Virus record (IMG/VR): IMGVR_UViG_2721755676_000006
DNA length: 36,332 bases
Origin: a virus
Lineage: Duplodnaviria; Heunggongvirae; Uroviricota; Caudoviricetes
Reading direction: 5' to 3' (one strand)
A model generated the notes under the pieces. That model worked only from the letters and a program-made list of their open reading frames with translations, was not told where the DNA came from and searched no databases. Below, piece after piece: positions 1 through 36,332 of this stretch. Position 1 is the first letter of the stretch. Each line of letters opens with the position of its first letter. The position numbers were made by a program, and so were the translations under genes.

Positions 1-258
1 ATGCAAACCGTTATTTTTGGTCGTCCGGGTTGCCCTTACTGTGTGCGTGCAAAAGATCTGGCTGAGAAATTGAGCAATGAACGCGATGATTTTCAGTATC
101 AGTATGTAGATATTCGTGCGGAAGGGATCACTAAAGAAGATCTACAACAAAAGGCAGGTAAACCCGTAGAAACCGTGCCGCAGATTTTTGTCGATCAGCA
201 ACATATCGGCGGCTATACCGATTTTGCTGCATGGGTGAAAGAAAATCTGGACGCCTGA
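1..258 (+). CDS. grxA: glutaredoxin 1
   Basis: 85-aa ORF with CPYC redox motif near the N-terminus; ATG at 1, TGA at 256-258; size and sequence typical of enterobacterial GrxA. Confidence 0.9.
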   Translation: MQTVIFGRPGCPYCVRAKDLAEKLSNERDDFQYQYVDIRAEGITKEDLQQKAGKPVETVPQIFVDQQHIGGYTDFAAWVKENLDA

Positions 259-268
259 TCGTCTGACA

Positions 269-287
269 AGCCCTCGCGTTGAGGGCT
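269..287. terminator. hairpin between convergent grxA and ybjM (AGCCCTC-loop-GAGGGCT) followed by T-rich tract
   Basis: 7-bp GC-rich inverted repeat read directly, T-run at 295-300; sits between two convergent stop codons. Confidence 0.45.
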
Positions 288-665
288 TTACTGATTTTTT
301 CTGTGCTGTGGTTTAAACAAACTACTGATAAATAAGAAACACAGTGCCCCCAGCGCACACCAGAACACCGCGCTTAGTAACCATGCCAGCTCTTGCCAGA
401 ATGAGCGCGTCGGTGAAAAAAACAGCCGCATAATGAGCATCGAACAGGGTGCCGCCAGCATTGCGCCAAACAGAGGTTTCAGGACTTCTCTACGCTGTGA
501 AAAGAAGCTGGCGACTGCTCCAGGAAGAATGAAAAATAGCAAGCCGATTTCAGGATGCCCGGCAGCCCGAAAAGCGCCTTTCATGTGCGTCGCCAGAAAA
601 AGGCACACCACAATGAAGAGGACAAAACAGCAGATTGCCCCCGCCCAACGTTGTTTATGTTTCAC
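288..665 (-). CDS. ybjM: inner membrane protein YbjM (GTG start)
   Basis: 125-aa hydrophobic ORF convergent with grxA; matches the grxA-ybjM-ybjL neighbourhood of E. coli. Confidence 0.75.
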   Translation of the reverse strand: MKHKQRWAGAICCFVLFIVVCLFLATHMKGAFRAAGHPEIGLLFFILPGAVASFFSQRREVLKPLFGAMLAAPCSMLIMRLFFSPTRSFWQELAWLLSAVFWCALGALCFLFISSLFKPQHRKNQ

Positions 666-934
666 TCGTTCCTCCTGACACTGCGTCTATCGAACACATT
701 TTTCGCCAGTGTGGCGTTCAGTAAGATAAAGCCGCTTCGCATTCCATGCTAATATAGGCCAACGCAATTCATATAGCCGTTGATACCTAATGTGATTACA
801 CTAGTAAAATATATTGTTACTTTACTATCGTTTAGGTGCGCTGAATGAATCTGCGCCCTGAATTCTGGTAAAAAACATTATCGTAAATTACCATTTCTTT
901 CAACAGCTTACTAGTAAACAAGAAGTTAGCCTCC

Positions 935-2620
935 GTGAATATAAACGTCGCCGAATTGTTAAATGGGAATTACATTCTGTTATTATTTGTGGTCCTCGCG
1001 CTTGGGCTATGTCTCGGAAAGTTACGACTTGGTTCGATCCAACTGGGTAATTCCATTGGCGTTTTAGTCGTATCGCTGTTATTAGGCCAACAACATTTCA
1101 GCATTAACACCGATGCGCTTAATCTTGGCTTTATGCTGTTTATTTTCTGCGTCGGGGTCGAAGCCGGACCGAACTTTTTTTCCATTTTTTTTCGCGATGG
1201 GAAAAATTACCTAATGTTAGCACTGGTGATGGTTGGCAGTGCGCTGGTGATCGCCTTAGGGTTAGGTAAGCTGTTTGGCTGGGATATTGGCCTGACGGCC
1301 GGTATGTTAGCAGGCTCTATGACGTCGACACCGGTTCTGGTCGGTGCTGGCGATACACTGCGTCATTCCGGCATGGAAAGCAGGCAGCTCTCACTGGCAC
1401 TGGATAATCTGAGCCTCGGGTATGCCTTAACCTATTTAATCGGTCTGGTGAGTTTGATTGTTGGTGCGCGTTACTTGCCGAAATTGCAGCATCAGGACTT
1501 ACAGACCAGCGCCCAGCAAATCGCCCGCGAACGTGGCCTGGACACTGATGCCAACCGTAAGGTTTATTTACCGGTGATCCGCGCCTATCGCGTCGGCCCG
1601 GAGCTGGTGGCCTGGACCGACGGCAAAAATCTGCGTGAACTGGGTATTTATCGACAAACCGGCTGCTACATTGAACGTATTCGACGTAACGGGATTCTGG
1701 CAAATCCAGACGGTGATGCCGTGCTACAAATGGGCGATGAAATAGCGTTGGTAGGCTATCCCGACGCCCATGCCCGACTCGATCCCAGCTTCCGTAACGG
1801 TAAAGAAGTTTTCGATCGTGACCTTCTCGACATGCGTATCGTCACTGAAGAAGTGGTCGTTAAAAACCATAACGCTGTAGGTAAACGTCTCGCACAACTG
1901 AAGTTGACCGATCACGGTTGCTTCCTTAACCGCGTCATTCGTAGCCAGATTGAGATGCCGATAGATGACAACGTCGTGCTTAACAAAGGTGACGTTTTAC
2001 AAGTCAGCGGTGATGCCCGTCGCGTAAAAACCATCGCCGATCGCATCGGCTTTATCTCGATTCACAGCCAGGTCACTGACCTGCTGGCATTTTGCGCCTT
2101 CTTTGTTATTGGGCTGATGATCGGGATGATCACCTTCCAGTTCAGCACATTCAGTTTCGGCATGGGGAACGCTGCCGGGTTGTTATTCGCCGGAATTATG
2201 CTGGGCTTTATGCGTGCTAACCACCCGACCTTCGGTTACATTCCGCAAGGTGCATTAAGCATGGTGAAAGAGTTCGGCTTGATGGTGTTTATGGCAGGCG
2301 TTGGTCTGAGCGCCGGTAGCGGTATTAATAACGGCCTGGGCGCGATTGGCGGTCAGATGTTGATTGCCGGATTAATTGTCAGTCTTGTGCCCGTGGTTAT
2401 CTGTTTCTTGTTCGGTGCTTATGTATTGCGAATGAACCGCGCACTGTTGTTCGGCGCAATGATGGGCGCACGCACCTGCGCGCCGGCAATGGAGATCATC
2501 AGTGATACAGCTCGCAGTAACATCCCTGCGCTGGGCTACGCGGGCACCTACGCAATCGCCAACGTCCTGCTGACGCTGGCAGGGACAATCATCGTCATGG
2601 TATGGCCAGGATTAGGATAA
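935..2620 (+). CDS. ybjL: putative AAE-family transporter YbjL (two membrane domains flanking TrkA-C-like soluble domains; GTG start)
   Basis: 561-aa ORF with hydrophobic N- and C-terminal halves and a central soluble region; chromosomal context. Confidence 0.85.
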
Positions 2621-2732
2621 AACTGAAGTTGCCCTGAAAATGAAATTTTTTTGCACAACCGCAGAACTTTTCCGCAGGGCATCAGTCTTAATTAGTGCCA
2701 CTGCTTTTCTTTGATGTCCCCATTTTGTGGAG

Positions 2733-2775
2733 CCCATCAACCCCGCCATTTCGGTTCAAGGTTGATGGGTTTTTT
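2733..2775 (+). terminator. intrinsic terminator-like hairpin (CCCATCAACC ... GGTTGATGGG) plus TTTTTT
   Basis: 10-bp perfect inverted repeat with 17-nt loop followed by T6 at 2770-2775; lies in the ybjL-prophage junction interval. Confidence 0.5.
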
Positions 2776-2855
2776 GTTGCCTGAAATTTAAGCTGTTTAA
2801 AATCATGATGTTAGAAGCACTGTTTTTTAACGATGGCGACAAAATGGCGGCAGCG

Positions 2856-3074
2856 TCAAAGAGAGAGCGCCACCTGTCCTGATTTCATTGGATGCGGCTG
2901 AACCGGATTTGACTCTTTTGGCGTTGCAATCGAACGAACAAAAGTTTCATGGGTAACAAAAGTATGGCTGCAGTTAATGTTCTGGCACTGGTTGTAACGC
3001 TCTTTGGTCAATGAAGATACCTGAAAACTGCTGCGAGTATGGGCGGCACTTCCACACAGTGGGCAAATCATCAT
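2856..3074 (-). CDS. ogr: Ogr/Delta-family zinc-finger late-gene transcription activator
   Basis: 72-aa product MMICPLCG...C..C with the CxxC-N22-CxxxxC arrangement typical of P2 Ogr; ORF track start (GTG 3107) trimmed to tandem ATGs at 3074/3071. Confidence 0.85.
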   Translation of the reverse strand: MMICPLCGSAAHTRSSFQVSSLTKERYNQCQNINCSHTFVTHETFVRSIATPKESNPVQPHPMKSGQVALSL

Positions 3075-3164
3075 TTTTCGAGTTCTCCCCATTTTTGCTA
3101 AATTCACAATAATGATACCGCATTATTCCATTTTGAAAACTTAAAAGTTCTCCATTGCGAAGAA

Positions 3165-4265
3165 TCATTCCATTTCGAAATCATCAATCCTCACTTCAAG
3201 CTCCAGACTGGTCGTAAAACCGTTATCCGGGCTGACGGTATGCGTCAGAGTCGTAATGGTCCATTCCGCATCATCTATCGGCTGTTTAAAACCACTGACC
3301 TTCACAGGCATTTCCGTGTAGAGATCTGCCCGCCCTTCTGCCAGTTGTAGCGAAAATGACGCAACGCCGCGTTGCAGGCGTTCCCACTGCATTTTCGCCG
3401 CTCGTTCGGCGTTGCTCCGGTTGGCATAAGTGCGATTAAGTACCAGCACGTTTTCATCCGTACCCACCAGGTAATCGCCCTGCTTCGCTTCTGGCTCTTT
3501 CTTCTGCTTCTTAGTTCTGCGCTTACGCTTCACCGTGGTGCTTTCTTTCTTCGCAGGTTCGCGGGTATGCAACCAGCTGGCAATTACGCCCGTGTAGGCT
3601 CCGCGATCTGCCAGGGTAAATCGGTGACTGTCGCCGTCCTTGCGTGTGATAGTGATCACTGGCAGAGGTTTACCAGTGGCGCTTTTGCCCTGCCCCTGCC
3701 GGATGAATAACAGATTGCCATTTTTCACCGACGCGATGGCACCGTACTGTCGCGCCAGCCGCATCAGAAAACTGCCGTCACTCTCATTAGTCTGGTCTAT
3801 ATGCTCCACGGGCTTATCCGACAGGTCTTTACCCAGTGCCATCTTCAGCTTGTGCCGCGCGGCTATTTCCTTCACCACTTCCCCGACGGTGGTCTTATGC
3901 CACGATTTTTCACGGCGGGTATTCAGCGTTTCCCGAAAATCAGCACTTCGCGCCCGGATAGTCAGGCGGTCCGGTGCGCCAGTGTGTTCAATCTCGTCCA
4001 CCGTGAATGTCCCTTTCGGGAAAAGCGGCTGCCCCTTCCAGCCCAGCGCCAGCGTAATGACCGCACCACGGCGCGGCAGCACGATTTTTCCGTCGGCGTC
4101 GTCCAGCTCCAGATCAAGCTGGTCCGCGTCAAAGCCCCGATTGTCCGTCAACGTCAGACTCATCAGACGGTTATCCAGCACAGTAGTGATATCCCTGCCC
4201 TCAATACTGATGCTGAATGCGGGAGTTTTGTTGCCTTTGTTAAGCAGTTCAGAGCTGAAATTCAC
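3165..4265 (-). CDS. D: tail protein D (late control gene D family); GTG start with GGGAGGG RBS
   Basis: 366-aa ORF with P2 gpD-like blocks (RLMSLTLTDNRGF, WKG, FLMRLARQYGA); position between ogr and U. Confidence 0.85.
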   Translation of the reverse strand: MNFSSELLNKGNKTPAFSISIEGRDITTVLDNRLMSLTLTDNRGFDADQLDLELDDADGKIVLPRRGAVITLALGWKGQPLFPKGTFTVDEIEHTGAPDRLTIRARSADFRETLNTRREKSWHKTTVGEVVKEIAARHKLKMALGKDLSDKPVEHIDQTNESDGSFLMRLARQYGAIASVKNGNLLFIRQGQGKSATGKPLPVITITRKDGDSHRFTLADRGAYTGVIASWLHTREPAKKESTTVKRKRRTKKQKKEPEAKQGDYLVGTDENVLVLNRTYANRSNAERAAKMQWERLQRGVASFSLQLAEGRADLYTEMPVKVSGFKQPIDDAEWTITTLTHTVSPDNGFTTSLELEVRIDDFEME

Positions 4266-4747
4266 GACAGCAGCCCTCCCACCGTTTTACTGATATCACT
4301 TAAGGCAGATGTTGCCGTGTCCTGCAGATTATTCAGTTGCGTACTGAGATCACCGAACATATCGGACAGGGATTCATCCACCCGTTTGAGCGACAGGGTG
4401 AACTCAATCCGGCGCGGCATACCATCGCGGAAAAACTCCGTTTTAGTCTGATTCAGTCCCTCAATCACATACATGCCATAAATCGTGCCGCTGCCTTCAA
4501 TCAGGGGCCATGCTTTCCCCTGTTCTGCCATCTGCTCCAGTGCCAGCAACGACAGCCTGCCGCCTGTTATCTCCGGCATAAGAACACCAGAAAGCGTCAG
4601 CATGTCGTTGTCCGGTCCCAGAAACTGCGTGGACGGACGACGATTTACCCGACTGTTTGCCGCATGTCGCCAGCTGCGTTGATACTGCAGCTCCTGATAC
4701 GGTACGGTGCGCAGCATAAACACGTACAATCCCAGCACCATCATCAT
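4262..4747 (-). CDS. U: tail protein U
   Basis: 161-aa ORF starting MMMVLGLYVF..., P2 gpU-like; stop overlaps D start, start overlaps T stop (ATGA). Confidence 0.85.
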   Translation of the reverse strand: MMMVLGLYVFMLRTVPYQELQYQRSWRHAANSRVNRRPSTQFLGPDNDMLTLSGVLMPEITGGRLSLLALEQMAEQGKAWPLIEGSGTIYGMYVIEGLNQTKTEFFRDGMPRRIEFTLSLKRVDESLSDMFGDLSTQLNNLQDTATSALSDISKTVGGLLS

Positions 4748-7700
4748 GCGTCGTATCCCCCCTGATCGCTGTAGTTACTCCTGGCTTTTGCCTTCAGCCT
4801 GCGTTCACGTTCATCAAGCTGGCGTGCCACCTCCCGCGCAATATCCTGCGCACTTTGTCCTGGCTGCGTCTGGATGATGATCTGCGTCGGTGCCTCAATC
4901 CGGTGAACGGGCGGCACAGCAGCTGCGCGACTCACCATCGCTTCACCGCCTTTCGCGGGAAGTGCCAAAGGATGCAACGGTGGAAGCTCTGCTGGCGCGG
5001 CAGCAACGCCCATCATTCCGGCGACAACCGCAGCCAGTGCAGCGGTATTTCTCCGGCTGGTCACGTTTGCCGGACCGTTGACAATTTCCGGCCCGTTTTC
5101 ACCGACAATGCCGAACTGCCCGCGCGGGATATACCCGCCGCTGTCATACATCCCCGCAAAGCCATATCCCCATGACGGAAAACCACCCGATGGCATTATC
5201 ACTTTACCGTCTGCATTCACCGTCGCAAGTTGCTGACGCGTCACGCTTTCCGGCAGTTTCGCTTTTGCAGCCTCTTTACTGACAATGCCGAGTTTCTCCA
5301 GCAACCAGGAAACGCCGGATTTCAGGGAGTCCAGCGGATGCATGACCATATTCAGCCCTTCCGCCAGTGCCTCTCCGAATCGCCGCCCCATTGCCGCTGC
5401 ACTCTGCAGTTCGGCAGAGGTCGACTTAACGGGCGTCAGCAGATCAGTAAACCAGCCCCACAGCGCCTGTACTTTGTCGCCAATCCACTGAAACACAGGC
5501 TTAAGTGGTTCGAATGCTGCACTGATGGGACCTGCCGCCGCTTTGAATCCTTCCACCACACCAGCGAGAAATGCGGTGATGGGTTGCCAGTATTTCCAGA
5601 CAACCAGCGCCACGCCCGCCAGTGCAGTAACCACAAGACCTATCGGACTGAGCAGAGCACCTAACAGACCAGATATGGCATACAGGGCAACGCGCAGCAT
5701 CGCCAGCGGACCGGATGCCAGTACTCGCAGCACCGCGCCTGCGGCAGCCAGTCCACCGCGTAGTGCTGCCAGTGGATTCATAAACATCACAGCAACAGCA
5801 CGTAAACCGGATAATCCAGACCGCAACAGTGCAACCGGCACACCTGCTACAGTTTTCAGGACATTCCCCGTCAGTGATGCCGTGCGGCGCAAAGACGACA
5901 ACGGCGCAGTAAGTAAACCCGCTGCGTTGCCCGATGAAGCAAGCCCGCGTCGCAGCAGTGCCAGTGGAGTGCCAGCTAACCAGGACAACGCGCTGCTGGT
6001 TCGTGTTACTGCTGCCGTAACGGAAGGTAACGTTTTGATACCCAGCACAGAGAATCCCAGACGGATGACTGCCAGCGGCCCCAGCACTGCAGCCAGCGCC
6101 ACCGCTAAGGTGCCGAGGCCTAGGGTAACCGCAGCCACAACAGCCGCTACTTTCATCAGTGTGCCTGTCAGTTCCGGGTTAGCTTCCACCCAGCGGCGCA
6201 ACGCCCCCGTGATGCTTTTCACCGTGTACAGAATATCCATCAGCGGCTGGCGCAGCGTTTCGCCCAGGCTGCTGAAGGTATTCTGTGCAGTGGTTTTGAC
6301 CAGCAACCACTGCGCAGAAAGTGAATCCTTGTTAATGTCGGATTCTTTCTGCATGGAGCCGAGCGCATCATTGCCCGCTGTCAGTTTTAGCTGGCGCTGT
6401 AGTTCCGGCAGGTTGTTTGCCAGTTTCGCCGCGTCATCGCCAAACTCTTTACCAAACAACATAGTCATGGCAGACAGACGCTTGTCCTGCGGCAGTGCGT
6501 TCACCTTCTCCAGCACACGCTGGATAGTTCCCATCGCATCCTTCGTCATCTGCTTTTCAATCACTTCAGGATTGAGTTTCAGCAGATTCATCCCTTCAAA
6601 GAAACTCTTGCTCTGCATGGTGGCAATGGACAATTCACGCACCATCGCGTTTGCTGCACTGGCTGCAACCTCCGGCGCAGCTCCCAGTGTCAGGAAGGTG
6701 GAACCCAGCGCCGCCGCTTTACGATAATCCAGACGGTCAGCCACACCGCCCAGGCGTTGCATCACATCAATGATGTCCGCCCCTTTCGACATGGCGTTAT
6801 CATCCAGATAGTTCAGCGCATCACCGAGCTGTTCAATATTGCGGGTAGGGATTTTGTAGAGCTGAGCGATTTTCCCCAGACTTTCTGACAGTTCATCCGC
6901 TGGCAGCTCAAAGGCTGTTGCCGCCTTTGCTGCTGTGCTGGCGAAGGCCAGCAGGTCACGTTTCTGGTCTTCCCAGCTGTCGTCAGGGTTTGCGACGTTC
7001 ATGCGCGCCCCACCTTCAACCAGTGCGGCGAAGTCCACCGCACCGTTTTCCATCGGCAGCTGTTCGCTGGCAGCCTTGATGGCATCCTGCATTTCATAAA
7101 AACGTGCAGTACGGTTTCCATTATCGTCACGCAGACCATTGACCTGCTTTGCCACACCTTTCATGGCATCTTCCATGCTGGTATAGCTTTTTACTGCCGC
7201 CATCACTGGCGTCCCCATTGCCAGCCCTGCAGCCGTGGTAGTGGCTCCGGCTCCTGCAATACGATCGCGCACCTCCAGCGAACGGGCATAACTGGCACGC
7301 GCCGCATTCATCCTGCGCTGAGCTTCACCCAGTCGCTTCAGCCGCGCCTCCTGTTTCGACAATTCCTGGTTATAACGTGATGTTTCACGGGCTAAACGGG
7401 CAGTTGCTCCCGCATCATCTTTCGCAGAAATTCCCGCCCGGTACAGTTCTGCACGCACAAGCGCCGTTTGCTTCTGCAAATATTTTTGTTGTTCTTCCAG
7501 GCGTTGGACTGCCAGCGTTTGCCGACCTAAAGCCACAAGGTGCCGTTGTGATGGTTGTTCCATCGCCTCCAGCTCAGAGCTAAGCAAATTAGCCTTCTGT
7601 CTGGCATAGTTCAGCCTGTCGCCTAACTTCTTGTTATCGGCCTGCAGCTTGCGAAATTTTTCCAGGCTGTTACCCGCCTGATTGAGTTGCTTTAATGCGT

Positions 7701-7821
7701 CACGGGAGTTTCTGATTGCGCCAGCCAGCTCTTTCGAACTGGCCTGTGCAGCACGGAATGGGCGGGTGAGTTTGTCAACCGCATTAAGAATGACCTGCAG
7801 CCGCAGGTTATTATTACTCAT
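4744..7821 (-). CDS. T: tail tape measure protein
   Basis: 1025-aa Ala/Leu-rich ORF with coiled-coil N-terminus and Gly/Ala-rich hydrophobic middle; position downstream of E/E'. Confidence 0.9.
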   Translation of the reverse strand: MSNNNLRLQVILNAVDKLTRPFRAAQASSKELAGAIRNSRDALKQLNQAGNSLEKFRKLQADNKKLGDRLNYARQKANLLSSELEAMEQPSQRHLVALGRQTLAVQRLEEQQKYLQKQTALVRAELYRAGISAKDDAGATARLARETSRYNQELSKQEARLKRLGEAQRRMNAARASYARSLEVRDRIAGAGATTTAAGLAMGTPVMAAVKSYTSMEDAMKGVAKQVNGLRDDNGNRTARFYEMQDAIKAASEQLPMENGAVDFAALVEGGARMNVANPDDSWEDQKRDLLAFASTAAKAATAFELPADELSESLGKIAQLYKIPTRNIEQLGDALNYLDDNAMSKGADIIDVMQRLGGVADRLDYRKAAALGSTFLTLGAAPEVAASAANAMVRELSIATMQSKSFFEGMNLLKLNPEVIEKQMTKDAMGTIQRVLEKVNALPQDKRLSAMTMLFGKEFGDDAAKLANNLPELQRQLKLTAGNDALGSMQKESDINKDSLSAQWLLVKTTAQNTFSSLGETLRQPLMDILYTVKSITGALRRWVEANPELTGTLMKVAAVVAAVTLGLGTLAVALAAVLGPLAVIRLGFSVLGIKTLPSVTAAVTRTSSALSWLAGTPLALLRRGLASSGNAAGLLTAPLSSLRRTASLTGNVLKTVAGVPVALLRSGLSGLRAVAVMFMNPLAALRGGLAAAGAVLRVLASGPLAMLRVALYAISGLLGALLSPIGLVVTALAGVALVVWKYWQPITAFLAGVVEGFKAAAGPISAAFEPLKPVFQWIGDKVQALWGWFTDLLTPVKSTSAELQSAAAMGRRFGEALAEGLNMVMHPLDSLKSGVSWLLEKLGIVSKEAAKAKLPESVTRQQLATVNADGKVIMPSGGFPSWGYGFAGMYDSGGYIPRGQFGIVGENGPEIVNGPANVTSRRNTAALAAVVAGMMGVAAAPAELPPLHPLALPAKGGEAMVSRAAAVPPVHRIEAPTQIIIQTQPGQSAQDIAREVARQLDERERRLKAKARSNYSDQGGYDA

Positions 7822-8250
7822 CGTTGGCCCCGCTTCTCTGAATCGCTTTATACCGCCATTCCAGCACTTCGGTCAGCGGCATAACGTCAGTAACGGATGG
7901 CGGCCAGTGAAAAATGGTGGCGATATCTGCCACCAGATCGTCAACCGTCAGGCTGTCGGTAAACCGGCAAGCACCGACTTCTTCAACAAAAAAGTGACAA
8001 CCTCAACCGACATGGCAGTGAGATCTGCCGGGTCCATCTCTGCAATTTCCTGTGCAGTCAGTACCGGACTGGAGATGCGGGGGATCACGGTCATCATCGC
8101 GTTCACATCCATATCCATAATGGCCTGCAGGCGTGTACCGCGCAGCGCACCGGACTGCGGTTTACGCAGCACAATTTCGGTAATTTCTGTTTTACCGCGC
8201 TTGATAGGGGTATCCAGTTGAATGGTCTTTTCAGTCTGCTTATCGCTCAT
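7814..8250 (-). CDS. E': tail assembly chaperone E+E' made by programmed -1 ribosomal frameshift
   Basis: Slippery heptamer T_TTT_TTG in the E frame at 7987-7993 (minus strand); the -1 frame is open for 58 codons to TAA at 7814-7816, overlapping the T start codon. Confidence 0.65.
7948..8250 (-). CDS. E: tail assembly chaperone E (zero-frame product)
   Basis: 100-aa ORF directly upstream of T, equivalent to P2 gpE / lambda G. Confidence 0.8.
   Translation of the reverse strand: MSDKQTEKTIQLDTPIKRGKTEITEIVLRKPQSGALRGTRLQAIMDMDVNAMMTVIPRISSPVLTAQEIAEMDPADLTAMSVEVVTFLLKKSVLAGLPTA
7987..7993 (-). other. programmed -1 frameshift slippery site TTTTTTG
   Basis: Read directly: minus-strand codons ACT TTT TTG in the E frame; downstream -1 frame has no stop until 7814. 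Confidence 0.6.
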
Positions 8251-8304
8251 TTTGTTGTCCTGTAAATTGGGTTCTGGCGCGGTATCCCGCGCCGTTCAGA
8301 TAGA

Positions 8305-8820
8305 TCAGAGGCCGAGGGCGTTGCGGTGCGCTTCCATCAGGTCTACACCGTCCACAATCTCCACCATGTTGATAAGGTCCACTTCATAGAGCACCTCACC
8401 ATTGATGGTCAGCTTCGCGTAGCTGTTGGTACTGGTCACTTTGGTGGTGTTGCTTTCGCCCGTCTTCCACTCGCCGGAATCCACTTCTTTGTGACGTCCA
8501 CGCACCACAAGCTCCACAGCCTGCACTTCCCCGGTATCGTCACGCTGGATAGAGCCGGTAAAGCGCAGCTGGATGCCATCCACCGTGGCTTTGCCCATCT
8601 GCTTAAACAGCAGCAGTTCAGTACCACCAATGGAAAATTCTGTATCCAGTGCACTGTCATCCAGTCCCAGATCCACATCCACCGCCCCCGGCATTCCGCC
8701 ACCGCGATACTTCTCATATTTGCGGGTGAATTTCGGCAGCGTCAGCGACTCAACGATCCCCTGCCAGTTGTTCCCGTCGTTAAACAGGTTCAGGTGTTTT
8801 AATTTGCGTGGTAAAGCCAT
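8305..8820 (-). CDS. FII: major tail tube protein
   Basis: 171-aa ORF, P2 FII-like, immediately downstream of the sheath gene. Confidence 0.88.
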   Translation of the reverse strand: MALPRKLKHLNLFNDGNNWQGIVESLTLPKFTRKYEKYRGGGMPGAVDVDLGLDDSALDTEFSIGGTELLLFKQMGKATVDGIQLRFTGSIQRDDTGEVQAVELVVRGRHKEVDSGEWKTGESNTTKVTSTNSYAKLTINGEVLYEVDLINMVEIVDGVDLMEAHRNALGL

Positions 8821-8829
8821 GTTGTCCCC

Positions 8830-10002
8830 TTACGCGCTGACCTGGCTGGCAAAATTCACCAGGTACTGATCGGTGATGCGCTGGCGCAGCATCAGATTTT
8901 CAAGTGGCGGCACTGGCGTGTAGTCATAGTCGATGGTGAGTTTTCCGGCTTTCAGCGTGTCTTTGTCGTTCACCGACTCATCCAGCCAGCAATCACCACC
9001 AATGAGATAGCCTTGACTGACCAGGCTGCGCATTTTGGCGCGGATACCTTCGATAATGTCGCGGGCCAGCGACGGGTTAAGCGGTTTATCCACCGCCCAC
9101 ATGTGTGCTTCTGCCATCGTGTCCATCAGCACCTGCGCCGTGCGGGTGTAGTTTTCGAAGGCAAAGAGCGGGTCATCACTCAGGCAGCGGGAACCCCAGA
9201 AGCGGAAACCGTCTTTACGCACAAGTGTGGTGACGTCGTTCTGGTTCAGCAGACCTGCATCGGTTGCCGGGTCCTGCAGATCCCAGAACACATCTGCAGA
9301 AATTCCGGTGACACCGTTCACGCCCACGTTGGACAGGCTTTTGTGCCATCCGGTCTGCTCGTCAATTTTGGCGCGCAGACCAAGCGCACGGGCGGTGGCA
9401 TATGCCGTTGCTTCGGCATTCAGCACCGTGTCCCAGCCAGTAAAGTCAGGCCAGATCAGCATCCCTTCGCGCTGGCTGAAGTTTTCACGGTAAGTGATCG
9501 CCTCCTGTACCGTCTTGCAGCCATACGCTGACAGGTAAGCAAATCCACGCAGGCTTTGCGCCACGCTCAGCAACTCAGTAGCTACCGCCTTGGTGTCGTG
9601 GCCTGGCACGCCGAGAATGCGCGGTTTAACGCCGAGCTGAGCCTGTGCAGATAACAGGGCTTTCATACCTGTTTTTTTACCTTCAGCAGTCACTGCGCCG
9701 ATGATATTGGTCGTGGTTTCGTCTTCCGTTTCACCCTGCGGCACACGCACAACAACGGTCACGGGTTTTGCCTGGTCAGCGATGGCATCCAGCGAACGAG
9801 CCAGCGTGCCTGACTCACCCGCTTTACCGCTGGCAGTCAGCACATCAGTGATCAGCACGGGTTTATTAAGAGGAAACATTTTTGCATCGGCATCATCGCC
9901 CGTGCAGACCATACCCACGATGGCGGTGCTCACCGTGGTAATGGATCGGGTGCCTTCGTTGACTTCAACAACGCGCACCCCGTGGTGGTAATCCTGAGCC
10001 AT
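8830..10002 (-). CDS. FI: contractile tail sheath protein
   Basis: 390-aa ORF, P2 FI-like; ATG at 10002 preceded by AGGAGG. Confidence 0.9.
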
Positions 10003-10077
10003 AGTGGCGAACCTCCTGATTGGATTAGGCTTCGCCCTATGTTGAAGTGATTGTGCCTGACAAACAGCTAAGCGCAG

Positions 10078-10097
10078 TTGTACCGTTATTCACACAA
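10078..10097. promoter_or_regulatory. candidate Ogr-dependent late promoter element (TTGT-N12-ACAA dyad) for the FI-FII-E-T-U-D operon
   Basis: TTGTACCGTTATTCACACAA read directly, about 80 bp upstream of the FI start; the same dyad recurs upstream of V and O. Confidence 0.4.
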
Positions 10098-10144
10098 AAT
10101 GACGGTATTTGTCTGCTTGCAGGGATAATCAAAATTATGCTGAT

Positions 10145-10711
10145 TCAGGGGGATTCATTGCTCTTATTTGCCGGAAATTTTCTATAAATGGTAGAAACGC
10201 CTACATCAAAAATCAGTGCAATACGCTGTCTTGATTCTCCGGCCTCGAGTAAACGTCCAATCTGTGCCCACTGTTCAGTGGTCAACTTAGGACGGCGTCC
10301 ACCTACTCTGCCTTTGGCACGAGCTGCAGCCAGCCCTGCCCTGGTACGTTCAACTATCAGTTCGCGTTCCATTTCAGCCAGGGCCCCCATGACATGAAAA
10401 AAGAAACGGCCCATTGGGGTGCTGGTATCAATACTGTCAGTCAGGCTTCGGAAATTCACGCCACGCTGACGCAACTCTTCTATCAGCGTAACAAGATGCC
10501 GCATACTGCGCCCCAACCTGTCTAGCTTCCAGACAACCAGCGTGTCTCCTGCCGATAGTGTCCTGAGCAGTTTTTTCAGCCCCGGTCTGTCGGACTTAGT
10601 GCCACTGATTTTATCCTCAAAAATCCGCTCACATCCCGCGCAGTTCAGTGCATTACGTTGCAAATCGGTGTTCTGGTCATTTGTTGACACGCGTACATAG
10701 CCAATAAGCAT
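10145..10711 (-). CDS. serine DNA invertase (Hin/Gin/Pin/Cin family)
   Basis: 188-aa ORF with N-terminal resolvase catalytic motif (YVRVSTNDQ), C-terminal HTH (GVSTIYRKF); adjacent to the tail-fibre genes. Confidence 0.9.
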   Translation of the reverse strand: MLIGYVRVSTNDQNTDLQRNALNCAGCERIFEDKISGTKSDRPGLKKLLRTLSAGDTLVVWKLDRLGRSMRHLVTLIEELRQRGVNFRSLTDSIDTSTPMGRFFFHVMGALAEMERELIVERTRAGLAAARAKGRVGGRRPKLTTEQWAQIGRLLEAGESRQRIALIFDVGVSTIYRKFPANKSNESP

Positions 10712-10766
10712 GATTATCCCCCTGACTAAAAACCGGGGATGATGCCAGTTAGCTGTTACCTCTGCA

Positions 10767-10792
10767 TTTTCTTAAACGTTGGTTTGGGAGAA
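10767..10792. repeat. invertase crossover site B (26 bp, two 12-bp half-sites around a 2-bp core)
   Basis: TTTTCTTAAACG-TT-GGTTTGGGAGAA; the 14 bp 10779-10792 are an exact inverted copy of 12363-12376. Confidence 0.7.
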
Positions 10793-11122
10793 GCCAGATA
10801 TATCATTCAGCGAGGAGCTAATGCCAATGGTGCATGGATTCGCTGGTCAGATGGTGCAATAGAAGTCTTTGGAACGGGTGGGTCTAATGATAATGGACTG
10901 GCTAAAGTCGTTTACCCAATTGCACTGCCTAAACTTTCACGTTTTATCAGTATCGCGGAAAGAATAAGAACAGATTACGAGAGCACACCTAATAATGTTC
11001 ACGTTTCAATGATCGTGGATGATCAGGTAACAAATACCGGTTTTTATGCCCGCTGCCAGATGTACGACGGCAGACCATCATCAAATGCTTTTTCCTGGAG
11101 GGTTTATTGTGCGCCTGTTTAA
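10781..11122 (+). CDS. alternative tail-fibre C-terminal exon (no own start; fused in-frame to the H N-terminus after inversion)
   Basis: Reading frame runs in-frame through site B (..VGLGEARYI..) for about 109 codons to TAA at 11120-11122; the H frame across site A reads ..TYLGLGEG.. Confidence 0.6.
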   Translation, partial: GLGEARYIIQRGANANGAWIRWSDGAIEVFGTGGSNDNGLAKVVYPIALPKLSRFISIAERIRTDYESTPNNVHVSMIVDDQVTNTGFYARCQMYDGRPSSNAFSWRVYCAPV

Positions 11123-11306
11123 TCCAGTTACTTTGACTGAAGTAATCCCCGGTCTTCATGATGTGACCGGGGCTATTGAATTACCGGAGGACAACTGGTT
11201 TTTTACTATGACAGAAATTCCTCAGGGCATGGAGCTAACAATTAATGAGAAAGGGGAACCAATATTGATTGAGGTTAATCAGTCTCAGGGAAAGCAGGCC
11301 AAATAA
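11109..11306 (+). CDS. short alternative tail-fibre assembly protein candidate (tfa', about 65 aa, GTG start)
   Basis: GTG at 11109 preceded by GGAGG; overlaps the end of the alternative exon by 14 nt and the 3' end of minus-strand tfa by 32 nt; unusually short. Confidence 0.35.
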   Translation: MRLFNPVTLTEVIPGLHDVTGAIELPEDNWFFTMTEIPQGMELTINEKGEPILIEVNQSQGKQAK

Positions 11307-11880
11307 TATCAGGCGCGGTGCTGGTATCTGTTGCCGTCACCGCGTCAATGTAATCCAGCACGGCGTTAAGCCGGGTTGTTTCTGCCTGCATCAGCTTCCG
11401 TCCGGCCTGTAATTTCAGCTGAATCAGACTGATGGAAGCCATTGCAGCATCAATCAGTGACTGACGCTGTGCTTCTGCCGTGTCTACTGCGGCGCTATGC
11501 TGTGCCTCAGTATCGGTCACCCATTTCTCACCATCCCATTTATCGTATGGTGTTAACGGGGCGATAGTTGTGGTATTTTCAGGGTAATCACCCGGAGCTG
11601 TGATTTCTTTTGACTCTCCCGTTTTGGTGCTATAGACGATTTCACCGCGATGGTCTGGCACATATTCCCATGAGTTAAAATTTGCAGAACGACAGATAGC
11701 ATAACCCACCTTATATGTGCCAGGGGCATCTAAACAGGAATATGCAGGAATACCGACACCAATGGCAAGATATTCAGTTGAAGCTGAAATATATTCCTGC
11801 GTCTCACTATCATAGTTATAAACGGTAATATCCCCCGACTTTGTAGCAATAAGCTCACTATTTAATATTGCTTTATCCAT
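11275..11880 (-). CDS. G: tail-fibre assembly protein (Tfa, P2 gpG / lambda Tfa family)
   Basis: 201-aa ORF ending ..DTSTAPDIIWPAFPETD, the conserved Tfa C-terminal signature; start overlaps H stop (TAATG). Confidence 0.85.
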   Translation of the reverse strand: MDKAILNSELIATKSGDITVYNYDSETQEYISASTEYLAIGVGIPAYSCLDAPGTYKVGYAICRSANFNSWEYVPDHRGEIVYSTKTGESKEITAPGDYPENTTTIAPLTPYDKWDGEKWVTDTEAQHSAAVDTAEAQRQSLIDAAMASISLIQLKLQAGRKLMQAETTRLNAVLDYIDAVTATDTSTAPDIIWPAFPETD

Positions 11881-13424
11881 TATGCTGCTCTCACGATATA
11901 GTTAAATGCAATGTTTCGAGGGCGATTCTCTGATGCTGTTGGTACAACCCTGGATGCATCAAAACTGAATCCTGTGTAAGGGGTATTTTTTGTTTCATAT
12001 GTGCCTAGGTTATTATAGATATTTCGCGTAGCTTGAGATGCTAAGGCAAAAGCACCAGTACCAGTCTGTAACCTGAAAGTTGCTGAATCAATGGTGCCTT
12101 TAACTTCATTTATAAAGCCTGTTATATTCCGAATGGTATCTCCCTGTGACGAAAGCAAGCTACGGTTAGTATCAATCCCTCTTCCATCATCCCAGCCACG
12201 AATAAACTCACCGCGTAAATCAGGCAATTTATTTGTCGGGTAAACCTTTGCCAGTTCCGGGTATTCTTCAGCAGAAAAAGCCGCCCCGTTGCATTTCAGC
12301 CAGCCTGTTGGCGGAGTGGCGGAAGGCCACGGAACAGGCACGCCAACGGGTAATGCCGAACCTTCTCCCAAACCAAGGTATGTGAGAAGACCAGCTACAT
12401 CCTTTCCACTCAAATTAGTCAGCGTATTGTCCAGCGGTTGTTTACCTGCCAGCGCATTAAGCATTGTCGTGGCAAAGTTCGGATCATTCCCCAGTGCCGC
12501 CGCCAGTTCGTTCAGTGTATCCAGTGCCGCAGGTGCAGAACCCACCATTCCTGCAATCGCCGATTTCACAAAAGCCGTAGTGGCAATCTGTGTATTATTG
12601 ACCGACTGCGCCGCCGTAGGGGCTGTTGGCGTTCCGGTGAGTGCCGGACTCGACAGCGGCGCTTTCAGTGCCAGCGCATTGTTAATGGTGGTACTGAATT
12701 TCGGATCATTGTTAATGGCTACGGCTATTTCTTTCAGCGTGTCCAGCGTGGCTGGCGCACCATTAATAAGAGCCGTCAGTGCCGCCTGAACAAATGCGGT
12801 GGTCGCAAGCTGCGTGGTATTATTCCCCGCCGCTGGCGTTGGCGCTTTGGGGGTTCCGGTAAACGTTGGACTTTCTTTGGGTGCATACTGTGAATGCGGG
12901 TCCGGCGCGGCAAGATGTTTTGCCATCAGGTCATCCACGTACACCTTCAGCTCCAGTGCCTTGTCATCCACATACTTGCGGGTTGCCAGCACTACAGCAG
13001 GGTCGATTTTCAGGGTGATATTGTCCGTGCTGCTGGTAATCAGCACCATGCGCACGGTCTGGGTACGCCCGCTGCCTTCAGCCAGTTGCGGCTTATAGCT
13101 TTCCGGGCAGTTGCCCACGGCAATCAATGCCCCGGACTCATCAAACAGGCCCACTTCACGTATCCACCAACCGCCCTCGTTTTCAGGGATCACCTGTTCG
13201 GCAATAATCTGGCTGCTGTTCTGCGGGTCGATATAGAGCATATTCAGCGCAGCCCGGCGTTTCTCATTTACCAATGCTGTCTGCTTTGCGTCCGGCGTTG
13301 GCAATGTTCCGCCGCCATCGCCGACCGCCATATGGGTAATTTTTAAAGGCACACCGAGCGCGGCGGCGCTGGCAAGTTTCGCCGCGCCAATATCCGTCAG
13401 CAGGGTATAAAATTTTGTGCTCAT
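11880..13424 (-). CDS. H: tail fibre protein (current orientation)
   Basis: 514-aa ORF with conserved N-terminal attachment region and variable C-terminus; crossover site A lies at about codon 350. Confidence 0.9.
   Translation of the reverse strand: MSTKFYTLLTDIGAAKLASAAALGVPLKITHMAVGDGGGTLPTPDAKQTALVNEKRRAALNMLYIDPQNSSQIIAEQVIPENEGGWWIREVGLFDESGALIAVGNCPESYKPQLAEGSGRTQTVRMVLITSSTDNITLKIDPAVVLATRKYVDDKALELKVYVDDLMAKHLAAPDPHSQYAPKESPTFTGTPKAPTPAAGNNTTQLATTAFVQAALTALINGAPATLDTLKEIAVAINNDPKFSTTINNALALKAPLSSPALTGTPTAPTAAQSVNNTQIATTAFVKSAIAGMVGSAPAALDTLNELAAALGNDPNFATTMLNALAGKQPLDNTLTNLSGKDVAGLLTYLGLGEGSALPVGVPVPWPSATPPTGWLKCNGAAFSAEEYPELAKVYPTNKLPDLRGEFIRGWDDGRGIDTNRSLLSSQGDTIRNITGFINEVKGTIDSATFRLQTGTGAFALASQATRNIYNNLGTYETKNTPYTGFSFDASRVVPTASENRPRNIAFNYIVRAA
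12363..12388. repeat. invertase crossover site A inside gene H
   Basis: TTCTCCCAAACC-AA-GGTATGTGAGAA, an imperfect palindrome; first 14 bp identical to the reverse complement of site B. Confidence 0.7.
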
Positions 13425-14026
13425 GGATTCACTCTCATTGTGTCAATAACATGGACCGCCCCGCCTTCATGCGCGGTGCCACCGGAAATAATTGTTTCGT
13501 TGATATACGGATAGATCGTGATTTCTTCGCCAAGATAGCTGGCGGCTCCCACCCAATGCGGGCCGCTGGTCTGCAGATTGATGGACATGCCGATCATGTG
13601 ACGGCTACATGGTTTGGCATCGCTTATCAGTCGCTCAAGTTCCAGATAGGTATCTTCAGTGATGCCCTGGTCCTGCACGCCGATATCCAGGCGAAACGTG
13701 CCCGGTGCCTCTCCGGTCTGCCACCACTCAATAATGCGGATCAGAAAGCCGAACGGCTCCACCACCCGCCGCACGGCACTGGTGGTCCCTTTATGCTGAT
13801 GAATATAAAAAGCATCCTTCACCACCTGGCGCTTGACGCTTTCTGTCCAGCCCTCGTCCCAGCGATCCACAGAGAACGCCCAGGCGAGATAAGGCAGGAA
13901 ACTGACCGGACAGGTTGCCGGATTCCACAAGTCACGAAGCGGCACCTGCAGATCAGAAATCCCGCTGCAGGTTTGCGCCAGTCGGCGCTCCAGTGGTGTT
14001 GAACCCGGTGGCAGCAGACTATTCAT
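13421..14026 (-). CDS. I: baseplate protein I
   Basis: 201-aa ORF starting MNSLLPPGSTPLERRL, P2 gpI-like; stop overlaps H start. Confidence 0.85.
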   Translation of the reverse strand: MNSLLPPGSTPLERRLAQTCSGISDLQVPLRDLWNPATCPVSFLPYLAWAFSVDRWDEGWTESVKRQVVKDAFYIHQHKGTTSAVRRVVEPFGFLIRIIEWWQTGEAPGTFRLDIGVQDQGITEDTYLELERLISDAKPCSRHMIGMSINLQTSGPHWVGAASYLGEEITIYPYINETIISGGTAHEGGAVHVIDTMRVNP

Positions 14027-14927
14027 CCGTTCCTCCGTTGGTTACGCTCCACTGCGTACATGATGCCGCCTGTGTTTTGTTCAGGACCACATCCGCCAGA
14101 GGAGAAGCCAGCTCCACACGCTGCACACCCTCAACATGCAGGGCGGCAAAGATGGCGCTACGGCGAATATCCCGACCAAGACGCGTCTGACTGGCGATGT
14201 ACTTCTGCAGGCTGGCTTTTGCCGCTGCCATTACCGGCTCTGCTTCCGGTCCCGGATAGAGAAAAATGGTGGCTTCCACGCGATACGGGATGATTTCTGC
14301 GCTGCGAACCGTAAGACGGTCAGCCACCGGGCGAACGTTCTCACTGTTCAGAGCTTTTTCCACCACGTCCAGCAGGTCTTTTTCTGCAGTTCCATCGCCT
14401 TCGCGGCTAAGGACAGTCAGTACCACCTCTGCAGGTGCCGGGCTGGTTGCACTGGCATCCGCCACCCGACCGTCGGCACTTCGGGCATGAAATTCATAAG
14501 CTGCAGTTGGCCCCGCAACTGAAAGCCCTTCAAAGGCTGCAGGCACACGCAGGCGTAACGCTTCATCGCTTTCCATCACAGCTGCAACGGGCGGCACAGC
14601 GTCATTATCAGCAGGCGTCACCGTCAGGCGTTTCACGTTGTAGTTGGCAGCGAGCTGGTCAAGATCGCTGCCCATCGCGTAAGCCACCATCACAGCCTGC
14701 GCGGCTTCGTTAATGCGCTGGCGCAGAAGCAACTCACGGTAAGCGTTCTCCTGCAGCAATTTGGTGACGGGTTCAGATTCCAGTTCCAGCGTGCGGATCA
14801 CTGCTTCCTGCTCATCTTTCGGATGAAGCGCAACAAATTCGGCCTTGCGTTCGGCAAGCAGCGTCTCAAAGTCCGGCACATCCACAATCTGCGGCGCAGG
14901 CAACTGCGAAAGGTCAATCACTGCCAT
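14019..14927 (-). CDS. J: baseplate assembly protein J
   Basis: 302 aa from ATG at 14927 (MAVIDLSQLPAP..), P2 gpJ-like; ORF track start 14966 trimmed. Confidence 0.85.
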   Translation of the reverse strand: MAVIDLSQLPAPQIVDVPDFETLLAERKAEFVALHPKDEQEAVIRTLELESEPVTKLLQENAYRELLLRQRINEAAQAVMVAYAMGSDLDQLAANYNVKRLTVTPADNDAVPPVAAVMESDEALRLRVPAAFEGLSVAGPTAAYEFHARSADGRVADASATSPAPAEVVLTVLSREGDGTAEKDLLDVVEKALNSENVRPVADRLTVRSAEIIPYRVEATIFLYPGPEAEPVMAAAKASLQKYIASQTRLGRDIRRSAIFAALHVEGVQRVELASPLADVVLNKTQAASCTQWSVTNGGTDE

Positions 14928-15273
14928 TCTCTGCTCCTGTTGATACGGAAAGGGAAACAGGCACACCGTTATTACGCCGCCCGCTCAGCTCCACCACCAT
15001 TGAACCGTCAAAATGGCTGTTGATGGTGATGGAATCCAGCGTCAGCCGTGGCTCCCAGCGACTCAGCGCCACATACACTGCCGACATGACCTGCAGGCGT
15101 AACGCCGGATTTTGTGGCTGGTCTATCAGTGCCGACAGCAGGGAACCATATTCACGGCGAGCAATGCGGCTACCCTGCGGCGTCAGCAGAATGTCCCGCA
15201 CCGACTGGCGCAGATGGTCAATATCAGCAATGGCTTTGCCGCTGGTATTGTTCATCCCGCTATAAAGCGTCAT
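14914..15273 (-). CDS. W: baseplate wedge protein W (gp25-like)
   Basis: 119-aa ORF, P2 gpW-like (..GSRIARREYGSLL..). Confidence 0.85.
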   Translation of the reverse strand: MTLYSGMNNTSGKAIADIDHLRQSVRDILLTPQGSRIARREYGSLLSALIDQPQNPALRLQVMSAVYVALSRWEPRLTLDSITINSHFDGSMVVELSGRRNNGVPVSLSVSTGAENGSD

Positions 15274-15848
15274 ACCGGGCCTCCGGTTGTGTCGCCGCCT
15301 TTCAGAACGCCAGTATGCTGATGCGCATCAACCACGATCCCGTTAGAACTCATCGCTCCGCCGCCCTGGGTAACGCCACCATTGATCACCACTTCGCTGT
15401 TAATACGCGTGCGGTCAGCCTCCAGTACAAACTCACTGGTTTTCATGGTGATGTTGTCAGCGGCCTCAATGACCATTGATTTGATGCCCCTGACATACCA
15501 GCGCCCGGTGGCGGGTTCGTATTCAAACCAGCCACCGTCAGGATGTTCTGTCACGCAGGCGTCCGCCGACGTCGACGGTGGTGCGAACTGATTCGAATAG
15601 ACAGCGGGCAGCGCAAAGGCGGTTTCCAGATTGCCGCCCAGACTCAGCAGCACCACCTGCTCACCTTCCGATGGTCGCCACCATGTGCGGGCATTCCCGG
15701 CACGCAGCGTCAGCCAGCTAATCCAGTTGGTTTCAAGCTCGCCCGTTTTCACCCGGCAAAGCCAGTTTTCCCTGTCCACTTCGGTGACTACCCCTGTGCG
15801 AATCAGGTTGGTGATAAGGCGCATGATTTCGGTTAATTGTGCGTTCAT
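15270..15848 (-). CDS. V: baseplate spike/hub protein V
   Basis: 192-aa ORF, P2 gpV-like; first gene of the V-W-J-I-H-G operon. Confidence 0.85.
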   Translation of the reverse strand: MNAQLTEIMRLITNLIRTGVVTEVDRENWLCRVKTGELETNWISWLTLRAGNARTWWRPSEGEQVVLLSLGGNLETAFALPAVYSNQFAPPSTSADACVTEHPDGGWFEYEPATGRWYVRGIKSMVIEAADNITMKTSEFVLEADRTRINSEVVINGGVTQGGGAMSSNGIVVDAHQHTGVLKGGDTTGGPV

Positions 15849-15893
15849 AGGGAAAGGTTGCCATCAGGGGAAGAAAGGCGGCAGTGCTGCAAC

Positions 15894-15913
15894 TTGTATC
15901 AGTGCTGATACAA
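15894..15913. promoter_or_regulatory. candidate Ogr-dependent late promoter dyad upstream of V
   Basis: Perfect palindrome TTGTATCAGTGCTGATACAA in the S-V intergenic gap. Confidence 0.4.
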
Positions 15914-15916
15914 AGA

Positions 15917-16363
15917 TCACCCTGCCAGCCATTGCAGAATCATGTCGCGGGTCATTGCCTCAACATCATCATTTACACCCAGCAGGCGGCGCTCTGCGTA
16001 ACGGACCTCCAGTCCTTTGCGACTGACGCGATCACGCAGGCCGTAATGGTGAACACGGGCAATACGCTGCACCTTACCTTCAAACTGTACGCTGGCAGAG
16101 TCGGCGCTGGCGGCAGTTTTCAGGTATTTTGTGGTGCGCAGCTTTGCAAACATCTGACGTTTGATGCGCCCCTTCTTGCTGCGTGCTGTTACCCTGCGCG
16201 GTTCATAACTACTGCCATCTGGATTGCGCTGCATCCTGATATTCTGCTGCTGTGTCCGGCGCAGTTCCTGCGCCAGCTGGCGCATCATGCGGCTTCTCGT
16301 GGCTGGTTCCAGATTCGCCAGCAAGGCACTCAGCCAGTCGTCCACCTTCTGCAGTTCAGCCAC
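15917..16363 (-). CDS. S: tail completion protein S
   Basis: 148-aa ORF, P2 gpS position and size; GTG start. Confidence 0.75.
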   Translation of the reverse strand: MAELQKVDDWLSALLANLEPATRSRMMRQLAQELRRTQQQNIRMQRNPDGSSYEPRRVTARSKKGRIKRQMFAKLRTTKYLKTAASADSASVQFEGKVQRIARVHHYGLRDRVSRKGLEVRYAERRLLGVNDDVEAMTRDMILQWLAG

Positions 16364-16787
16364 GTTTCACCGTCCACATTTCTTCAGGTGCATCAGGTTC
16401 CGCTATACCTTCAACGCTCGACACACTGCCGTCAGTGCTGACCAGCACACGCTCCGTCAGTTGCAGGTTCAGGCTGATATCACAGACATCGTTGCGCAGA
16501 ATATCCACCTCAAAGGTGAATAGCTTTTCCCGTAACGCCGGGTTATTGATGGCATCGGGCTGGTTATCCCTCAGCCACAGCAAAACCGGGGCCATCAGCA
16601 GATTCTGGTCGCCGCTGAAATCCTCAATCACCACGTTGAGGGTGTAACGGTACTCCCATGACATGGAGCTGGCCCCCGTGGCAACCAGCGAACCGTTATC
16701 CACAAACAGATGCAGTTTGTCCGGGTTATTGCGGACATAAGGCACCGCTTTATTGAGAGCGTGGCGCAGGGATTGTGGTTTGTTCAC
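16356..16787 (-). CDS. R: tail completion protein R
   Basis: GTG at 16787 with AGGAG RBS; ..NKPQSLRHALNKAV.. matches the P2 gpR N-terminus; ORF track start 16808 is TTG. Confidence 0.75.
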   Translation of the reverse strand: MNKPQSLRHALNKAVPYVRNNPDKLHLFVDNGSLVATGASSMSWEYRYTLNVVIEDFSGDQNLLMAPVLLWLRDNQPDAINNPALREKLFTFEVDILRNDVCDISLNLQLTERVLVSTDGSVSSVEGIAEPDAPEEMWTVKRG

Positions 16788-17040
16788 TGTTTCGCTCCTG
16801 ACACGCAATAATCATGTCCACTTTGTCTGCACAGACCGCCCAGGCGGCCTCCGTTTCATCCAGCAACGCATTCAGATCACCGTTAGTGCGCGGCGCTGCC
16901 TGCTCCAGCCGACACGGCGTCACTCGCGGACAACCACTGACGGTAAGCTGCACCTCCGGTGAGTGCCGGACGTTCCCGCAGCCGGATAATGTCAGCAGGC
17001 AAAGGAGTATCAGCCCAGCGACGTAAATCCTCGTTCTCAC
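16750..17040 (-). CDS. lysC: o-spanin lipoprotein LysC, overlapping lysB in another frame
   Basis: 96-aa ORF with signal peptide and lipobox LTLSGC; overlaps the lysB 3' end and R 5' end as in P2. Confidence 0.6.
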   Translation of the reverse strand: MRTRIYVAGLILLCLLTLSGCGNVRHSPEVQLTVSGCPRVTPCRLEQAAPRTNGDLNALLDETEAAWAVCADKVDMIIACQERNSEQTTIPAPRSQ

Positions 17041-17311
17041 GTTTCAGTTCCTCAATCCGGCGTTGTCGTTGTCTCAGCAGTACACTGGTCTGTTCTGCTT
17101 CGGCATAGAGCCGCGCCTGCTCCCGGTTATTGGTTTCAGTCAGAATGGACAGGCTGATAAGCTGGCTGTTGCTCTTTGCCAGTGCCTGGCTTTTGCTCTG
17201 TAGCTCGTCTGCCTGCGTGCTGATGGTCTGGCTGGCATCAGCCAGCCGCCACGTCTGCCAGCCCAGCGCCGCCAGTAATAACGCCAGCACAACCAGCAGC
17301 AACCGGTTCAT
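16883..17311 (-). CDS. lysB: i-spanin LysB
   Basis: 142-aa ORF with N-terminal TM helix and coiled-coil periplasmic region; ATGA overlap with lysA. Confidence 0.7.
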   Translation of the reverse strand: MNRLLLVVLALLLAALGWQTWRLADASQTISTQADELQSKSQALAKSNSQLISLSILTETNNREQARLYAEAEQTSVLLRQRQRRIEELKRENEDLRRWADTPLPADIIRLRERPALTGGAAYRQWLSASDAVSAGAGSAAH

Positions 17312-17685
17312 GCTGCTACCTGTTGCGCCATCTGATTACGGGTGATCCAGAAAGCAATAACGGTCAGCAGATAAAAGACCAGGGTAATAGCCCACCCCGT
17401 CCAGGCGAGACTGACGACAATCAGCAATCGCATCACCCAGCTGATAAATACGTTTTCTTTTCGGGTAATTGTCTTCAGCAAAGATGCCCTCAACTCCTGC
17501 CAGAGCGGGCCATTCTTAATTAACGCAGCCAGTGCTACCGGAATTACCGCCCATGTCAGCAAACAGGCTATCCAAACGCCGGACGCTGCCAGTACCGGAA
17601 AAATCCCCTGCGGATACACCATTGCTTCGATTAACAGCGCCATCCATAACATCAGAAACAGCCCGCTGATTAATTTCTTTTTCAT
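17308..17685 (-). CDS. lysA: lysis regulatory membrane protein LysA
   Basis: 125 aa from ATG at 17685 (MKKKLISG..), multi-pass hydrophobic; ORF track start trimmed. Confidence 0.6.
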   Translation of the reverse strand: MKKKLISGLFLMLWMALLIEAMVYPQGIFPVLAASGVWIACLLTWAVIPVALAALIKNGPLWQELRASLLKTITRKENVFISWVMRLLIVVSLAWTGWAITLVFYLLTVIAFWITRNQMAQQVAA

Positions 17686-17686
17686 T

Positions 17687-18199
17687 TCAGTTTGCTCCCT
17701 GTAAGCACCAGGCCATCTCCCGCGCACGGCGGTTATCCAGCCCCTGATTAAACACACCTTTCACATAAACCCAGCGCGGCAACTGTCGGCACGCATCCGC
17801 CCAGCGCCGCTGATTGAGTAATTTCACCAGCGTGGAGCTGCAGGCATTACCTGCCCCCACGTTGAAGGCAAATGACACCACCGCGTCATACACTTTCTGC
17901 GGTGGCTGTTGCTTCACACACCTTTCCAGTGACCGCTCCACACGCAGCACGTTGGAGATAAGCCCTTCTGCTGCCTGTCGTTCCGTAATGGTTTTGCCGG
18001 GAATGACGCCCGACGTATTACCAATGCCGTCAGTCCATACACCCGCGCTGCACTGATACGGCTGCAGACGACAGCCTTCGTAATCGGCAATCAGTTTCAG
18101 TCCCTCCACGGAGGTGTGAAGCTGCTGAAAACCCGGCAGCGTGGCAGCAATAGCCAGCACGGCCCCGACAAGACAGCGTTTAACGATTGATGGATTCAT
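17687..18199 (-). CDS. K: endolysin, GH24 lysozyme with N-terminal SAR-like signal-anchor
   Basis: 170-aa ORF; E-x8-D-x5-T catalytic triad (EGCRLQPYQCSAGVWTDGIGNT); weakly hydrophobic Ala/Gly-rich N-terminus VGAVLAIAATLPGF. Confidence 0.85.
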   Translation of the reverse strand: MNPSIVKRCLVGAVLAIAATLPGFQQLHTSVEGLKLIADYEGCRLQPYQCSAGVWTDGIGNTSGVIPGKTITERQAAEGLISNVLRVERSLERCVKQQPPQKVYDAVVSFAFNVGAGNACSSTLVKLLNQRRWADACRQLPRWVYVKGVFNQGLDNRRAREMAWCLQGAN

Positions 18200-18395
18200 A
18201 GTCCTCCCGCGAGATCTGCCCGTCGCGCAGAAGCTGGTAGGCTTTGTGTTTGTAGTACCAGTTGATAGCCAGCATCAGCACACCAATCATCAGGCCGCCC
18301 AGCGTTGAGGCATCCTTGATGGACAAATCGCCCAGCCAGGCCAGCACAACGGCGATGCAGTACGTGATAAAGGCGCTGATTCGCTCAAGCGTCAT
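18180..18395 (-). CDS. holin (two-TM, pinholin-like)
   Basis: 71-aa ORF with two hydrophobic helices and charged C-terminus; sits between X and the endolysin. Confidence 0.6.
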   Translation of the reverse strand: MTLERISAFITYCIAVVLAWLGDLSIKDASTLGGLMIGVLMLAINWYYKHKAYQLLRDGQISREDYESINR

Positions 18396-18398
18396 AAT

Positions 18399-18602
18399 TC
18401 AGTCCCATAGCTGGACGGTCTGCACGGTGGTGGTTGTCGGAATGTCCGGCAGCTCCACCTGCAGTCCGTGAGGTAAAAAGGGGCCGTATTCGACAAGCCC
18501 CGGATTTGCCTTCAGTACCTGCTCCGTGACACCCTGCGTGCGCCCGTAATGACGCCAGCAAAGTGCATCCACCGTGTCATACTGATGCGCTCGCACTTTC
18601 AT
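18399..18602 (-). CDS. X: tail protein X (LysM-like)
   Basis: 67-aa ORF, P2 gpX size and position. Confidence 0.8.
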   Translation of the reverse strand: MKVRAHQYDTVDALCWRHYGRTQGVTEQVLKANPGLVEYGPFLPHGLQVELPDIPTTTTVQTVQLWD

Positions 18603-19066
18603 CAGATAAGCTCCACTGTGCAGTGCGGCGCGTCCTGCACCCGGCTGATGGCCCAGCGGGCGTCACGCCACAAATCACCGCTGGCTTCCGCCAGTTCCTC
18701 GCCTCGCTTCACACCGGATGCCGTGGCGTCATAGTCCTGGTAACGTTCGTTGAGCATGGCGCGTGCCCAGCAGTAAACCGCGTTGAAATAGTGCTGAACG
18801 CGCTCACTTTTCCCGTCCAGCTCTTCCGCCGGAACCTCTGCCAGCGAGGCATACCCCAGCATCTGCTGGCATCTGCGAAACTCATACAGCTCTGCGTTGA
18901 CCTCCGAAATTGCCGACAGCGCAACCTGCTTTAAACGCGGCTGCGTCACCGTACCGTCAGTGCGCATCACACTACGGAACTCCGACAGGTCCACATCAGG
19001 CCAGAACGGCGTATTCCTGATGATTTCCGCCTGTTCCGGTGCCTGTTCTGGCGCAACAAACTTCAT
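18602..19066 (-). CDS. L: head completion/stabilisation protein L
   Basis: ATG at 19066 with AGGAGA RBS (track start 19129 is GTG); C-terminal ..WRDARWAISRVQ.. P2 gpL-like. Confidence 0.8.
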   Translation of the reverse strand: MKFVAPEQAPEQAEIIRNTPFWPDVDLSEFRSVMRTDGTVTQPRLKQVALSAISEVNAELYEFRRCQQMLGYASLAEVPAEELDGKSERVQHYFNAVYCWARAMLNERYQDYDATASGVKRGEELAEASGDLWRDARWAISRVQDAPHCTVELI

Positions 19067-19161
19067 GCTGCTTTCTCCTGAAATAGAGGGCGGTGGACGG
19101 GGTTTTGATGTGGCAGTGCCTTTCGCCACCCCGTGCCGCCCGTGCGCGGGGGCACGTTCTG

Positions 19162-19812
19162 TCAGCGGCTGTCATTGCGCAGTCTGCGCTCCAGCTGCTG
19201 TTTGTCTTTTTTCACGCCACAGCGGGGATCGAGCTGTAACGCATGGTTGAGATGATTAAGGGCGGAAGCCGGGTTGCTTTCACTCAGGACAGCGCCAATC
19301 GCTTTATGCAGACGCGCCCGTGACTGGTCCGGCATATCCAGACCATCTGTCAGCTCCAGCGTCTGCAGCAACAGATCGGCATCAAAGCCGGTGGCGGCAA
19401 GCATTGCGCTCTGCGCCGCGTCTGCCATTTCCTCTGCCAGCACGGTCTGCACATTGCGATTACCCAGTGGCATCACCCAGCCATGACGCAGGGCATGACG
19501 CCCGATCTCCAGCGCCCCGGCATAATCTCCGGCATCAATGCGCCACAGCATCACGTACATCAGCACGTCATCCTGTTGAGCGCCTCCGGCAGCCAGGACA
19601 CCATCTGCCCAGGCGACGTATTTCGGCAGCAGTTCCACCTTGATTTCCGCTTTTTTGACCGTGGACTGAACACCCTTGAGACGGCGGCGGTCTTCCGCCA
19701 GTTGCAGCAGCATCAGGTCATAGCCCGACGCGTGGCGAACACTGCCGCCCTCGCGGGCGGCCTGTTCAGCCTGAACGCGCAGGCGATGCTGCCGTGCGGG
19801 ACTCAGGCTCAT
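19162..19812 (-). CDS. M: terminase small (endonuclease) subunit M
   Basis: 216-aa ORF, P2 gpM position between N and L. Confidence 0.8.
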   Translation of the reverse strand: MSLSPARQHRLRVQAEQAAREGGSVRHASGYDLMLLQLAEDRRRLKGVQSTVKKAEIKVELLPKYVAWADGVLAAGGAQQDDVLMYVMLWRIDAGDYAGALEIGRHALRHGWVMPLGNRNVQTVLAEEMADAAQSAMLAATGFDADLLLQTLELTDGLDMPDQSRARLHKAIGAVLSESNPASALNHLNHALQLDPRCGVKKDKQQLERRLRNDSR

Positions 19813-19815
19813 GGA

Positions 19816-20874
19816 TTACGCTCCGGTTTCTGCTGCGACGGCGCTGAAGTCGCCAATCTGGATGTTTTCCACCAGTGCGGCGCAGCGGTAGTCCTCAACC
19901 ACATAGGCTTCGTTAACGGATTCAAAGTTTTCAATCCGGTCACGTTTCGGGTTGTCGATAACTGAACGACGGCGAGTGTCTTCCTGCCAGTAGATGGACA
20001 GGTTATCCAGACGGGTGATCAGCAGCGCATTCGGCGGGAAGAACGGCGCACGCACTGCCTGCAGGCCACCCATGCGTTTTTGGCTGATGATCATATCTGC
20101 AGCCAGTTTTTCACTGTTCTCCTGCTCTTTGTTGACCAGCGGGAAATACTTGTCAGACAACAGTTCACGACCGCAAATCACCACCAGATCGTCATCGTCC
20201 TGGTAAACCACGTCGATAAGCTCATTGACGGCATCCATCACCACGGCATCCAGGTTGGCATATTCGCCACCTTTGCCGACTTTCACTGCGCCCGGTGTGG
20301 TTTCACCGCCCGTGGTGGTGCTGCCCATGACGTGATCCGGTGCATCCTCACGGATTTTCTGCAGCCAGCCTTTATTTACATCCTGCAGCAGCGGGTTTTC
20401 GCTACGGTTGGAGGTTTTCGCACGCTTCACGCCGTTAAAACCGATCATGATGCGGTCCAGTGCCTGACGTTTCACGATGGCATCACGGATGCGCACCTGG
20501 AAATCCTGAAACTTCGCCCACAGGTCCAGCTTCGCGTAGGTCAGTACCGTGTCAAAGTTGGTCTGCTCGCATTTATATTCCACATCGACCATCAGCGTCG
20601 GATCGACAGGCTCACGCTCTTTTGCGGTGGTATCAGTGGTTCCGGCAATGGTGCTGCCAACACCCAGCCCCAGCAACTGACCAGACTGCTCAGTCACTGG
20701 CGTGACGTTAATCAGCGTCAGGAATGCGGCGGATTGCTGGATCTGGTCTTCCAGCGTCTGCTGCACGGACGGCTCCACAGTGAACTTGCTGGACAGTTCT
20801 TCAACTGCCACACCGTTCAGACGCGCCAGCTGCTGCAGGTAAGCGTTAAAAGCAAAGCGGGTATTCTTCTTCAT
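19816..20874 (-). CDS. N: major capsid protein N
   Basis: 352-aa ORF, P2 gpN-like. Confidence 0.9.
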   Translation of the reverse strand: MKKNTRFAFNAYLQQLARLNGVAVEELSSKFTVEPSVQQTLEDQIQQSAAFLTLINVTPVTEQSGQLLGLGVGSTIAGTTDTTAKEREPVDPTLMVDVEYKCEQTNFDTVLTYAKLDLWAKFQDFQVRIRDAIVKRQALDRIMIGFNGVKRAKTSNRSENPLLQDVNKGWLQKIREDAPDHVMGSTTTGGETTPGAVKVGKGGEYANLDAVVMDAVNELIDVVYQDDDDLVVICGRELLSDKYFPLVNKEQENSEKLAADMIISQKRMGGLQAVRAPFFPPNALLITRLDNLSIYWQEDTRRRSVIDNPKRDRIENFESVNEAYVVEDYRCAALVENIQIGDFSAVAAETGA

Positions 20875-20890
20875 CAGGTTTTGTGCTCCA

Positions 20891-21724
20891 TCAGCAATTT
20901 GTCAGAGTGTCAGCGGGGGCATTACCGCCTGTTGCACGCTGGCGGTAGTCCTGGCGGCTGTCTTCATGGCTCAGCTTGTCCACCAGTTCATTAAAGGTGG
21001 TCAGCTGTGCCTGCAGGGCTGTCTCCAGCTCAGACAGGCGTTCTTCCTGTTCAGACAGGGATTTTTCGGTGCGCGCACTCAGGTTTTGCTGCTCAGTGGC
21101 GACCAGCTCCACGGCCTTATGCACATCAGAGAACCGGGCATCATCGGACTGCTCTTTTTTGGTGAACAGCGCCGTGACACGGGCAAACAGGGATGGTTTT
21201 TCGTCCTGGACTTCTTCCAGTTCGATCACCGTTTCCTCTGCAGCGGTAAAGAGATTGGCGGGGTTCTGCTTGCGGTTTGCCAGCGGGTTATGGGCTGCAC
21301 TGGCGCTGAATGTCAGCATTTCAGTGCCCAGACTGGCAGGGTCATCAGTGGCAGCCAGGCCAACCAGGTAGGCTTTGCCCGTATCAGCAAACTTCGGGCT
21401 GACTTCCATAGAGGTGAATAATTTCTGGCCTTTTTTCACCAGCTCCACCAGGGACTCTGTTGGCTCAACGTCGGCATACAGCGCCATCTTGCCTGCCAGC
21501 GGACCTTCCGTGATTTCTTCAGCAAACAGCGCCGTCACCTTGCCGTAGCGGTTAAAGGTGCTGTCCGGCAGATAAGACTTGATGTGCTCAAGGTTAATCA
21601 GCGCGGTATACACCGCCGGGTTGTAGCTGGCTGCCATCTGTTCCAGCCATTCACGCTGGATTTCGCGTCCGTCGGTGGTGGCACCTTCCACCCCGATGCG
21701 AAAACGCTTTGCTTTCACTGTCAT
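20891..21724 (-). CDS. O: capsid scaffold protein O
   Basis: 277-aa acidic coiled-coil-rich ORF, P2 gpO-like; divergent from P. Confidence 0.85.
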   Translation of the reverse strand: MTVKAKRFRIGVEGATTDGREIQREWLEQMAASYNPAVYTALINLEHIKSYLPDSTFNRYGKVTALFAEEITEGPLAGKMALYADVEPTESLVELVKKGQKLFTSMEVSPKFADTGKAYLVGLAATDDPASLGTEMLTFSASAAHNPLANRKQNPANLFTAAEETVIELEEVQDEKPSLFARVTALFTKKEQSDDARFSDVHKAVELVATEQQNLSARTEKSLSEQEERLSELETALQAQLTTFNELVDKLSHEDSRQDYRQRATGGNAPADTLTNC

Positions 21725-21801
21725 GAGCCGTGCTCCGTTAGAAAAAACTTACTGGAGCCTTATGGTTGCGGTGATGGGGGCAGTGAAACAATGCGCGGTA
21801 T

Positions 21802-21821
21802 TTGTACCGACAACCACACAA
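21802..21821. promoter_or_regulatory. candidate Ogr-dependent late promoter dyad in the O/P divergent intergenic region
   Basis: TTGTACCGACAACCACACAA, same architecture as the FI and V elements; about 80 bp upstream of O. Confidence 0.4.
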
Positions 21822-21866
21822 ACCGCAGGCGGGGAAAGCCTTCATTCAAGGCTGTAGGTTTGTGCC

Positions 21867-23633
21867 ATGAACACCACACTGACACCCGCAGATCTCGATC
21901 CCCGTCGGCAAGCCATGCTGCTGTACTTTCAGGGATACCGCGTAGCCCGCATTGCTGAAATGCTGGGCGAGAAAGTTGCAACCGTTCACAGCTGGAAAAA
22001 ACGCGACAAGTGGGGTGACTATGGGCCGCTGGATCAGATGCAGCTCACCACCGCCGCACGTTACTGCCAGCTCATTATGAAGGAGCACAAAGAAGGGAAA
22101 GATTTCAAAGAAATTGATCTGCTGGCGCGCCAGTCGGAGCGCCACGCGCGGATCGGCAAGTTTAACAATGGCGGCAACGAAGCCGATTTAAACCCTAACG
22201 TCGCCAACCGCAACAAAGGCCCGCGCCGTCAGCCTGAAAAGAATGTTTTCACCGATGAACAGATTGAGAAGCTGGAAGAAATCTTCCATTCCTCCATGTT
22301 CAACTACCAGCGTCACTGGTGGGAAGCCGGAAAAACCAACCGCATCCGCAACCTGCTGAAGTCACGCCAGATCGGCGCAACCTTCTATTTTGCCCGTGAA
22401 GCCCTGATTGACGCCCTGCTAACCGGACGTAACCAGATTTTCCTTTCTGCCAGTAAGGCACAGGCGCACGTCTTTAAGCAGTACATCATCGACTTCGCCA
22501 AAGAAGTGGAGGTGGAGCTGAAAGGCGATCCGATGGTGCTTCCCAACGGGGCCACACTGTATTTCCTCGGCACCAATGCCCGCACGGCCCAGAGTTATCA
22601 CGGTAACCTGTATCTGGATGAATATTTCTGGATACCGAAATTCCAGGAGCTGCGCAAAGTGGCATCCGGTATGGCTATTCACAAAAAATGGCGACAAACC
22701 TATTTTTCCACGCCATCCAGCCTGACACACAGTGCTTATCCGTTCTGGTCCGGTGCGCTGTTCAACCGTGGGCGCAACAAAGCCGATAAGGTGGACATCG
22801 ACCTGTCCCACAGCAATCTGGCCCCCGGCCTGCTGTGCGCAGACGGGCAATACCGCCAGATAGTCACCGTAGAAGATGCGGTGCGCGGCGGCTGTAACCT
22901 GTTCGACCTTGACCAGTTGCGCATGGAATACAGCCCGGACGAATACCAGAACCTGCTGATGTGTGAGTTCGTGGACGATCTCGCGTCCGTGTTCCCGCTC
23001 AGCGAGCTGCAGGCGTGTATGGTGGACAGTTGGGAAGTCTGGACCGACTTTCATGCACTGGCCCTGCGCCCGTTTGGCTGGCGCGAAGTGTGGATCGGTT
23101 ATGACCCGGCAAAAGGTACGCAGAACGGCGACAGCGCCGGATGCGTGGTGGTGGCACCGCCAGCCGTGCCGGGCGGTAAGTTCCGCATTCTTGAGCGTCA
23201 CCAGTGGCGCGGAATGGACTTCCGCGCCCAGGCTGACGCCATCAAAAAACTGACCGAACAGTATAACGTGACCTATATCGGTATCGACTCGACCGGCGTC
23301 GGTCACGGGGTTTACGAGAACGTGAAAGCGTTTTTTCCTGCCGTCAGGGAGTTTGTCTATAACCCCAACGTTAAAAACGCCCTGGTACTCAAGGCCTACG
23401 ACATTATCAGCCACCGCCGTCTGGAGTTTGACGCCGGGCACACCGACATTGCGCAGTCATTTATGGCAATCCGTCGCGCTACCACTGCCAGTGGCAACCG
23501 CCCGACCTATGAAGCCAGCCGCAGCGAAGAAGCCAGCCATGCCGATCTGGCCTGGGCAACAATGCACGCACTGTTTAACGAACCGCTGCAGGGCGAGTCC
23601 GCCAATACCAGCAATATTGTGGAGATTTTTTGA
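21867..23633 (+). CDS. P: terminase large (ATPase) subunit P
   Basis: 588-aa ORF, P2 gpP-like. Confidence 0.9.
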   Translation: MNTTLTPADLDPRRQAMLLYFQGYRVARIAEMLGEKVATVHSWKKRDKWGDYGPLDQMQLTTAARYCQLIMKEHKEGKDFKEIDLLARQSERHARIGKFNNGGNEADLNPNVANRNKGPRRQPEKNVFTDEQIEKLEEIFHSSMFNYQRHWWEAGKTNRIRNLLKSRQIGATFYFAREALIDALLTGRNQIFLSASKAQAHVFKQYIIDFAKEVEVELKGDPMVLPNGATLYFLGTNARTAQSYHGNLYLDEYFWIPKFQELRKVASGMAIHKKWRQTYFSTPSSLTHSAYPFWSGALFNRGRNKADKVDIDLSHSNLAPGLLCADGQYRQIVTVEDAVRGGCNLFDLDQLRMEYSPDEYQNLLMCEFVDDLASVFPLSELQACMVDSWEVWTDFHALALRPFGWREVWIGYDPAKGTQNGDSAGCVVVAPPAVPGGKFRILERHQWRGMDFRAQADAIKKLTEQYNVTYIGIDSTGVGHGVYENVKAFFPAVREFVYNPNVKNALVLKAYDIISHRRLEFDAGHTDIAQSFMAIRRATTASGNRPTYEASRSEEASHADLAWATMHALFNEPLQGESANTSNIVEIF

Positions 23634-24661
23634 TGGGAAAGAGTAAGAAGAACCGCGCTGCGTCGACGAAACAGATCCAGCATAAAGGCCAGACTTCAGC
23701 CGAAGCATTCAGCTTCGGTGATCCCGTTCCTGTTCTGGACCGCCGCGAACTGCTGGACTATGTGGAATGCGTACAGATGGATCGTTGGTATGAGCCGCCT
23801 GTGAGTTTCGACGGACTGGCGCGAACCTTCCGCGCCGCCGTGCATCACAGCTCACCGATTGCAGTGAAGTGCAACATTCTAACCAGCACCTACATCCCTC
23901 ACCCGCTGCTCAGCCAGCAGGCTTTTTCGCGTTTTGTGCAGGACTATCTGGTTTTTGGTAACGCCTACCTGGAGAAACGCACTAACCGCTTCGGTGAAGT
24001 TATCGCCCTTGAGCCTGCACTGGCAAAATACACCCGACGCGGGTTAGACCTGGATACCTACTGGTTTGTGCAATACGGCATGACTACGCAGCCGTATCAG
24101 TTCACGAAAGGCAACATTTTTCATCTGATGGAACCGGACATCAACCAGGAGATCTACGGCCTGCCCGGTTATCTTTCTGCCATTCCGTCAGCTCTGCTCA
24201 ACGAGTCCGCCACGCTGTTCCGCCGCAAGTATTACATTAACGGCAGTCATGCAGGCTTCATCATGTACATGACCGATGCAGCGCAGAACCAGGAGGATGT
24301 GAACAACCTCCGCAATGCGATGAAAAGCGCCAAAGGTCCTGGTAACTTCCGTAACCTGTTTATGTACTCGCCTAACGGTAAAAAGGACGGGCTTCAGATT
24401 ATCCCGTTGTCAGAAGTGGCGGCGAAGGATGAGTTCCTGAATATCAAGAACGTGAGCCGGGACGACATGATGGCGGCGCATCGTGTGCCGCCACAAATGA
24501 TGGGGATAATGCCTAATAATGTCGGGGGGTTTGGGGATGTGGAGAAGGCCAGTAAGGTATTCGTACGTAATGAATTGCTCCCGCTTCAGAAAAGAATAGA
24601 AGAACTTAATGAGTTTGTTGGATGTGAACTCATTAAGTTCATTCCTTATGACCTAAAATAA
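23633..24661 (+). CDS. Q: portal protein Q
   Basis: ATG at 23633 overlapping P stop (TGATG); 342 aa, P2 gpQ-like. Confidence 0.9.
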   Translation: MGKSKKNRAASTKQIQHKGQTSAEAFSFGDPVPVLDRRELLDYVECVQMDRWYEPPVSFDGLARTFRAAVHHSSPIAVKCNILTSTYIPHPLLSQQAFSRFVQDYLVFGNAYLEKRTNRFGEVIALEPALAKYTRRGLDLDTYWFVQYGMTTQPYQFTKGNIFHLMEPDINQEIYGLPGYLSAIPSALLNESATLFRRKYYINGSHAGFIMYMTDAAQNQEDVNNLRNAMKSAKGPGNFRNLFMYSPNGKKDGLQIIPLSEVAAKDEFLNIKNVSRDDMMAAHRVPPQMMGIMPNNVGGFGDVEKASKVFVRNELLPLQKRIEELNEFVGCELIKFIPYDLK

Positions 24662-24670
24662 AATATACAA

Positions 24671-24697
24671 ATGACACAAAAGTGTCATTTTATTTTA
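24671..24697. terminator. bidirectional hairpin ATGACAC-AAAA-GTGTCAT with flanking T-tract
   Basis: 7-bp inverted repeat between convergent Q and the AT-rich cargo operon; stop codon of the 174-aa ORF lies inside it. Confidence 0.4.
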
Positions 24698-25209
24698 TCA
24701 AGAGGCTTTACCCATTTCTCATGCAAATCCTCTAGCTTAAATGTATTATTTTTTGTCAACCATTTATGAACCAAAGCTATAATTTCTGACCTAGAATAAC
24801 GCTTATAATACAGTTCAGGATTTGCATTATATTGCTCTACTATATGTTGTCCAACTATTGCAAGTTGTCGATGGTCAATAGCGACTAAATCCCTATGCAT
24901 AGGATTTACAGCTTCAAACTTACTTTGCCCCGGATTGTTAGCTATCTGAACACCATTTTCTCTAAGCCAGTCCTCATCCAACCAAATAAGATCAATGATA
25001 TCAGGCGAGGACATAGTTGTAGCTAATGCAACAACGATTTTCTCGGCATCCTCTGTGGTAAAGTCAATTGAATCTGAAGCCCAAACAGAAAGAGTATTAT
25101 TCTTTGTTCGTGTACACCCAGTAATAGCATCGCCTGAAAAATTATCAGGCTGCAATGTTAAGTTAGGTTCCCATTTTGCAATTGATATTTTTCTTAACAA
25201 ATAACTCAT
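24685..25209 (-). CDS. hypothetical protein, third gene of AT-rich cargo operon
   Basis: 174-aa ORF; ATG overlaps the upstream stop (ATGA coupling); no recognisable motif. Confidence 0.6.
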   Translation of the reverse strand: MSYLLRKISIAKWEPNLTLQPDNFSGDAITGCTRTKNNTLSVWASDSIDFTTEDAEKIVVALATTMSSPDIIDLIWLDEDWLRENGVQIANNPGQSKFEAVNPMHRDLVAIDHRQLAIVGQHIVEQYNANPELYYKRYSRSEIIALVHKWLTKNNTFKLEDLHEKWVKPLDKIK

Positions 25210-25865
25210 TGCATGCGTCCCAAATAGTCTATGACAGATTTTTTATAATTATCCAACCAACTTATTCCAAAATCTCTTATTCCATTTAGATATAGTGCAA
25301 GTTGTGGATTGCCCCATCCTTCTGCCGCACGCAGAGCTGCTTCATTTACATATTTATCATCATAAACCGATGCAGCCAATATGATAGCATCAGCCTTATC
25401 ACCAAGAATTTCATATTCTAAGCAAGATGCAACACATATGAAATTTCGTAATTCATACGTATTTTTATTGCGAAAGAGGTCTAACCAAACCCGTTGAAAA
25501 ACCTCCCTAAAAACAAATGGATTTTCTTTGTAAAGGCCTTCAAGATAAAGTTGAGTCTTAGTGATTTCACCTTCAACATAATCTTCTGAAAATAGTAAAC
25601 TTATAGTCATTTTTTGTTTTTTAATGACTATGCTTTCAAAAGAATTATTTGAATCATCAATTTTTTTCAAAAAAAACGAGCCAGCTTGAACTGCTGTTTT
25701 ATTTGAATTTATTCTAATATCGTTAGCTACATAAGAGGATAATTTTTTTGAGTTATCAGATACTGATGAGTTAACCAAAAAACGGTCAAAGTTATTATCA
25801 TTAATAATAGTGTTAACTTCTGACGAAGCCTCAGACAAAATTATATTTCCATAATTTTTATCCAT
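25206..25865 (-). CDS. hypothetical protein, second gene of AT-rich cargo operon
   Basis: 219 aa from ATG at 25865 with GTGAGG RBS (track start 25904 trimmed); Asn/Ser-rich N-terminus, no recognisable motif. Confidence 0.55.
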   Translation of the reverse strand: MDKNYGNIILSEASSEVNTIINDNNFDRFLVNSSVSDNSKKLSSYVANDIRINSNKTAVQAGSFFLKKIDDSNNSFESIVIKKQKMTISLLFSEDYVEGEITKTQLYLEGLYKENPFVFREVFQRVWLDLFRNKNTYELRNFICVASCLEYEILGDKADAIILAASVYDDKYVNEAALRAAEGWGNPQLALYLNGIRDFGISWLDNYKKSVIDYLGRMQ

Positions 25866-25872
25866 GGCAGCC

Positions 25873-26568
25873 TCACTTATTCGTATAACGAGATAATTGC
25901 TCAATTAAATTGGCATTATTTTCTTGCAACTCACTAACAATAGAGTTCGCAGAATTAAAATCAAACCGAAGCGAATTATTTTCTGCCAATGTATTTGTAT
26001 CCACCTCAAAGTTTATTACTTCTGTTGGATGATTATTATTTACTAATGGAGTCTGAATGAAACAACGACGAACAGTACTCCCACTATTCACACTCTCATT
26101 TAAATTTTTCAAATTGACTCGCTCAACAATACGATTATCCCATTCAAATGGTTCTGCATTACGATGAGTGAATAGCTCTCTGTAAAGCCTGGAGTAATTA
26201 TCCTGACTATCATGATAAAAATATGAATTAATAACTGACAGTCTTGTCGCTTTTTTATTAGGGAATATTGACTGTAAAGACTTCATAATATCTTTAACTT
26301 TATTTATGAACTCTTCACTGGAACCGCCGACTCCATGAAAGACAATAGCCCCCAAGGGAAATTCAACCCGAAAATTTTGGTCAGGCGAAGTCATAATAAC
26401 TATTTGACGCTTTTCCCCTGTTAAAGCATTCAACTCCTGCCCAAACATGGGTAAAAGGGATAACGCAGCCAAATTAGACAACAGCATCGAAAGCACTGGC
26501 GGTGTAGCAGTGACATCAGAATTGTTTGTAAAATATGATGCTTGGTAATTTTGAAATAATAATTCCAT
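25873..26568 (-). CDS. hypothetical protein, first gene of AT-rich cargo operon
   Basis: 231-aa ORF with strong AGGAGGA RBS; soluble, no recognisable catalytic motif. Confidence 0.6.
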   Translation of the reverse strand: MELLFQNYQASYFTNNSDVTATPPVLSMLLSNLAALSLLPMFGQELNALTGEKRQIVIMTSPDQNFRVEFPLGAIVFHGVGGSSEEFINKVKDIMKSLQSIFPNKKATRLSVINSYFYHDSQDNYSRLYRELFTHRNAEPFEWDNRIVERVNLKNLNESVNSGSTVRRCFIQTPLVNNNHPTEVINFEVDTNTLAENNSLRFDFNSANSIVSELQENNANLIEQLSRYTNK

Positions 26569-26723
26569 TTTATCCTCCTGAACAATTCATGCGCCATTTG
26601 GCACGAACAATCATTCTTTCAGTATATTAGATTATCCACACAGCTACTAGTAGCCTAACGAAGAAACGGCATAACTGGTCTACTTCGGAAATCCAACAAC
26701 ATAATGGTACCAGCTTGCGCGCG

Positions 26724-26742
26724 CTCGTATCCCCGCCACGCC
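26724..26742 (-). other. candidate cos cohesive-end sequence (P2/186-like)
   Basis: Minus-strand GGCGTGGCGGGGATACGAG; the first 13 nt match my recollection of the 186/P2 cohesive-end consensus GGCG(T/A)GGCGGGGA. Confidence 0.4.
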
Positions 26743-27013
26743 TGCCCGCTTTATATAGTGGTTTTCATGCACCTGCATGACATAAGCAAAAGCCCGCCAT
26801 ACCTAGCAGGCCCCAACTAGAGCGATCCTTAAACGATCATGCGGATTCATGCAGTATAGACATGCAGTAGTTACGCCAAACCGTGTAGCGAGGCCACCTG
26901 CTAAAAATGTTCACGGAGTAACATTTGATCTCCACTGCAAAAAATGAAACTTTCGCTTTCACCAAATATAACAAGAGGTAATCTTTGGTGTTTTACACAG
27001 CAAACGGTGAGCC

Positions 27014-27595
27014 ATGAAAGTCAACATAAAACAGATTGTTGGAAATTGGGAATTAGGTCTTGCGATGGATAAACACAGCATCCGCAGCATTCCCATTGGT
27101 TACGATGAGTGGGGACATATGCGGTTTGAGACGGAGCGTACTGAGGTAGGCGAATCTCTTTTCCAGCTTAAATACCGTGACGATTGGTCACAAGTTAAGC
27201 CTTTAGCCCAATGCCTAGCAGAGCATGCCTTTCCTCATTTCAGCAATGTCGGGTTTATCGTTCCAATGGCTGCATCTAATCAGCGTGCACGCCAGCCAGT
27301 GACCGAAATAGCTCAGGAACTAGCCAAACTAGTTGGCAAACCATGCTTCGATGACCTCTTGTTGAAAGCCCCCGGCGGGGCATCGCTAAAGAACCTGAAT
27401 ACAAAAGAAGAGAAAATCACGGCGCTGGGTAATTCGTTCTCTGTTAATGACAGTATTGAGAATAATGGCAACTGGAATGTCCTTATCATTGACGACCTCT
27501 ACCATACAGGCGCATCTATGGAGGCTGCTTGTGCTGTGCTAAACGATTATACTAAGGTTAGAAGCATTTATGTTGCAGCTTTGACTTGGAGATAG
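27014..27595 (+). CDS. phosphoribosyltransferase (PRTase)-like protein
   Basis: 193-aa ORF with PRPP-binding-loop-like motif VLIIDDLYHTGASM near the C-terminus; AT-rich. Confidence 0.55.
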   Translation: MKVNIKQIVGNWELGLAMDKHSIRSIPIGYDEWGHMRFETERTEVGESLFQLKYRDDWSQVKPLAQCLAEHAFPHFSNVGFIVPMAASNQRARQPVTEIAQELAKLVGKPCFDDLLLKAPGGASLKNLNTKEEKITALGNSFSVNDSIENNGNWNVLIIDDLYHTGASMEAACAVLNDYTKVRSIYVAALTWR

Positions 27596-27597
27596 TG

Positions 27598-28155
27598 ATG
27601 ACTACGGTATTTGTTGCTGGTTCAATAACCATCAAAAACCTTGACACACTCATCGTGGATCGTCTGAAAAAAATTGTTAACTCGCGTTTTCGTATTGTAG
27701 TTGGTGATGCCAATGGTGTTGATTCATCTGTTCAACGCGTATTGCTAGAACTTGGATGTGAAAAAGCCACAGTATTCAGTAGCTCAGAAAAACCGCGCAA
27801 TAATCTTGGCTCATGGCCTGTACATGTAGTAAGTACTAGCCATGCAGCCGGCACTCGCGCGTTTTTCACTGCGAAAGATCTCAAAATGGCAGAAGAAGCC
27901 GATTATGGATTAATGGTTTGGGATACGAAGAGCACGGGTACTCTGAGTAACGTGATTGAGCTTCTTAAACGTAAAAAATACTCTGTCGTTTTTGTTAATA
28001 AATACAAAAAGTTCTTTATTATCAAATCTCCAGAGCACCTTGACGCTTTGATTAACTGCATGTCACCAGCCTCTTTGGAAAAAGCTGATGAAAAGATCAG
28101 ATTGCGCGAAAAAATCAACCAACTAAAAAACGAGCAAATCCAGATGTTTATGTGA
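27598..28155 (+). CDS. DprA/SLOG-like Rossmann-fold protein
   Basis: 185 aa from ATG at 27598 with GGAG RBS; motif RIVVGDANGVDSSVQRVLLELG resembles the DprA/LOG glycine-rich nucleotide-binding loop. Confidence 0.4.
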   Translation: MTTVFVAGSITIKNLDTLIVDRLKKIVNSRFRIVVGDANGVDSSVQRVLLELGCEKATVFSSSEKPRNNLGSWPVHVVSTSHAAGTRAFFTAKDLKMAEEADYGLMVWDTKSTGTLSNVIELLKRKKYSVVFVNKYKKFFIIKSPEHLDALINCMSPASLEKADEKIRLREKINQLKNEQIQMFM

Positions 28156-28244
28156 AATTCTTTGATGATAACACTAACGCCTCGCCCTGCTCGTTGTTCA
28201 ACCTTGCTGGCTTCAGAATCAAGTACTGATGCCAGCAACGTTTC

Positions 28245-28478
28245 TTAATGCAGCCAGCTGTCGTCTTCCCACACCTTCTGCATAATTTTCATCACTTGTT
28301 TTCTTTCTTCGTCCAGTTGCAGTCCGGTCAGTTCCACACCGTTAGAGCTACCTTTTCGGATACGAATTACCGTTTTGGGATACAGGGGGCGCAGATTGCG
28401 GTAAAGCTCGGATTCAAGGGCGTCCAGGGTAGACTGGCTAATCTTCTGCTCTTTATCGATCATTATTTCAATGCGCAT
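28245..28478 (-). CDS. dinI: DinI-family protein
   Basis: 77 aa from ATG at 28478 with GAGGTGA RBS (MRIEIMIDK...VWEDDSWLH); size and acidic C-terminus as in DinI. Confidence 0.65.
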   Translation of the reverse strand: MRIEIMIDKEQKISQSTLDALESELYRNLRPLYPKTVIRIRKGSSNGVELTGLQLDEERKQVMKIMQKVWEDDSWLH

Positions 28479-28488
28479 AAAAGTCACC

Positions 28489-28677
28489 TCAACTGATGAC
28501 ATCCATTGAGCGGTTGTATTCGTGAGTTCTGATTTTTGCCATGAGTTCATCAGTCAATTCAGAAACCCACTGCAGGGCCAGCCCCTTCTCTTCATCACTA
28601 CACTCACTAGCCGCTACAAGCTTAAGAAAAAAATCAATGCGCTGGAGCTTCAAAGACTCCAAAAAATAGTCCTGCAT
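28489..28677 (-). CDS. small hypothetical protein (possible Tum-like antirepressor N-terminal module)
   Basis: 62-aa ORF directly downstream of a LexA box and upstream of the DinI-like ORF, in a different frame. Confidence 0.4.
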   Translation of the reverse strand: MQDYFLESLKLQRIDFFLKLVAASECSDEEKGLALQWVSELTDELMAKIRTHEYNRSMDVIS

Positions 28678-28719
28678 CTTTCCTCCTATGACACCAAAGC
28701 AATACTGTATACATAACCA

Positions 28720-28735
28720 CTGTTTATATTTACAG
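28720..28735. promoter_or_regulatory. LexA operator (SOS box)
   Basis: CTGTTTATATTTACAG, a perfect CTGT-N8-ACAG box; a weaker half-site overlaps at 28705-28720. Confidence 0.7.
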
Positions 28736-28829
28736 TATATAATAATCTTACTGATGTAAAACGTTTTTTTACGCTCATCAGCCTGATATGCCTGGTATTA
28801 TTAAGAGCACGAATTGTTAACCCGCGTAA

Positions 28830-31250
28830 TTAATACAGGTTTCGCCACTTATCATCTTCCTGCAAACGCTGGTTCCGATAGAAGATACGCAGGCCTGCTC
28901 CTGACGGAATACTGCCTCCGCGAAGCAGTAAATCGACCTCTTTCTCGCTGCCATCAAATCCCCTGGACTTCAGTTCATACACGAGCTGCAGTCGCTGATG
29001 GTCTGTAATTCGCTGTTTGTAGTCTTTACGCCGTTTCGGTTTCACCAGGCGTAACCTTGCTGCCAGTTCCCGGCGCTCTTTTTTGCTCATACTGTGCAGG
29101 TAATCGTGCAACTCCTTGTCATCCATGCGGGTGATATCCGTTCTGGTATCTCCATCAGCTGATTTGTCTTTCCCTTGTTGGTACAAATTTTCAGCAAGGG
29201 GACAGTTATTGCCACGAGTCCGAGTCCAAGGGGCGCAAGCGCCCTGGTCGGCTGCCGCCTCCTGAACGTCAACGGCTTTACGAACCATTTTCCACTTCAC
29301 TGCATGAGTGCAGATCTTGCCCTCTGCAATGGGTGACCAGATGCCATAAATACGAATGCCGTGATCGCCATAGGCGGTCGGCTCTTCGTTGATTTCATAA
29401 GCGGTTCTGATGAGGTGATATTTACGGGGAACCAGTACGCCGCCCTGCTTCATGATGTAGGTGGCAAAACAACCAGCATCAGCAGCAGCCAGAATGGCAT
29501 CAAGACGCGGGTTATCCAGTACCGGCGCACCTGCTTTTTTGTCACCCTGTTGCCTTGCCGCCTGACCAGCCAGCAAGCGAAGTTCACGGTAAGCCTGACG
29601 CCCCGGAATACCAAAGAAGCGGAATTGCTGAACACGATGCAGAGACGCCCAGGCATTCACGTATTCAGCGTTATCACGCAGAGATTTACCCGTTTCCTTG
29701 CTGATCTCGCCAGCCAGACCACGACCGTCAATGTTCTTACTGATATATTTCGCGATGTAGCTTGTCGGCGTTCCTTTGCGCGGGTTAATCAACTCAGACT
29801 TAAAGCGCGGCCCAGTGTTATTGCCCAGCTCCTCGCGGTCTTCACGGATGGCAAACTTACGCAGTAATGCAGTGATGGCACGGCGGTCTTTTTTGCGCAT
29901 GAAACACAACAGGTGCCAGTGAACTGTGCCATCATGATGCGGCTCAGCCACCCGCACGCCATACCAGCGCAACCCGGCTTTGTGCATCGCCTTACGAAAT
30001 GCAGCAAACATGCCGACCAGATAATCGCTGCTTTGTCTTACCGTCGCGTTTGTCCAGGTCGGGTTTGGTCTGCCGTTATTTAGCGTGGAATGGAAACGCG
30101 ACGGACAGGTGATAGTGTAGAAAACGGCGCAGTCACCGCGCATTTCCGCGATAAGCTCCAGACCTTTAACACAGGCCATCATCTCATTGCGGCGATGCGC
30201 AGGGTTGCTGCTGCTGGCGTTTACCACATCCTCCATGTCCAGCGTGTCGCCGTCTTCGTTCACCAGTTCATGAGAACGGAAAAACTCCAGCGACTTACGG
30301 CGCTGCTCACGTTTATGCATCACGGCTTCATAGCTGACATAAGGAGATGCTTTTTTGCTGACCAGGCAAACAGCGCGCAACTGCTCTTCCCGCCATTCGC
30401 AACGCATCTTCCATAATTTCCGGTACCACCAGTCGGCGCACAACATACGCGCCAGCGAACCCGGAATGAGTTTATAGGGCACGGGTTTACGGCGGTTTCT
30501 TTTCCGACGGAGTTGCTCAAACGCAGGTGGGATGACATCCAGACGCAGGGTTTCCGCTGCCACCTTTTCCCATGTCTTGCGGATTTCTTCTGGCTTAACG
30601 TCATCGGTGGCATACAAATCACCACAAGCTGCATCAAGGCACATACTCATATGCGCAGCTACCAGGGTGGACAGGCGTTTCACCTGATCCTGACTCATTT
30701 CAGGCAGGATCAGCAGGCCGTCCAGCCCTTCATGGCTTGCCATAAAGCGAAAAGATGCAGATAGCTGACTGTCGCGTACATGCTCCAGTCGTTCCAGACA
30801 TGGCTTAATCGTCTCACGTAAATAGCGGGAATAAGCCTTTGGCCTGCCCAGGCTGCTGAAGTATTCAATACGTTGCATCAGCGGCTTGCTGATATGGGAA
30901 GGCTGGGCGTTGACGTCCGCCAGAATGACCATGTCTGAATTAAAACGCTGCTGCTCATGCGCCAGCTTTGCCCGGCTAATGAGCTTATCCTGCTCCATTT
31001 CGCGCTGGACAGGATCACGTGATTCATTAAAGAAATAACGCTCCCAGACCTGATCACTCAGTGCCTCGCGGCGCAACTGTTCCTGCTCGTTATCGGCAGC
31101 GTACAGAGTGATCAGGTTTGAAAGCGTAGAAACCGGCGCAACTTCCGCCGGGTCCAGATAAGGGTTAATGGCCTTTTTCGGGCTGTTCCATGAGAATGCT
31201 GCAGCAGCCTCGTTAAAGCCGCAGCAGTTGTTCATATCGGCATGACTCAT
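28830..31250 (-). CDS. A: replication initiation endonuclease A (rolling-circle initiator)
   Basis: 806-aa ORF with HUH-type motifs (..[13 protein letters not shown].. and ..[12 protein letters not shown]..). Confidence 0.9.
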
Positions 31251-32104
31251 GCACGTACTCCGTACACGGCAGAACTATCCACGCCACGCGAATAATCAAA
31301 TCCCATCCAGCAGCGCGGCCCGGAAACAGCAATGATTTCTGTTGCTGATTTACCCTCGCCAGCTGCCACACCGATGCTGCGTTTTACCTTGATATAGTGG
31401 TGAGTAAAATTGCGATACAGCGAACGGATCAGGGATGTGTCACTGTTAGAAACAATGACTGGATGTCCTTCTGATGACCGATGTTCAAGAACGGATGCCA
31501 GGTGATACTGGTCATCTTCAGTGAAACCATCAGTGTGATAGCCGGAAAACGTACCGTCATACGGCGGATCGCAATACACCACATCTCCCGCCTTCAACAT
31601 CGCCAGCGTTTCATCAAAGCTGGCGCAGATAAACGTTGCTCGCTGGGCTTTTTCTGCAAATGTGCGAAGTTCTTTTTCAGGGAAATACGGATTTTTATAA
31701 TTACCGTAGGGGATGTTGAAATGCCCGCTCTTGTTATAGCGACATAAACCACGGTAACCGTGACGATTAAGATACAGGAAATATACCGCTTTCATGAAAT
31801 CAGTAATTTCAGTTGAGCAGTTAAACTCCTGCCTTATGTTGTAATAAGCCACCTCCCTGTTTGCGATCTCAAATAAAACTCTGGCGCGAGATATAAACGA
31901 TTCACAATCAGCGGCAACCTTTTTATAGAGGTTGATTAAATCAGGATTAATATCCGCAACCAGATAGCTGGGATAATCCGTTTCCATCATCACAGCACAG
32001 GAACCCGCGAAAGGTTCAACCAGTCGCGGGCCAGCAGGAAGGTATTTTTTCAGTTCTGGCATAATGGCGGTTTTATTTCCCGCCCATTTCAGGATGGTGT
32101 TCAT
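31247..32104 (-). CDS. dam: DNA adenine methyltransferase (Dam-like)
   Basis: ATG at 32104 with GGAGGTG RBS; N-terminal KWAGNK and catalytic DPPY motifs. Confidence 0.85.
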
Positions 32105-32328
32105 ACAGCACCTCCGTTGTAATGTTTGCCTTTCAGTTCTGCGATTTCCTGACAGGTAATGCAAAGCTGCACTCCCGGAATGGCGCGGCATCGTGCTGGC
32201 GGAATTGGCGCTTCACATTCAATGCAAAGTACGCGTGACACGCCCGGTGATTTGGCACGGGCTGCACGGATATGGCGCTGGCGTTCTTCTTCAACGCGCT
32301 GCTGTACGAGATCCATTGCATCAGCCAT
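32101..32328 (-). CDS. TraR/DksA-family C4 zinc-finger protein
   Basis: 75-aa ORF with CIEC-N17-CITC; stop overlaps dam start. Confidence 0.7.
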   Translation of the reverse strand: MADAMDLVQQRVEEERQRHIRAARAKSPGVSRVLCIECEAPIPPARCRAIPGVQLCITCQEIAELKGKHYNGGAV

Positions 32329-32567
32329 TAGTGGATCTCCTGCGCTTCGTTCTGGATTGCTTCAGCAGTCACGCGCAGCAGTTCTGCCGCTTCCACGTGG
32401 TTTAGCTGGCGGGATGAGATATGACACGCCAGGCTATCAAGGCGAGCAGCCATTGCTTCAGCCCTTGCCCGGCGTTCTTCCAGACGAGCCTCTGTCAGTA
32501 AAATATTAAGCCCTGCGTCATCCGGTCCGGTTTTAGTCGTGAGGGTTTCAATATTACGCATAATCAA
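32328..32567 (-). CDS. hypothetical early protein
   Basis: 79-aa ORF co-directional with the early operon. Confidence 0.5.
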   Translation of the reverse strand: MIMRNIETLTTKTGPDDAGLNILLTEARLEERRARAEAMAARLDSLACHISSRQLNHVEAAELLRVTAEAIQNEAQEIH

Positions 32568-32628
32568 TTCTCCTGAATCTAGATAAAGGGATGCCCGGCG
32601 GGTTTACGCCATTAATTTCATTAGTTGG

Positions 32629-32970
32629 TTAATTCGGCATGGTTAGCCGTCTGGGAAATAAGCTCACCACTGCACGAAAATGATTCATTGCTTTAATCAG
32701 CTCCCGCTTTTCGTCAGTGGTCAGCTCATTAATGCTGATGCTATGACGTTCAGCTGGAATTTTTGCCATAAAGAATATGGCAGCCAGTGCCCGTTTATTT
32801 TGTTCATTATTGATATCCCGTGGATCACGCATATCTTTAATAAACCGCTCAAGCTCTGACTCAATATTCAGGCCAAAAACTTTCGCCCTTAACTCTGCAA
32901 TGTGATTAAGTCCATTCAGGCGTTCACCGGGGCTTAATGGAACAGTTGCTGCAGCGCCATTAATTGCCAT
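32629..32970 (-). CDS. hypothetical early protein
   Basis: 113-aa ORF in the early operon; function not recognisable. Confidence 0.5.
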   Translation of the reverse strand: MAINGAAATVPLSPGERLNGLNHIAELRAKVFGLNIESELERFIKDMRDPRDINNEQNKRALAAIFFMAKIPAERHSISINELTTDEKRELIKAMNHFRAVVSLFPRRLTMPN

Positions 32971-32992
32971 ACTTCATATCCCCCAAACGCAG

Positions 32993-33217
32993 CTATCGTT
33001 CTTTGTTCTTACGGTAACGCTCAAGAGGAGATACATTTTTTCGTATCGTCTCTTTAACCTGCTCTCCCCGTAAAAACGTCCCATCCTTTAACGTGAAAAA
33101 GTAACTGCCATCGCCCGACAATGACGGATAGCAACAGAGCAAATCATCTTCAGGTACTGAATAACTCTCCCCTCTGTAACGAAACTGATAAACCACTTCA
33201 CTTTCTGCCGCATACAT
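32993..33217 (-). CDS. hypothetical early protein
   Basis: 74-aa ORF; overlaps an alternative ORF 33088-33414 in another frame. Confidence 0.35.
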   Translation of the reverse strand: MYAAESEVVYQFRYRGESYSVPEDDLLCCYPSLSGDGSYFFTLKDGTFLRGEQVKETIRKNVSPLERYRKNKER

Positions 33218-33391
33218 TTGGACTTTCTCCGTTTCCTCGTGGTCAATTCAGACAGCAATTCATCTTGTGAATGACATGGATGCCAGCGTTTTCCATCCTC
33301 ACCCGTGATCCAGCCGTGACCGTAGTGCATTGCCGGGCTTTGTTTTACCAGCAGCGATGCAAATGATGGTTCTTTCGTCAGCATAAGCACC

Positions 33392-33901
33392 TCACAGCAA
33401 ACCGAATGAAGCACCGAGGCCAGTCACGGTATCAACTGCACTCGCCATCGCAGGATTAGCCTGTAAACGGGCCTGCAATGAAACAGCAGCCAGCGCCATC
33501 AGTCGTGTTACAGAGTTAATGCTGCTGATAGCATCACGACGACCGGCACTAGTTTTTACATCACCAGATACCGCACCTGCTGCAACACGCCCGATCTCTG
33601 CAGTTGCGCTCATGACGTAATGCGGCAGTTTCTCTTTTGCTACCTCATTAATCGGTACACATGGCAGACAATGAATCTGTGCCAGAAAACCATCTACCAA
33701 CGTTGAATCTTCAGTCAGATCGGTAAGCAGCCAGATTTCTGGTGCGGTTAATAAATGAGGTTGAGCTGGGTTCAGCTTGTTCCGCAGAATCTGCACATTC
33801 ATGCCCGCACGTTCTGCCAGTTGCACCAGATTGTGGCGCAGTGTGAATGCACGACAGGCTTCATCAAAATGTGGATGTTTGGAAACTTGGTAATCAAACA
33901 T
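33392..33901 (-). CDS. cII: CII-like lysogeny-establishment activator (186 type)
   Basis: 169 aa from ATG at 33901 with GGAG RBS; sequence and position downstream of apl recall 186 CII. Confidence 0.6.
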
Positions 33902-33965
33902 GGTTTTCAACTCCGAACTTATCGCAAAATCGAACTCAGCGTCTTATTGCGAAAATAGACGTCTA

Positions 33966-34169
33966 TTAAGCAGACAAAGCATCAACAGTCAGAGCAGCCA
34001 TGTTAATCATTACCTTTTCACGTTTTTTGTCTTTACGAAGACGATGACGAGGTAGTCGGCCATCAGCCAACATGTCGTTAATCGTATCAATAGAAAGGCC
34101 AGTCAGTTCGCTATAACGTTCGATTGTGACATGTGGTGTATTCAGAGTAATTGAAATGTTAGGTGTCAT
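33966..34169 (-). CDS. apl: Apl/Cox-like excisionase and lytic-promoter regulator
   Basis: 67-aa basic ORF with HTH ([18 protein letters not shown]); first gene of the lytic operon, divergent from cI. Confidence 0.65.
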
Positions 34170-34258
34170 AAGGCAACATTCCTTCTAGATATGGCTTGTG
34201 GCGAGCCGTTGTTTGTCGTGATTAGTAGTAAAGGCTCCAAAAGAACACTTCTGGTTCA

Positions 34259-34287
34259 ACTTTAAGATCGCTTTTGGAATCTGTCAA
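34259..34287 (-). promoter_or_regulatory. candidate lytic promoter (pR-like): -35 TTGACA, 17-bp spacer, -10 TAAAGT
   Basis: Minus-strand TTGACA at 34282-34287 and TAAAGT at 34259-34264, read directly in the cI-apl intergenic region. Confidence 0.35.
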
Positions 34288-34314
34288 CGAATTTTGGATT
34301 TCTTTGGAGGACTT

Positions 34315-34884
34315 GTGGATTTCAATAGCGGCGGTAAGAAAGCCATAGAACGTTTAGTTGAAGCATATGGGTTCGGTACCCGTCAGGCTCTATGTGATCA
34401 TTTAGGTGTTTCTAAGAGCACCATGGCAACGCGCTATATGCGTGATATTTTTCCAGCAGATTGGGTAATCCAGTGCGCCCTTGAAACGGGCACCTCGCTT
34501 AATTGGCTAACAACAGGGCATGGTTCAAAGCAAGCATCAGCAAATACAAATACTATAGAAGTAGAAAAATATTTATTGTCTGATGGAGCATTGCAGAAAG
34601 ACGGTTTTTATATTTTTGATAAGGGATTTCTACCCTCTACGTTTAAAAAACCTTTTGTCATCACAGATAACAATTCTGAATTTATTTGTGATAAAGAATT
34701 TGATGATATACGTGATGGTAAATGGGTAATAAGTATTGATGGCGAAATAACGATCCGTGACATTACTCGTTTACCCGGTGGAAGAATCTTCGTCGAGGGT
34801 GGAAACAGAGCCTTCGAATGCAAGATAGAAGACATTGAAATAATTGGTAAAATTATAAGTTTAACAGTCAAGTATGTTAAATAG
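34315..34884 (+). CDS. cI: CI-like immunity repressor (186 type)
   Basis: GTG at 34315 preceded by GGAGG (track start 34294 is TTG); N-terminal HTH (..RQALCDHLGVSKSTMATRYMR..) plus C-terminal domain; about 190 aa. Confidence 0.65.
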   Translation: MDFNSGGKKAIERLVEAYGFGTRQALCDHLGVSKSTMATRYMRDIFPADWVIQCALETGTSLNWLTTGHGSKQASANTNTIEVEKYLLSDGALQKDGFYIFDKGFLPSTFKKPFVITDNNSEFICDKEFDDIRDGKWVISIDGEITIRDITRLPGGRIFVEGGNRAFECKIEDIEIIGKIISLTVKYVK

Positions 34885-34899
34885 TACCGGGAGGAAACT

Positions 34900-35091
34900 A
34901 TGCTTGGTAAGGTATTTTTTGTGGTTTTGTCATGTTCTTTGTTATTAAACCCACTAACTACCTATGCTAGAAATTATCCCTGCTCAGGGAAAAAGGGAGG
35001 TGTTTCTCACTGTACCTCAGATGGCAAATTCGTTTGCAATGATGGAACTATTAGTAAATCCAAAAAAATCTGTACTAAAAACTCACGATAA
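34900..35091 (+). CDS. small secreted Cys-rich peptide (moron candidate)
   Basis: 63-aa ORF with strong GGGAGG RBS, N-terminal signal peptide (cleavage likely after TYA) and a Lys-rich mature peptide with 4 Cys. Confidence 0.5.
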
Positions 35092-35279
35092 CTTTTGCTT
35101 TTATATCTGCGTCTAAAATAAAAATGAGCCGCAGGTTAACCGCAAAAGTTACATGCTCACATAGCAAAAAGAATAGCCAACTTAATTATGGCTTCAGTGA
35201 GATGTATGGTCGTAGGATTTCATACATTGACACTGGTTATACATACAGTGAAAATGCTCTCTACTGGAGGGCATTTTTT

Positions 35280-36332
35280 ATGGCAGTACGAAAACTCACC
35301 ACTGGGAAATGGCTTTGCGAATGTTACCCCGCCGGACGAAGTGGGCGTCGTGTGCGTAAACAATTCGTCACCAAAGGCGAAGCACTGGCTTTTGAGCGCC
35401 ACACGATGGAAGAAACCGAAGCAAAGCCCTGGCTGGGTGAATCAGTGGATCGTCGAACACTGAAAGACGTGGTTGAGCTATGGTTCAAACTACATGGTAA
35501 ATCTCTGACAGCTGGGCAGCATGTCTATGACAAATTGCTGTTGATGGTTGACGCTCTGGGAAATCCCATTGCAACCGATCTCACCTCTAAAATGTTTGCC
35601 CACTATCGAGATAAACGCCTGACAGGAGAGATCTACTTCAGCGAAAAATGGAAGAAAGGAGCAAGCCCGGTCACCGTTAACCTGGAGCAAAGCTATCTAA
35701 GTAGTGTTTTTAGCGAACTATCCCGCCTGGGCGAATGGTCGTATCCGAACCCACTGGAGAACATGCGAAAATTCACCATCGCAGAAAAAGAGATGGCATG
35801 GCTTACCCATGAACAGATTGTTGAATTGCTGGCTGATTGCAAACGTCAGGACCCAATTCTGGCACTGGTAGTCAAGATATGCTTAAGCACAGGCGCACGC
35901 TGGCGAGAAGCAATAAATCTTACCCGTTCACAGGTGACTAAATACCGAATTACCTTTGTCAGAACGAAGGGGAAGAAAAACAGAAGCATTCCCATCAGTA
36001 AAGAGCTTTACGAAGAGATTATGGCACTTGATGGGTTCAATTTCTTTACAGACTGCTATTTTCAATTTTTATCCGTGATGGAAAAAACGTCTATCGTGCT
36101 CCCTCGCGGTCAACTGACACACGTTCTGCGTCATACGTTTGCGGCGCATTTTATGATGTCGGGTGGAAACATCCTGGCCTTACAAAAAATTCTCGGGCAT
36201 CACGATATAAAAATGACGATGCGTTACGCACATCTGGCACCGGATCATCTGGAAACGGCGCTCCGTTTCAACCCTCTGGCAACGCTGCCAAGTGGCGACA
36301 AAGTGGCGGCAGCGGTTGGCATTACCCCGTAA
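35280..36332 (+). CDS. int: tyrosine integrase (P2/186 family)
   Basis: ATG at 35280 (MAVRKLTTGKWLCECYP..); C-terminal R...HxLRH...Y catalytic motifs; ORF track start 35124 trimmed. Confidence 0.9.
   Translation: MAVRKLTTGKWLCECYPAGRSGRRVRKQFVTKGEALAFERHTMEETEAKPWLGESVDRRTLKDVVELWFKLHGKSLTAGQHVYDKLLLMVDALGNPIATDLTSKMFAHYRDKRLTGEIYFSEKWKKGASPVTVNLEQSYLSSVFSELSRLGEWSYPNPLENMRKFTIAEKEMAWLTHEQIVELLADCKRQDPILALVVKICLSTGARWREAINLTRSQVTKYRITFVRTKGKKNRSIPISKELYEEIMALDGFNFFTDCYFQFLSVMEKTSIVLPRGQLTHVLRHTFAAHFMMSGGNILALQKILGHHDIKMTMRYAHLAPDHLETALRFNPLATLPSGDKVAAAVGITP

What the first reader, a model, noticed from the sequence alone, without database searches (positions are those of the whole stretch)
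34900..35091. Small secreted Cys-rich peptide encoded between the repressor and integrase genes
A 63-aa ORF with a strong RBS (GGGAGG) starts 16 bp after the cI stop. It is co-transcribed in the lysogenic operon and so would be expressed in the lysogen. It has a signal peptide and a Lys-rich mature part of about 40 aa with four cysteines. Genes at this position are typical lysogenic-conversion morons.
Basis: inference. Interest (0 to 1): 0.5.

Follow-up and report, generated by a model that had tools for sequence, protein, structure and literature searches.

The report
Prophage copy of periplasmic mini-protein YdcA
The 63-codon ORF is a real, conserved gene for a small exported, disulfide-rich YdcA-family protein carried just after the repressor gene of a 186-like E. 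coli prophage; the family is already catalogued, and its function is still unknown.

Summary
ORF 34900-35091 (+) has a GGGAGG Shine-Dalgarno 5 nt upstream and starts 15 nt after the cI stop. It encodes a 23-residue signal peptide and a 40-residue basic mature peptide with four invariant cysteines. It is a real gene: 11 synonymous against 1 non-synonymous change versus the REL606 allele.

It belongs to the YdcA family (NCBIfam NF007463, above cut-off; Pfam PF27300; phrog_6000). RefSeq already annotates the identical protein. It is 57% identical to E. coli K-12 YdcA, a predicted periplasmic protein of unknown function.

Phage 186 has no gene between cI and int. In related prophages of E. coli, Klebsiella, Hafnia and Yersinia, and in Haemophilus phage HP2, this gap is a variable cargo slot. 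YdcA usually comes first in it, sometimes followed by a KAP NTPase (defence candidate PDC-S20). About 12% of complete E. coli genomes, including BL21 and REL606, carry this cI–ydcA block.

The only solved relative is Legionella Dis2, a disulfide-pinned periplasmic protein under the outer membrane. Some family members are fused to secreted nucleases.

So the gene is a lysogen-expressed accessory gene for an envelope protein. Expression and benefit (exclusion or envelope fitness) are inferred, not shown. It is catalogued and of modest interest.

The parts
34315..34884 (+). cI repressor gene of the 186 type. RefSeq relatives start at GTG 34315; the mechanical ORF begins at TTG 34294.
   Evidence: Pfam Phage_CI_repr 2.7e-31 and Phage_CI_C 3.6e-29. 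RefSeq annotation of near-identical loci.
34889..34894 (+). Shine-Dalgarno GGGAGG of the ydcA-like gene, 5 nt before the ATG
   Evidence: Sequence read directly.
34900..35091 (+). ydcA-like gene: 63 codons plus stop. This is the finding.
   Evidence: the ORF listing. NCBIfam NF007463 115.8 bits, cut-off 93. phrog_6000. Precomputed Pfam PF27300 'YdcA' on close relatives. pN/pS about 0.03. RefSeq names it 'YdcA family protein' or 'hypothetical protein'.
34900..34968 (+). Codons 1-23: predicted Sec signal peptide [23 protein letters not shown], with predicted cleavage after Ala23
   Evidence: Heuristic hydrophobicity and -3/-1 check. This region varies across the family while the following core is conserved. 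K-12 YdcA is described as having a signal sequence (bioRxiv 10.1101/2024.02.12.579971).
34969..35088 (+). Codons 24-63: mature 40-aa basic peptide [40 protein letters not shown] with four family-invariant Cys
   Evidence: Alignments A1 and A3. pI 9.7. AlphaFold2 models have mean pLDDT 77-80, rising to 87-90 in the core, and show a small beta-hairpin.
35092..35191 (.). AT-rich spacer found only in the 'YdcA-only' arrangement
   Evidence: blastn of the spacer matches only L003 and L010 over this part. GC is 35%.
35227..35255 (+). Sigma-70-like promoter match TTGACA-17-GAAAAT in the int-module leader. It would start transcription inside the hairpin's 5' arm.
   Evidence: Consensus scan only. Function is not shown.
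35250..35278 (+). Terminator-like hairpin with a 13-bp stem. Its 3' arm contains the int Shine-Dalgarno GGAGGG and a U-run, and it ends 1 nt before the int ATG.
   Evidence: RNA fold -17.1 kcal/mol, z = -4.9. The same structure with a different stem sequence is found in divergent int modules L097, L100 and L102.
35280..36332 (+). P2/186-type tyrosine integrase. The true start is ATG 35280, not the 35124 ATG of the mechanical ORF.
   Evidence: Pfam Int_N and Phage_integrase. RefSeq annotation of identical loci.
34259..34287 (-). Promoter-like site TTGACA-17-TAAAGT facing the apl/cII genes: the presumed early lytic promoter (pR equivalent). The lysogenic promoter pL was not located.
   Evidence: Consensus scan. 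Gene order is as in phage 186.

Best explanation
The ORF is a genuine accessory (cargo) gene of a 186-like E. coli prophage. It encodes a YdcA-family mini-protein and is a paralogue of chromosomal E. coli YdcA.

How it most likely works (inferred unless marked as shown):
1. It is transcribed with cI from the lysogenic promoter. No promoter or terminator lies between them, and the gap is 15 nt.
2. It is translated from its own strong Shine-Dalgarno.
3. The 63-aa precursor is exported by Sec and cut after Ala23.
4. The 40-aa basic peptide is oxidised in the periplasm to two disulfides.
5. It acts there as a small binding module at the inner face of the outer membrane. Its only solved relative, Legionella Dis2, consists of two YdcA-like lobes that sit on outer-membrane lipoproteins.

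Shown here: the gene is real and under purifying selection; it belongs to the YdcA family; it has signal-peptide features; it is an insertion relative to phage 186; and it sits in a variable cargo slot.

My estimates for the pay-off to the lysogen:
- About 0.3: envelope-level protection against incoming phage or DNA, as with the unrelated periplasmic Glo protein in the same slot of Vibrio phage K139.
- About 0.3: extra envelope or stress fitness, like host YdcA.
- About 0.15: binding or anchoring related to DNA or nucleases.
- The rest: something else.
For: Family identity:
- NCBIfam NF007463 above cut-off; phrog_6000; Pfam PF27300 YdcA precomputed on close relatives.
- 57% identity to K-12 YdcA.

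Real gene:
- pS 0.257 against pN 0.007.
- The exact protein is seen on at least 1000 contigs.

Export:
- The family has a variable hydrophobic leader, a -3/-1 cleavage motif and an invariant 4-Cys core.
- K-12 YdcA is described as a signal-sequence periplasmic protein.
- Dis2 is the only significant PDB relative: profile E = 1e-4, single sequence E = 2.2e-4, Foldseek top hit with prob 0.98 and 38% identity.
- The reciprocal search with Dis2 lobe 1 was specific.
- In the cryo-EM structure Dis2 is disulfide-bonded and lies next to the outer membrane (PMC8486379; PMC12716638).

Lysogenic-operon cargo:
- In phage 186, cI and int overlap, and the lysogenic operon is annotated from pL.
- The order cI-YdcA-(variable gene)-int is found in E. 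coli, Klebsiella, Hafnia and Yersinia prophages.
- In Haemophilus phage HP2 the YdcA ATG overlaps the cI stop.
- 628 of the 664 E. coli genomes that match carry both the cI 3' half and YdcA.
- No + strand promoter or terminator site lies between cI and the ORF.

Defence context:
- K139 glo (periplasmic, phage exclusion) lies in the same slot.
- The slot is described as a defence hotspot in K139-like phages (PMC9122126).
- The neighbouring KAP NTPase matches PADLOC PDC-S20 at 2.4e-171.
Against: - No transcript, protein or phenotype data exist for the prophage gene. The lysogenic promoter was not located in the window.
- Signal-peptide cleavage and disulfide formation are predicted, not measured.
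- The ORF matches no PADLOC model and is not homologous to Glo.
- Family members also sit in ordinary chromosomal contexts. This argues against a function dedicated to phage defence.
- The gene is lost, replaced or IS-disrupted in some relatives.
Confidence: 0.6

Rival explanations
1. Dedicated superinfection-exclusion or anti-phage factor. The periplasmic peptide would block adsorption or DNA injection by related or competing phages, as the functional analogue of K139 Glo.
For: - It sits directly behind cI in the lysogenic operon across Peduoviridae from Enterobacterales to Haemophilus.
- The same slot holds the exclusion gene glo in K139. The slot is a published defence hotspot in K139-like phages (PMC9122126).
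- In relatives it shares the slot with the PDC-S20 KAP NTPase.
- In Moraxella and Acinetobacter phages the homologue sits as an extra gene in the tail module.
Against: - No PADLOC match and no homology to Glo.
- Chromosomal, non-phage copies include core E. coli ydcA.
- YdcA is the constant member of the slot while the neighbouring gene varies, which is unlike typical fast-swapping defence cargo.
- No phenotype is known.
Confidence: 0.3
2. Host-fitness (lysogenic conversion) factor. It would give an extra dose of a YdcA-type envelope protein that improves tolerance to acid, organic acids or envelope stress, with no role in phage-phage conflict.
For: - It is 57% identical to K-12 YdcA.
- Deleting ydcA made E. 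coli W sensitive to 3-hydroxypropionate, and ydcA is reported to be acid-induced via YdcI (PMC7642389).
- Family members occur in housekeeping neighbourhoods.
Against: - The phage subfamily (NF007463) is distinct from the chromosomal one: NF007462 scores 68.5 bits, below its cut-off of 118.
- The 3-HP phenotype comes from one study of one strain, and the authors state the involvement is unclear.
- This reading does not explain the tight linkage to cI.
Confidence: 0.3
3. Periplasmic nucleic-acid-related module. The basic YdcA domain would bind DNA, or tether nucleases to the envelope. The free phage-encoded copy would interfere with uptake or entry of foreign DNA (transformation, conjugation, phage).
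For: - Among 40 long cluster representatives the domain is fused to Endonuclease_NS (4), SNase (1) and a PLD-type domain (1).
- It lies next to a thermonuclease gene on a Rhizobium plasmid, and next to a GIY-YIG nuclease gene on a Citrobacter plasmid.
- The mature peptide has pI 9.7 and the family core has a median pI of 9.1.
- Phage-borne copies outside Enterobacterales are in Haemophilus, Moraxella and Acinetobacter, which are naturally competent genera by my own knowledge.
Against: - Fusions are a minority of the family.
- An anchoring role would explain the fusions as well as DNA binding does.
- About half of the family cores are not strongly basic.
- Dis2 contacts proteins, not DNA.
- No DNA-binding fold was recognised.
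Confidence: 0.15
4. Exported antimicrobial or toxin-like peptide, or a protease inhibitor. It is a small, cationic, disulfide-rich peptide.
For: - Its size, charge and cysteine content resemble defensin-like peptides.
- There are weak sequence hits to plant Pin-II proteinase inhibitors (E 0.07-0.8).
Against: - The Pin-II hits are not significant, and they align to the inhibitor's cysteine-rich core ([22 protein letters not shown]…), a stretch that by my own recollection of these inhibitors excludes the reactive loop.
- There is no adjacent immunity or export gene.
- The Sec signal delivers only to the producer's own periplasm.
- A chromosomal paralogue exists in E. coli K-12.
Confidence: 0.04
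5. Not a gene: a chance ORF in an AT-rich spacer.
For: It is short (63 codons) and AT-rich (35% GC).
Against: - pN/pS is about 0.03.
- It scores above the curated NCBIfam cut-off.
- The family comprises 441 clusters with an invariant Cys pattern across Proteobacteria.
Confidence: 0.01

Closest known systems
E. coli K-12 YdcA (b1419), founding member of the YdcA family (Pfam PF27300; NCBIfam PRK10040 models)
   Same: - 57% identity over 53 residues.
- Same length class and the same layout: a signal peptide followed by the core PCSGxKGGxSHC…FVCNDGxISxSKKxC with four Cys.
- Predicted periplasmic location; function unknown.
   Different: - The window gene belongs to the sister NCBIfam model NF007463, not the chromosomal model NF007462.
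- It is carried by a prophage directly behind cI, not next to rydC/cybB/hokB on the chromosome.
[quoted passage not shown]
   Same: - It is the only significant relative with a solved structure.
- Shared motif: CCSKMGGINYC…GRLVCNNG against [11 protein letters not shown]…GKFVCNDG.
- It has a signal peptide, is disulfide-bonded, and lies in the periplasm next to the outer membrane.
   Different: - Dis2 has two lobes pinned by five disulfides, and is part of a secretion machine where it contacts DotK, DotC and DotD.
- The window protein is a single lobe, and no secretion system lies nearby.
- The similarity is marginal, and the papers read here do not mention it. One of them calls Dis2 Legionella-specific.
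Glo of Vibrio cholerae phage K139
   Same: - Same place in a P2-related phage, between cI and int in the lysogenic operon.
- It has a signal peptide, and the record annotates it as periplasmic and involved in phage exclusion.
   Different: No sequence or profile similarity. Glo is 137 aa and not Cys-rich.
Unannotated ORF of Haemophilus phages HP2 and S2 (L001 2920..3102)
   Same: - 54% identical YdcA-family protein of 60 aa.
- It lies directly after cI (its ATG overlaps the cI stop) and upstream of int.
   Different: - It is followed by a second exported cargo gene, orf1(S), before int.
- It is not annotated in the GenBank records.
Classical prophage morons such as lambda bor and lom, and HK97 gp15 (from my own knowledge of the literature)
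   Same: It is an extra gene absent from a close relative (phage 186). It has a deviant base composition, encodes an envelope-targeted product and is presumably expressed in the lysogen.
   Different: - It has no promoter of its own and rides on the repressor transcript.
- The only terminator-like element nearby belongs to the int leader.

Membership tests
YdcA family (NCBIfam NF007463 / Pfam PF27300) | Score above the curated cut-off of the family model | tested here: met
   NF007463 scores 115.8 bits against a cut-off of 93, covering 58 of 58 model positions. PF27300 is missing from the local Pfam copy, but it is precomputed for the 98%-identical P0001 and for relatives.
YdcA family (NCBIfam NF007463 / Pfam PF27300) | Conserved core PCSGxKGGxxHC…FxCxDGxxSxSK…C with four cysteines | tested here: met
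   All four Cys and the motif are present. They are invariant or nearly invariant in alignments A1 and A3.
YdcA family (NCBIfam NF007463 / Pfam PF27300) | N-terminal Sec signal peptide directly before the core | tested here: met
   Hydrophobic core 2.73 and T-Y-A at positions -3 to -1. Of 162 family members, 158 have the hydrophobic leader and 159 have the -3/-1 motif. This is a heuristic check; SignalP was not available.
Moron (extra prophage gene with its own promoter and terminator, expressed in the lysogen) | Absent from closely related phages; deviant base composition | tested here: met
   Phage 186 has cI abutting int. The ORF has 35% GC against 51% for the window.
Moron (extra prophage gene with its own promoter and terminator, expressed in the lysogen) | Own promoter upstream | tested here: not met
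   The gap after cI is 15 nt, and no sigma-70-like site lies on the + strand between 34300 and 34900.
Moron (extra prophage gene with its own promoter and terminator, expressed in the lysogen) | Own terminator downstream | tested here: inconclusive
   The strong hairpin plus U-run at 35250-35278 lies 159 nt downstream. It belongs to the int module, which is also shared by loci with other cargo.
Moron (extra prophage gene with its own promoter and terminator, expressed in the lysogen) | Expressed from the prophage | not testable with these tools
   This needs RNA-seq, Ribo-seq or proteomics of a lysogen.
Periplasmic superinfection-exclusion proteins of P2-related phages (K139 Glo) | Homology to Glo | tested here: not met
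   hhalign probability is 0.9%.
Periplasmic superinfection-exclusion proteins of P2-related phages (K139 Glo) | Encoded between cI and int, with a signal peptide | tested here: met
Periplasmic superinfection-exclusion proteins of P2-related phages (K139 Glo) | Exclusion phenotype | not testable with these tools
   This needs plating and injection assays.
Dis2 (Lpg0823)-like proteins | Significant sequence or fold similarity to a Dis2 lobe | tested here: inconclusive
Dis2 (Lpg0823)-like proteins | Two lobes pinned by five disulfides, as part of a Dot/Icm secretion system | tested here: not met
   The window protein has a single core with four Cys. Its genetic context is a prophage, with no secretion system.
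Known or candidate anti-phage defence systems (PADLOC-DB 2.0.0) | Match to a defence-protein model | tested here: not met
   The ORF has no hit. The KAP NTPase that shares the slot in relatives matches PDC-S20.
Bacterial lipoproteins | Lipobox ending in a conserved Cys after a leader of adequate length | tested here: not met
   Cys12 follows V-L-S after only 11 residues and is not conserved in the family.

The most novel reading that the evidence does not exclude
YdcA-type mini-proteins would be a previously unrecognised class of periplasmic factors that temperate P2/186/HP-like phages couple directly to their repressor gene. A single Dis2-like, disulfide-stapled lobe would dock on an outer-membrane-proximal target and block entry of foreign DNA (superinfecting phage, conjugation or transformation). 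The nuclease-fused family members would be the 'armed' version of the same targeting module.
Probability: 0.15. Interest if true: 0.6.

Novelty: already known. Interest (0 to 1): 0.33.

Why it matters
The gene is in roughly one in eight complete E. coli genomes, including the workhorse strains BL21(DE3) and REL606. It sits in the one prophage operon presumed to stay on in the lysogen, as in phage 186, yet nobody knows what it does.

If it proves to act on the envelope, by exclusion of phage or DNA or by stress tolerance, it would assign a first function to the whole YdcA family, including the E. coli K-12 y-gene. It would also give a functional handle on the Legionella T4SS component Dis2, which the literature treats as Legionella-specific.

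As it stands, it is a correctly spotted but already catalogued accessory gene of unknown function.

Tried and rejected
- **Local Pfam scan of the ORF:** only a chance hit (GULLO2-like, E = 0.075), because PF27300 is not in that copy.
- **PADLOC:** no hit for the ORF.
- **Rfam on 34100-35500:** no RNA family.
- **Glo homology:** rejected.
- **Lipoprotein reading:** rejected, because Cys12 is not conserved and the leader is too short.
- **Pin-II protease-inhibitor similarity:** not significant, E 0.07-0.8.
- **IMG/VR scan with the family alignment:** 493 loci matched, but the 80 returned were all near-identical E. coli prophages, so they added no diversity.
- **megablast against the phage collection:** only a 79-bp match in the int leader of Klebsiella phages. 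No sequenced phage isolate carries this cI-ydcA block at high identity.
- **Literature:** searches for the protein accessions, PF27300 and 'YdcA family' found nothing on the prophage gene. Most 'ydcA' hits in other organisms (B. subtilis rhomboid, the Neisseria island, the pS88 plasmid) looked from title and context to be unrelated uses of the name and were not opened.
- **Lysogenic promoter pL:** the consensus scan did not find it.

Full report
**1. The observation**

The window is a 186-like (Peduoviridae) E. coli prophage inserted next to rcdA/ybjJ. At its right end the gene order is cII and apl on the minus strand, then cI, the ORF in question and int on the plus strand.

The ORF runs from 34900 to 35091, starts with ATG and has 63 codons. 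The cI stop is at 34882-34884. The 15-nt gap TACCGGGAGGAAACT holds GGGAGG 5 nt before the ATG.

The product is [23 protein letters not shown] / [40 protein letters not shown]. The first 23 residues have one Lys, a hydrophobic core, and Thr and Ala at -3 and -1. The remaining 40 residues hold 7 Lys, 2 Arg and 4 Cys, with pI 9.7.

**2. It is a real gene**

Alleles from other E. coli prophages differ almost only at synonymous sites. Window against REL606 gives 11 synonymous and 1 conservative non-synonymous change (pS 0.257, pN 0.007). The L009 allele shows the same pattern.

The exact protein occurs on at least 1000 contigs in public assemblies. Sources name it 'hypothetical protein', 'YdcA family protein' or, in UniRef, 'Conjugal transfer protein'.

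**3. Family**

- The ORF scores 115.8 bits on NCBIfam NF007463 (PRK10040.1-2), above the cut-off of 93. It scores below cut-off on the sister model NF007462.
- It matches phrog_6000 at 1.9e-34.
- Close relatives carry the precomputed Pfam family PF27300, named YdcA.
- It is 57% identical to E. coli K-12 YdcA (b1419). That is a 57-aa protein with a signal sequence, predicted to be periplasmic and of unknown function (bioRxiv 10.1101/2024.02.12.579971).
- The only phenotypes found in the literature come from one study. A ydcA deletion in E. coli W is sensitive to 3-hydroxypropionate, and ydcA is reported to be acid-induced through YdcI. The authors state that its involvement is unclear (PMC7642389).
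- A profile search of 1.84 billion cluster representatives finds 441 clusters at E <= 1e-3.
- Across the family the N-terminus varies but stays hydrophobic and ends in a small-x-small motif. The core PCSGxKGGxSHC…FVCNDGxxSxSK…C, with its four Cys, is nearly invariant. That is the signature of an exported, disulfide-bonded domain.
- Cys12 in the leader is not conserved and does not make a lipobox.

**4. Genomic setting: a cargo slot behind the repressor**

In phage 186 itself the cI stop overlaps the int start. The record annotates the lysogenic operon as transcribed from pL and pE. So the ydcA-like gene is an insertion relative to 186. Related prophages fill the same gap in different ways:

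| Content between cI and int | Where |
|---|---|
| YdcA only | window, REL606/BL21, Yersinia |
| YdcA + 443-aa KAP NTPase | E. coli, Klebsiella |
| YdcA + unknown 347-aa protein | Hafnia |
| Different 307-aa gene + KAP NTPase, no YdcA | E2348/69 |
| KAP NTPase only, disrupted by IS5 | E. coli L011 |
| YdcA interrupted by IS5 | E. coli L010 |

- The KAP NTPase matches the PADLOC defence candidate PDC-S20 at 2.4e-171. YdcA matches no PADLOC model.
- In Haemophilus phages HP2 and S2 an unannotated 60-aa YdcA homologue (54% identity) starts on the cI stop codon. It is followed by another exported protein and then int.
- In Vibrio phage K139 the same slot holds orf2 and glo. Glo is annotated as a periplasmic protein involved in phage exclusion, but it is unrelated in sequence.
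- Rousset et al. describe the cI-int interval of K139-like Vibrio prophages as a defence hotspot (PMC9122126). A 2026 survey lists an int-to-primase hotspot holding 8% of the defence systems found in P2-like phages (PMC13586616).
- 664 of 5426 complete E. coli genomes match the cI 3' half plus ydcA. In 628 of them the match covers at least 80% of the query.
- The block is AT-rich: cI 38%, ydcA 35% and spacer 35%, against 51% for the window.

**5. Elsewhere**

- Moraxella Mcat and Acinetobacter Vieuvirus phages carry a homologue among the tail genes, upstream of the tape-measure gene.
- Homologues are also on small mobilisable Acinetobacter plasmids, on p3ABAYE and on Rhizobium plasmids.
- Others sit in ordinary chromosomal neighbourhoods.

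So the domain is a general envelope module that mobile elements have picked up repeatedly.

**6. Structure and distant relatives**

AlphaFold2 gives a small beta-hairpin domain with mean pLDDT 77-80, rising to 87-90 in the core.

The only significant relative with a solved structure is chain AN of 7MUC/7MUD. This is L. pneumophila Lpg0823 (Dis2):
- Profile hmmsearch gives E = 1e-4, with a second weaker match to the second lobe.
- The mature peptide alone gives E = 2.2e-4.
- It is the Foldseek top hit, with probability 0.98, 38% identity and E = 0.086.
- In the reverse direction, Dis2 lobe 1 hits 175 of 213 family sequences. Among 662 six-frame fragments of the window it hits only this ORF.

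**7. Domain fusions**

I scanned the 40 cluster representatives of 120 residues or more against Pfam. In these proteins the YdcA core follows the signal peptide. It is then joined to:
- Endonuclease_NS (4 proteins);
- SNase (1);
- a PLD-type domain (1);
- PBCV basic-adaptor motifs (2);
- a type VI VasL domain (1).

Others are tandem arrays of two or three YdcA units. On plasmids a YdcA-domain gene lies next to a thermonuclease gene in Rhizobium. In Citrobacter it lies at the end of a tssFGJE cluster, next to a GIY-YIG nuclease gene. This fits a small binding or anchoring module, possibly for DNA, but does not settle the ligand.

**8. How it most likely works**

Shown here:
- The gene is real and under purifying selection.
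- It is a YdcA-family member with signal-peptide features.
- It is an insertion relative to 186, in a variable cargo slot.

Inferred:
- It is transcribed with cI. No + strand promoter or terminator site lies between them, although pL itself was not located.
- It is translated from its own Shine-Dalgarno.
- It is exported by Sec and cleaved after Ala23.
- It forms two disulfides in the periplasm.
- It acts at the outer-membrane-proximal envelope as a binding module.

The benefit to the lysogen is open. I put envelope-level exclusion of phage or DNA at about 0.3, and host envelope or stress fitness at about 0.3. A role related to DNA or nucleases gets about 0.15, and other roles take the rest.

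**9. A related feature seen on the way**

Immediately before the int ATG (35280) lies a 13-bp hairpin at 35250-35278, with -17.1 kcal/mol and z = -4.9. Its 3' arm contains the int Shine-Dalgarno and a U-run.

Divergent int modules in E. coli, Klebsiella and Hafnia have a different stem sequence at the same place, with compensatory changes. The last 88 bp before int travel with the int module whatever cargo precedes it.

A promoter-like site at 35227-35255 would start transcription inside the 5' arm. This suggests that the repressor-cargo transcript is terminated, or int translation is masked, in the lysogen. If so, ydcA would be the last efficiently expressed gene of the lysogenic transcript. 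This is inference only.

**10. Verdict**

The gene is not new: RefSeq annotates this exact protein as a YdcA family protein, and the family has curated models.

This analysis adds three points:
- the conserved position directly behind cI across Peduoviridae, including an unannotated copy in HP2 and S2;
- the variable cargo slot shared with a defence candidate;
- a probable link to Legionella Dis2 and to secreted nucleases.

Interest is modest (0.33). The most novel reading that the evidence does not exclude is a repressor-coupled periplasmic anti-DNA-entry factor. I give it a probability of about 0.15.

Noticed in passing
window 35250-35278 (+), with promoter-like site 35227-35255: A terminator-like hairpin (13-bp stem, -17.1 kcal/mol, z = -4.9) holds the int Shine-Dalgarno in its 3' arm and ends 1 nt before the int ATG. 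Divergent int modules (L097, L100, L102) keep the structure with a different stem sequence, through compensatory changes. A sigma-70-like promoter match would start transcription inside the 5' arm, giving a hairpin-free int mRNA. Phage 186 has no such element.
   Followed up: partly
   Followed up: yes
PDB 7MUC/7MUD chain AN (L. pneumophila Dis2/Lpg0823) versus window 34969-35088: Both lobes of the Dot/Icm component Dis2 look like YdcA-family domains: profile E = 1e-4, Foldseek top hit, specific reciprocal search. A 2025 paper calls Dis2 Legionella-specific, and neither Dis2 paper read here mentions YdcA.
   Followed up: partly
L009 3397-4728; L097-L101 4198-5529; L106 4385-5902; L011 3223-3990: In sister prophages the cI-int gap also carries a KAP-family NTPase that matches the PADLOC defence candidate PDC-S20 (E = 2.4e-171). 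In E2348/69 it carries a different 307-aa gene instead of YdcA. The gap therefore behaves as a cargo or defence hotspot in 186-like prophages.
   Followed up: partly
L010 about 3113-4257 (E. coli strain a7) and L011 4091-5071: IS5-family ISKpn26 copies are inserted in the slot. One interrupts the ydcA-like ORF and the other interrupts the KAP NTPase gene.
   Followed up: no
Proteins P0097, P0133, P0161, P0182, P0184; loci L113 and L114: YdcA domains are fused to, or encoded next to, secreted nucleases (Endonuclease_NS, SNase, PLD-type, GIY-YIG). One sits at the end of a plasmid T6SS cluster, and one cluster representative carries a VasL domain.
   Followed up: partly
window 35124-35279 and 34294-34314: The mechanical ORFs overstate two genes. 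The 402-aa 'int' ORF starts at 35124, but RefSeq and homology place the start at 35280 (350 aa). The cI ORF starts at TTG 34294, but relatives are annotated from GTG 34315 (189 aa).
   Followed up: yes
window 35222-35300: The int leader (79 bp) is 96% identical to Klebsiella phage 4LV2017 and the Kp48xx phages. These share nothing else with the cI-ydcA block, which shows modular exchange at the cargo/int boundary.
   Followed up: no
L004 3438-3617 (Moraxella phage Mcat17); L005 about 3501-3599 and L006 142-240 (Acinetobacter Vieuvirus phages): YdcA homologues sit among the tail genes upstream of the tape-measure gene. They are unannotated in the two Acinetobacter phages. This is a second, independent 'extra gene' position for the family in phages.
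   Followed up: no
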